Shown here in pieces: positions 1-64,000 of a stretch of 64,000 nucleotides of DNA. The stretch is from Pavona decussata. Its lineage: Eukaryota. Made by a program: the position numbers and the translations under genes. Location of the stretch: positions 372,001 to 436,000 of the forward strand of contig CDRNST010000122.1 of NCBI GenBank assembly GCA_977016875.1, read 5' to 3'. Position 1 is the first letter of the stretch; the number at the start of each line of letters is the position of its first letter. A model generated the notes under the pieces. The model had not been told where the DNA came from. It ran no database searches and saw nothing but the letters and a program-made list of their open reading frames with translations.

Positions 1-2874
1 ATTGAGCTATAATTGAAAACTTGCTTTAGTTTGACCCATTGTAGCTTCGCAAAACAATGTAAAGTAGGTTTTGTTTTCGTTTGTTCGGCTGGCTTGCTTG
101 TATGTGTCAACTACTCTGGCGGGTACAAAAGACACCGCTTACGCATTCCAAGCTCATAATTGCCCAGTAAAACCCATCCTTAATTTTTCCGGTAGAACGT
201 CGTAAAGATAAAAGGTACATTTAAAATGTCGGCTTTTGCTGTTTTTTTGTGTCTTCACCACTTCAAGATATCTGATGGAAGCCAACGACTTTTCACCGCC
301 ACTCGACCAATGAAAGTTCGATTTGATGTCCGACTAATTACTCTTATTGACTACGAAATTACGCTACAAATTGTTGAAGTCCATTTGAATGCTGTCAATT
401 AAAAAAGACCTGTTGTTATTGAAATGAACAGTAAGGGTGCATTCAGAAGTAAAAGCAATGTAACTTGAGCAAATTCGGTTCTCTGAGCTTTCCAAGCAAA
501 GTGACTCTTTCCAAGCAAAGTGATCTCTGACACTTGAAACTCAGGAAGATCATCTCCGCTTATTTTCTTACAAAACTTTTCCTTGACGTTCAACGCTATC
601 ATTAAGAGCGTGGGGACTAATGAACTCATTAACTGCTTTTGCGGGCTTTGTTGTGAAAGGTTTTTTAATTTCCTAAAGAAACGCTTTTAATTGTCTTAAA
701 GGTATATCTTACTTACTGCACGGATATTAGAATCGGTAATTTACGCGTGCACGAAAAAGCTTTCGGCCTCTGAAAGAACTTTATTCTTAAGTGGATTTCA
801 ATTTGCGGGTTTTTGGAGGTATTGGGTTAGAATTCCAGGGGTGAATCAGATGGCTTTTTTCGCCTCTGATGCCATACAGTTTGGCTCATAATCAACTCCA
901 TCCGACAATTTCATTCTCTTTTGACCAAATTGAAGTTTAATTTACTTAGCCACAAGTTTTTGTAATTAGATTTTTTCGTACAGCTGGTTTCATTAAACGC
1001 ATTCTTTGAGCCTAACAGCCTGCCATTATCATCTGCACTCAAGAAACCATTTATTTTGCCATATGTGCTTTTAAAAAACAATAAATATCTGGGAAATGCT
1101 TGACATGCCTTTTTAGTTTCCAATTTAGTCTAAAGAAGAAAAAAAAAGGTAAATACAGTCTTTAAGCAATGATGTTTTGTGCATTGCAAGGTGAGAGGCA
1201 TTTGCGGTTCGGTTATAAATGAAATCAAGCAGCTGATAGGCATTGACATCTGACAAACATTCTTTCACCAAATTTTATTAAGGATTAACATTATCTAACC
1301 TGTACTAAATCTTTTTTGGCCAGCAACATATTTAGATAATGATCTGTGAGATAACCATGCTGTCTGCTTTGAATAGAGAGAGAAAAATGAAGGCAGAGAG
1401 ATCATAAGGTTGAGTGAAATGGATCCTAATGAGGAGCTAAGAACAACAACATTATCATTTCCTTAACATGTCAAAACAGTTCCCACCATCAGCTCTTCTA
1501 GATTGTGGTTATTGCTTTGTCCATATTTTACCAGACCCATTTTGCATCCATGACAAAATTTACATAGCTAGATAGGCCTTTTGTGCATACTTTCTGTACC
1601 TCCTGTCCTTGCAGACTGCTTATCCATGCAAGTTTTGTAGTTCCTCCAGAAGTAGATCTACCAAACCAGTCTGAAAGCTGTTCATATGGAACTAGGCTGC
1701 TTCAGTACTGACCTCACTTCAGTTTTTTGTGTAGGCCTTATGTCAGCCTTATGCGCCTACTGGCGCGCAGAGATTTGATGATGATGATGATGAATATTTG
1801 TTGTGTCGGCCATTTCCTCCAGGTTTTCAGTAGCAAACTGCTGACACCTTGGTATTAAATCAGGTTGAAAGTTATCATAGGTTTTACTTTATAAGTTCAG
1901 TTCTTTAGCTTGAGTGATTGAATGACCATGCAAACTAATCCCAGTTTTAATTTAAATGGTTGACTTTTTATCAGACATTTCCTGCCACACAGTTCTTACA
2001 TTGTACTATATGGTTACAACACAATCTTCATAATTCATACATGATCAGACACACAGCTCATGGGAGTTAATTAGATGATCACCAAATACATGTATTGTCT
2101 ATAAGATTTTTGTGACTGTTGACAGGAATTTGCATTTTGACATTTCGATTTGGGTGAACCTGTTCTTCTTTGATCCTTTTTGGCATCATACTCTTTCATG
2201 TTTTGGACAAAAAATCTTAAGGGGGTCAATGTTCTTACAGGGAGTGGCTTATTCCATTATTCTTGGTAAGCTGTTACTTCATTTTTCCAGGGAAATATTC
2301 TGTTGTGGTGAACTCTTTCCAAACATCTCCGGGATGGACATGTGTATAGTAGGCCCTGTTGTAATGTCACATTATCTCACAAAATAAACCAAAAAATAAA
2401 AAATATATATTAATTAATAGATGGTTGTCTCTGCCTGCACCATCCTTCCTCAACCTCAAAAGATGATGTCTTTATTGTATAGCCATCTCTCTATGCAGCT
2501 GTACAAAATGCCAGTGAGATTCAATCCTTACTTTTCTTTTCTGTCTTAGTAATGATGGCTCTTGCTAGCTGAATATTTCTGGGTCAACTCAAATTTTAAA
2601 GGCAGTAAAATTTTTGGCAGTAATGTTCATGAGATAGGGGGTGTCTTCGATAAGCCTCCTACCAAAAACAAGATGGGTCCTCTTCGAACAAACATGTTAT
2701 GACCAGTTCCCTTGGAAGGGTTGCATATTTTCACAATGAAATAGGATTGAAAGGATCCTCGTGAGTTTGCATTGTGTTGACCAGAATTCCTTTCAATAAT
2801 TATTAATAGTCATGTTATTGCTGTTATACACCTGTACATGCACCTAATACTGGTGGTCTCCTTCCACCTTTTAG

Positions 2875-5800
2875 GGAAAATAATTACCAAGGCTTGAATT
2901 TTGGTGATGATTACATTGTGGTGACACGTCCTCCAGATTTATCCAACACATCAAGTGCTTGGCACAATAATGTGTCGTGGGAAACCCAGGAGGAATTCTA
3001 CACACTGTCAGATGCAATTAGCCAAGAGGATATCATGGGTCTCAGACCAATTTTTAGAAAGGATCTTCCAAGAGACTACATTGCTTACTGGGAGGCTAAA
3101 ATAAATGGCAAAAGTGGGGAGAAATATGTCATAATTTCGGCCGGTATGTACATATAGGGTAAAAGAAAATTACTATAAAAATGTAATGAAAAAGTTGATG
3201 AAAGTTTACTCAATGTATGAGGCAGTCAAGTTGTTTTAGCAAAACTCAGTGGCTGATCTATTCAGCCTAAATATTGGTTATATAAGTTTGAATTTAAAAT
3301 TATCTGCAAAATCAATAAAGTTTCATACACTTTTTTAAAAAGATAGGTTTTAAGATGTCTCTTAAAACAATCAACATTTTAGTAATAATCTCAAATCTAA
3401 GGGAAGGGTATTCCACAGTGATGGCCCATTTTCTCCTCATCAACCACGGTGACTATTCATTTTATTCCATGTATTTTAAACAAAGAAGAACTAAAGTCCA
3501 ATTATTATTTGTGTTGTAGCGAGGCAAACTGGTGACCACCGCCTTGCTGAAGAAGGGCCGTTACCAAGCCCCTCTGACTTACTAACTAATCAAGCACTGC
3601 GAAATGGACATGGTTGTCACAGGGTCTATCGTCTAAGACCTGACGGCCTTATGGCGTGTGAGGACACCACAACGAACAAGTTTGTGGCAGCTACAAGGGA
3701 CATTGATAGTGACTCTTGGGTATGTTAATGTACCAGCTGTTTTTATAAGCAGGATAAAGAAGTTAAGTGGTAAAAGCAAGGAGAGTTAAATGATAGAATA
3801 AAAGTCTGAATATAAGCTCCCCCAAAAGTAAGCCCCTAAATCTCAGACATGAACACCCGTCTTGTAGTAAGCTTTTTAAGCCGTTAGCATAATGTTTCCA
3901 ACTATTTCAAGTGCAGCTATTTTAAAACTAAAAATTCCTTGAAAAATAATTTGTCCTGTCCCGAAAACAAGTTTCTCCTCTTCAGTGAAAAAAAAAGCGC
4001 CAGAAAAGGCCTAAAATCGGATATACATGTAAGCCCAGGGCTTGTATTTCAGAATTTTACTGCTTAGAAACTACATGCTTCTGAAAAATACAAAAATGTA
4101 GGCTTCCAAAGAACAATCTTGAGCTTATCTCTAGTAGTAACTACGGTATTCTTCAGAAACACACACTTGAAGATAGAGATATCTCCATGGCACCAGAAAT
4201 ATCTATNNNNNNNNNNNNNNNNNNNNNNNNNNNNNNNNNNNNNNNNNNNNNNNNNNNNNNNNNNNNNNNNNNNNNNNNNNNNNNNNNNNNNNNNNNNNNN
4301 NNNNNNNNNNNNNNNNNNNNNNNNNNNNNNNNNNNNNNNNNNNNNNNNNNNNNNNNNNNNNNNNNNNNNNNNNNNNNNNNNNNNNNNNNNNNNNNNNNNN
4401 NNNNNNNNNNNNNNNNNNNNNNNNNNNNNNNNNNNNNNNNNNNNNNNNNNNNNNNNNNNNNNNNNNNNNNNNNNNNNNGTAAAATTTAATCTTACATCTT
4501 AAAATCTTAAGCAATGAAATAGAAATGTAAACTAAGTTTTAGTTCTAAAAGCTAGCACGGGAGACAAGGTGTCACTGTCCAAGGAACACAATGCTTGAGG
4601 GTTTTGAATCAGTAGTGAAATTTATACAATCAGAATGGAAGGGTTAGCTGGACTTACGAGACACTGGAATGTGAAGTTGGTAAATGCTTGGCTTAAAGAG
4701 AGTGTTATTCGTTCGTTAAGATAAATCATGCTTTAGGAGATTATCAAGATAACACGAATTTAAACTTGTTAAGATGTGTTGGGAGGGGCTAATTAATGGA
4801 CAGTGAAAATGGAATTATAACATGAATCAGTTTAAGAACTGATTAACATGGTTTTTTGTTTTCCTTTGGAAACTCGGTCCCTGGCACCACCTGGTGTAAG
4901 GTACTTGTACTTTCCAAATTGTTCAATCCAAGGATTAAAAGTCAAAAGTTTGACCATTCAAATCAACGCTTTTGAGCAGCGCTTTTCTGTAGTCTCTGCG
5001 TTAGTTAAAATTATTTTCGATTCACAGTAGGTGGTAAAATTTTTCCAAATTTCTCATATTTGTTCCCTGGTATTCTAAGAGAATAATGAGTTAATAGGTT
5101 TACTGTGCATATCAATATGTCAAGGGTAAAAGGCAAAGGTTATCTTACTCTCAATGCTCAGAGAAGATAATAATGTCGGCATGGCTATTCTTTAAATGAA
5201 GTGATGATATACTGCGGATCTGGATGGCAAGACTTAAAAATAATAGATCGCTTACGGCGATTTAAAACAAAGCGGGTCTGCTCTTTTTATTCGGAAAAGA
5301 AAGGAAGGTCGGTGTTTTGAGGAGAGTTCCAGGGTCGGTTTTTTTCTTTTTTTTTGCGCCAAATCGGCTTACAAAGATGAGAAATTAATCTCAAGCAAAG
5401 ACGACGCTTTATAAAACGTCCAGTACGGCATTCAGTGCCTCTCTAAACCGTTATCCTTATTATCTGAGAAAAGACGATTAGGTTCTGTTTGTTTCGTTTA
5501 TAAATGGCTTTTGGCTTTTTTACGCTTTTCGTTTTAACAGTTCTGACACAACGTGCAGGAACACTGGAAACCGATTACGGTATTACTGATTGTTGTTTGG
5601 GCCGACGCCTGTCACTTGAAACTAGTCTGTGTGTCGGCTACTTTGAAATTGCCACTTGAACAAAAAAGCAAAGAAAATGAACATCATCGCTGAAAAGTGC
5701 TACTCAGTAGGTTTCATCTGAGTGATAAGGTTAGGGTTTTTGTCTACAGACGCATAAGTTTGAACCACCTCGTTCAGCATAAGAAACTGTACCACAGGAA

Positions 5801-8552
5801 AGTACTGCCGCATATGTTTCAACCACTTGCACGGCGTACATGTAATAAACAGCGTGTCTGGAAACTAAGTACTGTGAGTAGCTGTTATGTTTAAATGATT
5901 GTGAAAACGTTTATAAACCTACCCATTTGAAGGGCTGTCCAGTGAATTAGGTATGTCTGTAATAATTATTAACTACTGGTTTAGGTTACACTGTTAGAGA
6001 AACTTGTTTTAGCCGCCGGACTTGTGATGACTTTAGTAATCGTCCATTCGCACAGGATATCGATTGGAAGAATCTGGACAAGCAAGTTAATCGTGCTTTA
6101 CCTAACATGAAAAAGGAATGGGACAAGCTGGCTGAACGTGTTAAACAGGATCCAGAGTGGGTTAGATTCCAGTGGCTGTGGATGGAAACAGGTAATGCTG
6201 GCTCTGAGGCGACCTCGTCGATTCTCTTTATCATTAAATGATCATAACTTTCACTCCCTTTCAGTGAAATTAGCCGTACTTTGTTACAAGGCAAAACAAT
6301 TGTTTCTGCTCTTGAAATTCACGGAGGGAGACGCGGATGCGAACCTTACATGCGCCAGCCGAAGACCGCACGAATTCATAACACCGAACGACTCAAAAAC
6401 TACGGACTGTTTTGCAGTTTTATTACTATTAATATCATGCCGTGTTTAAGTTTATTGCGCAAACTCTGTTACTCTCTATGTAACAGGCCAAATCCTGTAA
6501 AATGGCCAATTATCGTCGTACTTTGTTACCGAAATACAACCACTACTTGTTACTGTTTTATCTGATTAATGTACATTTGATAAATTTGTTTTGTTCTGTT
6601 TTTTGGTTATTTTGTTTGTTTGTTTGTTTCTAGCGTTTGCTGAATTGACGTAAATAGTGTATATTAGTTGTAAGTAGCCATTTTTGGGCTCGCAGACGTC
6701 TTCTAATTCTTGGATGCGCCAAGGTGATGTTACAGGATTTGCAACGACGATTTTCAACACGTTGCGAGTTTTTTAATCAACGTGCGGAGCCAAATCCAAC
6801 GAAAATTACGTAGAAAATTGTCCATGCGCCCTTGTTACAAGGCATCATCTTTCTTTCCCCGACAGTGTTGCGCTGAAAACCGTCGTTGTAAACTTTTAAC
6901 AATATTTTGTAGTTCCTCTTCTTTTTCAATCCAGAATCACCACATCTAATTTTAAGCATCTTTCAAAATTTCTTTCAGAAAAAAGGTTAACAACCACACC
7001 AACAATAGCTGTGCCAACGCAAACACCGACTACCTTAGAAACAGAATTTAATTTCCAAGTGGAGGAAACCGATGGCGGTTTTAAGGCCGAACTGGGTCTT
7101 CGCCCTGGTGATTCGGTTCGTATTCCGCTCGGTGAAGGTTTCCGTGAAGTTCGTATCAAATTCGTCGGCTTACGAGACGGGGAACGGAAGAAGGTAAAAG
7201 GCTGGAAGAAACGTTGGCAGAAGCGACTTTGCCGGGTGCTGTGTGGTCTGTGTGAAGGTGAGGGTTACCTTGATATGACCATGGTCAATAAACGCTTCTT
7301 CAAAATCACAAGGATGGGAGATCGCTTCATCAAGGTCCAAGTTGACGTAGACGAGTCGTTTGTTCGTAGACATCTAGAAGGTCATGAAGTACGCTTCAAA
7401 GTAGAGCTACGAACCCGCGGGTCTAATGTTATGGTTCTCAACTATGGGATCATGCTTCGAAGCAGCAGACACCGGCGCTCCTTTTCTGACAAGTATTTCT
7501 CTATACCCCACGAAGAACTTTTCCCAAGGTACCGTCAACACCAGCATGGCCAGTGTATGACCGGGTCAGGTCCAGTGGCCTGGGCTAAAGTACTTGGTTA
7601 CTATGATAACATGGCTACGGGAAGCTCCAACTCAAGTTATCCGTAAGTTCTTCTTTTTTTCTCTTGATTTACTGTGAGTTCTAAATCCAAATGTGTCGGA
7701 AGTAATGGGTAGCAGTAACCTAAAGAGAGTGTCAAGCAAGAGGATGTTACTCCCTGAAATGTGGTGAACTCGGTAATACGTTACTGACAGGTTATTTTTG
7801 TACTAAATGCAGAAATTTCGGTTACTGATCTGTAAACCGCCGTTGCAACTACTTTATGGTTGTATTAAGCTTTTCTGAAACTTTGAAGTACTTATTTTTT
7901 TAATCCTTCTTTGTATTTTTGAAGGAGCACGTTTAAACTAAACAGAACCCCATGCAATACCAATCCTAAATCATTAGGTTCTGAGTGACCCTAGGAGCAA
8001 TTCGTTAGAAATTTTGAAGTAAAATTACTGACGATTCTTTCTTTTCATTGCAGATCAATAACTCGCCTGACAGGTTTGTCCACTCCTTTGCCACTGACAA
8101 TGGACACCTCAGTGAAAAACATGATACAGCTTATCTTTCATAAGCTTGGATCCCATTGCTCCTCACACGGAGGAGGTGTAACCTCGCCTGCTCAAATGGG
8201 GCGAATCAGAAAAGCCTTCAGGAAAGTCATGGGACGAGAATTTAAGGTCGTTCATCGGGTTGGCCGTAAAAAAGATACAAGCTATTGGACGGATTTAATA
8301 AAGGAACTACTTCGAAAGGGCTACCCTGTCATAATCAGCAAAGAGACTAACACTCCTGGCGAGTACCATTATGTGGTTGTAACAAGAATCAGGCAGAGCG
8401 CTAAATACTACAGTTATTGTAATCGCAAAACCGATGTATGTTCACCATGGACTTTACAGGAAGAATCACTTGTTTTTGTTCACGAGGAAGACAGACCTGG
8501 CAAATGGGAAAGTGCTGACACTGACTTTGTTGCTGCGGTCATTGTTAAATGA
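2875..8552 (+). CDS. Multi-exon gene, 5' end not found: papain-fold (peptidase C10/C39-like) protein with catalytic Cys replaced by Ser; probable pseudo-peptidase
   Basis: Exons with AG/GT boundaries and consistent phases: 2875-3143, 3520-3719, 6056-6191 (acceptor least certain), 6979-7642, 8054-8552 (stop TGA). Motifs: YIAYWEAK..YVIISA..GDHRL (streptopain-propeptide-like), QHQHGQCMTGSGPVAWAKVLGYYD (GC[G/V]xxAxAxxxxYY-type nucleophile helix with S at the C position), KGYPVII and GEYHYVVV (catalytic His strand). The first exon, which needs a phase-2 donor, was not identified. Confidence 0.75.
4207..4478. other. Assembly gap (N run)
   Basis: Run of N inside an intron of the first gene; ORFs spanning it are artefacts. 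Confidence 0.99.
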
Positions 8553-9769
8553 AACAAAATCACATTAGGAAGTCGTGACAATGCTGGGATCGACTTCAAT
8601 AGCCGTAGACTTGTAATTTGCCCACAGACAGTCATCATCTCGCTCTGTCCCTCTGAACAGTTTTCTAGTGGTTATCGTAAACTCAAAGCTAAGAACTAAG
8701 AAGTTGGAACCAAGAACAAATGTTAACAAATGAAGTAAGCCAATCAAATCAAGTCGTGGAGAAAATTAGACAACATTTTCCAAGTGAGGGAAACCGTACG
8801 CTAGCCATGCTCTGATTGAGCTTGGTCTTGCTCCCGATTGTTTGAAATTACAACATAAAGACAGCATGCTTGATCAAGTGGTTGACCAAAGCACAGACAG
8901 GACTACTTCTGACAGCCAGACGAAAACTGCTTCTGCTCGATTTTTCACCGTGATAAATTGTCGAACTGCAGATTACAGGAAGAACATGCGAAGAAATTAT
9001 TAATCGCGTATTCTTGAACCAGAGCCACTGGAGCAACTGTATATATTGTAGTTAAAAGAAACTATATATGGTTTTACTTAAGCGCAAGTGATATTCTTTA
9101 TACGTTAAGTTATTTCTCTCTCCGCCTCAAAGTTAATCGTTGGTCTGTGTTCTTTCATTGTAGTATTTTTAACCCTTGATTAGCATCAAATTTCTCCTTG
9201 AAATATCAATACTTATTCAACCTCTGAGGTTATGAGAATTAAGGATATAAGCACCCAGTACTTTTACAAGAAAAGTATGGGGACAAGAAAGGCAAATTTG
9301 TTCTTTGATATGAAGAATTGACGATACATAAACGAGTATTCTTTTCATAGTACATTGTTTTAGAGAAAATGAGTGCCCCTCCCCCACCCACCCAAGACAT
9401 AAGTCTTCTCTTATTTCCCAGTATGTTTTACGTGTATAAAATATTTCATTATAAGTTGTTATTGGGTCCGTTATATTGTCGAATTATGCGGACTGGCATT
9501 GCCAAATATTTTGTCTTTGCTTTTTATATATGTAAAAACAAAACAAAATGTATTTTAGGTTTGCTCTATGAACATGCAGCTGCAGACCTTTCAGTCCTCA
9601 TAATGTCCTCAAGTAGAGGTAACTTCGATGTGAAGAAATAAAACTGATAAAACCATAAGACAATTCCTGGTCACTCCAGATACTTTGCTGAAATACAGTC
9701 ACTTTGGGTTTATATTACTGGTGCTACTATTATCAGCACCATGTTCCACATTTCTTCAAACAAGCCACC

Positions 9770-10010
9770 AGGGCCCGGTTGATTGAAAGCTGATTAACGC
9801 TTATCTATGGTTAAAAGTTAATGGAGGTTGTCAGCTCGCTCGTTAAAAAATGTTTTTAAAATCTAATTTTAAAGCTAATGGTAAAGAAAAGTCAAATTCA
9901 AAACTGAGGGACAACAATCTTTGAAAAATCTTCATTGATTGGTAATTTTAAAAACTCGAATCAAAGTTAATCCAGGATTAGCTTAATCGGGCTTTGAACA
10001 GCTTGGGCCG
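9770..10010. mobile_element. MITE-like element, degenerate; related copy in opposite orientation at ~20024-20271
   Basis: Imperfect terminal inverted repeats (gggcccggttgattgaaagctgattaacg ... gattagcttaatcgggctttgaacagcttgggcc); similar ends recur at ~20.0-20.3 kb. Confidence 0.55.
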
Positions 10011-10040
10011 AGAGACTATTTCCTTTTCGACTTCGATGAA

Positions 10041-10174
10041 CTGGGGTGAGTTGCATAAAATTTTACGTCGGGCGTAACTGCTCACGCCAGACCTTCAGCC
10101 CAGTCACATTCAGTATTTTAACGTCTGACGATAGCATTTACGCCCGCCGTTAAGTTTTATGCAACTCGTCCCTG
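10041..10174. mobile_element. Small palindromic MITE
   Basis: gagttgcataaaattttacgtcgggcgtaa ... ttacgcccgccgttaagttttatgcaactc form an inverted repeat. Confidence 0.6.
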
Positions 10175-10990
10175 GTTCGGAGAGAGCAAATTTAATTTCT
10201 GCTAAACCAAGCCACAATAGTGACTAGCTTCTAAATTCTCCTTACAGTCTTACGACTTGATCATACAATACAGACCATGAGAATAAAGGAAATGATCATC
10301 AAAGGTGGAACGTCTTGATTTGAAAAAAATTTTCCCAACTAGCTTCATAAGAAATATATGGAGGACAGTGAGGAGATTATGCATGTTGCCGTGTTTGCTC
10401 TGCACTGCGTGGTGACCGGTATATAATTTCTCCTTACCTATCACTACTTGGTCAAACAAACAAGTCATGAGAATGAAGAAAACGATCATCAAACACAAGA
10501 TGGCTTGAGTAAGACACTCGCTTGACTCAGCAGAGAGGCACCAGGAATCGTTGTAGCTCTTCTTTATTCTTTAAGTAGTGGTTCTTCACTACATCAACTC
10601 GACAACAATTCTACTCAATTCTACATCTACTCTACAAATATCACTCAAATCGCGCCTTACTTTATAGTGTGCTGTAAAACATGTTTGCGACTGTAATTTA
10701 ACCAAGGCCAGATGCATGGTCCCAAACAGAGATAAGAATTGGTCTTGCCAAAATACACTTACAGGAAAGAACAACACAACTGTTCTAAGAAAATAGATAG
10801 AAATGTACTGAGAAGAGTAGGGAGAGTATACACACTGTCTCTATCATCTTCACTGGGGGAGGAGTGACGGTTATCCCCGATTTTAGAAACATTGTAGAAC
10901 TATAAAGTGGGATGAGGGGAAGTCATGAAAGTTCCATGTCAAAATAGGAACGCGCGATGAGGATTTTACCAACTCATGCTCCCTTAATTC

Positions 10991-13934
10991 TTGCAGATGA
11001 TTTTGGGTGCATGGAGGTGAGCTGATGGACGTGACTTGCTTGAGCTTTTACCCTTAAGAACTGTTCAACATCTCAACTTCTAGCTAGAAAATATGCTCTC
11101 TTGGTAACGATTCCATGTTCATCTTTGCTAGAAAGAAGTCTCCAGTAAAATACACACTGGTAATGTGTCATGATGTTGAATGTTGCCACCAGTAAAGAGT
11201 GAAGAGCAACTTGCACGAAAACAAATTATCTGACCTAAATAATTGATAAATTTACACCCTTCGGCGCCTTAATTTATAAGAACCGGCACGTTCTTCAGCA
11301 CTTAAAAACTGCGATATGACGGCTGCCTTTGTTTTTTATTCTAATTTTTTTTTCGTTGTCCTTTTGATCGAACTTATATCGTTATGCGGATGTTGTTGAG
11401 CCAACCGCAATGAGATTTCCACTTTCTAATCCTCTCCGCCTCTAAATAAACATATCTTTTTCTCCTTGCGATCATCTCCAGAATTTTGTAATCCGGCGAT
11501 TCGTTATTGGATTAGGAAGTTTCGAGACAGGAAACTTCCTTCGGGAGTATTTTTTTCGACCGCCGTTTTTCAACACTAGGCTTTGAGGGTCCTCTTAAAT
11601 AGCTGTTAACTTGACCTTCTTCAGACCGTTTTACTTCAGCGAATTTAGAGACTGAAAATATGGTTACAATTAAAGTGTCAATTGTGAAAATTTAATACAA
11701 GAACCCAATTTCAATTTTCAAATTTTTTAACCTTTTTTATTTTGCCGACGTATGGTATCCTTGTGATACAGCCGACGAAAAAGAAGGCTGCTTTGTTTTC
11801 GTGACTATAAGACGTCTCAACATGCCGCCAAATCTACGGTTTCTGCAATACAAAGCTTTAGGAGCTTTAGTACTCCACCCCTTTGATGGGATGCAAGTCC
11901 GTTGCAGGCCATATCATGTAGTCTGAGACAGGAAGATTTCCGAAGCGCCCCATACTCGCGTGAACAAACCTTCCGTTCTCTTCCCTGAGCAAGACACGGC
12001 TTTGAATCGCCTCTCTGTACCCACTTGTTCAAACCAGGGGTAAGCTAACTAGAGTTCATGCAGATTCTCTGTGTTTTAAATTTTGACTTGGCATATTTCA
12101 AACTGTAAATTGAAACTAATGAAATTATTTCCTTTTTGGTGAAAGAAGTTAGCTTTCTTTTGGCTACTGCAATATGGATGTACAAGTACCAACCTATATA
12201 TGTCGTTGTCCGACCTCGTTTCAAAGGTCAGACACAAAGAAAAGAGAGCCTGGAAAAACCGTTCGTTTTCCACATTCCGAGTGCGAAGACATCTTCGTTG
12301 CTAGGCAGTAAGAAATTACATATTTTGATGTTGCTAGGGAGGAACCCTGCCGAATCTACGTTTTCTACAATACAAAGCTCTAGGAGCATTTGTACTTCAC
12401 CCTTTTGATGGGATGCAAGTCCGTTGCAGGCCATATCATGTGGTCTGAGACAGGAAAGAGTATGCAAGCTTTGTGCCCCACTCTCTCATGAACACACCTT
12501 GACTTCGCATATTTCATACTGTAAATTAAAACTGACGGTCGACACATTATTTACTTTTTAACTGAACGAAAGAAACTAACTTTCAGGTTTATGAATGAAA
12601 CTAGTACGCGGAAACTATTCACACGGTTACCGCAATATGGTACCAACCAAAAACTGCCGTTGTCCAACCTCGTTTCAAAGGTCGGACGCGAGGAAAAGAG
12701 AGCTTGGGAATACCGTTTTCCACGTGCCGAGTGCGAAGACGTACATCGTTGCTAGGCAATAAGAAATTACATATTTTGATGTTGCCAGGAAGGAGCCCTG
12801 AAACTTGTTCAAAGACCGGCTTGGATGTTTGCCTGAGAATATTGGACATCCGTGCGATTTGAAGCTTACATAAAAATGAGTGCCGGTTGATGATTGACAT
12901 TTCACAGCTCCGTGTAAAATAAGCATGAGCAATGACTGTTTCATCTAACCTTTCCTTTTTTTTAAACATCGATGCTCTTTTTGCAGATGATATTGGGAGC
13001 ATGGAGTTCAGCTAATTGACATGACTTGCCTTACCTTTCATTCTTTAATACTCGTCAACGTTTAGACTGAAAAAATACTTTTTGTGTTGGAGTGATGCCA
13101 TGTTCACTTTGCTAAAAAAAAGCCCCTAGCGAAATACACACTGGTAATGTGTCATGGTCGTCATGATGTTGAATGTTGCCACCAGTAAGGAGTGAAGGGC
13201 AACTTGCACGAAAACAAATTATCTGACCTAAATAATTGATGAATTTACACCCTTCGCGCCTTATGATTAGAGATACGCACTGTTTAGCGCTTTTTGGGTA
13301 AACTTGTTATCTGAGTTGGCTCGTTCTTCAGCCGTGAAACCTTGAAGACTGCAGTATGAAGGATGTCATAGTGATATTGCTGTTGCTATTCATCCCAGTG
13401 GCTTCAACCAGTAAGTGTTTTATATTTGCGGTATATTTCCGTTCTCTTTTTGATCGAATTGATGTTGTTATGCGGGCGTTGTCGAGTTAGCTGCAATGAG
13501 ATTACCACTTCTTAATCCGTCATTCTGGTCTCCAAAATCTTGTAATCCGGCAAAAGGTATTCTGTAGACTCTTGAAGCCTGCTAGCAGTTTGTGAGGCCT
13601 AGAACTTTCTTCAGCAGTCAAAGGTTGACTTTTAAATTCTCCTTTTAGAACGTCCCTTACAAGCAAACAGCTGCGTTTCAGACCTAAGCAAGAATTGGGT
13701 CTCCCTCGATATCTCTTTAACTGATATTTTGTGGCCGTTTTATTTAATCCAATTTCAAGACCCTGGAAATATTGTGACAAGTTGGGGCTCAGTTCGTCGA
13801 CTGTGTTAAAAGTGTAAATTTAATGTTGCAACCCAAATTTTCAAACTTTTTTCCCTTGCCGACATATTTTGCTCCCTGTGAAACAGACGAAAAAGAAGGC
13901 TGCAATAGCATGCTTTGTTTCCTGAACAAGACGG
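10991..13934 (+). repeat. Diverged tandem duplication (~2 kb period) of the promoter/exon-1 region of the Tae4-Hint gene, with nested smaller duplications
   Basis: 10991-11817 aligns by eye with 12981-13934, e.g. the shared gcaacttgcacgaaaacaaattatctgacctaaataattgat. Also 11823-11990 ~ 12348-12500 and 12165-12348 ~ 12625-12800. Confidence 0.8.
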
Positions 13935-16900
13935 CACGCACGGTGATGGCCTCGCATTAAACAGCGTCTGCAAGCACGCCAACGATATGAAACAGAAATT
14001 TTGAAGGTCAAAATTTGAGGTCAAAATTTTGAATTTTGGCCATTTTCCACGTAATTGGCAGCAAATTCAGCGGACAGTTACCCGTCTCTTGTTGGAATTC
14101 TCAGCCATGAGTAAGGAATTGCCTTATTTCTAACCCTTTCAGAAAATTTGAGAAGATTACTCTACGCATGCAGATGTTGGCGAATGTAAACCACCGAGAC
14201 CGTAATAAAATAACACCATGTTCAATTTCGGAAACATATATTTTGAGCTATAACGGTAATCAATTTTGCATGAGGAGATATATGGTAAGGCAGCTGGATT
14301 TAACTATCCACCAAAAACAATAGTGTATCTATGAACGGACTATCTTATGGTGTTTGCCCGCGAAAATTTGCTGTATGTTCAGTTAAAACAATATTAGCCC
14401 GAGGAAGGCAAGCTTCACTAAGAACATCAAATTTCCAAGGGAAAATATCAGACCGATAGACCCGAGAATTTGAAATCAACCTTTTCGTTAGTGAATTGAA
14501 AAAAAAAAAAAAAACAGTTTTGTGGACATGTTCTCTCCAAAAATACTGAGCCAATAGTGTATCTCCGTTGAGTGGATGAACACGTGATTAATTTTGACCA
14601 ATGAGAATCGGAGAACATTTAGCGGCGAAATGTAACATCAAAGCTACAAGGCAGTAGTGGGACTGTGGGTACGATAGGGCGAGTGAGTTTGAGAGGAAAA
14701 AAAAAGTGGCTCAACATATGGCAAGGTAGAGCTTATTTGTGAAACATTTTGCTTCAAAACTTACTTGTAGTTTTGTTTTGAACTGACAGGCGCGATTTTA
14801 AGTTGAGTCAAATGCAAAACGTCCGCGTGCCAAATGTACCAAATTCTCACAATCTATACCATCTTTAGACCCAAAAGTGACATACAACGAGTGGGGCGCG
14901 CACGGTAGGTTATTTGCAAATGAGAGGTCAAACCAAGAATGCAATACAAGAGAGAAAAAGTATAGTTCTCAGCAGGATTAGCTTCAAAAGATTGTCTTCA
15001 AGAATTCTTGATTAAAAGAAGATTCCTGTTCGGATGGTGATCCTATAGTTAAAATGGTATACCTGCGGGCTTTTTGTTAGTATGTAGAATTTTTCTGTGT
15101 CTAGTCATTAAAGTTGAGGGCAAAAAACAGGACAATTTTCAAATTAACCACTGTTTCCACTTTTTTTTTTTTTTCAGAGATGCTGCCTTTGTTTCCAAAC
15201 CTTAAAATGTTTTACCCCGGATATGCAAGTTATGGTGGAATGTTCAGCGACCCGCGCCTCATCAAAGAGCTCCACCTCTCCTACCACGCCAGCATAAACA
15301 GCGACACATGCATACTGCGCATGAGCACAGCACTAAATCATAACAGAGGCCACGAAGTGAGAGAATCTTACAACGGAAGCGCAAAAGGCTTTAAAGGCTT
15401 GTATTACTTCTATGAGCGAAAAGCGTTTCTGGATTACCTTAAAGAGGTGTATGGACGACCGCTCACCTCGAACACCACCGAAACTTTCAAATCTCAAGTA
15501 GGAATAATGTTTATTGATGCCACTGTCAGCAAGAACTCAAGCGATGTTTGCAAAGTCTTGCTCTGGAATGGCATGGGCTTTCATCAGGCACGAGGTTTTG
15601 TTCAAGACATTCAGTCTGTGAAAAAGTTTGAGTTATGGCCTACCACAACAGGTATAGTGGAATGTTAGAGTTACCCGTAAAATTGCAGTGAAACTCAAAG
15701 CGGACCCAACCAGTGTAAGGCCCAGAGCTCGCGTTTTCCTTGACCAAGTCGCCGTGGGTAGTTACGTGTGATTTTTTCTGGTCAGGCTGGCCCAGTTGAT
15801 ACAGATGTGTAAAATAATCTGCACTAGGTGCTTTGTTTACCTCTCTTGTCTGTCTTTGTCCGTCCCCGTGCAATGTTGAGGCCCTCAAAAGTGAGGCTTA
15901 GGGGACGTGTAATGATCTCAATGTCAACGATAAAGATTGTTGTTTTGTCGTGAGCCACCTTAAAAGGGCTCATTATCATTAAAGATCAATCGGTTTCCCT
16001 AAATTTTTCTTTGTTTTCTAATTTCCACAACTCGACTACATTTGTCAACCTTCCCTATAAGTATAAGTAAAATCACCAAAATATTTTACAGTGAAACGTT
16101 TGGTTTCTCCTCCATTTAGATGATTGTAAAGTCAATTTAAATATAAAGCAGTCCACCTGTTTTCCATCCAAGTCTAAAGTTGAGTTGAAATCTGGGAAGA
16201 AAATTCCCATGAGTGAGGTCGGCATTGGCGACTTAGTCAAAACATACTCTAAGAAGGGTGAGGTCATGTTCAGTCCCGTGGTTACATTCCTGGATCAAAT
16301 GCCTGATTACAAAGGTTAGTAACGAATTCTTCCACGATTTGCCTTTCATCGANNNNNNNNNNNNNNNNNNNNNNNNNNNNNNNNNNNNNNNNNNNNNNNN
16401 NNNNNNNNNNNNNNNNNNNNNNNNNNNNNNNNNNNNNNNNNNNNNNNNNNNNNNNNNNNNNNNNNNNNNNNNNNNNNNNNNNNNNNNNNNNNNNNNNNNN
16501 NNNNNNNNNNNNNNNNNNNNNNNNNNNNNNNNNNNNNNNNNNNNNNNNNNNNNNNNNNNNNNNNNNNNNNNNNNNNNNNNNNNNNNNNNNNNNNNNNNNN
16601 NNNNNNNNNNNNNNNNNNNNNNNNNNNNNNNNNNNNNNNNNCATTCCCTCCTTGATTGTCTTCCCTTCCCCCTCTCTCGCTTTATTCTTATGATTTCATC
16701 ATCTAACGTGTGCCCTTTCCCTTCCTACCTTCCCTCCAATAAACATATCATTGAAAGCAACCTTTATGAGAACCAACTTTATTTTTGCCTTCAGGTCACT
16801 ATTACACGATTACTACTGCGTGCAACTTTCAAATATCCCTAAGCGAAGCTCATCTTATTTTCAAGACAATTCCAATGCCCCATTTCACTAACTGCTCCGC

Positions 16901-17309
16901 CCATGCGTCTCAAGTCAGACCCGGTGACTTCATTCTGGTCCATACTCGGCGAGGACGCTATCCTGAATTGGTGACATCAGTCTCAATAGCTGAGATGCAG
17001 GGAGCCTTTGCACCTGTCACCGAAGAAGGTACCATGATAGTGGATGATGTTTGGGTGTCGTGTTATGCTGACATCGCGGATCATGATTTAGCTGATACAC
17101 TGATGACACCTTTGAAGAGGTTCTATGGCCTGGCCCCTCATGTGCTGGGGACCGGGGGCAAGTACCTGCATGGGTACATGAAAGGAGCCCTCCGACCCAT
17201 CGGTGTGAGGATCTTTGGCAAAGAGAAGTTTTATCAAAGTCCACAAAGGGAGGTTTTGAGGGAAGAAGAAACGTCCATTGAATCATTTTTCAAGAAGGAT
17301 AACAAGTGA
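13356..17309 (+). CDS. Secreted Tae4-like (T6SS amidase effector family 4, NlpC/P60-type) domain fused to a Hedgehog-type Hint + sterol-recognition region; 412 aa precursor
   Basis: Exons 13356-13410 (MKDVIVILLLLFIPVAST, signal peptide, donor gtaagt), 15178-15651, 16120-16314 and 16795-17309. All introns are GT-AG, phase 1; total 1239 nt = 412 aa + stop. Exon 2 has Tae4-like motifs LPLFPNLKMFYP, SDTCILRMSTALN, YLKEVYGRP, GIMFI, VLLWNG, FELWP. Exons 3-4 have Hint motifs T|CFPSKSKVELKSG..GDLV, TFLD, LSEAHLIF, GAFAPVTEEGTMIVDDVWVSCYA and an SRR-like tail HDLADTLMTPLKRFY..LHGY. Confidence 0.9.
16353..16641. other. Assembly gap (N run) in intron 3 of the Tae4-Hint gene
   Basis: Run of N. Flanking exons join in phase and the Hint sequence is continuous across the junction, so no missing exon is needed. 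Confidence 0.99.
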
Positions 17310-19305
17310 TTGTTATAGGTAGATTGCATTCGAAGCACTAGCCAAAGTTCGATTGTATAGTTAAAAAGAACACACCTTGAAGCTCATGGCATTATTAAAA
17401 ACAATCAGAAGGTCATAACCAAGTGTTATCAAAGTTTGGTCACACGTGCCAGCTGCAGGGAACTAAATGCCATAATTTTAGTTGACGCTATTTATTTTGT
17501 AAGAAGCTAACTTGTCATTTTACGTTGTTCGTTTTGACGATGGTTTAATCGTGACACTAAATGAAAAGCAAAGGGAACTTTGGAATCAGGTTTTTAGGGT
17601 GTCGCGTTGAGGGACAGAGCCTTGTGATAAAGCTTATTTTCACGATATCTCTTTGTATTAAGTGGTCAGTGTTCCCTGAATACGGGCCTAACTGTTGTAT
17701 AGAAGTAACCATGAAGTCTGACGTAGAGAATTACCAAACATAACGATGTTTTCGCAAGCACAACGTTAGTGCAAATCAATAGTCATTGTAACAGCGTACT
17801 GATCTAACGGTCACCTGTCAAAGCAGAGATTCAGCGCGGTCATGTTTCGACCCTGGTGCAGCCTTCAGACCTTGAAACGAACATATTGTTTGGCCTGCAA
17901 CAGGGTAAAAGCTGTGCCACACACTCTGCAAAGCTGAAAACACATCTCATCTGTCACTCCTGCGGAGTTTCGTAAACAAGACACTGCCTTATTTGTCTCG
18001 CTTCTCACAGTTTGCTTGAAACGGGGTTAAGCTAAATGATTGGGATTCAGGTTCATACAGTTTAACGATGTAGTTCATGTAAATTGTTTTTGACAAGTAC
18101 ATTTTGCCCTTTGTACAAACTGTAATTAGCAGTCGAACCTTTGTTAACTGGTTTTTAACAAGAGAAATAGAGAAGGAGAAGGGACCGATATTCACGGACA
18201 GCCTAAAGAACTGCTTACTTACTTACCATCAAAGGTCATGCAGAAGAGCAAAATTATCCTAGTGCTCAGTATTGCAGAAACCGCAGCTCAACTTAAGCAG
18301 TTTTTCGGTGGTGGTAATTTTTACTTGCAGTCTCCCTTGTTATGCATTTGTATAATTTTATTGTGTTTTGATGTCAAATGCCCCTAGCATGTAAAAAAAT
18401 GGCGGATCTTCTCACGGACTGCGAGGTCTGTTCTCGGAAGTTTTAATAACAATTTTTTTAATTAGCTGAAATAAGCCATTGGTTGATTATATGAGCAGCT
18501 ATTACTTACTATATATTAATAATATTAATGTTATCCTGGAACACGTCATGTTTTTTAAGCCGGATAACTTCGGTGTTCGTTTAAGACGACATCGGCATCG
18601 CAGCTTACAGTTGAAACTGAACTGTTGATAACATTGCGTCACTGAAGTCATAAACAATGAGCAGATTTTATTGACGTTTTCAGCGCAGTTGTTAACATTA
18701 AAGATTTGAAGAGAAAGTCTATACAGTAAACTTACTGCAACTAAGTCTGCATTCTTTCAAAGTTTTCTTTTGTGTGTGTGTGTGCAGTGCATCCCCTTTT
18801 TGAACACTTAGAGGGATTCGCGCCACACTACAATCAACTAATCGTTGGATACAAGGAAATGTAAAAAAATCTGAAGTTGTACTTATACCGGTATTTACAT
18901 AGAGTCTAAGCTTGAGATAGTTCCATGAATTGCTTTTACTTTAGGTTTTATTTGATTAAAAGTTCTTGTTAGCTGTCTGCTCGAAAATCATTTATTGACG
19001 TTTGGGAGTAAAATCTTTTAAGTGGCTTTATTGTATTTTGTATATAGTGTTTAATACGAATGGTTCCTTAAAATATCGCTGCATTTAAAAAATTCGCTCA
19101 ATGTTATACTGTATTCCTACACGGTCTCGCTGAAACAACCCCTGGTAAACAAACCGCGAAGTCAACAATATCTAACTTTTTACACGCAAAAAAATAACTC
19201 ATTTTGGACTAATTCTCCTCTTGTCAATTCTTAATCAACGCGACCTAATTTTTTATACAATAAAGAATTGAAAAATTGTCAAATACTTGTGCATTGTTCG
19301 TGGCT

Positions 19306-19351
19306 AGTCAGACGCGGCGTTTCGTCTCGGCCAAGAGACTCTTCAGAGACC
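19306..19351 (-). ncRNA. Minimal type I hammerhead-ribozyme-like motif, left copy
   Basis: Minus strand reads ggtct-CTGAAGA-gtctc-ttggcc-gagac-GAAA-cgccgcg-TC-tgact: CUGANGA and GAAA core, 5-bp stem II, short stem III, GUC triplet. One mismatch at the base of stem I. Confidence 0.6.
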
Positions 19352-19420
19352 TTTAGAATTTGTAGGCAAACTCGTTGAGCATCACGCTCAAAGTCCCGTT
19401 CGCAAATTCAAGATGTTAGC

Positions 19421-19469
19421 AGTCTGGTCTGAAGAGTCTCTTGGCCGAGACGAAACGCCGCGTCAGACT
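19421..19469 (+). ncRNA. Minimal type I hammerhead-ribozyme-like motif, right copy
   Basis: agtct(ggt)-CTGAAGA-gtctc-ttggcc-gagac-GAAA-cgccgcg-TC-agact; stem I agtct/agact, with a 3-nt insertion before the core. Confidence 0.6.
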
Positions 19470-20413
19470 AACCACGAACAATTCACAAGTACCTAACGTT
19501 TTACACGCAAAAATAACTCATTTTTGACTAATTCTTCTCTTTAACTCTGAGTCGGTTGGAAGTACGAAATGGAATGTAATAAGTCCTCGAAAATTTCAAC
19601 CCGCCAAAAGGCGAAAAAACAAAGTATGACCAAACGATACCAAGGACTGAAGCACTGTTCAGAAGTTTTCATTTGAAAGGCCACACTTAACGATTTTAAT
19701 GACCAACTCACAATTTAGAATATGACTGAGCATAATAAATAACACCACGCTTGGTCACACAAAAGGCGTTACTTGAAGGTTTTATCCATGACACACACTA
19801 AAAAAGTCTAGAAAGAGAAACATACGCTTATATAATGACACACTCAACGTTCCACTTCCATATCCTGCTTTTAAGGAAAGGGTTGAAAAAACTGGTCAAA
19901 ACTAAGGCGCTACTATTATATTTGTCAGGATTGGCCATCCAGTTCAATATTCTACTTTTTTGAATTGCTTCAAAAGGGCACAAGCTGCTCTCAGAATATG
20001 CCTTCTTAAGAATTCGAAGGATCAGGGACCAGTCAGTGTTCAAAGCCTGATTAAGCTAACCCTGGGTTAACGTGAACTTTGATTCGAGTTTATTTACTAG
20101 CCCATACGAATTCTTCCAAAACATTTTGGTCCTTCAGTTTTGCCTTAAACTTTTCTTTACCATCAGCTTAAAATTAGCCTTTAAAAACAGTCTTAACGAG
20201 CAAGATGAAAACCTCGGTTAAACTTTTAATCGTGGATTAGCGTTAATCGGCTTTCGAACAACCAGCCCCAGTTCTTCGAATTGGTATACACCATTTACGA
20301 ACCGACCGAGCTGGCCGGCCAGTCAGCTGACAAATGAAAAGCGACTAAAGTTACGGTGACCGTCATGTAAAAACACATTTAACTTTCGCTTGAGCCAGAA
20401 GTGTTCCAACACT

Positions 20414-23400
20414 TCATTCAACAAACTGTTCCTGAATCGAGTGCCACTGTTCAATTTCAAGATGCGGTTTTTCCATGACTTGTTCCCAGTGCTTGTATTC
20501 GCTCTCTACATTCACGCAATACCCAAGATGCACCGTGCCTATACTAACGTCACGCATTCTTCCGCGATGTTTCACCTTGAAAACAAGCGTGACTTGCGGT
20601 AGTTTGTCCGTGTGCATGTCAAACACAAACACCTCGCTAAAGGTCGGTATCAGTGTGTGGTGAGCAGTTTTGGTAGAGCGACTACTGAGCTTCCGTCCAC
20701 AGAAGGTCACATCAAGTTTTACAAAAGGATCTGTAAAGAAATAGAGTCGATATTACAGAAACTAATCTGTGCAGAATTTATGATCAATCAAATGGGCATA
20801 CGACAAAGTTCTGAGATTAGGGCGGCAAATACAGACGTATTTTGTAGGAATGAATTTTCACTCACATCTCTTTCTTTTTTAAATCTAAAATAGCGCGGTC
20901 CAAGTGAATGGAAACTTCTTCAAGTTATAGTATATAGTATACTATTTCATAATTACCCTTAGTTTGCAACAGTTTTTATTCACATGCATGTTTTGGTTTG
21001 TTTACGTGTTATTTGGTTTCGTTTTTAGTTTACTTTGCGCCATTTAGCAGTATCTGGTGTAAGAGTTGCAATTCAAATTTAATTACATCAAAACGTTGTT
21101 TAAACCTTCGGATATTCCTTGCGCTAGACCTTGCCTTGGGTCAGTTTGCACGGGCTTGTATTGCATGGTTAGTTAAAATGCCGTGGCTATGCCTCATCTT
21201 CGGAGATCCATGGGCAGATAATTGGGACGGGAGAAGATTTTTTACGGGCGGAGTCGATACCAAGCGAAGTTGTCCCGACTTCGCTCGTGAAATCTTCGTT
21301 CCGTCCCGACTATCTGCCCCTGGGTCTCCGAAGATGATTCTGCCTTAGCTCACACGCACTATAACTTGCGCTAATATATACGATTGATTTGTGCCAGTTC
21401 TCACGTACTGTGATGCACATGTGTTTGATTTATGTTAGATACTTACTTATGTTCCTTTGTGTTTACCATGCGCTATTAAAATGAGTCTTTAAGGTACTTA
21501 CTCATTCTCCCATGTGATATTGGCTGAAGACCTCTGGCGCCGCTTATTTTGACTGTAAGCTTTTGATCCATTGGGTTATGACACAAGGAAATTAACAGCT
21601 CGCCAAGTCCAGCAGAAGAATCCACCACCCCCTCCTACAAAACCAACACAATTAAGGTCATCATACCGGTTCAGTCCAAGCTCAAAACACTGTGATATTC
21701 CCATGTTGATTAATTGCATTCCCTTTGTTGCTAGTGTTGAAAATTTGGAGGCGCGGTATGAAAGTGGTAAGCGCTGAATGCTGTCTTGAGAAGTCAAAGG
21801 TGTATATATAAGTGGCTGCATACGGGCAAACGTTCCTCAGAGAAGAAAGTTGCATTTGACAAGCTTCATATTATTTTACGGAGGACAAAATTTTTCCACT
21901 CTTTCTTCGATTATTCTCCTCAGTAACAGAATTCATTCAGTAACAGAAGCTTTGCATGCGAAAACAAATATTTTTTCATTAAAAACAATATTTGTTTGAC
22001 GCATGTAAAGAGAGTTGAGGTATGTTTTTCATCTGATGTATAACACTTCATTTAGTGTTTATAACAATAACGTAGTTTAAATCCTGTTATTGTTGTTGAA
22101 ACAAATCGCCAAACAAAACTTTGACCAAGTCTTTGAACAACGCATTTCCAGAAGTTTAAATACCAAACACACTAAAGAGGCGAAGAAAATTGTAAACATC
22201 ACGTAGGCTAAAGAGCTAGTGTCTGGGTATCAGCCACTGTGACGCCTACAAAGTAGCCACTAAAATGCGAAACAATGCAACAGAAGCCTCAACTGTGAGT
22301 GCGCACTGAGTCAGAATGTAGGGTGAATAACGAAGGGTAGCCAAGCCAGTTTCATCCAACATCTTCAGTCCATGTTGACTTCCTTGCGTGTTTGGTAAGC
22401 AGAATAAAACATGGGTAATTCTTTTAAATATAGTTTTTTTTTACATTTATTTTGTTGGTAAATTCGTCTCAATTTGCGAGAAAACAGTTTTTTCTGAGTT
22501 TGTGAGGAATGGTATCGCCTACGTGACTGTGTCAACGTCGTTCATGTCTTCTTACTAATTTTTATTTCTTACTGTTTTCATTGAAATTACGAAAACAATG
22601 ACTTTTGAAACGATTTGGAAGCTTTACGTGCACCAAAATAGCGTCTCACAGGGCACACATAATTTAAAAGAACCACATTGCTAACTTTATTATAAGAAAC
22701 AATAAACTACGTAAGTATTTGTTGTTTCAGAGTAATTTTCCGTCAAAGCGGAAAAATTAAGGCAGTTTGCATACGTCACGTGTTCTATTGTTATGACGCA
22801 CTTAGTCGTCTCGAAAGTAAGTGATGTTTTGTATTTGAAGATTAACTCCTTCTGCTTCAATATCCCAAATTCCATGTCGCAAAATATCGAAAAAGTTCCA
22901 TTAGATCACAAACTGAATGGGGCCACATCTCGTGATTTCAGACAGACAAAGTACTGGGCCAGTATCGCATTTAATGAATCGGGCCAGGGGGCTAACTGTA
23001 TGAAAATAATGAACTATAAATCCCCCCTTGAAGAACTTTTTAAATATGCCCTAAAATAGTACGTGTAGCTAGCGGTATTTTTTGGCGAAAAATTTTTGAC
23101 GTATGGGAAGTCAAATAATTGACAGCAGAAACGCGCTTGCGAGCGGCGAGGCAGCGAAAGAAAATTAAATCTGCCGCCAAAGTATTTGCCACAACTAGCT
23201 ATCACACCACCGTCCACGACTGTACAAAGGCTAGTTCTCGAATAAAGACACAGTTCTCTTTTTTAAATAACGGTGTTATCTATAACCATAGGTGTTGTGA
23301 AGGAAGATGAAACTACAAATGAAAAGGGAAAAACATTAAAATATTCCGCTTGTGGAGCCGACAGTGTGACCCCGAAGTTGTTACTGCGCAATGAACCATC

Positions 23401-24710
23401 AAACTTTTTGTTCAACTTTTATTTGTTTGTAAAAGATGGAACGAGGAAAATAGCGAGTGTTGTGCATTCCCGGGTCGTTACTTTAATACACTTAAAAATA
23501 TAATTAAAATTTGCCCTATTACGATATCTGGTTTCCGAAATACTTAAAGTTCTCGAGGTTGCAAAGTTTGCGTAAACTTTCTCAACATTTGCATTTTCTG
23601 ACATTTCGCGATATTCACTGGATGCTTCACTAGTCACGCTATAAAACTAAACATTAGAAAATACGTACCTCGCTGCCGTCTTCGCTTTCTTCTAATTCAA
23701 CAGGAACTAGAGGAAGAGTTTGTCCTGTTAGCTTGTTCGGTGGTAGTTCTTTGAGAGAATACTCCACTTCTCCAATTAGAGTCTTAGTTTGTTCATCAAA
23801 TAACTGAAAGTGTAACACACTTGCATGGAGTTTCCCTGAGATGATGTTATGCACCTCCAGTTTTTCATTGAACTGCGGATCGTTTGATTTGCTCGCCGGT
23901 CGAGTCTTCTGTTCCCATGTTTGACTTCCTTCAAAAGTTAACGATACCACCACTAAAACTTCAGGCGAAATATTAGCTTCGGGACTCGCGATTTTGATCC
24001 CGCGGGTGACATAAATCTGAAGCAAGCGAAATGATTGATCATAATAAAGGGAAAACTCTAATTTGCCCAGATCACTGTCGGGTTTTTTCTTGTGAACTGC
24101 CACTTTCCTATGCTGCATAGCAGGCGATGCTTGAGCTGTAATGACGCCGTTTTTCTTCTTCGGGGGCGAATTTTTGCGCGGTGTTTGTGGCGATTTAGAG
24201 ACTAGCTGTGGCGAAGTCATGGAGCCAGTGTTGATGGCATCGAGTTTAATGCCCCCTCTCTCTTCTGCCTTTCTGCGCACATCAACGCTATGAACGGTTG
24301 GTGATAGGTGAATTCGCCCATTACGGTACTGTTCCTTCTTAATACTATCCACTCGTTCTATAACTCCGATAGGCTGCTGGAGTTGGACGGGCACGGCGTG
24401 CGGAATATAAAACGAAGGAATGTCTTGCTTAACTATCGCACGAGAACGAAACGTCGGATCGGTAGTCAGTTGAGAATATTTATATTTTTCACCCAAGGAT
24501 CGCTGACGGAGGTACTGCACCAGGAGATAGACTGCCACAACGACGATTCCTGTAACCAGACCCAGTCCAACAGCCAAGACAACTAAAAATAAAATAACGG
24601 AGTTCAAAACAGTTAAAGGGCAGCTACGATCTATTGTAAATATTGTCACTTGAGATTTCATATCATGATGAGATGAAGGAATTAAGATTTTTGTTACCTT
24701 GATTAACCAT
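20414..24710 (-). CDS. Synaptotagmin-like protein (N-terminal TM, linker, C2A, C2B), likely Ca2+-independent; 458 aa
   Basis: Exons 24710-24698 (MVNQ), 24582-23669, 21634-21502, 20730-20414; GT-AG, in phase, 1377 nt. TM VVLAVGLGLVTGIVVVAVYLLV; C2A LGKLEFSLYYDQ..DPQFNE; C2B LGELLISLCHNP..NPFVKLDV..PTFSEVFVF; C-terminal WHSI (WHxL-like). The canonical Ca-binding aspartates are not evident. Confidence 0.9.
21195..21336. mobile_element. Palindromic MITE in an intron
   Basis: catcttcggagatccatgggcagataattgggacgg ... ccgtcccgactatctgcccctgggtctccgaagatg inverted arms; related fragment near 56250-56290. Confidence 0.7.
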
Positions 24711-25653
24711 TTAGGACGCTTCAATCGCAACGAGAAAACCAGAATCGCACACATTTACATCCCCCTGCATGGCTTATCAAAGCAGAATTATTTTTCCCCT
24801 ATTCCGGCTATGAAAGGTTTCGAAACAATGTCGTCACATTTTCTTTTTCGGCAATATTGGAGTGTCCGCATGGCAAGTGTTGGGGTACAAATAGAGTTCC
24901 TTTCCCGTTTTATCATGTTCCTTGGCATGGTTGTCATGACTTCCGGTGAAGGCAACCAATAAAATGGCTTAAAAGACCGTCAATATCATTGGTCACGCAA
25001 GCGGTCACCGGAAGTAACGTTTCTAATGCAAATTAATATCAACCCCGACCACTGAATTAATGAACATGAATGAAATATATTGAGAACCTTTCTGAAGTGT
25101 TTCAGCTTCATCAGTGATATCGTAATGTGAAAAGCCGGCAACCTTAAAGTTAACTTTACATTTAGCTTAGAAATATTGGCTGACGCACACCAATTAATAA
25201 CCCAATCATCGACAAAATTAAAAATCCCTTCGAAAGCCAAGAGTGTTTATGAACTAACAGTTCGCCTTTTATAATTAATTCTTACTATTTTGACAAGTCT
25301 TACTTTCTATTCCTAATATAGCAGTTTCATTGTCCCAACATTCGTAAAGCGGATATTTCGACAATTTTGTGGTCAAGTTCGGCTTGAGGTCTGATGAACC
25401 GCTTTGGAGTTTCTTCCGAGCTCAAGTTGTTTGCCACGCAAAGCTATACTTTCCACTTCTCTCGTGACAACAACGCACAATTTTCCTTTTGCACTGGTTG
25501 GTTGACTACATCAGTGTTTGGTTTGCCTATCCAGCTTGCTCCCCGTGTTGACAACGGGGGGTGGGGGAGGAGGTGGTGTTCGGCCCCAATGGTTATGACG
25601 TACAGTGTTTCGTCTTTGAGATCTAAGAACGGGTATCAATTTAAATATAACTA

Positions 25654-25799
25654 ATAGAGTGTTTTCACATGACGTCACAACGGCCACGTTGGTGTCCCAA
25701 ACTAAACCTCTGTGTATTTAACTCTATTTTTAATCAAATCCTTTCTTTTGTTTCAGTAAACCAATATGGCCAGAAGTCACGTGAATGAAAACGCTCTAT
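25654..25799. mobile_element. Small MITE
   Basis: TIRs atagagtgttttcac ... gaaaacgctctat with internal gacgtcac/gtcacgtg. Confidence 0.6.
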
Positions 25800-27408
25800 G
25801 GCTGGAGTCGTGAAAACGGGCAGTAAAAAAATGGCCTGCATAGGAGGTGTTTCCGTTGGGATTTGTGCGGTTTTCGCTTTTTTACCACGCGGATATATTG
25901 TGACAGCGATTTCCGCGCATTCAAACAGCGAAAACGCACAAACCTCACGGACACAATTGTTAGGTAGGCTATAATAAAAAAATATACATTCAGTGTGAAA
26001 ATGAGTTCGGGGAGAACTTACGGATCCTTTTTTTCAACTGACCTTATGGGTCAGGATTTCAAGAGGTGTGCCCCGCGACCCACTCCGGCGAAAAATTTGA
26101 AAATTCTCCTCTCCACCCCCACCCCCCCCCCCCCCCTTCCAAAGGCTCGATTTCCAGCGGCCTTATACGCCGTTGTTCCTCCTGGAATTGACCCTACTTC
26201 CCTCCCAGGGTGGGGAGAGGGTTTTGTAGAGTCCATATAACTGGTTACAATTATTTGATTTCCCACTTTTCACCGCCAATAGTTTCGCTGACACGAACGG
26301 TTTAGCTGTGAATTAACAAGTAGGTTTAGTTTGCTGACCCGAAAAAAGTCTTAACAGAATGTTGAAACCCATCGTCAGTGCGTGATATGTCGGCTGTATA
26401 GCGATTGTCTTATAAAAACGTCTGACAAACTGGTAGAACTGCAAAAAGCACATTTGTTGGCGTGATGTTTACCAATTTGACTTACGTATTTCTCATGGAG
26501 TCCTTTCTGAGCAGTACCAACGCTTGCAAAATTATTAATTTCTACAAACAAGAAAACATGTAAGTTATGTAACAGGGCCGTAGGAGAAGGGGGTGGGCCC
26601 GTACTCCCCCCCCCCTACTTTTGGGGAAAATTGAATGAAAAGAAGACTTACCGTCGGAAAGTGACTGAATGTATATTGGGGTCGATTAGCATTAGAGACG
26701 AACGCAACGCCAAATATCCTTCACTCGTTCAAAGATGTTATAAATTGGGATGTTTAACCCCTCAACTGAGTCTGTTTTAACATTTACTGAAATGTTATTC
26801 GCCTTCACATTTCCAGTTACTTTGCTGCTCTCTTTCTCTCTCTCTCTCTTGTTATTTATTTACCTTTTATATTTTAATATGTATTTATCTCGTAACGATG
26901 TGCAAGAATAATGGCAAAAAAAATATACTGAAAACTGAAACTGTGGGTCTTCGCCGTTGTGTTACATCAACCGCCGACCCCGTGTTTGTAACCGACACTT
27001 GGTGAAACGAGGTCAGCGGCCATTCATCATGATTTATGTGCAGTTGCATGGTCGGCTAACAGCTCTTTCACTCATCGAATCGATCGACGCTCTTTTTTTT
27101 TCCTGCTCTGTATTATTCTGGACTGAGGTAGGTAATTGTCACAACCAGTTTCTATTTTAATCATTATTTTTGTATTTTAATCGAAGAAAATGCTTTTACA
27201 CCGCAACAGACACCGAAACTCAGGCCCGTAGCAGGGGGAGAGGCAGTGGGGCTTGAGCCCCCTCCCCCGAATTTTTGGAAGTTAAAAAAAACAATGGGTA
27301 TAATACCCAAAGTAAAACAAAACGAACCAATAGAAAAAGAAACGAAAGTGTCAAGTGAAACATTTGGCGCGAATTGAGTCACTTTGGGTGTTGAGAGAAG
27401 GCTTGATG

Positions 27409-28165
27409 TCATTTATAAACAGCATCTCGTATATTAGGCAATCGAACTTGCTTCTGCATTTCTTTTAGGACTTTAAAGAGGTGATCGATCTTTGCTCTTT
27501 TGTTGCCATGTTGTGTTTCAGGGTGTTTCCCGATAGCAGAATGACGGTGTTCACTAATGCGTTGGCGTAAGTGTCGGGCAGTAAACCCGACATAATTTGC
27601 ATCGCACAAATCACATTGGAATGAATCTACAAAGCATTGCGTGTTGACGATCGGAGGCTTGCGGTGCTTTATCAGTTTCTTGGTCTCATGCAGAGCCTTT
27701 CTTTGTGTGTTTTGGGGAGGCCATAAAGGTGCGCAAGTCTGGAGCCTTTAGGGCAAAGTTGTTCGGCTGTGGACTTGGGTAGAATCCGATGTACCTTCTC
27801 GTGGAGCTGTTTTTCTTTCTCTAGAAGTGGATGGAAATGTTTACACACCATGTTATGGACCATGTTTTCAAAAATGCGCTATCCTAATACATTGGTCAAT
27901 TCCACAATACATAGATTCATGCAAGAAACTGATAGAGCGCCGCACGCCGTGACTTCCTCAGAGCCATCTGTTTACATTTAATAAATTACCTTTCAAAGAT
28001 CAGCGATCAGCTGATCGCATCCGCAATGAAATCAACTCTCTGGGATCTATGATCAATGTCAACGTAAAACCCGTCTTCACCAGCAGAAAATTATCGCAAA
28101 TTTTGAGTTTGGTTTACTGCACGACACTTACACAAAGGAATTAGTAAACACCGTTATACTGCTAA
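27409..28165. mobile_element. Rearranged Penelope-like retroelement fragments in both orientations
   Basis: - strand 27409-27660: GIY-YIG endonuclease piece CDANYVGFTARHLRQRISEH. - strand 27672-27816: pre-RT piece LYGLPKTHKERLCMRP. + strand 27817-28165: C-terminal piece FSKMRYPNTLV..KLPFKDQRSAD..KPVFTSRKL followed by a GFTARHL remnant. Frameshifts and stops are present. Confidence 0.85.
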
Positions 28166-28169
28166 AGCA

Positions 28170-31105
28170 TTTTCATGTTTTAAACGCGTATTAAACGCAT
28201 TTTATACGCGATTTGTACGCGTTTTAAGCGCGTATTTAACGCGTTTTAAACGCATTTTAAACGCGTATCAAACGCGTTCTAAACCCGTCTTGCACGCGTG
28301 TTAAACGCATATGAAATGCGTTTTAAACGCGATTTGTACGCGTTTTGAACGCGTATCAAACGCGTATTAAACGCGTATCAAACGCGTTTTGAACGCATTT
28401 TGTACGCGTTTTAAACGGGTATTAAACGCGTTTTAAATCCGTTTTGTACGCGTTTTAAACGCGTATCAAACGCGTATCAAACGCGTATCAAACGCGTTTT
28501 GAACGCGTTTTGTACGCGTTTTTAACGCGTATCAAACGCGTTTTAAACCCGTTTTGAACGCGTTTTAAATCCGTTTTGTACGCGTTTTAAACGCGTATTA
28601 AACGCGTATTAAACGGTTTTAAACGCGTATCAAACGCGTTTTAAACGCGTTTTGTACGCGTTTTAAACGCGTTTTAAACGCGTATCAAACGCGTTTTGAA
28701 CGGGTTTTTAACGCGTTTTAAACGCGTATGAAACGCGTTTTGAACGCGTTTTGTACGTGTTTTTAACGCGTTTTAAACCCGTTTTGAACGCATTTTGTAC
28801 GCGTTTTAAACGCGTTTTGAACGGGTCTTAGACGCGTTTTAAACGCGTATCAAACGCGTTTTCAATCCGTTTTGAACGCGTTTTAAACGCGTATCAAACG
28901 CGTATCAAACGCGTTTTGAACGCGTTTTGTACGCGTTTTTAACGCGTATCAAACTCGTTTTGAACGCGTTTTAAACCCGTTTTGTACGCGTTTTGAACGC
29001 GTTTTAAACGCGTATCAAACGCGTATTGAACGCGATTTAAACGCGTATCTAATTCGTTTCAAACGCGTATCAAAGGTGTTTTTAACGCGTATTACACGCC
29101 TTTAGAACGCGTTTTGAACGCGTATCAAACACGTTTTGAACGCGTTCTAAACGCGTTTTGTACTGGTTTTAAACGCGTATTAAACGCGTTCTGTACGAGT
29201 TTTGAACTCGTATCAAGCGCCCATAAAGTTGATGTGTTTTTTAAGCGGTATTACATATTTATTTTATATTACGTATTAAACGCGTTTTGAACGCGTTTTA
29301 AACGCGTATCAAACGCGTTTTGAACGCGTTTTGTACGCGTTTTTAACGCGTTTTAAACGCGTATGAAACGCGTTTTGAACGCGTTTTGTACGCGTTTTTA
29401 ACGCGTTTTAAACCCGTTTTGAACGTATTTTGCACGCATTTTAAACGCGTTTTGAACGGGTCTTAGACGCGTTTTAAACGCGTATCAAACGCGTTTTCAA
29501 TCCGTTTTGTACGCGTTTTAAACGCGTTTTGAACGCGTTTTGAACGCGTTTTAAACGCGTTTTGAACGCGTTTTAAACGCGTATCAAACGCGTATCAAAC
29601 GCGTTTTGAACGCGTTTTGAACGCGTTTTGTACGCGTTTTTAACGCGTATCAAACTCGTTTTGAACGCGTTTTAAACGCGTATCAAACGCGTATTGAACG
29701 CGATTTAAACGCGTATCTAATTCGTTTCAAACGCGTATCAAACGTGTTTTTAACGCGTATTACAAGCCTTTAGAACGCGTTTTGAACGCGTATCAAACAC
29801 GTTTTGAACGCGTTCTAAACGCGTTTTGTACTGGTTTTAAACGCGTATTAAACGCGTTCTGTACGAGTTTTGAACTCGTATCAAGCGCCCATAAAGTTGA
29901 TGTGTTTTTTAAGCGGTATTAAATATTTATTTTATATTACGTATTAAACGCGTTTTGAACGCGTTTTAAACGCGTATCAAACGCGTTTTGAACGCGTTTT
30001 GTACGCGTTTTTAACGCGTTTTAAACGCGTATGAAACGCGTATGAAACGCGTTTTGAACGCGTTTTGTACGCGTTTTTAACGCGTTTTAAACCCGTTTTG
30101 AACGCATTTTGTACGCGTTTTAAACGCGTTTTGAACGGGTCTTAGACGCGTTTTAAACGCGTATCAAACGCGTTTTCAATCCGTTTTGTACGCGTTTTAA
30201 ACGCGTTTTGAACGCGTTTTGAACGCGTTTTAAACGCGTTTTGAACGCGTTTTAAACGCGTATCAAACGCGTATCAAATGCGTTTTGAACGCGTTTTGAA
30301 CGCGTTTTGTACGCGTTTTTAACGCGTATCAAACTCGTTTTGAACGCGTTTTAAACCCGTTTTGTACGCGTTTTGAACGCGTTTAAAACGCGTATCAAAC
30401 GCGTATTGAACGCGATTTAAACGCGTATCTAATTCGTTTCAAACGCGTATCAAACGTGTTTTTAACGCGTATTACACGCCTTGAGAACGCGTTTTGAACG
30501 CGTATCAAACAGGTTTTGAATGCGTTCTAAACGCGTTTTGTACTCGTTTTAAACGCGTATAAAACGCGTTTTAAACGCGTATTAAACGCGTTTTGTACGA
30601 GTTTTGAACTCGTATCAAGCGCCCATAAAGTTGATGTGTTTTTTAAGCGGTATTAAATATTTATTTTATATTACGTATTAAACGCGTTTTAAACGCGTTT
30701 TAAACGCGTATCAAACGCGTTTTGTACGCGTTTTTAACGCGTGTGAAACGCGTTTTGAATGCGTCTTAAACCCGTTTTGTACGCGTTTTGAACGCGTTTT
30801 GTACGCGTTTTGAACGCGTTTTAAACGCGTATCAAACGCGTATTGAACGCGATTTAAACGCGTATCTAATTCGTTTCAAACGCGTATCAAAGGTGTTTTT
30901 AACGCGTATTACACGCCTTTAGAACGCGTTTTGAACGCGTATCAAACACGTTTTGAACGCGTTCTAAACGCGTTTTGTACTCGTTTTAAACGCGTATAAA
31001 ACGCGTTTTAAAGGCGTATTAAACGCGTTTAGTACGAGTTTTGAACTCGTATAAAGCGCCCATAAAGTTGATGTGTTTTTTAAGCGGTATTAAATATTTA
31101 TTTTA
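28170..31105. repeat. Satellite of ~11-bp units with an ACGCGT core, organised into higher-order repeats
   Basis: Units AAACGCGTTTT, GAACGCGTTTT, GTACGCGTTTT, AAACGCGTATC. A non-monomer spacer aagcgcccataaagttgatgtgttttttaagcggtatta recurs at 29215, 29883, 30617 and 31054. Confidence 0.95.
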
Positions 31106-31122
31106 CTCTTTTTTTATTTTAG

Positions 31123-32244
31123 CATGAAGGAGTGTGAGGCTCTGTGTACGAGGCTGGCGATCATGGTGAAAGGAAAGTTCAAATGTCTGGGATCCACTCA
31201 ACACCTCAAGAGCAGGTATGAGTCATGTGAACACTCAAAGGAAAGCAATAGGCTTCTTTCGAAATATGAAAATTTAACTTCATATCGAGGTTGAGAGGAC
31301 ACAAACAACAGAACTGAATAAACATGATTATTTAAATTTATTTTGTTTGTGTCCTCTTGGCCTCATTGTCAAGTTGAATTTAGATATGAACATCGGTGGT
31401 TTCCTTGTTTTCTGTCGTCGTTATTTCTAAAGATTTTGCCTCAATTGTTTTTCTCCCGTTGTAAATGTGGATATATGGGTACTAGTGAATCGTTGGGGAA
31501 ATCCGTTGGAGGGGATACCCAGGCATCCCATTCAGAGTAGAGTAGTAATACTCCTAGTTGCTTCATCAGTCCGAATTGCACGGGTTTCCTGTGTCTCTAG
31601 CGCGCCTTTACCTACCTTGCCACTGTATTACCAAGTTGACAGACAACAGACATCTGCGTCCCCTTTACAGTGTCTAATTTGGGTATACTGTAGTCAGATT
31701 TACGAGCTGTGTGGAAGGGCTAAAAAAAAAGTCGTCAAGTTTATCTTTTACTGATTCAACCAACCTGTGATAGAGACTGCAACAGTCGTATCTCTCCTGA
31801 GGTTCTTTAAATTTTTGAAAACACGAAACGAAAGTGCACTTCCCTGAAACAATGTTTGTCTGAACTTTTTAAAAGGACAAAAAGCCATGTCACGAGCAAC
31901 ATTACTAAAGGCCAAGTAATACGGGCAGCATTTTCTTTCAACTTGTCGCCCAACAATATTGGACTTGCAAGTTGTGATTTTCATATTGCAGAAAGCAGAA
32001 AAAGTGTTTACTCTCTGCAACATGAAAAATTTGTTGCGCGTCGAGGTGGTGATACAGGCAACAAACAATCGCAACTTGCAATTGCAACATTGCTGCGCAA
32101 CAAGTTGAAAGAAAATGCTACCCCTATTACTTGGCCTTAACAATGTCTGTATGTCTTTAACAGGTTTTCATTAACTTCGCTTAAGAACAGCATGCGGAGG
32201 AACGGACGTCTGTCAAGAGGACATGTGGATACATGCCTTGTTAA
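31123..32244 (+). pseudogene. 3' relic of an ABCA-subfamily ABC transporter (two exons)
   Basis: Exon 31123-31215 (93 nt, AG/GT) encodes [30 protein letters not shown], the ABCA NBD2 post-H-loop segment. Exon from 32164 encodes VFINFA*EQHAEE..., the ABCA C-terminal VFVNFA motif, with an in-frame TAA at 32182-32184. The intervening and upstream exons were not found. Confidence 0.8.
31909..32137. mobile_element. PIF/Harbinger (Tourist)-type MITE
   Basis: TIRs aggccaagtaatacgggcagcattttctttcaacttg / caagttgaaagaaaatgctacccctattacttggcct, flanked by TAA target-site duplications (31906-31908, 32138-32140). Confidence 0.8.
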
Positions 32245-33039
32245 CTGAACACAAGAAATAGCTTTTTTCCTTGTTCTTCTTTTCCCTGTAGTTTATTTAT
32301 CATTTATTATTTATTTATAATATCATAATCTTTGATTGCATTTTGGCCCGCCTAGATAAGCTTGGCTGTTTGCGGGCCAGTCCAATGTATCCATGTACCA
32401 TGTGCAAATCAAAGAATAAAGTTGTAAGTTGTTATAAAGTTGTAAGAACTGCAAATAACGCAATGAACTATTGAGACCTCGACGTGAAAACGTGAAACCA
32501 AGCCTTGCACGAGACACGTGCAACGGGTGTCAAAGCGCGGGAAAACGGATAATCGGCGACAAGTGCGGGAAAACATGCAATCGGTATTTTCTCTAGTTCT
32601 GTTTCTTTTGAAAGCTTCTATAATGCAAATAAAATAATTTGAAAATAAAGTTGATTGACGGGGGCCTTTCCTGCTTATATAAACGAACAGTTCCTCTCGT
32701 GGATTGTGGAACGAGACACGAGATGAACGCGTGGGACAACCTTTCACTTCAAGTCTACCAGTCTGATTTCAGACGCATGCGCGTATGGCTATTACTGGCT
32801 CGGGGAACTGTGAAGTAAAAGTGGCTGCTCTAGCCTGTACCACACGAGTAGGGGTTGGGTATGTTTTATTGGGAGATTTTCCGAACGTGAAGAGATCAGA
32901 ATGTGTCGCTGACGAGTACTGAAAAAGATAAACTCACCAAACATATACTGCAGAGAAATGAAGCCCGCTAGGTGGTTCTTGATAGATTGTAAAATGCTCG
33001 AAATAAGATTAGTTACAGATAATAGATCTTAGATGCTGC

Positions 33040-33455
33040 AAAGATATCATAATTAGAGCTTGTAAAGAAACCTTATGTAGAAAGACCGTCAGGAGATAAA
33101 ATGAAAATCCCAGATGATTAATGGATCTTAAAGATATTAAAATGATTTGTAAGTGATTGCAAAGATTTGTAAGTGATTCATTAAGGGGCCGTTAACGAGA
33201 ATGTTAGATCAAAAAAACATCACAAAGAGACTGTGATGATAATGTAAAGAAATCGTATAATATATTGTAAAGAGATCGCAAGAAGGGCGAAGAGATTGGT
33301 AAAGACCGAGATCGGGAAGAGGTAGTAAAGAAATGTAAAAAAGAATGTAAAAAAATACATATATACATCTAAGAATAAAGAGACTGTAAAAAAATAATAA
33401 TAAAATATATCGTAAAGAAATCGTAAGTGGATCGGAAAGAGGTAGTAATGAGGTT
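33040..33455. repeat. Degenerate purine-rich simple repeat (gtaaagaaatcgt-like)
   Basis: Recurrent gtaaaga/gtaagtga/agagat words. Confidence 0.5.
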
Positions 33456-34924
33456 TGTATTCAGAGAATTAGTTTTTCCAGAATTGAAGGATAGCCCTGT
33501 CTTTCTTACTCGGTAGGAGAGGGAAGGCTATACCGTTTAATGCTTGGGGTTTTTTTAGCGCTTCGAGGTTTCAAAGTTTCGAGCAATCCAAAATAGGAGG
33601 GCTCCATCAATCTTTCACGATGTTTTTAAAATAAATCTTAGAAAAGAAATGAAAAAAGGAAAAGGAAAAAACTTGGCTAGAGGGCATAGATGTCTCATGG
33701 AAGTCTCTTGGTGTATGTACCCGTACGTTCTTAATTTATCTCTGCCTTCAATTTCTTTTCCTATTTCATTAAAATTCAGTAACATAGGCAGTAACATAGG
33801 GTAATTGGACAGTTGGTCCATGCATTCAAATGCGGCAAGCAAATCTCACATTTCAAATTTATTAGTATAAGGTAGGATTTATGAGCAATACGCAATGTTG
33901 TTCTATTTTACTTGATCTTACAAACATTGATTTCCTTTAATTCCAAGCGTGTTACTGTTAAGGATAAAGAATATCTGTCTATCTTAAGGTGGTAAGATAA
34001 GAACTAGAATATAAAACCCTGTAGAAGTTGTCGTAATTTTTTTAATTTATTCTGATATAGTTTTCAAGTCAACCTCCGATTCTTAGCGAATACAGAGACT
34101 AGGAGCCCCGATCACGAGGTACTGTTGACTCGGAAAAGCTGAAAGAGGTTTTTTCGTCATATAGTGTAAGAGTACATGAATTTTTATTTTATAAACCAAA
34201 GATGAAAAGAGATTTCAAGGCTTCAAAAAAAAAAAAAAAAAAAAAAACGCAACTTGAATGTGCGGGAAAATACTCCAGACAGCTATTTCACGCTATAAAT
34301 CCCACAGGTTTAGGTTTGAACAAAAACATAAAGTGTCAAGTTTATTCATCAGAACATGGGTATAGAATTCCACTCCAAATATGGTTTTTCTATCGACCAG
34401 CGATTGGTTTCAGCTTCTAATCCATATTCATGACTGAAAGTGCAAAATTCTCGTCAAACCAAGCAACTGTTTGGCGAGTGAGGACGTGTGAAGGTTACCT
34501 CTGTCGTTGAAGCCAGGAACAAGCGTCAAAGACTTTGAAGGAAGGAATATTCGCTTCGCTAAGACGCAAACGGTAAGAGTCTTATTCCATTAAGTGTTTT
34601 CAGTACCGTCGTAAAATTCTGTTTTCAGTCGACGTGAGGGCGTCCTCGAGTTTCGTCTTATCGACGTTGCGATTCACTCTGCGTGGTTTTAGAATAGAAT
34701 AATCCAACAGCGCCTTGTAAGAAGAGCTTAACAGACATATAGCAGTTACAGAAGAGTTAACGATAGATAAACTGAAATTAAGACCTTTTCTGTGGCCAGA
34801 AACCTTTTTTCCAAATTGTCCGAGGCGGCCAAGTGTTGAGAACTTTGTCAATTGCTTTGCATTGAAAAACTACGAATTCATGTTGCATTCTTGTTTTGAG
34901 TTGAGAAACTCACTTAGGCAAGTT

Positions 34925-35215
34925 GTACTCTTGAAACTTAGGTACAGGTTCACTGTGCAAATTTATCAGCTCTCTTCACCGACTTTCGAAGTGGTATCGT
35001 TTATCATGCTGTACAAGGTGGTTCTGTGGATGGAATCCTAAAGTGTACTCTTGAAACCTAGGTCAACAAGTTCACAGTCCAAATTTATTAGCTCTCTTCA
35101 CCGACTTTCGCTGTGGTACCGTTTATCATGCTGTACAAGCTGGTTCTACCTTTTGAGTCTGTGGATGAACCATTCAAATGAAAGCTGCCGAGAGTACTGT
35201 CCTATGGTGCCTTTT
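34925..35215 (+). repeat. Tandem duplicate (~120 bp) of an interspersed repeat
   Basis: gtactcttgaaac..agctctcttcaccgactttcg..gtttatcatgctgtacaag occurs twice; related words at ~4945-4990 and ~46545-46590. Confidence 0.65.
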
Positions 35216-36419
35216 GTTTTTCATTACTTTACAAGTTGAAACTCGAAAAAATTTTGAATTTTTATTTTGGGCTTTTCTGAGCCTAAAGACATATCGCATG
35301 CTAATGATGATTGTGGTGACGGCGACGATAAACGTTGTTTAAATTTTAAAGTATTTAGCAAAGCATGCTGCTGACTTTGTATGGGCATATTTGTTGAACA
35401 CACACTCATGTGTTTTGTTTGTTTTATTTTCAGGAAGGACATTTTCACGAGAAAGAAGGTTGAACACGAGGAGCAAAAGGACCAGAAAAGAGGGAAAAGC
35501 AGTGAACTAAAGTAAATGGAACAAAGATAAGATTTCATTTTTGTATAAAAATGATACCTTTGAAAGATGGTGGCGGTGTATGACAAAACTATTGAATCTT
35601 CAATTCAGCAACAGTCAAATTAATGATCTATTTACTAAAATATCTATGTTTAAATTTTACAACTATCTAACCATTTTGTGAGAGGGCAGATCGGAAGGGG
35701 GGGGGGGGGGGGGATTTAAGCTGATATTTTCAGTCAGAAATGCTGACGCTCAAATATACGGTCGCTTAAATGCGTTAGTTTTGAAAACACTGTCGATGCA
35801 GCAGAATTTCTTTCAATCCTTTTAAAATACACCAGCCATCTTTTTAAAGGTATTATTACTGTATTATTATTAAAGGTATTATCACTCTGAGTGATCAGTA
35901 CATACTGACATACTTTTACGCCACATTTTTCGCGATTTCAATTTGTTTTATGTATAGATTTGTCAACAAATTAACTTGAAATTTAAATTGAATATTTTTA
36001 AAAGTAAAATTGGGATATGAAAATTGAAAATGAAAAAAATTGAAAAAATTGAAAATTGAAAACGTCAACATCGGAGATCACTCAGTGTTGCGCTACTTAG
36101 AAATCGGTTAAGTTATTTTTCAGTTATATTCTGTTGCCAAGGTGGAACTGCAAGTTGTATAAAAGGAAAATGAAAAACTTACGCTGGATAAAAGGACAGC
36201 TCGGTCAAAAGCTAAAAAACTGTTTCTCTTTTCCGAAAAAAAAAAAAATGAAATCTGAAACACTTCAAGGCTAAGTCGAAACACCGAACGAGGATATCAA
36301 GAGATTAGACTAGCAATTGCGTTTTCGTTCTTAACTACAAAACAATTTGATGGAATTTAAAACACCCAAAAGAAATGTTTGTTTTCGTAGGTCACTCTAA
36401 TATTACCTGACTGTTTACA

Positions 36420-36990
36420 AATATCTTGGAAATTATATATTGTTTGGTGTGTAAAATGGAAATTTTGTTGATTAGCTTATCTTTTAACTGGATTACAAAA
36501 GAAATGGAAGCTTAAATTTCAAAATAAATTCTTTGGTTTTGGATCTCTCTCCGTTTGGTTAATTCGATATCAAATTGCCTGATTATGTACAAAAATGTTC
36601 AAAATTCTATATCATTTGGTCTGTGAATGGAAACTTGTTAATATTCTTACGAAAATGGACGCTTAAATTTCAAAGTAAATTCTTTAGTTTTCAATCTCTC
36701 TCCGTTTTGGTTAATTCGCTGTCAAATTGCCCACTTAAATTCTATATCATTTGGTCTGTGAATGGAAACTTCGTTCATGTTCTTACGAAAATGGACGCTT
36801 AAATTTCAAAATAAATTTAGTTTTGGATCTCTCTCTGTTTTGGTTAACTCGTTATTAAATTGCCTGATTCTGCAAAATTCTGTATCATGTGGTCTGTGAA
36901 ATAGAAACTCTGTTGATGACCTCGATCTTTTGACTAAATTACAAAAAATCTCGAAGCTTAAATTTTAAAATAAATTCTTCAGTTTTGGCC
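36420..36990 (+). repeat. Tandem repeat, ~140-160 bp units, about 4 copies
   Basis: gcttaaatttcaaaataaatt..ggatctctctc..tcatttggtctgtgaatggaaact recurs at ~36505, 36655, 36795 and 36955. Confidence 0.8.
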
Positions 36991-37569
36991 AATTCGCGAC
37001 GGGAACCAAAATAAAAATCAAGCATCTACACTTAGCAGTTCCACCTTCGTTAACTGTTGTCAAGGGAACACAAGGCAGAGGATCTCCTTGGAAACGTGTA
37101 TTACTAATTGAATTGTTTAAGCGTGGCGTTTACCTATTTTACAAAGATTTCCTTGATCGAAAATTTTATTAGTTACTGAAAAAGAAAAATTATGGAGGAT
37201 CCCTTCCGTTATTCCTTATGTTCCCTTTACATGCTGTAGACTAGTATGTATGACAAAAACAAGCGTCTGGTTGGAATAATGTGGACTAAACGATAGAAAA
37301 CGTCTCGGGGACATCTTTTGCACCAAATTAGAGTTACGGACCACAAAAGATGAGTAATTTTCCCACAATTTCATTTCCGGCAGAGATAAAAAGTATAAAT
37401 TTGAGGATTTCCTGTATTCCATATTTATTTTTGTCGGAAACAGGTTTTTTTTTAATGATTAAAATCACGACAAGAAGGCATACCAAAAGAGAACTTCGAG
37501 GAGTAAGTCATTAATTGACCACCAAAAACGAAAAAAAAGAACAACAGTTTCAGAGGACAGACAACTTCC

Positions 37570-38112
37570 TTTTTTAGTTTGCACTTACGGCAAACGCGCA
37601 AAATTCAAATTCATTTCAAAATATTCCTTAGAGAATTTTAAAATTGCAAGGTATTTCAATTCAAATTTTCCTGTCGAAAAAATCGAATAGATTATACATT
37701 CAACCGAGTTGTTTTCAAAATAGTTCACGAGAGTTTTGTCTGCTGCATGTTCACACTTTTATGTTCCGGGCAAAAATATTATGTAAATCTGACTTCAAAG
37801 TGACATTGCGGGAAAAAACAAAACAAACAATTTAGCCAGTTAGAATTTTCCAACCCAAGAAAGATTAAACTTTCGCCATTTTGATAAAAAAGTGATTTTA
37901 ACTGTCGAAGTAGAAATCTATTGAAATAACTCTACATTACAAGTTTGCGCTTTCGGCAAAGCACAAAATTTCAATTCATTTCGAAATACTCCTCAGAGAA
38001 TTTAACAGTTGCATTGTATTTGAATTCAAATTTTCCTGTGGAAAAAAATTGAATAGACTATACGTACGGCCGAGTTGTTTACAAAATGGAGAGTTTTGTC
38101 TGCTGTTCACAC
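37570..38112 (+). repeat. Direct duplication (~180 bp)
   Basis: 37575-37755 matches 37940-38112 (caaattttcctgt..ccgagttgttt..gagagttttgtctgctg). Confidence 0.7.
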
Positions 38113-40173
38113 TTCAGAGCTGTGTGGAACAATCTGCAATGTCTTTTGTGGTCCTGTTCACTATAAAAATTGAACAAATCAATGACACAAAATAACGCTA
38201 TTTTGAAATGTTAATGGATATTTCTAACTTATACTGGTGGAAAAATTCATTATTGGGGCTTAGATTAATTTTTCATTCGAGTTTCTTCTTTTCCCATTAT
38301 TTCAACCAGACGTTATTTTTTTTTTTAGTATTTAATTTTACGATCTTGTTCAACGGAATCAGTGTTACATGGGACAAACGAGTGAAAGCACGTATTGTTA
38401 ACTCGAACTAGAAAGTAAACGAACCAAATCATCAGACTTAAAGGAATCAAACTGTGCTGATATTTGCTAAAATATTATGAAGAGCCGAAGGTAAACGAAC
38501 CAGCCACCATTAAAGATGTAAAGAAATTGAACTGATATCTTCAAAACTATTTAAAAAATGAACAATAATTGCACCAAATATTTCCTTGTTAATCGTCAAT
38601 CGTCAATAAACAAACTGTGACCTTAGTTATCTTGATATTTTCCAGACGATTGTCTTGAACTTAGGAGCAAACAGACCAAATATCATTACGGATTTTGTAT
38701 TGCTATTCTCCAAAATGTTTACTGAAAAGAAGCGAAAAATGGATTGACAAGAGGAATTATTTTTAAATTTGAAAACATCGATAAATTCATTCACAAAGCG
38801 CCAAACAACAATAACTTGATAATTCAAAACAAAACAAAGATCGAAAAGAGTATACAGGAACTAAACAGTGTGTTGATTTTCTAAAATGAAACGTAACTGG
38901 GAACAAGTTTCAATTTTCAGTAAGCGACAAAGTACAAGGAATTTGTTTCGATATTCAAAACAACTTGATTATTTATACCAAAAAGATGCTTTCACTCGTT
39001 GAATGTAACACTGTTAATTGTTAGCCTGTGCTGACTTCACTTGCTAGTTGAACAAGATCTTTTAAAGCGACACGGCAAGCTTAATGGTTTTGCAGCTGTT
39101 ATAAATTTGGTTTAAGTTTGGGACACAAAAACATAAGCGTTTTTCTATTGGTGTTCTGATCAAAAGTTTTGCGATCATCCAATTTTTCCCTGCTGCCAAA
39201 CCGTTTAACGGCTTACCATGTCGCTCTTTAAGCTAACACCACTTCGCAAAGGAAACTTTAAAATTTTCTCGAATTCAACACTTAAAAAGCTTGAAATTTT
39301 TCACAAAACGTTTCCTTACGAAGTGGTGTATGCGTTTTTGGCGGGTTTAAATTTGTAGGGGCAAAAATTTCAAGGGGTTCCCGTTAATTTTTTTGCGAAG
39401 ATTGTTGCCAGGGAAAACGCTGTGCAAATTTCGTCAAATTTTCCCGCCAAAAGACTTAGTATATACAGGAAGAAAAATTTTTGTCACACTTTTAATTAGT
39501 TAAAAGATTTTTACTTGATTAACTTATTATTCAAAAGCATTGTGAAGAAAGAAATAAAGAACACAATACAACTGAAACAACTCTTTTGATCTTTATTGTC
39601 TTTTATTATTAGCTAATAAAATGAATACTTGACAACTAAAATAGATATTAAAATTATAGGCTTGAAATTTTGAAAAAAAAAAATCGGCGCATGCGTATTT
39701 TGAGCGCCCGTATTTTTTCTAAGTTTTTTGGCGGGAAAAAATGCCATTTTCAACCAGAGTATAACTAGTTGGAATGATTAAAAAAAAAAAAACGGCGCAT
39801 GCGTATTTTGAGCGCCCGTATTTTTTTAAAGTCTTTTGGCGGGAAAAATAAGTAGTTTAAACGGAGGTTCCCATAGAAAACAAACTAAGGCAAAACAAAA
39901 TGAAGATAGATTTGGCAATATATTTGTTTAAAAGAATCTTGTTACAGGAGATTCTCTCATGAAAGACATACTCGGAGTGTTTGGTTTGTCCTCAAACTTT
40001 GCTTACAAAATGAAAAATTTGAAACGCGTTGCAACAAAATGTTTCAGCAGTAGTGGCCAAGTTAAACATTAAAAAAATTAATTGTCTTCGAGTCTGCAAC
40101 TTGGTCGTTTTAAAAGCAGTACACCGCAGTGATACATTGTAAGCAAATGAGTACCGTGCAAATGGCCACTAGC

Positions 40174-40402
40174 TTAGGATGCGTTCGATTGACCCTATTC
40201 CAGAATAGAAACATATATACGACGATGGCAAGAATTCCCTGATAAGAGGTTTTGGAATTACTGAAATACAAAATGGCTCTTAAATTATCGTGCGTTAGCG
40301 AAAGTTTCCAGAAATGTTTTCCCAAATTTGCTTCAAAAGAGAAAGCTACCGGCTATTCTGCTTATTCTTACTCCGGAATATGGTCAATCGAACGCAACCT
40401 TA
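40174..40402. mobile_element. MITE; related copies at ~47345-47740
   Basis: TIRs taggatgcgttcgattgaccctattcc / ggaatatggtcaatcgaacgcaaccta-like. Confidence 0.65.
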
Positions 40403-41484
40403 TTGATGCAGTGCAACACAGATATAACTGCCAAACGAGACGAAAAAATTGTAAAATTTGAAAGTAAAGTTAACTCGACGAATTTTTTTCAAACCGCAAG
40501 TTTAGGTAGAAATCACAAATCGCTACTGAATAGTTTCATGAAACTTTTTCCAGTACAACCAAATCTCGGTTATCAATCAGAAGGCAATAGCAATTGCTTG
40601 AAATTTTGTAGTTTTCCTTTGTTATTGCTTAAACCACTGACTTTTCGAAATATGTTAATTTGTGTAGGGAGAGAAAGAAAGCAGAAATTTAAATAAATTC
40701 AGTATCACAGCCTGCATTTTATTCAAAGTGCAATGTTTACACTAGCGCTAGCAAACATCCCGAAATTCCTTAAATATCATGAAATTCCTTGAATTATTTT
40801 GTTTTGAGCTAACCGGCATTTGTTACATTTAATGTTGAAAGTGGGAGGAGCTTGGTCCTTTTTGTATTGCGCCTTTTTGGTTAAAAAAAAAAAAAAAAAA
40901 AACCTTGAAACCTAAACTGAACACAAACAGGTGGCCTTAGAAGGTTAATTTTAACCACTGATTGGATGTGTTACTGAAAAAAGACATATTGGTAAAAAGC
41001 TGGTGAGATAACAAAAGATGGAGAGCCTTACAAGTTATTCAGAAAATGATGGTCGTGAAATTGACCGGTGGATTACATTTTCACTGAGAAAATCAACTTT
41101 TTCTTTACATTACTGCAAACTGAAAATACTGGCGTAATAACTTCAAATTTTCGTTCAGAAAACACGTCTTAAGTGACAACAAAATCTTCATAGAAACTAG
41201 TAAATATGCAAAATCTTATTGAAAGTCATTTACATGCAGAATTTAACCAAGTGTGAAGAGACAAAATGCTCTTCCATTTTTACTGACATAGGAAGCTCTA
41301 ATTTTGAAATTCACAAGTACAGGTAATGAAAACTAACATCTGTTTAATTCAAACGAACTCGCTACCGAACACTTAGTATTCATGTCTCTGAAATTCAAAG
41401 TTTTCCTAAAAGCTGAACACGCAGAATTTAAACAAAAAGCTCCAAAATGGCCTGAATTTTTCAACAGTAAACGTTTAAACTACA

Positions 41485-43190
41485 AACAGACTCAGGAATG
41501 TCCTGCTAATGATTTTGCAAACCCTGTTCAGCCTGGAATTTTTTTTTCGAGTTCCTAAACCTGAGGGGCACTTCGTATCAGCCCCCTTCAAGAGCCATAA
41601 CACTATGACAATGAAACCTGGAGGGTAAATAATTATTATATGCCCAAAATGTTTCCTTTAGTGGTCAAAAAATGGGACAATAAGGTCATACGATGTGGCA
41701 ATCACGTGATTGATTCTTCCCAGCCACCACCTTGAGTTCGCCATTTTGGATTTCTTGATTTCGTGGACAAAACCTCAGAAAACTTTCAAATTGACTCAAA
41801 ACTAACAAAAAAAATCTAAAGTAAAAGCAACAATGATACACTTTTTTCACTAAAGGTAAAAAAAAAAAAAAAAAAAAAAGTTTGAAAAACAAGGCTGTCA
41901 AAATCTTGTCGCCATGCAAAACATCAAGTCACGTGAACAGTTAGGTGTCAAAGCAAATTGTTCTCAGATAAATTTAACTGACAAAGCAACCTCTAATCTT
42001 GAAATTCTCAAGTAATAAAAACTAACATTTGTTTAACTCAAACAAACAAGTTACCAAAAATCAAAAATCGCCTGAATTTTCAAATGAGGAATCGTGCCTA
42101 GACCGACTTGACAAAAATTGGAAACTAGCAAAGAAACAATATTTATACTGTATTAATAAACACTGAGAATGATATAGTATTTTCACTTCAATTGAGTACT
42201 GCAAGTTTGCATCTCTTGCCAAAAAGATACAACTGGCTACAGATTTTACAGAACCTTTCTTGACCGGTTGTTTTTTCTATACTTGGAAGAGACCAATCAT
42301 CCTTAACGTTTCACTGGAAAAATTATTTGAACCTGAACTAAATACCTGATGAAAAATGACAGACATTGTGAAAGACGTAAAAACTGCATTATAGCGTACA
42401 CAATTTTCACTATGAAATTGCCATTTCTGAGGCCCATGCAATCTGTAAGTTGTAAGTCAAATTTGAATGGTATCAAATTAAATATTTTTTAATACAAGCT
42501 TGGCCCGGAAAGAACTGGCTTAATTTGCAGTAAAATTAATCTCAACTGAGTCACACAGACAACAAGTACTACTCTTTTCATTAGAAAAAAAAAAAGGTCT
42601 AAAAGTCAAACAGAGAGCATATTTGATTCTAATCTGTAACTTGAATTACACTCGACGTAACTGAAAACCGATGAAATGTAAATGCTTAAACTGGGAACAG
42701 ACTCAGGAATGTCCTGCTAATGATTTTGCAAACCCTTTAAGTTTTCAGCCTGAGGGTGTTTTTTTTTTCCGAGCTCCTAAACCTGAGGGGGATTTTGTAT
42801 CGGCCCCCTTCATCACTTCAAGAGCATTAACACTATGACAATGAAACCTGAATGGTAAATTATAAGTCTAAAATGTTTCCTTCAGTGTTCAGAAAATAGA
42901 AAAATAAGGTCATATGATGTGGCAATTACGTGATTGATTCTTTCCAGCGGCCATCTTGAGTTCACCATTGTGGATTTCTTGATTTCATGGCCAGGACCTC
43001 AGAAAACCGTTCAAGTGGACTCAAAAATAATAAAAAAAAAATTAATTCAAGGTAACGTCGATACACTTTTTCACAAAAGGTTAAAAAATACAAAGTTCGA
43101 AAAAACAAGGCTGTCAAAATCTTGCTGCCATGGAAACATCAAGTCACTTGAACAATTAGGCGTTGAAGCAAATTGCTGTCAGATACATTT
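41485..43190 (+). repeat. Two diverged direct copies (~490 bp) of a repeat fragment
   Basis: aacagactcaggaatgtcctgctaatgattttgcaaaccct starts at ~41485 and ~42696; similarity continues through aaacaaggctgtcaaaatcttg..ccatg..aacatcaagtcac. Confidence 0.8.
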
Positions 43191-46149
43191 TAGGAAAAGT
43201 CTGCAATTTTTGCAGTGTTTGTTTAATATTGAGAATCTTGCAGGCACTTTGTACCCCCCCCCCCCTCCCCACCTCCCCACAAACCAGGCTGAATAGGATT
43301 AATACTGCATGCATGGAAATTGACCAGTTTAAGTCACTTTGGAATCATGTCTCAACCCAAATCTTCGAACAGACATGTAACAATATTGATCAAAAGATGG
43401 AAATACATTACAAGAGTACTGACGTATGGGCGATGAAATAGCTAGACTCTCCCTAACATATAGAAAACCAGCCACTTTTGAACATCACTAAAATAGCTTT
43501 CTTATCAGGCATGTAAACTGACCAGGAAAATCAATTTGGCAAGAACTGACAAACTGACAAACAGTCAAACATAACAAAAACACTGAAGAGTGCAGGGCAA
43601 ACTTAATTCCTAACATGACCTTACAACAGCAAAAACAACCAGAAAATCCTTAGATTTATGAAAGCAAGACTACATGCCAACAAGTCATAACAAGCTGACT
43701 GCAACAGCCTGTTACACAATGGCCCCAGGTAGCAAGTAAATTTACTGAAAAATCATGGTTTTTGAACTTCACTCTCTATAGCCAACTGAGGTAGAAACAG
43801 ACCAGAAAATCCCTAAAAATCCAGTTTTGAACTCAGTAAACGTCTACATGTAAAAATCAAAGAGACAAAGATTAACAGGCAACATTAAAATGAAACGGGG
43901 TTGATCCGCAGATTGCCTGACGTTGGGTTTCACTTGAGATTGTGTGATCGAGTCTCGAATTCACACTGAATATGACATTTGGCCTAACTCTGAGAACGGA
44001 AATATTAAATCAAATTTAACCAAAAACTAACATTGTCATCATTCTTGGGCTGCAACCGAGATAGAATTTATCACTCCGCTGAAATTTTACTAAAAACAAC
44101 TAATTGAGAATCACTTAGAATCAACCTTAAACATCAAAATTTTATTGAAAGCTGACTAAATTTTTCAATGGGAACAAAACTGCGAATGGCGGCCTGCGAA
44201 TACATGTAGTTTTAACAAGAAATTGTAAGTGATGTTCAACTCCACATTCTAAAAACATGACAGTGGACAAATAACACAGCTTTTAAGAGAAAATCACTTC
44301 AAATGCCAGAACTTGTTCCCAGAACATTTATTCAAAATGCACTAAATTCAATTTACAGATTCTGAACAGAAAATGATCAAGGAGTAGCAAAGAGAAATTG
44401 TTTTTAACTTTAAGGTTGCACCGGATTGGCCATATTTGGGGATGAGGATAAATGAACCAGAACAGCCTCTAGATATCTTGTTTTGGGTAAATAAGGAAAT
44501 TCCTCAACATCAGAATCTCCAATTAAAGCTGAGAAAGAGGCAACATTTGACCTAATTTGAAAACAATCATAATAGTCCATGATTTCTACTTTGCAATACT
44601 TGGAGCTATTGTGAAGCCATAATTGCCGGCTCAAGAAGAGGCTGCAACCTATTTGCACACCATATCTCGATTTTGGAGTTAAATTGTTCTGCCAAAACCA
44701 ATCAATAAATCCTTGTAAACCAGTCACAAACCATTTCCACTTGAACAATAACATTTTAAAAGATGGCAGCCACATTGGCCAGTGTACTTGATTTTCAAAG
44801 CCAAAGTTTCGCATCATTGGAGTGTTAATGTACATTTAAAAGGCTATAAATGGAAAGAAACAGTTTTTTAAAACTCAACGAGCTTCGTTTGAGATTCAAT
44901 GCGAACCGACAGTGAAACCAAAGAAGATAACATCTACCATGCTCTTTTCACGTGAATGCAAATTTGGCAAGTGTGGATTACTTGCAGTGGATTTAGCCTT
45001 ACTCGGTAAGTTTTTCCGTTGTTTACATACTTGTTCCTACAATTTTGCCACAGAATAAGATTTTAGACATTCTTTTGCATTTTGGAGGATCTACATGTAC
45101 ATGTATTTAAGGAGTGCTGGCATGTTTGGCTTGATGAAAACTCTGTTGAAGGGATGTATAATGATGAAGAAAGTGATATAGACTGGCAGCTAGGAAACTT
45201 AAGAGCGAGGAATCAAGGTAAGCACTCAACACAAGCGTTTGTGTCTGTTCATGAAAGCAATGCCATCGAGCACATGGTGTTGAAATACAAAGATATACTC
45301 CCCAGGTTACCTTTTTTGCATTTGATATCTCATCTGGTTCTTGAGTATTGATCATGAATTCGTATCTGTTGGTAAAAAGCTCAATAATTTTTGGTGAAAG
45401 CATCTTTTGAGCGATGCGATTCAAGTTATTTGCCCAAGTGAAACTGGTCCTGTAATTTGATCAGCTGTTATATATGTTCCCATGGAGAAATGCATTTCTT
45501 GACTGATGCGATGCATGGGCAAAAACAAATCATAACTAATTTTAGATTTCTTCTTTTCCAGCCACATTTTCAGGAAATGTTGCTGACACGAGAGGGATCA
45601 TTATTTTTCTTTTTCAATTTTTTGTACAATTACATATCACTTTGAAAATAATACTTTTTCCTCAGATGTAATCAAATTTTTTTTGTTGATTTTTGTTATT
45701 TAAAATTTTTTTTTTTTTCAGAAAAGTGCTGGGTTTCTAGGATGGGATTTATTCTTTTCTGAGAAGCCCATTTTATAGTTTAAAATGAAATATTGTAGGC
45801 CATATTGCTGTAAATGGTTGTCAAGATATAAAATAAACATTCGATGTGGTAAATTTCACCTATTTTTTAGAAACTTCATGTAAGCTATTACCGAGGTGTA
45901 ACCTACATGTATAATGACAACAAACTCTAAGATTGCGCAGTACGCTATACGGACTGAAAATCATCTTCAACAGCGACATGCAGGTTTTTTTAATGATCAC
46001 TACCCAACGCAATGGGCAACCAATTTCAATACTCAACTTAAGTTTCATTGAAAATCCCTTAACTGAAAAGTGTTCTAGCCGGCACTTCCTAACCCTTGGT
46101 TATTTCTAGTAAGAATACTTGAGAATGATGTATTTTTCAGTGACTGACA

Positions 46150-46295
46150 AAGGCATACTCGGAAAAAGGCAACTGATCTGAGTGCTCCTATCAGGAGTAA
46201 CCTAAGAACTTCTGATTACTACATGTAGTTTGGATGCTCTACCACTAAGCTACAGGAGAGTACAATGTTCAAAGAGAGCTATAGGAGACTCTTAT
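46150..46295 (-). mobile_element. tRNA-derived SINE head fragment
   Basis: Minus strand has an A-box-like tagcttagtggtagagc and a degenerate B-box region; too decayed to be a tRNA. Confidence 0.55.
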
Positions 46296-48185
46296 CGAAA
46301 AATGACAGCCTCTGTCAGAAAGATAATAATTATTTTTCTTATTATATCAAGTACACTGAGAAATAGTACCCCTTCCTCAAAACTCTTAATGAAAAATAGA
46401 CAATCAGCCTAAGATTTCTATGCATAATCACTTGTTCCTCAATCTTGTTAAATCATTATTTTGTTATCGTAAAAATCATTGCAGAAAAGGGTAAGCCATT
46501 TTTTTTTTTAGAAAAGAGCAAAAAAACGCCTCATAGTTTTATCACAAAATCCTAAAGTGTGACCTTTCATACAAACCATGGTGCTGTTTATTAGTTCTAA
46601 CTTTTTGGATGCGCAATTTCTGCTTTCGCATTTTCTCTCCCGAAAAATTATATTCTATACTGATTTCTTTATACATGTATCTGTGATTGCACTGTATCTT
46701 GAAAACAAAAACTTTGTTGTAGTTGTTTGGCTGCTTATAAAAAAAAGAAACGAAATTGGAGCATAAACTACCACATTTACTCACATGTCTAGGCCGTATT
46801 CGAGTGTAAGCTACACGTGGTTACCCTAAGCTGCATGCCCATCCCAACCATCACCCGCTGTGCCTATATTTTAACTGCAGCATACATGTTAATGCTGACT
46901 ATTTGCAAGACAAACAAAATATACAGATTTGCTCACATCTAAGCTGCATTCTTTTCAAACTTTAAACCTAATGTTGTATTTTGTTCAAATTTGTATGGCA
47001 TAACTGGTACCGTGAGTAAATATAATAGTCTTATTGCACTTCTAAAGTAAAACTAGTTTCTCTACCTCTACTTGAATTGCTTGCCCAGTTACAGAGATGA
47101 TCACTGTGGTGCTTGTTTGAATCTGACATCTGGAAGTTCCTTGGATCCTTTATAGAAAGAGAACAAAAATATATTGATCACTAAATGTAGTAAGACAAAG
47201 CCAGCATTGTAATAAAAAGTTAAACTGTTTTGAGATGTGTAGGGTCGGCAATTTAAGAATGTCTCAGTATTTCATGCCCTGTCTACAATATACAATGTAC
47301 ATGTACGTCAGATCTATAATTTGGTCATTTCGTGTTGCTAGTCTAAGACCGCATTCAATTGAACACATTTTGGATTAAAACTAACAACCTCTATGTTTCT
47401 CTCGCTGGGTAAAGGATTTTTAGGATTTTTATTATTGTATGTAAAAAAAAAAAACTATTTTTATTCTGGAATAGGGCCAATTGGACGCACACTAAGAATT
47501 TAAGCTACAATGGCGGCGTTGGATTGTCCATATTCTGGAATGAGAATAAGCGGAATAGCTGTTACATGTAGATTTCTCTTTTTAAGTGAATTTCGGAATT
47601 TCCAAACTTTTGCTGATGCACAATAATAATTTAAACACTGCCTTGTATTCCAGTAACTCCAAAAATTTCTTATGAGGGATTTCTAGAAATCATTGTATGT
47701 ATTCCTATTCCAAAATAGGGCCAATTGAACACAAACTAAGCAATTTTGCTTAAACAAACCAATAATGACTCACCAAAGAGTACTTATAAATTTATCTATT
47801 ATAAATAACCAACTCACCTCTTTAGACAGTAATTTCTAGGTTGAGGTGTCTTTCATGACTTCTCATCCCTCATCTGAAATTTACCTGGAGAGAAAGAGTT
47901 AGATAGAAGTCAGCACCTGGAAGTGAAGTAGTAAGAGACAGATCTGAAACACATGGTTCTTCTTACTCTCTTTCAGAAGTAAAGGTCAAGTCGCGACAGT
48001 CAGACCAAAATAAAATAAAGCTAAACCTGGTTTCCACAACATAGAATCACAGGCTCCTGTGAGCCAACTTGTGAATGCAGAAGTGAATAGTGGTAACTGT
48101 AAAGCGATACTCACATCAAACTACAAAACTACACTTAGTGGACATGATGCCGCATTGCGGGGAATGCATTATCTATAAAGTTGCA

Positions 48186-49680
48186 TTAACCCTTTGACTC
48201 CCAACACAGGGCAAAACACACCTGAGGGGGGGCCGTGTGACGTTATCACTTTAAATACCAGCCGACATTGTACTTATCCTTACGTGCAACAACTTCAAAC
48301 GGGGCCACCCAGGGTTTTTTAAACAATCAGAAGCCAATTTGTTCATGAAGAATTTCGTCTTTTTCGTTAAAGCCAATCAAATTCAATCCTAAAATTAACT
48401 AGTTTTGTATTTTTCGACTGTGGGAACAGATGCGGCAGATTCAAAATTTCATCATATTTAAATATTTTTAAGAGGCTGCATTTGATTTTCCGACCTGTGT
48501 GTACAGTTTTAGTCAAAAAATAAATGTTGATTACCACAGTGGCCCTTTGTCGAACAAATTTCAATTGATATTCAAAGATACCTGAGCGGTTGAAATTCCA
48601 AAACAGAAATCGGCCCTTATAATTTTTCTATGCCTTTGTGGTTTGCGTAAGCCAATCTTTACAAAGTGACCATTGGTATGTTCTTCATCGCTTCCTTTTT
48701 TGAGAAGCAGTTAGTGTTGGATAGGTGTGAGATTATGTCTGTGCAACTCAGAATCAATCAGGCTGGTGGGTTTTTCGATAACGGTAGACATCCAGAAGTC
48801 TGAGCAGAGATTCAAGATCTGAATAAAGTTGTTAAGGAGCTGGAAAAAGAGCAGGAGAAGGCTAAGAGCGAATTTGATGTGTTTAAAGCAGCTAGAGAAT
48901 TGAGCCGCAAATAGCTTCTTCAGTGTGATGCGACCTTGACTGAGGATTTCAACAGAACAAATATGTAGATGGGAATTGCACTTGATAAGGACTTTTAACT
49001 CATCCTTGAAAATGCATTAGCAAACAAAATTCCATTGAACGAAGATGCAGACTGGGAATTGTCCTATATTATCGAGCGTTACAAACGAGCTAATGTTGAC
49101 ATTCTTTCACTAGTGTAAAGGCAAGACTGCATCATTTATACTGCAGTATATGTTATGTTGAAATGTTGAGTTTACAGTTTACATGTGAATACACAATTCA
49201 AGTTGTTGCGTTCAAATGTCTGTTTAACTTTAACTTTAAACAGGAGAATGTTTTGTCCTGAGAAAAGTTTGGCCGACCATTTTATCAGCTGTATTTACCG
49301 CATAGTAGCAAAGCTCTACAAACAGATGTGAAGTTGGACATATTTGTTGCAGATTTCCCTTTAGATCCTTCACTTTTTTAGCTTCTGTATTTTTGTGAGG
49401 TTTGTTGGTTGGAAAAAAGGCCATTTCTTTTTTTTTAATTGTTTATAAATTTTGACCGGTCAACTAAATCCCAAAGTTTGGTCACGGTCACTTCAGGATA
49501 CCAGGATACATGTATTTTTATAGGATCTGTTGCATCTGTTCCCACCGCCAAGTTAAATTTAGGAATGAATCTGATTGGCTTTTAAAACCACAAAGTTGAA
49601 ATTCTTTGTTAAAGAATCGGCTTCTGGTTGGTTAAAAAACCTTGGGTGGCCCCGGTTGAAGTCATTGCACTGTAATGGAC
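48186..49680. mobile_element. Non-autonomous DNA transposon with long (~160 bp) imperfect inverted repeats and decayed internal coding-like sequence
   Basis: 48285-48445 is the inverted counterpart of 49520-49670 (ggggccacccagggtttttt/aaaaaaccttgggtggcccc; tgggaacagatgc/gcatctgttccca). Left end begins ttaaccctttgactccc. Confidence 0.6.
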
Positions 49681-49933
49681 CACACAAAAGTTGCATCATA
49701 ACCCCAAGACGGTTTTGAGCCTATGCAGTATTTCATCCCCTTCTCTTACCTGAACCCTGTTTTTCCATGGCAAACTCTTCGCATACCTCTAGATCTGTTA
49801 GTGAAATAAGTTTTCTTACCTGTGGTTGTTTATAATCATGTTTCAGATGATTTTAGGCTCTGCTTGCTCGCTTGATTCTGGCATCTGAAGGTTCCTTAAA
49901 TCCTGCATAGAAATATAGCGTGTGTTTAATAAT

Positions 49934-51024
49934 GGGTTATTCCAGAAAAAATCCACACCCCCCCGACGGATGGGGTCGTTTTTTAGCCCCCCTTCTCACC
50001 TGGATTTCCTGAAGCACAAGACCCCCCCTCCTGTCTGGATTTCCAAAACAAAAGACCCCCACTCCCGCCTGGATTTCCGGAAAAAAATATTAGGCTTAAA
50101 TTTAATTTATTTTTAATAGAAAATACGCACAATCACGTCTAGAAAATGTTCTTTTTTTAATTTCTAAAGCTTCGGCTAATATTAAAAACTCTATCGCGTG
50201 GAACTAAAAGAAGAAAGGAGCAACAATGCGAAAAAAGCGAACGAGTTCATCCTTTGTGCCCAATGGACAACACCCATGGAATCTTTAAACTGCACGCAGA
50301 AAACGCACTGGCTGCTTGTTCAACTGTGCTACGGACGATGGGACTTCAGAGAGGTTACCACTGTATATGTTGCAGAAACCCGTCCAAGAACTTTCTCCTT
50401 CTGTTGCTTTCGCAATAACTTACGTTTCCAAAAGTTTTTTCGAGGTACAGATGGCTACAAGATCCTCTCGAGTATTTTCGACGAAGAGGGAATGTTTGGA
50501 CCAAAATTCTTTGGAACTATCTTCTTCAGCTAATAGCTCTGCATCTTTGCTTGCACAAGTAAAAAATTCTTCTGCCTGACACAGTGGAATCCACGCTAAG
50601 AATGCAATTGCGAACGTGAAATTACACAACGGTGGCGCGCTGGGTCTGGTACGAGTAGAAATGTGTCAGGCGTTTCAAACTCTTCGTTGCAACAAATGTT
50701 GCGATGGTTCGTTCTTTATTATCTTGTTGTTCGCGTTTTCTGCTATAAAAGGACCTGCGAAGGAACTTAGATTATCATTTATTTTAGGTGAGAAATATGT
50801 GAACAAAATATTTCTATTATTTTCAGGGTCTGAGAGCGCTGAAGTGTCACCGAACTAAACCTTTCGAATCGCGTGAACTATTGGTCGAAATGACTCCTGC
50901 AGAAGACTTCCTTAAGTTCAACCCCCCCTCCCGCCTGGATTTCCAGAGTCTTTGACCCCCCCTCCGGTGAGAATTTCCAGAATCCCATCCATCGGGGAGG
51001 TGTGGATTTTTTCTGGAATAACCC
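49934..51024. mobile_element. Non-autonomous TIR DNA transposon (1.09 kb)
   Basis: TIR gggttattccagaaaaaatccacac at both ends, 3-bp AAT flanking duplication, subterminal cctggatttcc repeats. Confidence 0.85.
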
Positions 51025-51830
51025 AATATAATTAGTCAGCTATTGAAAATTAGAAAGTTCAGAACTGATCTACAGTAATTTTTTGTGATACACTTGGCAC
51101 CAGAAGCCCCATTTGCACTACAGAAAATTTTTGGCACGGCTTGGATAAAAATGGCACAGGTACCAAAAAACAGAGGTTTGGCTCGGGTAAATTTTGTAGT
51201 ATAAATGATTTTGCCGTACCAATTTTTTTCCCTGCAGAACCAAAATTTCACTCGTGCTCGGCCCTTCTGAGCCTGTCTCAGCACAGGTGAAATTGATACG
51301 CGTTCCCAAAAACTTGGCCCGGCTCAGACAAAATGAGTAGTGTAAACAATTGACCATGCCAAACCAATTTTTTCCTGATGAGCCTTTGTCACTTTGGTCA
51401 GCACCATTTGTTTGAGCATGTGTAGTAATTCGCCGGGTCCTGCAACAAGCAAGTCACCACAAAAATCTTGCAGTCACTCTTGGAAAAAAAAAATGAAGTA
51501 AAGGAATGCACTCTTTATCTGTGAATACTGTTTCTAGCATCTCAAACCAGTGACCACTGTGTGTTAACATCCAAAATCTTCTCTCGATAGGACAGTTACC
51601 AGCCAGCATTGCTGCTGTTACAATGAACAATTTGTATCTTCGCCTTTTTCTATTATTCTGGAAAGAAGAACAGGAAGAGACTGATTTTTGACATCCCTGC
51701 GTGAAGTGAATTGAAATTCAGAATGGGAGAGAAATATCTTTTTGCGAAATGTGCACTTTTCTAACATTAGATTTATCACTGCGCTCGCACGTTTGGCCAA
51801 TATTTTTTGTTAGACGACGTTTGAGTGATG

Positions 51831-51879
<49 letters not shown>

Positions 51880-51985
51880 GAGATAGTCGGGTTTCCTATA
51901 GTAGTGCACACTAATAAAGGGATATTTTTGCGCGGTTTAAAACTATGCAGAGAAAGCAGAACTTATTAAATGCTTTTGGTATCTC

Positions 51986-52016
<31 letters not shown>

Positions 52017-52230
52017 CAGAGATAATTAAGCTTCAATTTAGGAAAAAATCCCATACATTGCTTTATATTTTGGCGTTTTTTAGAGATATTATTGCTTAAT
52101 TATCTCTAAAAAATGCGTGGTTACCCCCAATTTTCTTTTTGGATTCCAATAGGCCTTGCTGAGATCTGCTTTTCCCGCATAGTCATAAACCGCACAAAAA
52201 TACTTCGGTATTAGTAGGCACCGTCCTTAA
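51831..52230. mobile_element. MITE (~400 bp)
   Basis: TIRs ttaaggacggtgcctacta / tagtaggcaccgtccttaa plus an internal palindrome (aaaagaaaattgggggtaacca / tggttacccccaattttcttt). Confidence 0.85.
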
Positions 52231-52939
52231 ATGAAGTTTAGCCACGCGTCCAACATTCTTATACAGCAAATGTTTACGTTGTACAACTGAATGTTGGATC
52301 GTTTAGCGTAACCACACTTATGTCGAACATGGGAAATTCTGAACTCTATAAGTTACTTACCGGGCAACTCTCTGTTCCTTATATAAGCTCATGTTTTGTA
52401 AGACAGCTAGTCCTATTAAACCAATGCAAGAGAAAGATTTCTGTGCATGGAGCAGCCAAACAGTCATCTCCGTGCACGACAAGCGGCCATATTGATTATG
52501 AGCTAAAACGCACGTGGTGCTTCAGGGAGCTCATAAAGCCTTTAAAGTGAACAAAAAATGATCGTTCATATTAAAAACCAGTACATAAAGATGAATGCAA
52601 TATAACAGAGGCCTTTTAGGAAGATTTAGAACAAAAACTTGCCTGTTTCATAACGTTTTTTCGAGGAAGCTTGTACACGGCGTTCGCGCTCAAACTATAC
52701 GCCAGATTTCAATCCCATCGTGCATTGGGAGCGGAGTGAAAGTAGGCCAATAGCGATACCAAAGTACAAGTAATCGATGCTTTACAGATTTACTGAGTAG
52801 TCGATACTCCCTGGTTACTGTCTGGGTTGCTTTTATGATATGATGTGAGATGATATGTCAGTTGTTCTTTTCCTCCTTTTCGTTTGTTGAAAATGTTTGT
52901 GATGGGTTTTATAGAAATAACCCTTGACTGCAGTTTGAA

Positions 52940-53000
52940 TTATTTATTATCATTGTCGTTATTGTTGTTGTTATTGTTATTATTTAGGTATCATCCTCAC

Positions 53001-53033
<33 letters not shown>

Positions 53034-53035
53034 AG
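52940..53035. repeat. Compound microsatellite (TTA/TTG)n-(CAT)n
   Basis: Directly visible trinucleotide runs. Confidence 0.9.
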
Positions 53036-53339
53036 TTATTTTTGTTTTTGTTGTGGTTCTTTAAAATAAGTATAAAAGGGCTATGCACATTCCTTTCGAA
53101 AGCCTGTGGGTTTTTTGTTTTTCAGCCAGCAACAAAAAGAACTGTTATTATTTATTTACTTGCCATGACAACCTACCCTCACTATTGAGGATTATCGGTT
53201 GGAGTTGGTCAGCCGATCTTTACAACTGATTACTAGACTAGACAGGCTTATGGTCGATTGTAGATGCAGATTGTTTAAGTGTCTCCAGACGGTTAAAACT
53301 CTATGATCCTTCCTTAGTTTGGAGAACTAGTCTTCACGA

Positions 53340-53900
53340 CTTGTAACTCAACAAAAACGAGCGATAAGGATAGTGAACTCTAATCTTCCTTCAAAATTTG
53401 GTAATCTATTTCCCTTGAATAATCGCACCCATAGCAATAATACCAGACATGCATTTTCTGACAATTTTCTGTTTTCTTTTAAGGCCCAAAGTTTTTAATA
53501 CCCTTCGTTGTGAGATCATTAGCTCTACTCTACATCTCTCGCGTCCTTCAAAATTTCGAAATTAAGTCTATTAATTTTTAAACATACAATTTGTTTTCCG
53601 ATCTTCTGCCTCATCATCCACTTTGTATTTTGTGAGGAAACCTAATTTTATCCCACTTCATTATATAAGCCTCGCGGTTTCGTCTAGGTTTTCTCGCCAT
53701 TTTTTTTTTTTTACCTTCGATTCGAGTGGATAGCGAGATGAAAGTGTCCCGATGCTTACGTTTGGTTCTGCGCATTACAGGTCGTGGGTAATTTCCGAAT
53801 CCGACTAGAATAAAGCCGTGATAGATCTTGTATAGCATAATAAGGCGAGCATCAGCTCAGCCCTATACAAGGGATCTCCAGCCGGTCAAGAATGTCGGTA
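53340..53900. mobile_element. Two LINE (CR1/L2-like) ORF2 3' fragments in opposite orientations
   Basis: + strand QQKRAIRI..LPSKFGNLFPLNNRTHSNNTRH; - strand TDILDRL..ADARLIMLYKIYHG..RRTKRKH. Both are typical post-RT C-terminal remnants with frameshifts. A small palindromic insert abuts at 53899-53972. Confidence 0.6.
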
Positions 53901-55255
53901 GCCTGATTCTCAGGCGGTCCAGGTCGCTCCCGGCCACACTCTCTCTCTCTGGACCGTCTGAGAATCAGGCTAGAATGTCGGAGGCAATGGAAGAATTCGC
54001 GCTCTCCGCCGCGCCGCCCGCCGCCCAGAATCTTATCGTGTTTCCTCTCTCCTCCACAGAAGCCTCTTTCGCGAGACAAATAAGGAAATATAACGAGGAG
54101 CGCGGGGATCGAGTGGAGACAAATAAGGGACTGGGGAGAGTGAAATAACGAGGAGTGCGGTCTCCGTTTTTCTTCCCATTTCTGACTTTTCCCTCCTTTG
54201 TTTTATGAAGGAACCTGTGGAGGAGAGAGTTGCCTTTCGCAACATATACTTACAGTACCATAATCTGATAGGCTCGGCACCCACTTGTCTTTAACGGCCA
54301 CGATACATCACCCATTTTAACATGCCCGAGAAATAGCTACAATTAAATTGTTTTCTAGTTGTTTTTGCAAAGCCAAGTAATCACGATCAGGCAATATTTC
54401 TTTGATGTTTTTGATAAAACACTGATTATTCCACGCAAGCTTGTTGAAAATGAGATCATTATAGCCAATGAGGCGCTACTATCACCCCACCTCCCGGCCA
54501 ACCCGCGCTCGTGGAATAATTGTCAAACAAGGACGCCCGCGTAGACGCAGAGTAGGGACTTTCCACAACCAATGGTATCAAATGTAGGAACTAGGACAAG
54601 AGTCTGTTGCCGATCAGATTCTCACTCTGTCTTTCCGCTAAAAACCATTTTTCACGCAACAGATTATGTTAAACCTTTTTTTTTTCTCCCACCTCTCACG
54701 TTGTAGATGTTTCCCCTATCTTTAACCTCATAACAAAGAAGATCCATTTTCGATACAGAACCTATAAATGGTCTAGATTGCACGGGCCAGAATCAGATGT
54801 CCAAATTAAAATATGCATCGATTCTTCTCTTAAAGTTGATTTTTCGATATACTACGACTAGCCTACTGATCTTATCCTCTCCTAAATATCAGATTATTTT
54901 ACTGCGAAATGCAAAGAACGGCAACATTGATAGTTTGCTCAAGCTTTAAATTCCATTATTTACACTTGCAAGCGTCATTTTATGGTATAAATGTGGAGGT
55001 GTACTTAACTCTTCATTTTAAACCTACCGCGTTAGTAGATAAAATGCGCAAATCGTTGAGCGGCTTAGGCAAAGGAGTATTCTTTATTTATTTTTTTATT
55101 TTATTTTATTTTATTTATTTATTTATTTATACAGGAAGTCTGGTTTAGCATAGTTAGTTTAAACAGAGTCCTGATTAAATAGGAAATAAACATATAAAAA
55201 AACTCAATACAAAATAGGTCAAAATAGCGCACTAATAAAATACATAGAGACGCAA

Positions 55256-55792
55256 CAAATTTATGCAAGGCTGGACTGCGTAGAAAACTTAACACGACAG
55301 CGACATGATAGAGACCAAACCGAGAATCAACAGAATGCGGCAACCGTGGACAGCTGTTTCGAGCTGGTTGGCTCTCGTCAGCACGGTGTAGCACAGCAAA
55401 AAGTAGAACACCAACGCGAATCGAGTGTTCTACCAAATGCACGTGGTAGCTGATTTCGGACCGGATGGTCCCAAATTCAGGCATCCGTCCACGTCATAGC
55501 GAGTGACTACGAACAAAGGACGAAAGAACTGAAATATCATGTCGCTGTCGTCAAGTTAAATGAGAAAAGCAAAACTTTCCTTCTCAGGTACATGGCCAAA
55601 CCATGTTAAAAGGTACAGCATATCGGATCTAAAAAGATCTACGGTCCAAAACATAAAAGCAAACTATAAGCAAGGAACCGCACAACGAAAATGCTGTAGG
55701 TATACGCAGGATCTGTAAAAGATCTAATCAGCCAAAAATATAAATGAATCAAATTTATGCAAGGCTGGACTGCGTAGAAAACTTAACACGAC
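55256..55792. repeat. 43-bp exact direct repeats bounding a ~490-bp unit
   Basis: caaatttatgcaaggctggactgcgtagaaaacttaacacgac at 55256-55298 and 55750-55792. Confidence 0.8.
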
Positions 55793-57620
55793 GCACTATT
55801 ATTAACGCACTATTATTATCAAAATCCCACCCCTCTGGCGTCATGTATCAGACCGTTAGCGCTCTCTTCGTCGTTGGAACTCTAAATTCATTTAAAAGCA
55901 CCCTGTAACCGTTCAGAGTTGGGTGTTTTCCTCTTACTACACTCCTTCGCAGTAAAAGGAACACCTTTATTGATAGGGAGCTGCAGGGAAGCAATTTGCA
56001 TCCACAAGCAGTCTCGGATAAAGTCCTCCACACACTGTTCAGTAAAACACATTATGTAAAATGCACATTTATGAAATGCGCAATCATGAAAAGTGATACA
56101 ACCATTTGACGTCACAAGTTCGTTTTGGCGGCTTCACAATGATCGACAATTGTGGCTTGAGATGGTCACTTTCGAGATCACAAATCAGTACTTTTGATCA
56201 AGGGATCCACAAAACAGACTCACCCACGATGCTGGGAGAGGTTCATCGATCCTCGGTGTCCAAGGGGCAGATAGTCGGGGCGAGGGAAAGTCAAATCGAG
56301 AGAGAAAAATTTCGGACACGGAAAATTTTCCGGTACGACTTGAATTGGGTCTCCGAGGGTAGGAATGGCCGCAAAGTACCTCTTGAGCGAAAAAAACTAG
56401 ACATGCAATAAAAATTTCGTTTCAGTGACACTATTAATAGAGATTTTTATCTACCTCCATTTCGCGGTTTCGTCTCCTTGGCGAGCAAATTGTTGGAGGT
56501 TTGACCGCAAGACGGAAATCAAACTTCCCACACTTGAAATCAGAGAAAGAGTGCTTGTCATAGGCTTGTTTTGTTTTTGGTTCCCTTGTGCTTTTGGTTG
56601 GTGAAAAAGAAGAAAATTTGAGATTTGGCTTAAATTTGTTGGCAATCAAAGCAATATCTAAACCTGACGATTGCCTTTATATTCTCATTATCTGTTTTCA
56701 TTGCATGTGCTGACCTTGTTAGGAGAAATTAGATATGATCATTTTTTACGACGGAAATGTTTGAGTACGCGACATTTCTAAAGAGATTCTCGTTCGTATT
56801 TTTAAGAACGATAAATACAGGAATACATGAAAACTACTGAATACACTGTGGTTAAAGATCGGGGAACGAAGAAAACAATTTTGTTTGTCGAGTGATATTG
56901 AGCCAGTATAAATTCCGGTTTTATCCACTGATCTCAAACTTATAATTAGTCCGCTTTTAGCGATTATGGTCGTCTCCAAAATCTTTTCAGATAAAAAAAA
57001 ATATTCATGATCATATCTTATGTAAAGATTATGAGAAATAAAATACGGGATTTATTTTTCATATCATTTAAAAACAGGAAACCTGGTATATAACAAGGCT
57101 TTATTGCTTAATTTTCTAATAAATATAAACTACTATATATTCCAAGCCACAATATTATGCACACAAACCTAGAGCAATTTTAATATGTAGTGGAAATGGG
57201 ATTTTAAACAAAACAACACTAAACCTGTTTTCTTTTTTATATAAATAAAGTACAAAATAAATGATTCGGTTGGTTGATCAGCTAACAGGCCAACCGAACA
57301 ACATTTACACATCGAGAAAGCCAAGAAAACTATGGAAATTCATTAAAATTGGAAAACATCACCAGCTATCCCCGTGCCTCGATTATGTTCACCGTAAATA
57401 AATACCAATTTAGGCTTTGAGCATTTTCAGATTTTGAACACCTTTTAACCGACTGCCCGGAGGGCTTATTAACGATTCTTAATGATGAGCTAATACATAA
57501 TTTGAAGGAATTTTTTCCTGTTTGCTTTAAAAGGATGTATTTTGCATATTACGGCTTGTCATGAAAATCCTACTTTGCTCTGCTACGGAATTTACGAAAT
57601 TAAATATTGTGAAATGGTTT

Positions 57621-58639
57621 TTAGAAGGATAGCGGGTTAACCCTCTTGATAATTTTTTCCAGTCTGTTCGCCCGGAGTTCAGACAATGGCATAAAAACCT
57701 CTCCAATCACATACACATTGTCCTGAACATGATCAAAATCCAATACCACAAAATGAACTGTGCATTCGCGGAGTTTGTTATGGACAAAACCGGGCACAAT
57801 AAAAGTTTCGTTGAAGGCAGGATTTGTGGTACGAGAAATCTTTCTCGTCCACTGCCACGACAGCATTTCTGGCAAAATACGCATCTTCACGCTACAATTT
57901 GGCGGGCGAAGGAAGCTCTCGTCCGGCGTGGAAATCGCGACAACTTGAATTACAGTAATGTGTAACTCGCGGCTTGCCGTGTCATAGAAACAAGAGAACT
58001 CAAGCCTACACTCCTCTTCAGTCCCTGAACTTTTCTTTCTGAAGAAATCTTCCGCACTTGCGTTTACCAACCCATCTGACTTTAAAGTGGTGGGCAAGCT
58101 CATTCGCTTACCAAGTTTGGGTTTTTCCTTGCCTATGGTCCCGTTTCTGGCGAGCGGCTCCAGCGCTTTTCCGTCTTCCTGTTCCTCGCCGTCTTCCTCG
58201 ATGGTAGTAAAGGTGCCGACTTCGTACGGCTTCGTTATTCGAATACGTTGTTGTTCACCGGCGTCTAACTCGGTTATTTCGGGATAGGATTCGGCGGAGG
58301 ACTTTGCCAATGTATAAACATTCGGCTGAACCTGGACAGGTCGAGTTTGAGACAGAAGAAACCCTTCGGGGCTTGTAGAGTAATAGTCAATTTTCGCGCG
58401 CGCATCACTCCTGGACTGTGTATCATACGACTTTGAACGTCTGGCATAGCAAAAATATGCGAAACAAACTACAATTGCTCCAGCCAGAAAACCAAGGACT
58501 GACCCAAGAATAACACCGAGAATACTCGAGTCCTGGAAAATAATCAAGAATGCATTCGGATTAGTTTAAAAATTTCTTCACAAGATTCAAAACGCGAAAG
58601 TTTAAAGGGCTTTATAAGTGAATCAGCGCTTACCGTCAT
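57621..58639 (-). CDS. Synaptotagmin-like protein with N-terminal TM and a single C2 domain; ~305 aa
   Basis: Micro-exon 58639-58634 (ATG ACG, donor gtaagc) spliced to 58532-57621. TM ILGVILGSVLGFLAGAIVVCFAYFCY; C2 RLEFSCFYDTASRELHITVIQ..TRKISRTTNPAFNETF..FVVLDFD..IGEVFMPL; the stop follows the C2 domain. Confidence 0.85.
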
Positions 58640-60926
58640 TTCGAGTTTTCAAGTCATGTTCTGTTTGTTTCCGTTGCGAACGTTCGCCAAATTCAAAGTA
58701 AGAGGAAAATTGTGCGGTTCAACTTGAGAAACGTGTCGACAGCTCACGACAGCTCCTTTGACCTGGAGTTTTCGCGGGGTCGAGTAGTCGATTATGACTG
58801 GTTTTGCATTTAAATGAAGCAATCATGATACCTTTGTTTTCTGTCATTTATTTCCAACAGTCAGTCGTGCGTAACTTGCAATTGTTGTTATGCAAAATAT
58901 GCCCACTCAACGACCCCTTGCGTCATTGAAAAACAAAATCTGAAAGCTGAAACCAAATATATCCATCTTTCGTGATTAACCCACAAATTATATTATCTAT
59001 CTACTGATTTCTTGAATTGGGTTTCCACCTTTTTTCGTTCACTTTTCGCCAGTACATTATTAATATTTAATGAAGTTTTAAAAAGTTGATCCATGCAAAC
59101 TGACAACACTCGACCACCGCTCATTTTTTGTTGGTTTGTAATCCTTCCGTTTACTAATGTACTCTAATATCGTCGACTCGAAATGCCATGTCTTATCTAT
59201 TTCTGTTCTATTATTTCATGCTCTGGAAAACAACATTCCAACGAAACAACAATTATCATTCCCAATCATAGTTTTCTCAAGAAGGCATTTCAAAAGTGCT
59301 TCATTATTTAAAAGCGAGAAGTAGATAATAGGTAGTTATGTCATCCATGTTGTTGTGGGAATTGTGTATTCTTCTTGATAACAAAGAAATTTTACTGAAA
59401 ATTAAATGAGTGTTAATCTCAAAAGTAAAAACAAGACTTGTCATCATAGAACAAGGACGACGTTTTCATCACATTTAACCAACAAAATTTCTTGAACAAA
59501 TATTTTTGAGGTCGATATCGCTTTCTTCTTTAATTTTACACGTCGAATGTTTCGCAGTTTGTTCTCAACTCAGTTTCCATTTTGCAAAAGCAATTACTTT
59601 TTTTTTTTTAGCAAAGTGAACACAATCGCCATTCAACAGCATGTTATTCCGGTGTGAAAACCACATAACCTAAAAACAATGTATTAAAGAGTTCCCTTGT
59701 AATGAACTGAAATATTTATATATTTAAGTCACGTTTGAACGTTTTCCCACTGAAAAAGGCTCATTTTAAAAATACTTACTCGTTTTAGCACTGTTGTGTT
59801 GTCAAATTTAGCTCCCACAATGTCTAAAAATACCATGTACTGCACTTGTGTACTGTCTGCGGGGGAAAAACGGCTGCAATACCGTGCACGGCGCATATTC
59901 AAAATATATGCTTCTTTCAATCCTTTTAATATTTTGATCTCCTTTCTTTATCATGTTAAATGCCTCTTTTCCTCTTTCTTTTAACTGAAAAGTTTTAGAC
60001 TGGTATGGTTTTTCATTAAAACCAAAATTGAACTGAAAAATTTCAGTCAGTACGAAAAATCAACTGAAAATAACACGATTTTGCTATTCAGAGTAAACAC
60101 TTTTTTTTTCGGCGGACAGAAAGTGCCAGTGAATGTACGCCAGTACCTTGTGTACGTCAACTGGGTACCAAAAAAATTTTGAAGAGCAAATTGATGTTGT
60201 TACAATTGCTATGATATTTACTAAGTATTTCCCCTGACTGTAAATATTGACACAGTCTACTTTGAAGGTGGACTGAATCGAAGGACGAATTCAGTGTAAT
60301 GTAAATATGGAATGAAAAGGAGAAATCGGATCCGGTAATCCGGAAATAGCAAATTCGTTATAAGACACAAAGTGGTTCAGTCTCCTAAACAGAAATTCTT
60401 TGCATGGGCTCATTCGTGAGGAAGAAACCCGGGGGGCGGTGGTCAGGCCTCGTAAACCCTTACACTAGCACTGCCACAGTAATCTCTGATTTTCCTACCC
60501 TACAGTATGTAAGGTAAAATGCATCATATTTTGACCCTGTTTGAGAAAGTAACAGGATTGTGCTTCAGTCACATTTTATCCAATCGGTAATGCTTTAGTA
60601 GCTTTACACGAGTTTGCAACATGTCCCCAAAATGTGACTAAAACATCTCCCCAAATTTTGACTATTTAACGCGCCACTCGGAGGAAGAAATATATGGAAA
60701 GAGCGCGGGATCATTTTCCGAAGAGCAGCTGGTAATTGATCCAAGCCTAGCCGGTCTGCATACCCTGCAAGGCCTGGAGTTAAGTTAAATTCTTTTCCTT
60801 AATTGAAATAAAACCCAGAAGCAATTCAGTTTTATCATTGTATCAAATTTTATTGCTTTTAAAGTCAGTCTTAAATTTTCGCCATCCTCAACTTTTTTTT
60901 TCTGTCATACACAACACATTTCGTGT

Positions 60927-63904
60927 TCATCCAGCAATCCCGTCATCCTTAACGCCGGGTGGCTGAAGTGCGCAAGTCCGTTTTAGCTTGTCACGTGACT
61001 TGAGTTCTGCAAGAGGTACTTCCAGTTGTCCAATGTCTCTCTCTTGTTGTCCATTGCAAACAACAATGAATCGAAGTGTGGCTTGCTCTAAATCCACTGG
61101 CTTCACACCAGAGATGATAAAATGATCTTTGAAAACCAGCTGCTTGTCAGAAATGTTAACGGTTTTGGTCCGTCGCCATGTTTTGAACATTGGGAACAAA
61201 CAAAACTTTACATAAATACTGTGTAATGGTGTGATTAGTTCCTCTGACACACCTTCAAGATCCAGAACACTGACGTAAAGCAACGGTGTTGAATTATCAG
61301 CCCTTTTGTATAAAACTGAAAATTTCAGATTTCTCACTAAAGTTTCACTGCTATTCGTAACGTTTTCTCTGTCGTTACGTTTAGCTGCACTATGACCAGA
61401 AGTTCCTTTTTGTTTTTGTATTCCATCTCGCCTAAGCGCAGTTAACAATGTACTCATCATAGTCGCATCTTTGCCCACTTTTAGAATACGTCCATCGTAT
61501 CCGCTAGGTGTTTGGTGGTGTCCATCAGTCTTGGCTGCACGAGTGTTTTCTCTTGTAACATTTACTCTCTCTCGTACATCAATCTTCCCGCGCTCATTTG
61601 CATGATTCCCAGAAGGATGCGTTGTATGTCCTGTTGAAGAACTGTTCTCCAAATCAATACCAATCTTGGAAGTATCTGTGCATTTCAAAGAGTTTGCATA
61701 ACGGTCCTGTTTAATTGCCGGTTTTGAAATTCTCGTTCTGTGAATTGCTTTGTTTGTGTGTCTACGTAAATTAGACCTTGAATCGTTTCTTTTATTGTCC
61801 GAGGATGTACAGCCAGGGAAACTTTCACCATCAGAGTCCAGGGCAAAACTTAACGTGACGCTAGATGTGCCTGTGATGCTTTCGTCAAGCGATGCAAAGC
61901 AGCTAGCGCCTCTAGTTTCGTCTAAGTCCCAATGAGTATCATTCGCTTGTTTCACTTGTTTGATGTATCCGCGATTAGTGTGCAGTTTGTTTGGAATTTC
62001 TGGTGCAAAACTGCTTGCGCCCCTCATGTAATGACCCATAGGTTGCTGTGTTGTTGAATACCCAAACGAACTTGCTCCTCGAATATTCTTTTCACCGCTG
62101 TCCTCTCCCCGAATGTCCCTCTGTCCAGATCTACAATAAGTGATTCCTTTTTTTGTTGAATCTTTCACTTCGCCAAACGAGCTGGCTCCGCGTAATTCTT
62201 TCACCCCTGAGTTTATTTCTTCCAGAAGAAGTTCCGGGGATTTTTGCGCGCGCATTTCTCTTCCTCCATCCTTTTGCCTAGGTTTCGTTGTCGACTCATC
62301 AAAATTCCTTGTTTTCTGACAATGAAACTTACAAGATGGACCATGAATACACAAGCAACTCGATGCGTGAACTTGATTTAAACAACTCAGTCTGCCACCT
62401 CTCGCAATACGTTCAGTTATAGTTGGATTATATCGGTACTCACTTTCCAGCATGTCAGAGCTCCCTTCGACATCAGTATTTTCCCCGATTGAATCTGTAG
62501 GCGCCATTAATTGACCAGAAGTTGTCTCAGTTTGAAAATGCGCGTTACATTTCCCTGCGCATAGGCACAGTGAACTTGGTGCTTGCACGGTTTTCAGGCA
62601 ACTCGCACGGCCGCCGCGGTGGACGGGAGATTTAGTCTGCGTTAATTGCAAATCATCCTCTGAAATAAGTTCTAACCTTTTTAATAGTTGCAAACTTTCT
62701 TGCAGTGGGGCACGTATTCTTCTGTTTCCAGAAACAAGCTCTACTGTTTCTTTATGACGTTCTTCTGTTTCTACATCTAATGCCCCAAGCAACGTGTGGG
62801 TGTAGTCTTCATCTCTTGTCTTACGGGACACCTCTACATCATTCAGCCATTTCTCCAAATCCTCACGTCGTAATGGACTTTGACCCCTGTCATGCATGTT
62901 CTTTTCATTCAGCGGACCTGTTACATCAGCTGATGGGGTATCAAACCTTAAAATGTCTGGGTTTATGTTTTGAGCAATATCACCCCAAGTGAGTCGTTCG
63001 TTAGTTATTCGGGTTCCATCATCTGACGCTTCTATTTCACCAGCTTTTGTGCCATGCGTAGAGAAGTCACAAGCGTTCACGCACAAGCAACTAGGCGCAC
63101 ATTCAAGCTGCAATACGCTTAAACGCCCCCCAGGGTACACCCCACGGTCGATTTTGGGGACATACGAAGGGAAACCGTTTCCATTTAACTCAGAAAATGC
63201 ACCTTCATCGAGTGGCTGTGAACCATTTTCGCTTAAGGGAAATTCTTCTAAACTATCGTTTTCAAAATCATCTGGAGAATTTGTACCAATTCCACTTGAC
63301 GCAGATGAAATTCTGCAGTTGCCATTTCCTTCACCTGCTGAATTTATCTCATGTAGCGTAATAGAGATTTTCTTGTTCTCAGCTGCGCCATTTTCCATTA
63401 TTGCGTCGCTTTCTCTGTCTCTATATGAAGGAATATCGTATTCTGACGTGTTCTCGTTTCTTGTTGAATGAATGGGACTTGTGCCTTTTTCCATCACTTC
63501 TGGTCTGCAAACATTCACTGCGCATGTCTCCCCATGCAGTCCCACGATGTTGCCAACTAGCTCGCTGACCGGTTGGCACTGCGGTAGGTCTTGATATTCG
63601 CTTCTCACTGCATCCACAACGTCATTGTTTTCTTGTTGAAGAACTGAAAATGGCTCCTTAGCAATCCTCTCTGGTACGTTATGAAAGCGTATTGTCCGGC
63701 GACCATACTGTTGTTCAAATTTTTTTTTGAACTTGTTATCTGGCATTGCTTTAGGTTTGCACAGCGTCGTTCCGCTCGTAATCAGCAAGCCACCAAACAT
63801 GAGCATAAGCAGGGCGCCAATGGCGGGAAAAAGAAATGGCGTGATGTCGGTTGGGTCGTCCTGTGGGATGACGTCACTTTCTTCAGGAGTTTGATCTGCA
63901 AGAT
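60927..63904 (-). CDS. Large synaptotagmin-like TM-linker-C2 protein, terminal exon (5' exons beyond the window)
   Basis: The open frame extends upstream of the listed ATG to an acceptor (attattttcccag, exon start 63904). TM FLFPAIGALLMLMFGGLLITSG, ~800-aa low-complexity linker with internal repeats, C-terminal C2 LKFSVLY..LYVSVLD..YVKFCLFP..RRTKT..LVFKDHF..IGQLEVPL. Confidence 0.85.
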
Positions 63905-64000
63905 CTGGGAAAATAATGTTGTTAATTTTTCACTCCACAAAATGGCACAGTCTTCTGTTTCTAGCTCTTGTTGGGTTAAGTCTAACGCGAATTAAATACT

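Follow-up and report, generated by a model that had tools for sequence, protein, structure and literature searches.

A four-exon gene at 13356-17309 in the window, the whole 64,000-nucleotide stretch of Pavona decussata DNA that we analysed, is a genuine, expressed animal gene in which a homologue of Tae4, an amidase effector of the bacterial type VI secretion system (T6SS), is fused to a Hedgehog-type Hint module. On balance we favour, with some reserve, the view that it encodes a 412-residue secreted hexacorallian 'Y hog' precursor whose product is autoprocessed and sterol-tethered, and is most likely a binding module rather than a canonical amidase.

The gene lies on the forward (+) strand. 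Exon 1 (13356-13410), placed from the sequence and from spliced contigs, carries the start codon and an 18-residue signal peptide (on inspection, a hydrophobic core VIVILLLLFIPVA followed by AST), ending one base into codon 19, and the N-terminal start of the orthologues resembles it. Exon 2 (15178-15651) holds the entire Tae4-fold domain, precursor residues 20-176; exon 3 (16120-16314) holds the linker with the third conserved cysteine, the predicted cleavage site Thr189/Cys190 (16155-16160) and the first 52 Hint positions, among them Asp46; and exon 4 (16795-17309) holds the remaining Hint, with the SEAH motif and the SCYA cysteine, and ends with the stop codon after an ARR/SRR-like tail. 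The start of the 3' UTR follows at 17310-17364, and transcript contigs resume at 17692. All three introns (13411-15177, 15652-16119 and 16315-16794) run from GT to AG, and the four in-phase exons form a CDS of 1239 nt (412 codons). A short repeated element lies near 14421-14459 in intron 1.

The junctions predicted in the earlier note, among them the splicing of exon 2 to exon 3, were borne out exactly by spliced transcript contigs of organism A from three studies: 13410>15178 and 16314>16795 occur in runs X5, X6 and X10, and 15651>16120 in X6 and X10 (alignment output gives the last two joints as 15649>16118 and 16312>16793 with 'cut +2'). A single contig, X6 record 20 (1807 nt), passes through all four exons consecutively. 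Intron 3 contains an assembly gap (16353-16641) from which no coding sequence is missing: exons 3 and 4 are adjacent in the spliced contigs (record positions 712/713) with no intervening letters, the orthologues have zero extra residues at this joint, and the Hint profile continues across it, so the frame is continuous and no exon lies within the gap. Spliceosomal introns, adjoining eukaryotic C2-domain genes and uniform GC content mark the locus as animal in origin.

By profile, fold and language-model features, the exon 2 domain is a Tae4 homologue, as the earlier note had proposed from its motifs. Searches with this gene were run exon by exon, full-length comparisons being made through database orthologues (P0029 and others). 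Pfam PF14113 (Tae4) matches exon 2 at 32.1 bits (cut-off 27; E = 1.4e-7) over positions 2-125 of its 125, a match confirmed by profile search of the genome, and a PDB sequence search with exon 2 gives a Tae4 match at E = 0.013. An AF2 model of the domain (pLDDT 92.2) finds Tae4 structures at all of Foldseek ranks 1-11 against the PDB (probability 1.00, TM 0.59-0.75), the next match having E = 1, and ESM features of the domain reach 0.96 against Tae4 clusters. The motifs LPLFPNLKMFYPG, DTCILRMSTALN, YLKEVYGRP, GIMF, LWNG and ELW are all found in the exon 2 protein, and the HH_signal (Hedge) profile gave no match to exon 2 at E <= 1. When the same genome was searched for paralogues with the exon-2 protein and PF14113, only this locus matched; the genome holds at least 10 Hint loci.

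Relatives of the Tae4-like domain occur in molluscs and bacteria, unfused ones including Dreissena and Sepia, and a tree places the domain in an animal clade, its 'Group 3' and 'bacterial-type' rows being labelled by motif rather than by known origin and its rooting being an assumption. One candidate, P0005 (6310 aa, 23 matched stretches), proved to be a spurious match of a C..WNG..Q repeat and is no homologue. Instead of the T6SS delivery and Tai4 immunity that characterize Tae4, the coral locus is a spliced eukaryotic gene with a signal peptide; it agrees with Dae4 in being a tae4 homologue in a eukaryotic genome with a secretion signal, introns and transcripts, and departs from Dae4, which retains the catalytic residues, in the absence of the histidine.

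Downstream of this domain, Pfam Hint (PF01079) matches exon 3 over profile positions 8-62 (E = 5.7e-13) and, contiguously, exon 4 over positions 66-179 (E = 6.6e-23); with the Tae4 E-value, these values exclude a chance match, and the fusion that the earlier note had read from the sequence stands. Cys190 aligns with Cys1 of Drosophila Hh-C (1AT0) and FLDQ with FMDR (Asp46), SEAH falls at Hint positions 69-72 (Ser69/His72) by direct count from Cys1, and VSCYA aligns with ASCYA when exon 4 is set against human SHH-C and fly Hh-C. The autoprocessing residues—Cys1, Asp46, Ser69/His72 and the SCYA cysteine—are all kept. The expected junction motif, ST/CFP, is present, with Thr189 preceding Cys190, so that the predicted N-product spans residues 19-189 and ends at Thr189, much as first suggested; threonine in place of the usual glycine before the cleavage cysteine may slow processing. 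Hint position 46 differs among orthologues (D/E/H/Q), and sterol transfer may therefore not be universal. The tail after SCYA comprises ~75 residues, the alignment with human SHH reaching ~25 residues into the SRR, and its YLHGY..LRPIG motif is kept in orthologues.

Stony corals, Acropora, Montipora and Oculina among them, keep the same architecture, as do two sea anemones, Actinostola (locus L003) and Nematostella (Nv 120428); its presence in both groups dates the family to the anemone-coral split or earlier. Same-architecture orthologues are P0029, P0067, P0075-P0078 and P0082, together with contig L004, and the full-length orthologous proteins in other species measure 397-415 aa. P0078 is 49% identical to this coral's protein within the Tae4-like domain and aligns over its full length with the remaining orthologues. 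The earlier note's supposition that the architecture was undescribed holds only in part. Bürglin 2008 (PMC2362128) had listed it as the cnidarian 'Y hog' (Nv 120428 from Nematostella vectensis and Acm DY579185 from Acropora millepora), calling the N-terminus 'novel', with three conserved cysteines and nothing similar outside Cnidaria, and NCBI labels the family 'desert/tiggy-winkle hedgehog protein-like', names that are misnomers. Acm DY579185, an Acropora EST from the supplement to that paper, equals P0078 except at one residue, and the supplement sequences share motifs with this coral protein; judged by sequence, the coral gene belongs to the 'Y hog' family, its N-domain and Hog both being orthologous. 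What stands is the Tae4 identity: in the searchable literature we found no description of the Y hog N-terminus as a Tae4/Dae4-type domain. A literature search for coral studies mentioning the NCBI names gave no usable expression information.

The equivalents of the Tae4 catalytic residues have had different fates. Alignments place the nucleophile at Cys63 (exon-2 residue 44; codon 15309-15311), DTCILRMS matching NACPIRMS of 4JUR/4HFF, and this cysteine is invariant in all fused orthologues, in which the scaffold motifs LR(M/L)S and LW(N/D)G also survive. At codons 15549-15554, where Tae4 has Gly-His, the coral has Cys-Lys (CKVLLWNG versus GHVTLWNG), the catalytic histidine being replaced by lysine; these bases show no variant in any transcript run compared, and the close relatives P0088 and P0090 have the same C-K pair. 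The residue at the histidine position varies across orthologues (K/D/S/N/R/G) but the flanking cysteines do not, Cys143, immediately before Lys144, being invariant within the fused clade; histidine occurs there only in L004, a metagenomic relative with Cys and His, and some family members may accordingly be active enzymes. If catalysis is lost, conservation of the nucleophile cysteine is unexplained, and a disulfide with the neighbouring conserved cysteine, Cys143, or with the linker cysteine, Cys178, could account for it.

Selection on the two modules differs as well. In pairwise comparisons with few substitutions, dN/dS for the Tae4-like domain spans 0.72-1.62, versus 0.10-0.23 for Hint+ARR (Fisher p = 5.5e-4 for this contrast between this locus and L005), the L006 exon 2 pair giving MAFFT-based values of 0.72 and 0.83. 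Between close species the Tae4-like value is not distinguishable from 1 (p = 0.25), and the domain has changed by 20-30%, against ~5% for the Hint module; its dN is ~5x that of the Hog module. In the exon-4 comparison the L005 sequence contains an in-frame stop. The earlier note had left a choice between peptidoglycan cutting and binding; the cutting role is doubtful because the histidine is replaced, its position is variable and the domain is near-neutral between close species. Binding or signalling appears more likely than cutting, and, given the histidine loss, an assay is needed before the protein is catalogued as an antibacterial enzyme.

We propose that the precursor comprises a signal peptide, a single Tae4-fold domain of T6SS-amidase ancestry, a short cysteine-containing linker and Hog (Hint + ARR). 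In the secretory pathway, Cys190 would attack the Thr189 carbonyl to form a thioester, which a sterol would resolve, yielding a sterol-esterified product of ~19 kDa (residues 19-189) that would be glycosylated, exon 2 carrying the N-glycosylation sequons NGS, NTT and NSS. The sterol ester would hold the released domain on membranes. Because its general-base histidine is variable and its dN is so far above that of the Hog module, this domain is most likely no canonical amidase, and it would act as a lipid-tethered binding module on a Tae4 scaffold; our best guess is that it recognises peptidoglycan fragments or another ligand at the epithelial surface. A broader scenario, which we offer only tentatively, is that hexacorals turned a horizontally acquired T6SS toxin fold, carried as Hog cargo, into a sterol-anchored sensor of bacterial cell-wall fragments (a hydrolase where the histidine is kept) on epithelial or symbiosome membranes. 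Taken with the descent of Hedge from peptidoglycan peptidases, this would imply that Hog at first tethered proteins acting on cell walls, and that loss of catalysis in such enzymes repeatedly gives rise to Hedgehog-like ligands.

Somewhat less probable again is that the product is an endogenous lipid-modified ligand unrelated to bacteria, the Tae4 fold having been put to new use as a paracrine signal of the Hedgehog kind. The strong purifying selection on the Hog module, the loss of catalytic residues and the age of the family are all in keeping with such a ligand, and there is a precedent in the Hedge domain, derived from zinc cell-wall peptidases (the likeness of Shh to bacterial M15A peptidoglycan peptidases is described in PMC8052667); receptor-paired ligands, however, usually evolve slowly, and the divergence of the Tae4-like domain far exceeds that of Hint. 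An active sterol-anchored amidase, cutting D-iGlu-mDAP via Cys63 and another base (Lys144 or the nearly invariant GFHQ histidine), which is the cutting version of the earlier note, seems unlikely. It would make sense of the invariant nucleophile, the retained scaffold motifs, a Tae4 fold that appears intact in the model and the Cys-His pair of L004, and nvDae4 is enzymatically active (PMC8713801); yet the histidine position holds K, D, S, N, R or G, so that no one replacement base is shared by the orthologues, the GFHQ histidine is missing from Nematostella as well (FFQ there), and dN/dS is near 1. That last value would also suit an N-terminal domain that is decaying as a passenger, with function lying in the Hog module alone or simply in the secretion of some sterol-linked peptide, but we regard decay as highly improbable: an open reading frame, the fold and ~25 invariant core positions persist across a range that takes in Nematostella, Actinostola and Acropora, exon 2 is free of stops and frameshifts in every orthologue examined, and the AF2 model is confident. 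A gene-model artefact joining two adjoining genes or bacterial contamination, for which nothing speaks except the assembly gap inside the span, is already refuted by the single spliced contigs through all exons in three studies and by the full-length orthologous proteins of other species.

The Tae4 assignment supplies a fold and an ancestry for the N-terminus, called novel in 2008, of a cnidarian Hog family, and corrects a systematic misannotation of coral genomes. The gene joins two literatures, on the transfer of T6SS amidase genes from bacteria to animals (dae) and on the modular evolution of Hedgehog-related proteins, and adds a second, independent bacterial cell-wall-hydrolase fold on Hog with apparent loss of catalysis, Hedge being the first. 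Whether Hog modules serve as membrane tethers for microbe-directed proteins is testable in Nematostella or coral cell systems.

Among known systems, Y hog is the closest, with the same layout of signal peptide, three-cysteine N-domain and Hog; the difference from its 2008 description is that the N-terminus is now a Tae4 fold, Tae4 having been undescribed at that time. The Nematostella protein nvDae4 (GeneID 5507694), a domesticated amidase effector 4 (dae4; Chou 2015; Margolis 2021), is likewise a Tae4 homologue that a cnidarian encodes in its nuclear genome and secretes by means of a eukaryotic signal peptide. The two reported Nematostella Tae4 homologues are immune-induced, one is an active peptidoglycan amidase, and bacteriolysis by nvDae4 depends on its Cys63 (Margolis 2021, PMC8713801); nvDae4 is thus reported as an enzyme, with no Hog mentioned, whereas the coral protein is Hog-fused and lacks the catalytic histidine. 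The similar cysteine numbering (63/64) is uninformative as to whether nvDae4 is Nv 120428, because it would be expected for any signal peptide followed by Tae4.

With the bacterial Tae4 proteins of S. Typhimurium, E. cloacae, A. tumefaciens and Serratia (Ssp1/2; structures 4HFF, 4J30, 4JUR, 4HFK, 6IJF and 4BI3) the coral domain shares its fold (TM up to 0.75), its Pfam family and the nucleophile cysteine with the surrounding motifs; by contrast, it lacks the catalytic histidine, T6SS delivery and a Tai4 partner, and adds introns, a signal peptide, glycosylation sequons and the Hog fusion. Other coral Hint fusions, AIG1/GiMAP-Hint (PMC3723955) and AnNLL-Hint (PMC7850063), similarly place a Hedgehog-type Hint after a non-Hedge, sometimes immune-related domain; their N-terminal domains are different, and none has been reported as derived from a bacterial toxin. 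Hedgehog itself likewise combines a signal peptide and N-terminal cargo with a Hog that has Cys1, Asp46, (T/S)xxH and SCYA. In the coral the cargo fold is Tae4, which is papain-like, instead of the zinc-binding Hedge, and no N-terminal cysteine is available for palmitoylation, but in both proteins the ancestry of the cargo leads back to bacterial cell-wall hydrolases.

The four-exon fusion gene proposed by the earlier note is real. Reading the sequence of 13200-17500 gives four same-phase exons on the forward strand: exon 1 (13356-13410; an ATG, 18 codons and one base, by inspection a typical signal peptide), exon 2 (15178-15651; 157 codons, the Tae4-like domain), exon 3 (16120-16314; the first part of Hint) and exon 4 (16795-17309; the rest of Hint, closing with TGA), totalling 1239 coding nt or 412 codons, with GT and AG bounding all three introns. 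When contigs from four public runs were aligned to 13300-17400, all three predicted junctions (13410>15178, 15651>16120 and 16314>16795) appeared in contigs of X5, X6 and X10, from three separate studies; the last two were printed as 15649>16118 and 16312>16793 with a cut of +2 and read as given here. A single X6 contig 1807 nt long (record 20) spans the four exons. We take these contigs as processed transcripts because they are spliced, the run type ('RNA?') itself being only guessed; an unspliced relative, at 90-95% identity, is present in the fourth run, the coral metatranscriptome X19.

An N gap at 16353-16641 falls within intron 3. The last base of exon 3 and the first of exon 4 are neighbours in X6 record 20 (712 and 713), no letters are listed between the two sides of any joint in the transcript contigs, Hint profile positions 8-62 lie in exon 3 and 66-179 in exon 4 (Pfam), and the alignment has no extra residues at this junction in orthologues. 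From the adjoining exons, the contiguous profile and the orthologue junctions, it follows that the gap is intronic and hides no coding sequence.

Spliceosomal introns, a GC content matching the surroundings and nearby C2-domain genes mark the region as animal DNA. Reverse-strand ORFs at 23654-24754, 57621-58547 and 60927-63806 look like a small local family, in which two single-exon ORFs combine a transmembrane helix with a C2 domain at the C-terminus (Pfam C2, E = 1e-8 and 1.5e-10) and the third, of 959 aa, matches nothing in Pfam. The upstream gene (7011-8552, forward strand) includes an ORF (8076-8552) weakly matching Peptidase_C10, the streptopain family (E = 0.00099; 19.8 bits, under the 26-bit cut-off), another bacterial-type cysteine-peptidase-like candidate adjoining the Tae4-Hog gene. 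A 327-base piece of the 3' UTR (17365-17691) is absent from the X5, X6 and X10 contigs, which resume at 17692; with no GT..AG ends and TTGTATAG on both sides, it resembles an indel that distinguishes the reference from the colonies sequenced, not an intron. About 40 bases of intron 1 (14421-14459), deeply covered in each of the four runs by many unrelated contigs with loose ends on both sides, are probably an expressed repeat fragment.

Both assigned domains were borne out. Exon 2 covers the whole Pfam Tae4 profile (PF14113) at 32.1 bits, against a cut-off of 27, and matches the solved Tae4 proteins 4JUR, 4HFF and 4J30 in sequence (E = 0.013). Its AlphaFold2 model (mean pLDDT 92.2, from an alignment of 30 rows) has 11 significant Foldseek matches in the PDB, every one a Tae4 (TM up to 0.75; Salmonella, Enterobacter, Agrobacterium and Serratia), with the next match at E = 1; by ESM-Atlas features it scores 0.96, with 23 of 30 matches in Tae4 clusters. 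Exons 3 and 4 form a Hedgehog-type Hint module (Pfam, E = 5.7e-13 and 6.6e-23), which in alignment to Drosophila Hh-C (1AT0) begins at the Cys of ST|CFP, as claimed, and carries FLDQ opposite FMDR (Asp46), and SEAH at positions 69-72 counted from that Cys; the module has VSCYA where human SHH and fly Hh carry ASCYA. About 75 residues follow VSCYA, and the SHH alignment reaches about 25 residues into the sterol-recognition region of SHH. The genome has one Tae4 locus, by searches with the exon-2 protein and PF14113, and at least 10 Hint loci.

The architecture recurs elsewhere. Searched exhaustively with phmmer, exon 2 matched 28 proteins, among them P0002 (407 aa), a database protein with Tae4 and Hint together. 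Full-length orthologues of 397-415 aa with the same layout came from cluster look-ups and from word searches that used database orthologues: P0029, P0067, P0075 and P0076, and proteins annotated as 'uncharacterized protein' in Montipora capricornis, as 'desert hedgehog protein-like' in Acropora millepora and as 'tiggy-winkle hedgehog protein-like' in Oculina patagonica. Many shorter matches arise from gene calling in prokaryote style, in which exon 2 is read on into the intron. At two related loci, L005 and L006, Hint exons lie downstream of the Tae4-like exon in the same order; exon 4 of L005 has an in-frame stop (FY*SPQ, ~6250) 24 codons short of the usual end of the ARR tail, perhaps because the allele is truncated, the base is a sequencing error or the tail is dispensable. 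Beyond stony corals, a sea anemone, Actinostola sp. (GCA_033675265.1; PMC10803348), has the fusion too, with the Tae4-like domain spread over several exons. This locus (L003) has repeats at 7707-8609 and 6101-6995: nine copies, 97% identical, of a 100-base unit holding a splice acceptor and part of a Tae4-like exon (..GRKGIMLMNITESNHAPCSAL..), the final copy continuing into the real exon, and a 64-base x 14 array in the preceding intron; exon-fragment amplification or an assembly effect may account for them. A metagenomic contig, L004 (3012-3350, 4221-4970; sample SAMN04849739), carries the sole fused relative with both Tae4 Cys and His (SCHALLWDG); here Hint position 46 is His, and a single exon encodes the Hint module.

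The family has been on record since 2008 as Y hog, with N-termini then described as lacking similarity outside Cnidaria (PMC2362128). The supplement of that study prints an Acropora (Acm DY579185) and a Nematostella (Nv 120428) sequence (PMC2362128): the former equals P0078 bar one residue, and the latter shares the family motifs (YPG..GG, NNTCALRIS, CGAVLWDG, then LL|CFPS). On these sequences, Y hog is a family of both sea anemones and stony corals. The table of that study gives JGI models spanning the Hog domain only (PMC2362128), a restriction that would account for the absence of the family from later Tae4 surveys of predicted proteomes. The earlier note's suggestion that the architecture was undescribed thus holds in part: the family was recorded, whereas full-text searches, with many subscription papers outside their scope, found no description joining a Tae4 or dae4 identity to Hint, Hog or hedgehog, an architecture implicit in the precomputed Pfam annotations of P0002.

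The peptidoglycan-cutting role, one of two options in the earlier note, is doubtful. In the fused family the nucleophile Cys, residue 63 of the precursor, never varies. The Tae4 catalytic His (G-H-V-T-L-W-N-G) aligns with Lys in the window protein (C-K-V-L-L-W-N-G), securely so because the conserved LWNG anchor follows, and transcript contigs on the window have no read variants at the Cys-Lys codons. Among orthologues the position varies: Lys also in P0088 and P0090, Asp in P0001, Ser in Acropora, Oculina, Actinostola, P0029, P0067, P0075 and P0076, Asn in Montipora, Arg in P0008, Gly in Nematostella and His in L004. The preceding residue is an invariant Cys in the fused family, which bacterial Tae4 lacks; the GFHQ His is absent too from Nematostella, which has FFQ. 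The nearest unfused relatives, from the molluscs Dreissena and Sepia, keep GH, but their nucleophile position is occupied by Ser, Thr or Ala, the reciprocal of what the fused coral clade shows; unfused GH-keeping animal homologues are P0007, P0014, P0017, P0018, P0022-P0024 and P0099 (molluscs where named), and both clades have a C-terminal Cys past the last Trp. A third group of relatives mostly lacks both nucleophile Cys and His in the alignment. In a maximum-likelihood tree, with rows bearing canonical Cys/His motifs assumed as outgroup, the fused coral sequences group together (support 94/98), next to the mollusc type with weak support (82/70).

Compared with two close species, the window is 70-80% identical in protein over the Tae4-like exon and 93-95% over the Hint exons. 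The corresponding dN/dS values for Tae4-like and Hint+ARR are 1.62 and 0.23 (window-L005; the two differ significantly, Fisher p = 5.5e-4), 0.72 and 0.10 (window-L006) and 0.83 and 0.14 (L005-L006), the departure of the Tae4-like value from 1 not being distinguishable (p = 0.25). Our reading is that the Tae4-like domain keeps its scaffold, evolves fast at its surface and lacks the canonical catalytic dyad, with catalysis probably lost.

By established Hedgehog chemistry, removal of the signal peptide would be followed by formation of a thioester between Cys190 and the Thr189 carbonyl; Asp46 would activate a sterol hydroxyl, the sterol would resolve the thioester, and residues 19-189 would be released as a sterol ester. 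Thr at position -1 may slow processing, and variation at Hint position 46 among orthologues (D/E/H/Q) is a caveat to the putative sterol step. Hedgehog-style palmitoylation is not expected because there is no N-terminal Cys. Three N-x-S/T sequons fit a secretory glycoprotein. By its residue pattern the released domain is probably not a canonical amidase. With moderate confidence we predict that it is a non-catalytic binding module with a Tae4 fold, tethered by its sterol and most likely situated at the host-microbe interface. That the product is instead an endogenous Hedgehog-like ligand seems unlikely. We give rather less credence to an active amidase with a substitute base. A decaying passenger domain is quite improbable, with the dN/dS of the domain on one side and, on the other, a Tae4 fold core kept from anemones to Acropora; an artefact of the gene model is refuted by the spliced transcript contigs and can be set aside. 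Our preferred reading remains the tethered binding module.

By profile and fold the window protein belongs to Tae4, but it lacks the catalytic His and a T6SS context. Compared with Dae4, it fits a domesticated tae4 homologue and, judging by its residues, probably not an active antibacterial enzyme. The Nematostella homologue nvDae4, for which no Hog module is mentioned, is reported to be active as a peptidoglycan amidase, to depend on Cys63 and to be induced by cGAMP and NF-kB (PMC8713801). Among Hog proteins the window protein is a member of Bürglin's Y hog, and not a Hedgehog proper, having no Hedge domain. Other coral Hint fusions are AIG1/GiMAP-Hint (PMC3723955) and AnNLL-Hint (PMC7850063). 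Because Shh resembles bacterial M15A peptidoglycan peptidases (PMC8052667), Tae4-Hog is a second cell-wall-hydrolase fold on Hog chemistry. In it, a Hog family and a class of domesticated toxin genes, each already known, turn out to be identical.

Follow-up and report, generated by a model that had tools for sequence, protein, structure and literature searches.

A gene on the forward strand of the window, the 64,000-nucleotide stretch of Pavona decussata DNA analysed here, appears to encode a secreted coral protein whose C-terminal Hog domain would cleave itself off and place a lipophilic ester, most likely a sterol, on an N-terminal Tae4-like cargo domain. We give this reading a probability of about 0.7. 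The whole product is 412 amino acids long, is encoded by four exons, and consists of a signal peptide, the Tae4-like domain and the Hog domain (a Hint core followed by an SRR-like tail).

The Hint core

Exon 3 (16120..16314) encodes a conserved linker, the scissile Thr189|Cys190 bond and Hint residues 1-52, as placed by the Pfam Hint profile, alignment to Drosophila Hh-C (1AT0) and RNA joints. Exon 4 (16795..17309), placed by Pfam and by phmmer alignment to SHH and Hh, encodes Hint residues 53-144, the SRR-like tail and an acidic/basic C-terminus, and ends in a TGA stop codon (17307-17309). The codons of Thr189 (position -1) and of the nucleophile Cys190 (C1) lie at 16155..16160 (ACC at 16155-16157 and TGT at 16158-16160). 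The cysteine is precursor residue 190, as the coding bases upstream of it in exons 1, 2 and 3 (55, 474 and 38, or 567 nt) make up 189 codons. In the phmmer alignment exon 3 matches residues 1-47 of 1AT0 without a gap, with Cys190-Phe191 on C1-F2. Asp46, in a TFLD motif (GAT, 16293..16295), corresponds to D303 of Drosophila, the general base in the transfer reaction. LSEAH in exon 4 falls on VTPAH (68-72) and VSCYA (17055-17069) on ASCYA (141-145). The first of these contains the TXXH block as Ser69-Glu-Ala-His72 (16842..16853; AGC at 16842-16844, CAT at 16851-16853), in which the Thr of T69-P-A-H72 in 1AT0 is replaced by Ser and the hydroxyl is retained. The second contains the SCYA motif (17058..17069) with Cys142 (TGT, 17061-17063), equivalent to Drosophila C143/C400. 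The functions of D303, T326, H329 and C400 have been described for Drosophila Hh-C (PMC9163320).

The initial annotation had named Cys190, Asp46, Ser69-x-x-His72, Cys142 in SCYA and an SRR-like tail, and direct reading of the sequence finds every one of them at the place and in the register given. The near-exact Hedgehog register that it proposed is borne out by alignment to the Drosophila and human Hedgehog C-domains, in which the equivalents of C1, D46, H72 and C143 are in nearly identical positions. Searched separately, exon 3 scores 49.4 bits (E 5.7e-13) and exon 4 scores 81.9 bits (E 6.6e-23) against Pfam Hint (PF01079), for which the curated cut-off is 29.7 bits, and neither match can be put down to chance; the orthologue P0001 scores 151.6 bits. 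The match of exon 4 spans profile positions 66-179 of 213. Of the features that define a Hog domain, the profile score, the CF nucleophile, the TXXH block, Asp46 and the SCYA cysteine are all present. As a proxy for the fold we used an AlphaFold2 model of the closest orthologue (P0151), which is 80-86% identical in the Hog domain. It superimposes on 1AT0 with a TM score of 0.94 and an rmsd of 1.3 Å, with pLDDT >90 in the Hint region. The coral protein has a Hint core in the Hedgehog register, with C1, D46, S69, H72 and C142, and, as predicted by the orthologue model, with the Hedgehog fold.

The SRR-like tail and the nature of the adduct

The Hint core is followed by an SRR-like (ARR) tail of 56 amino acids (17070..17237), supported by dN/dS, by hhalign and by the orthologue model, in which two helices follow SCYA with a loop between them. 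By profile alignment the tail is clearly homologous to the Hedgehog SRRs (hhalign, 97.2%, E 4.6e-11). The alignment places a His-Gly-Tyr triplet (17169..17177) on the HWY of the Hedgehog SRR. Within the family the His is invariant and the Tyr nearly so, and the middle residue is G, K or T. In human SHH numbering, the tail keeps Pro379, His433 and Tyr435 and has Lys for Arg381; His374 is replaced by Asp and Phe377 by Met, and Trp434 is also lost. In human SHH both H433 and Y435 are needed for cholesterolysis in vitro, and the W434A protein is active in vitro (PMC7242414).

These features suggest the following course of events. In the secretory pathway, Cys190 would attack the carbonyl of Thr189 in an N-to-S acyl shift, aided by Ser258 (S69) and His261 (H72). 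The resulting thioester would be resolved by a hydroxyl nucleophile bound at the interface of Hint core and tail and activated by Asp235 (D46). The Tae4-like domain (approximately residues 19-189) would then be released with a lipophilic ester on Thr189, and such an adduct, most likely a sterol, could tether the released domain to the membrane. Autocleavage by the Hog domain is well supported; for the sterol, we infer the adduct from the homology of the tail.

The strongest alternative, which we consider rather unlikely, is that the Hog domain autocleaves but water, or a nucleophile other than a sterol, resolves the thioester. The tail would then be what Bürglin termed an "adduct recognition region", with a role in targeting or in binding another lipid in place of cholesterol transfer. 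This alternative draws on the replacement of HWY by HGY (HKY in Nematostella), on the loss of His374 and Phe377, and on the Pfam Hint match, which follows the profile of 213 positions only as far as 179. The Nematostella protein NvHint3 also has Gln at position 46, and as Gln46 cannot serve as a general base, sterol transfer is not fixed across the family. Furthermore, the adduct of Hog proteins other than Hedgehog was left open by Bürglin 2008 (PMC2362128). Against this, position 46 is Asp in six coral orthologues, and the sole coral exception, His in P0001, is a change that keeps Drosophila Hh-C active (PMC9163320). The two residues of HWY that SHH requires for cholesterolysis in vitro are both kept, and the tail, a clear homologue of sterol-recognition regions, is the most constrained segment of the gene. 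Sterol transfer by the coral protein seems to us the better reading of the tail.

Selection and variation in the Hog domain

The Hog domain is under strong purifying selection, most of all in its tail. The cargo has dN/dS estimates of 0.45-0.49, compared with 0.11-0.21 in the Hint core and 0.04-0.07 in the SRR-like tail, and the tail evolves several-fold more slowly than the cargo. C1, F2, H72 and SC[YF]A are invariant across Acropora, Montipora, Porites, Pocillopora, Nematostella and further corals.

Residue counts from the 141 nearest Hog proteins place the coral residues in context. Gly occupies position -1 in 49 of 105 relatives, Ser in 12 and Thr in 8; at position 69, 91 of the 141 carry Thr and 48 carry Ser. 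His72 is present in 140 of 141, the SCYA Cys in 130 of 141, and C1 is Cys in 104 of the 107 relatives with a residue there; position 46 is D in 64 and H in 58. In the coral family itself, position 69 is always Ser and position -1 always Thr (in most corals) or Ser (in Acropora), with Leu at -1 in Nematostella. Thr at -1 and Ser69 had been listed as deviations that could slow processing, but the counts show both to be normal Hog variation and rule them out as anomalies. A beta-branched Thr at -1 may, as with inteins, slow the acyl shift.

It is highly improbable that the Hint domain has lost its catalytic activity and survives as a relic with a structural or binding role, in a precursor that is never cleaved. 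Such a view could appeal to the residue other than Gly at -1 and to Ser in place of Thr at 69, yet Hog domains commonly have both. It could also appeal to the cargo, which has lost its own catalytic His, so that the protein as a whole might act as a scaffold without enzymatic activity. However, a functional residue stands at every catalytic position and is conserved from sea anemone to corals, the fold is intact in the orthologue model, and the dN/dS of 0.04-0.21 together with the invariant catalytic sites rules out a relic. The earlier description of the domain as "an active sterol ligase rather than a relic" holds for its first half, activity, which is well supported by expression, splicing, the invariant C1, H72 and SCYA Cys, dN/dS and the orthologue fold; the sterol half stays at the level of likelihood given above.

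Gene structure and transcript evidence

Exon 1 (13356..13410) was identified from sequence reading, RNA contigs and orthologue leaders. It contains the start codon and the signal peptide in 18 codons plus one base, and a similar hydrophobic leader is present at the N-termini of orthologues aligned with it. The intron between exons 1 and 2 is bounded by GT..AG, and RNA contigs connect 13410 to 15178, the first base of exon 2 (15178..15651). Exon-only contigs from three studies carry the joints 13410|15178, 15651|16120 and 16314|16795. Exons 2, 3 and 4 are spanned by single RNA contigs with exact GT..AG joints in all three. Intron 3 (16315..16794), defined by RNA contigs, is a phase 1 GT..AG intron that contains an assembly gap (16353-16641). 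It is absent from contigs of X1, X2 and X10, in which 16314 is joined straight to 16795 in frame, and its flanks are covered solely by the DNA-type run X15. The RNA label of X1, X2 and X10 is presumed, and the evidence for splicing is their exon-only contigs. A 3′ untranslated region (17310..17783) follows the stop codon, with contigs of X1 reaching 17732 and those of X10 reaching 17783. The orthologue transcripts L013 and L014 are intact intronless coding sequences. Transcripts of the gene are present, and their splicing is exactly that of the model.

The junction of exons 3 and 4 reads DYK-G-HYYT and aligns without gaps to seven orthologues. As the RNA joints at 16314|16795 and this insertion-free junction agree, the reading frame runs on unbroken and the gap conceals no exon. 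The gap has an uncertain true length and separates the two Hint exons, but an artefact of assembly or annotation, whether an exon or frameshift concealed in the gap or a Tae4-like gene misjoined to a separate Hog gene, can be dismissed given the single RNA contigs through exons 2-4 with exact joints in three studies and the full-length orthologue proteins and transcripts that are colinear in the same way.

The Tae4-like cargo

The cargo domain encoded by exon 2 was identified by Pfam and by structure comparison as Tae4-like (T6SS amidase effector 4). It matches Pfam PF14113 (Tae4) with 31.6 bits (E 2e-7; cut-off 27), and Foldseek matches the orthologue model to 4JUR. Like the Tae4/Dae4 amidases, the cargo scores above the Pfam cut-off and has the catalytic Cys, which alignment to Salmonella Tae4 (4JUR/4J30) places in DTCILRMS. 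In contrast to them, it has Lys at the position of the catalytic His (CKVLLWNG), so only the Cys of the Cys-His pair (C44 and H126 in Salmonella Tae4) is kept. The H126 equivalent is Lys, Ser, Asn or Gly across the Hint3 family, whose cargo lacks this His throughout.

A Nematostella protein of this class, nvDae4, is secreted, acts as a peptidoglycan amidase and kills bacteria (Margolis et al. 2021; PMC8713801); the preprint identifies it as "GI: 5507694". The text of that paper never mentions Hint. A word search with the N-domain of NvHint3 gave no match that links it to nvDae4, which may be NvHint3 or a separate gene. A word search with the Tae4-like exon matched only single-exon ORF calls in related coral assemblies. 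A combination of Tae4 with a eukaryotic Hint domain was not found in the literature searched, and a coral skeletal proteome paper has neither a hedgehog nor a Hint entry.

As the cargo is Tae4-like and of bacterial origin, the gene may bear on how corals handle surface microbes. A tentative possibility, to which we give less credence than to autocleavage with sterol transfer itself, is that in corals and sea anemones the Hog domain puts a sterol or other lipid on this domain of bacterial origin, yielding a protein tethered to the membrane that acts against bacteria or senses peptidoglycan. If true, it would be the first animal protein other than Hedgehog to be modified by a sterol, and its cargo the second bacterial cell-wall-enzyme fold to serve as Hog cargo, after the Hedge domain itself. 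Whether animal proteins besides Hedgehog are covalently modified by sterols has been a question since Hog proteins other than Hedgehog were described. The family offers a clean test case, being single copy, with a full catalytic set, a slowly evolving tail and the two HWY residues vital to SHH in vitro.

Relationship to Hedgehog and the NvHint3/Y-hog family

The coral protein resembles the Hedgehog C-domain (Drosophila 1AT0/6TYY, human SHH-C) in its predicted Hint fold, in the equivalents of C1, D46, H72 and C143, and in its helix-loop-helix tail. It differs in having Thr at -1, Ser69, HGY and a short loop between the helices, where Hedgehog has Gly, Thr and HWY. It also lacks the Hedge (HH_signal) N-terminal domain. 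Pfam did not detect the Hedge signalling domain (PF01085) and matched the N-terminal exon to Tae4 instead, so a bona fide Hedgehog ligand is ruled out and the database entries that call orthologues "desert/indian hedgehog protein-like" are misnamed. An intein is likewise ruled out, as the Hint core ends in SCYA and is followed by the SRR-like tail and the stop codon, with neither a terminal Asn nor an extein. Nematode Warthog, Groundhog and Quahog and choanoflagellate Hoglet also fuse Hog to a secreted non-Hedge cargo and have an "ARR" tail (PMC2362128), but their cargo domains differ from that of the coral protein. In Bürglin's trees cnidarian Hog domains lie closer to Hh than to those of nematodes.

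On sequence comparison, the coral gene is the orthologue of Nematostella NvHint3 (UniProt B6CGL4, ABX89901, LOC5507649). The initial annotation was right to assign a Hint domain and did not mention this family. Orthologues occur in Acropora, Montipora, Porites and Pocillopora, and the three coding pieces are colinear with P0213 and with five coral genera. The gene is single copy, and its conservation spans sea anemone and reef corals. NvHint3 shares, in colinear order, the signal peptide, a Tae4-like domain that retains the conserved Cys, a Hog domain that begins CFPS, SC[YF]A and the same tail, and is identical to the coral protein at 34% of positions in the cargo, 53% in exon 3 and 48% in exon 4. 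The two differ in that NvHint3 has Leu(-1), Gln46, Thr69 and HKY, and the coral protein Thr, Asp, Ser and HGY. The family has been catalogued since 2008, and its Hint domain is itself that of a typical, intact Hog protein. Bürglin 2008 described it as "Y-hog" (Nv120428), grouped it with the Acropora millepora EST DY579185, and treated the N-terminus as a novel motif, Tae4 being then undescribed (PMC2362128). By eye, and over the region printed in the supplement of that paper, the Acropora EST agrees with the orthologue P0154.

Structure and expression of the Hint3 gene

The Hint3 gene, read directly from the sequence, comprises four exons on the forward strand. Exon 1 (13356-13410) encodes the signal peptide, exon 2 (15178-15651) the Tae4-like cargo, exon 3 (16120-16314) the scissile bond and the start of the Hint domain, and exon 4 (16795-17309, stop codon at 17307-17309) the remaining Hint residues plus the tail. 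All introns are GT..AG and in phase 1, and the coding length is 1236 nt (412 codons). An assembly gap (16353-16641) falls entirely within intron 3 (16315-16794).

We mapped public read runs to positions 13200-17800 and identified exon-only contigs in three runs from three studies (X1, X2 and X10). The X1 and X2 contigs have joints at 13410/15178 and 15651/16120, and all three runs share the joint at 16314/16795 (for introns 2 and 3, the X1 and X2 joints were printed as 15649/16118 and 16312/16793 with “cut +2”). Given these contigs, the transcript skips the gap. The reading frame continues across intron 3 through a split Gly codon (...DYK-G-HYYT...), and the alignment of seven orthologous proteins has no insertion at the exon 3/exon 4 junction. 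A further run, X15, spans the introns and behaves like DNA.

In X10, the exon 2/exon 3 joint is within one or two bases of that in X1 and X2 (printed 15652/16121). Its exon 1/exon 2 joint differs (13401/15181, with 12 other letters in between), and within exon 2 the contig has 25 letters different from the window and a 6-nt in-frame insertion after 15293. The X10 contig may come from an allele that has diverged, or from a closely related taxon filed under this organism's label.

A new member of the NvHint3 family

Exons were searched one by one. Exon 2 scored over the cut-off for Pfam Tae4 (type VI secretion amidase effector 4; E = 2e-7), and exons 3 and 4 were both far over the cut-off for Pfam Hint. 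The 602-Mb assembly contains about ten Hint loci but a single Tae4 match, which is exon 2 itself. An exhaustive search of representative proteins with exon 4 returned 786 matches, seven of them under 1e-30. The top match was P0001 (407 aa), which combines a Tae4 domain with a Hint domain. Using P0001 as query, a word search followed by a cluster look-up yielded full-length orthologues from Acropora millepora (“desert hedgehog protein-like”), Montipora capricornis, three Porites species (“Hint domain-containing” or “indian hedgehog protein-like”), Pocillopora verrucosa and Nematostella vectensis (Hint3; B6CGL4, ABX89901, LOC5507649). The hedgehog-like names are misnomers, as these proteins lack a Hedge domain. 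NvHint3 aligns colinearly with the three coding pieces searched. The family has been known since 2008, when “Y hog” Nv120428 / Acm DY579185 was listed with “a new upstream motif” (Bürglin 2008, supplement; PMC2362128). The coral gene adds a new member to this known family.

Evidence for an active Hint domain

All residues named in the initial annotation were found in place by direct reading of the forward strand: Thr189/Cys190 (16155-16160), Asp46 (16293-16295), Ser69-x-x-His72 (16842-16853), SCYA with Cys142 (17058-17069) and the tail resembling a sterol-recognition region (SRR), from 17070. In a phmmer search of PDB, exon 3 gave a gapless alignment with Drosophila Hh-C residues 1-47, and exon 4 aligned to VTPAH and ASCYA of 1AT0/6TYY and, further on, to the first helix of the human SHH SRR. 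The roles of these positions (C258, D303, T326, H329 and C400 in Drosophila numbering) are established (PMC9163320).

Across the NvHint3/coral family, C1, F2, H72 and SC[YF]A are invariant. Most corals have Thr at position -1 (Ser in Acropora, Leu in Nematostella), Asp at 46 (His in P0001, Gln in Nematostella) and Ser at 69 (Thr in Nematostella). Thr at -1 and Ser69 had been regarded as deviations that could slow processing, but counts in the 141 nearest Hog proteins indicate ordinary variation: at -1, Gly occurs in 49 of 105, Ser in 12 and Thr in 8; at 46, 64 proteins have Asp and 58 have His; at 69, 91 have Thr and 48 have Ser. His72 is found in 140/141 and Cys143 in 130/141. Two tandem Hog paralogues elsewhere in this genome (L004 and L006; G000:C50, 333-345 kb) likewise combine a non-Gly residue at -1 (Leu) with Ser69; they also have His46, and SWY replaces HWY.

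Codon-level comparison of each exon with two orthologous transcripts (L013 and L014) gave dN/dS values of 0.45-0.49 for the cargo, 0.11-0.21 for the Hint parts and 0.04-0.07 for the 56-aa tail. A relic is not expected to be the slowest-evolving part of a gene. For a structural proxy we turned to the closest orthologue, P0151 (Hog 80-86% identical), and modelled it in AlphaFold2 from a 141-sequence alignment. In this model, the Hint core has pLDDT > 90 and superposes on 1AT0 and 6TYY (Foldseek; TM 0.94, 1.3 A), two helices (339-355 and 368-383) follow SCYA, and the N-domain superposes on Salmonella Tae4. The earlier reading of an active sterol ligase rather than a relic is therefore well supported as regards activity, by the invariant catalytic sites, dN/dS and the fold by proxy. 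That the Hog domain is a sterol ligase is plausible.

The tail as a candidate sterol-recognition region

Profile-profile comparison of the family tails with 25 Hedgehog-type SRRs gave a probability of 97.2% (E = 4.6e-11, 55 columns) and aligned the family His-Gly-Tyr with the HWY motif. The family conserves exactly the H and Y of this motif; the middle residue is G, K or T. In human SHH, cholesterolysis in vitro depends on H433 and Y435, and W434A retains activity in vitro (PMC7242414). In the SHH alignment, Pro379 and Leu386 are kept, Arg381 is Lys, and His374 and Phe377 are replaced by Asp and Met. Taken together, a sterol is the most parsimonious guess at what the adduct is. Against it stand the absence of Trp434, Gln46 in Nematostella and the loss of several first-helix residues. 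For now, “adduct recognition region,” the neutral term of Bürglin, suits the tail. Interest in the gene is moderate and comes mostly from a testable question, sterol modification outside Hedgehog.

Cargo and putative mechanism

The cargo (15178-15651) retains the Tae4 catalytic Cys (DTCILRMS) and has Lys at the position of catalytic His126 (CKVLLWNG vs GHVTLWNG). None of the aligned orthologues has His there; Ser, Asn or Gly occur instead. Amidase activity of the cargo thus appears doubtful. Ten residues downstream, all coral orthologues have a His (GFHQ) and Nematostella has Phe (GFFQ). By dN/dS (0.45-0.49), the cargo is evolving more quickly than the Hog domain.

In Nematostella, the Tae4 homologue nvDae4 was found to be a bactericidal amidase that is secreted; it is cited as “GI: 5507694” and its catalytic residue is Cys63 (Margolis et al., 2021; PMC8713801). 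NvHint3 is LOC5507649 with the Tae4-like Cys at residue 64. The two may be the same gene or two genes.

We infer that, after removal of the signal peptide, Cys190 would attack the Thr189 carbonyl with the help of Ser258 (S69) and His261 (H72), forming a thioester. Cys331 (C142) may contribute, by analogy with Hedgehog, where a role in a branched intermediate is reported (PMC12054796). A hydroxyl nucleophile at the Hint-tail interface, activated by Asp235 (D46), would then resolve the thioester and set the Tae4-like domain free, carrying an ester at its C-terminus.

Other Hog proteins

The nearest Hog relatives carry Hedge (17), AIG1 (5), LDLa (5), astacin (2), trypsin (2), Tae4 (2) and multicopper oxidase (1) cargos. 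This diversity marks the Hog domain as a portable release and tagging module. Set A2 of close Hog relatives (P0023 and others) includes fusions to enzymes or receptors; examples are an astacin, in the snail Gigantopelta aegis, a trypsin, an AIG1 GTPase, class A repeats of the LDL receptor and a multicopper oxidase.

Among the matches to exon 4 was P0008, a 751-aa protein with 12 near-identical repeats of ~63 aa. Its match is limited to query residues 105-150, the SRR-like part, and probably arises as an artefact of composition or of the repeats. Four Hog copies (L007-L010) lie on one contig (G000:C294, 1.67-1.82 Mb), each within one open frame (327-362 aa) and following an extended coiled-coil-like stretch rich in Glu/Lys. 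The junction reads GGCF or GGCY; these copies also have His46 and SCYF, and PGW replaces HWY.
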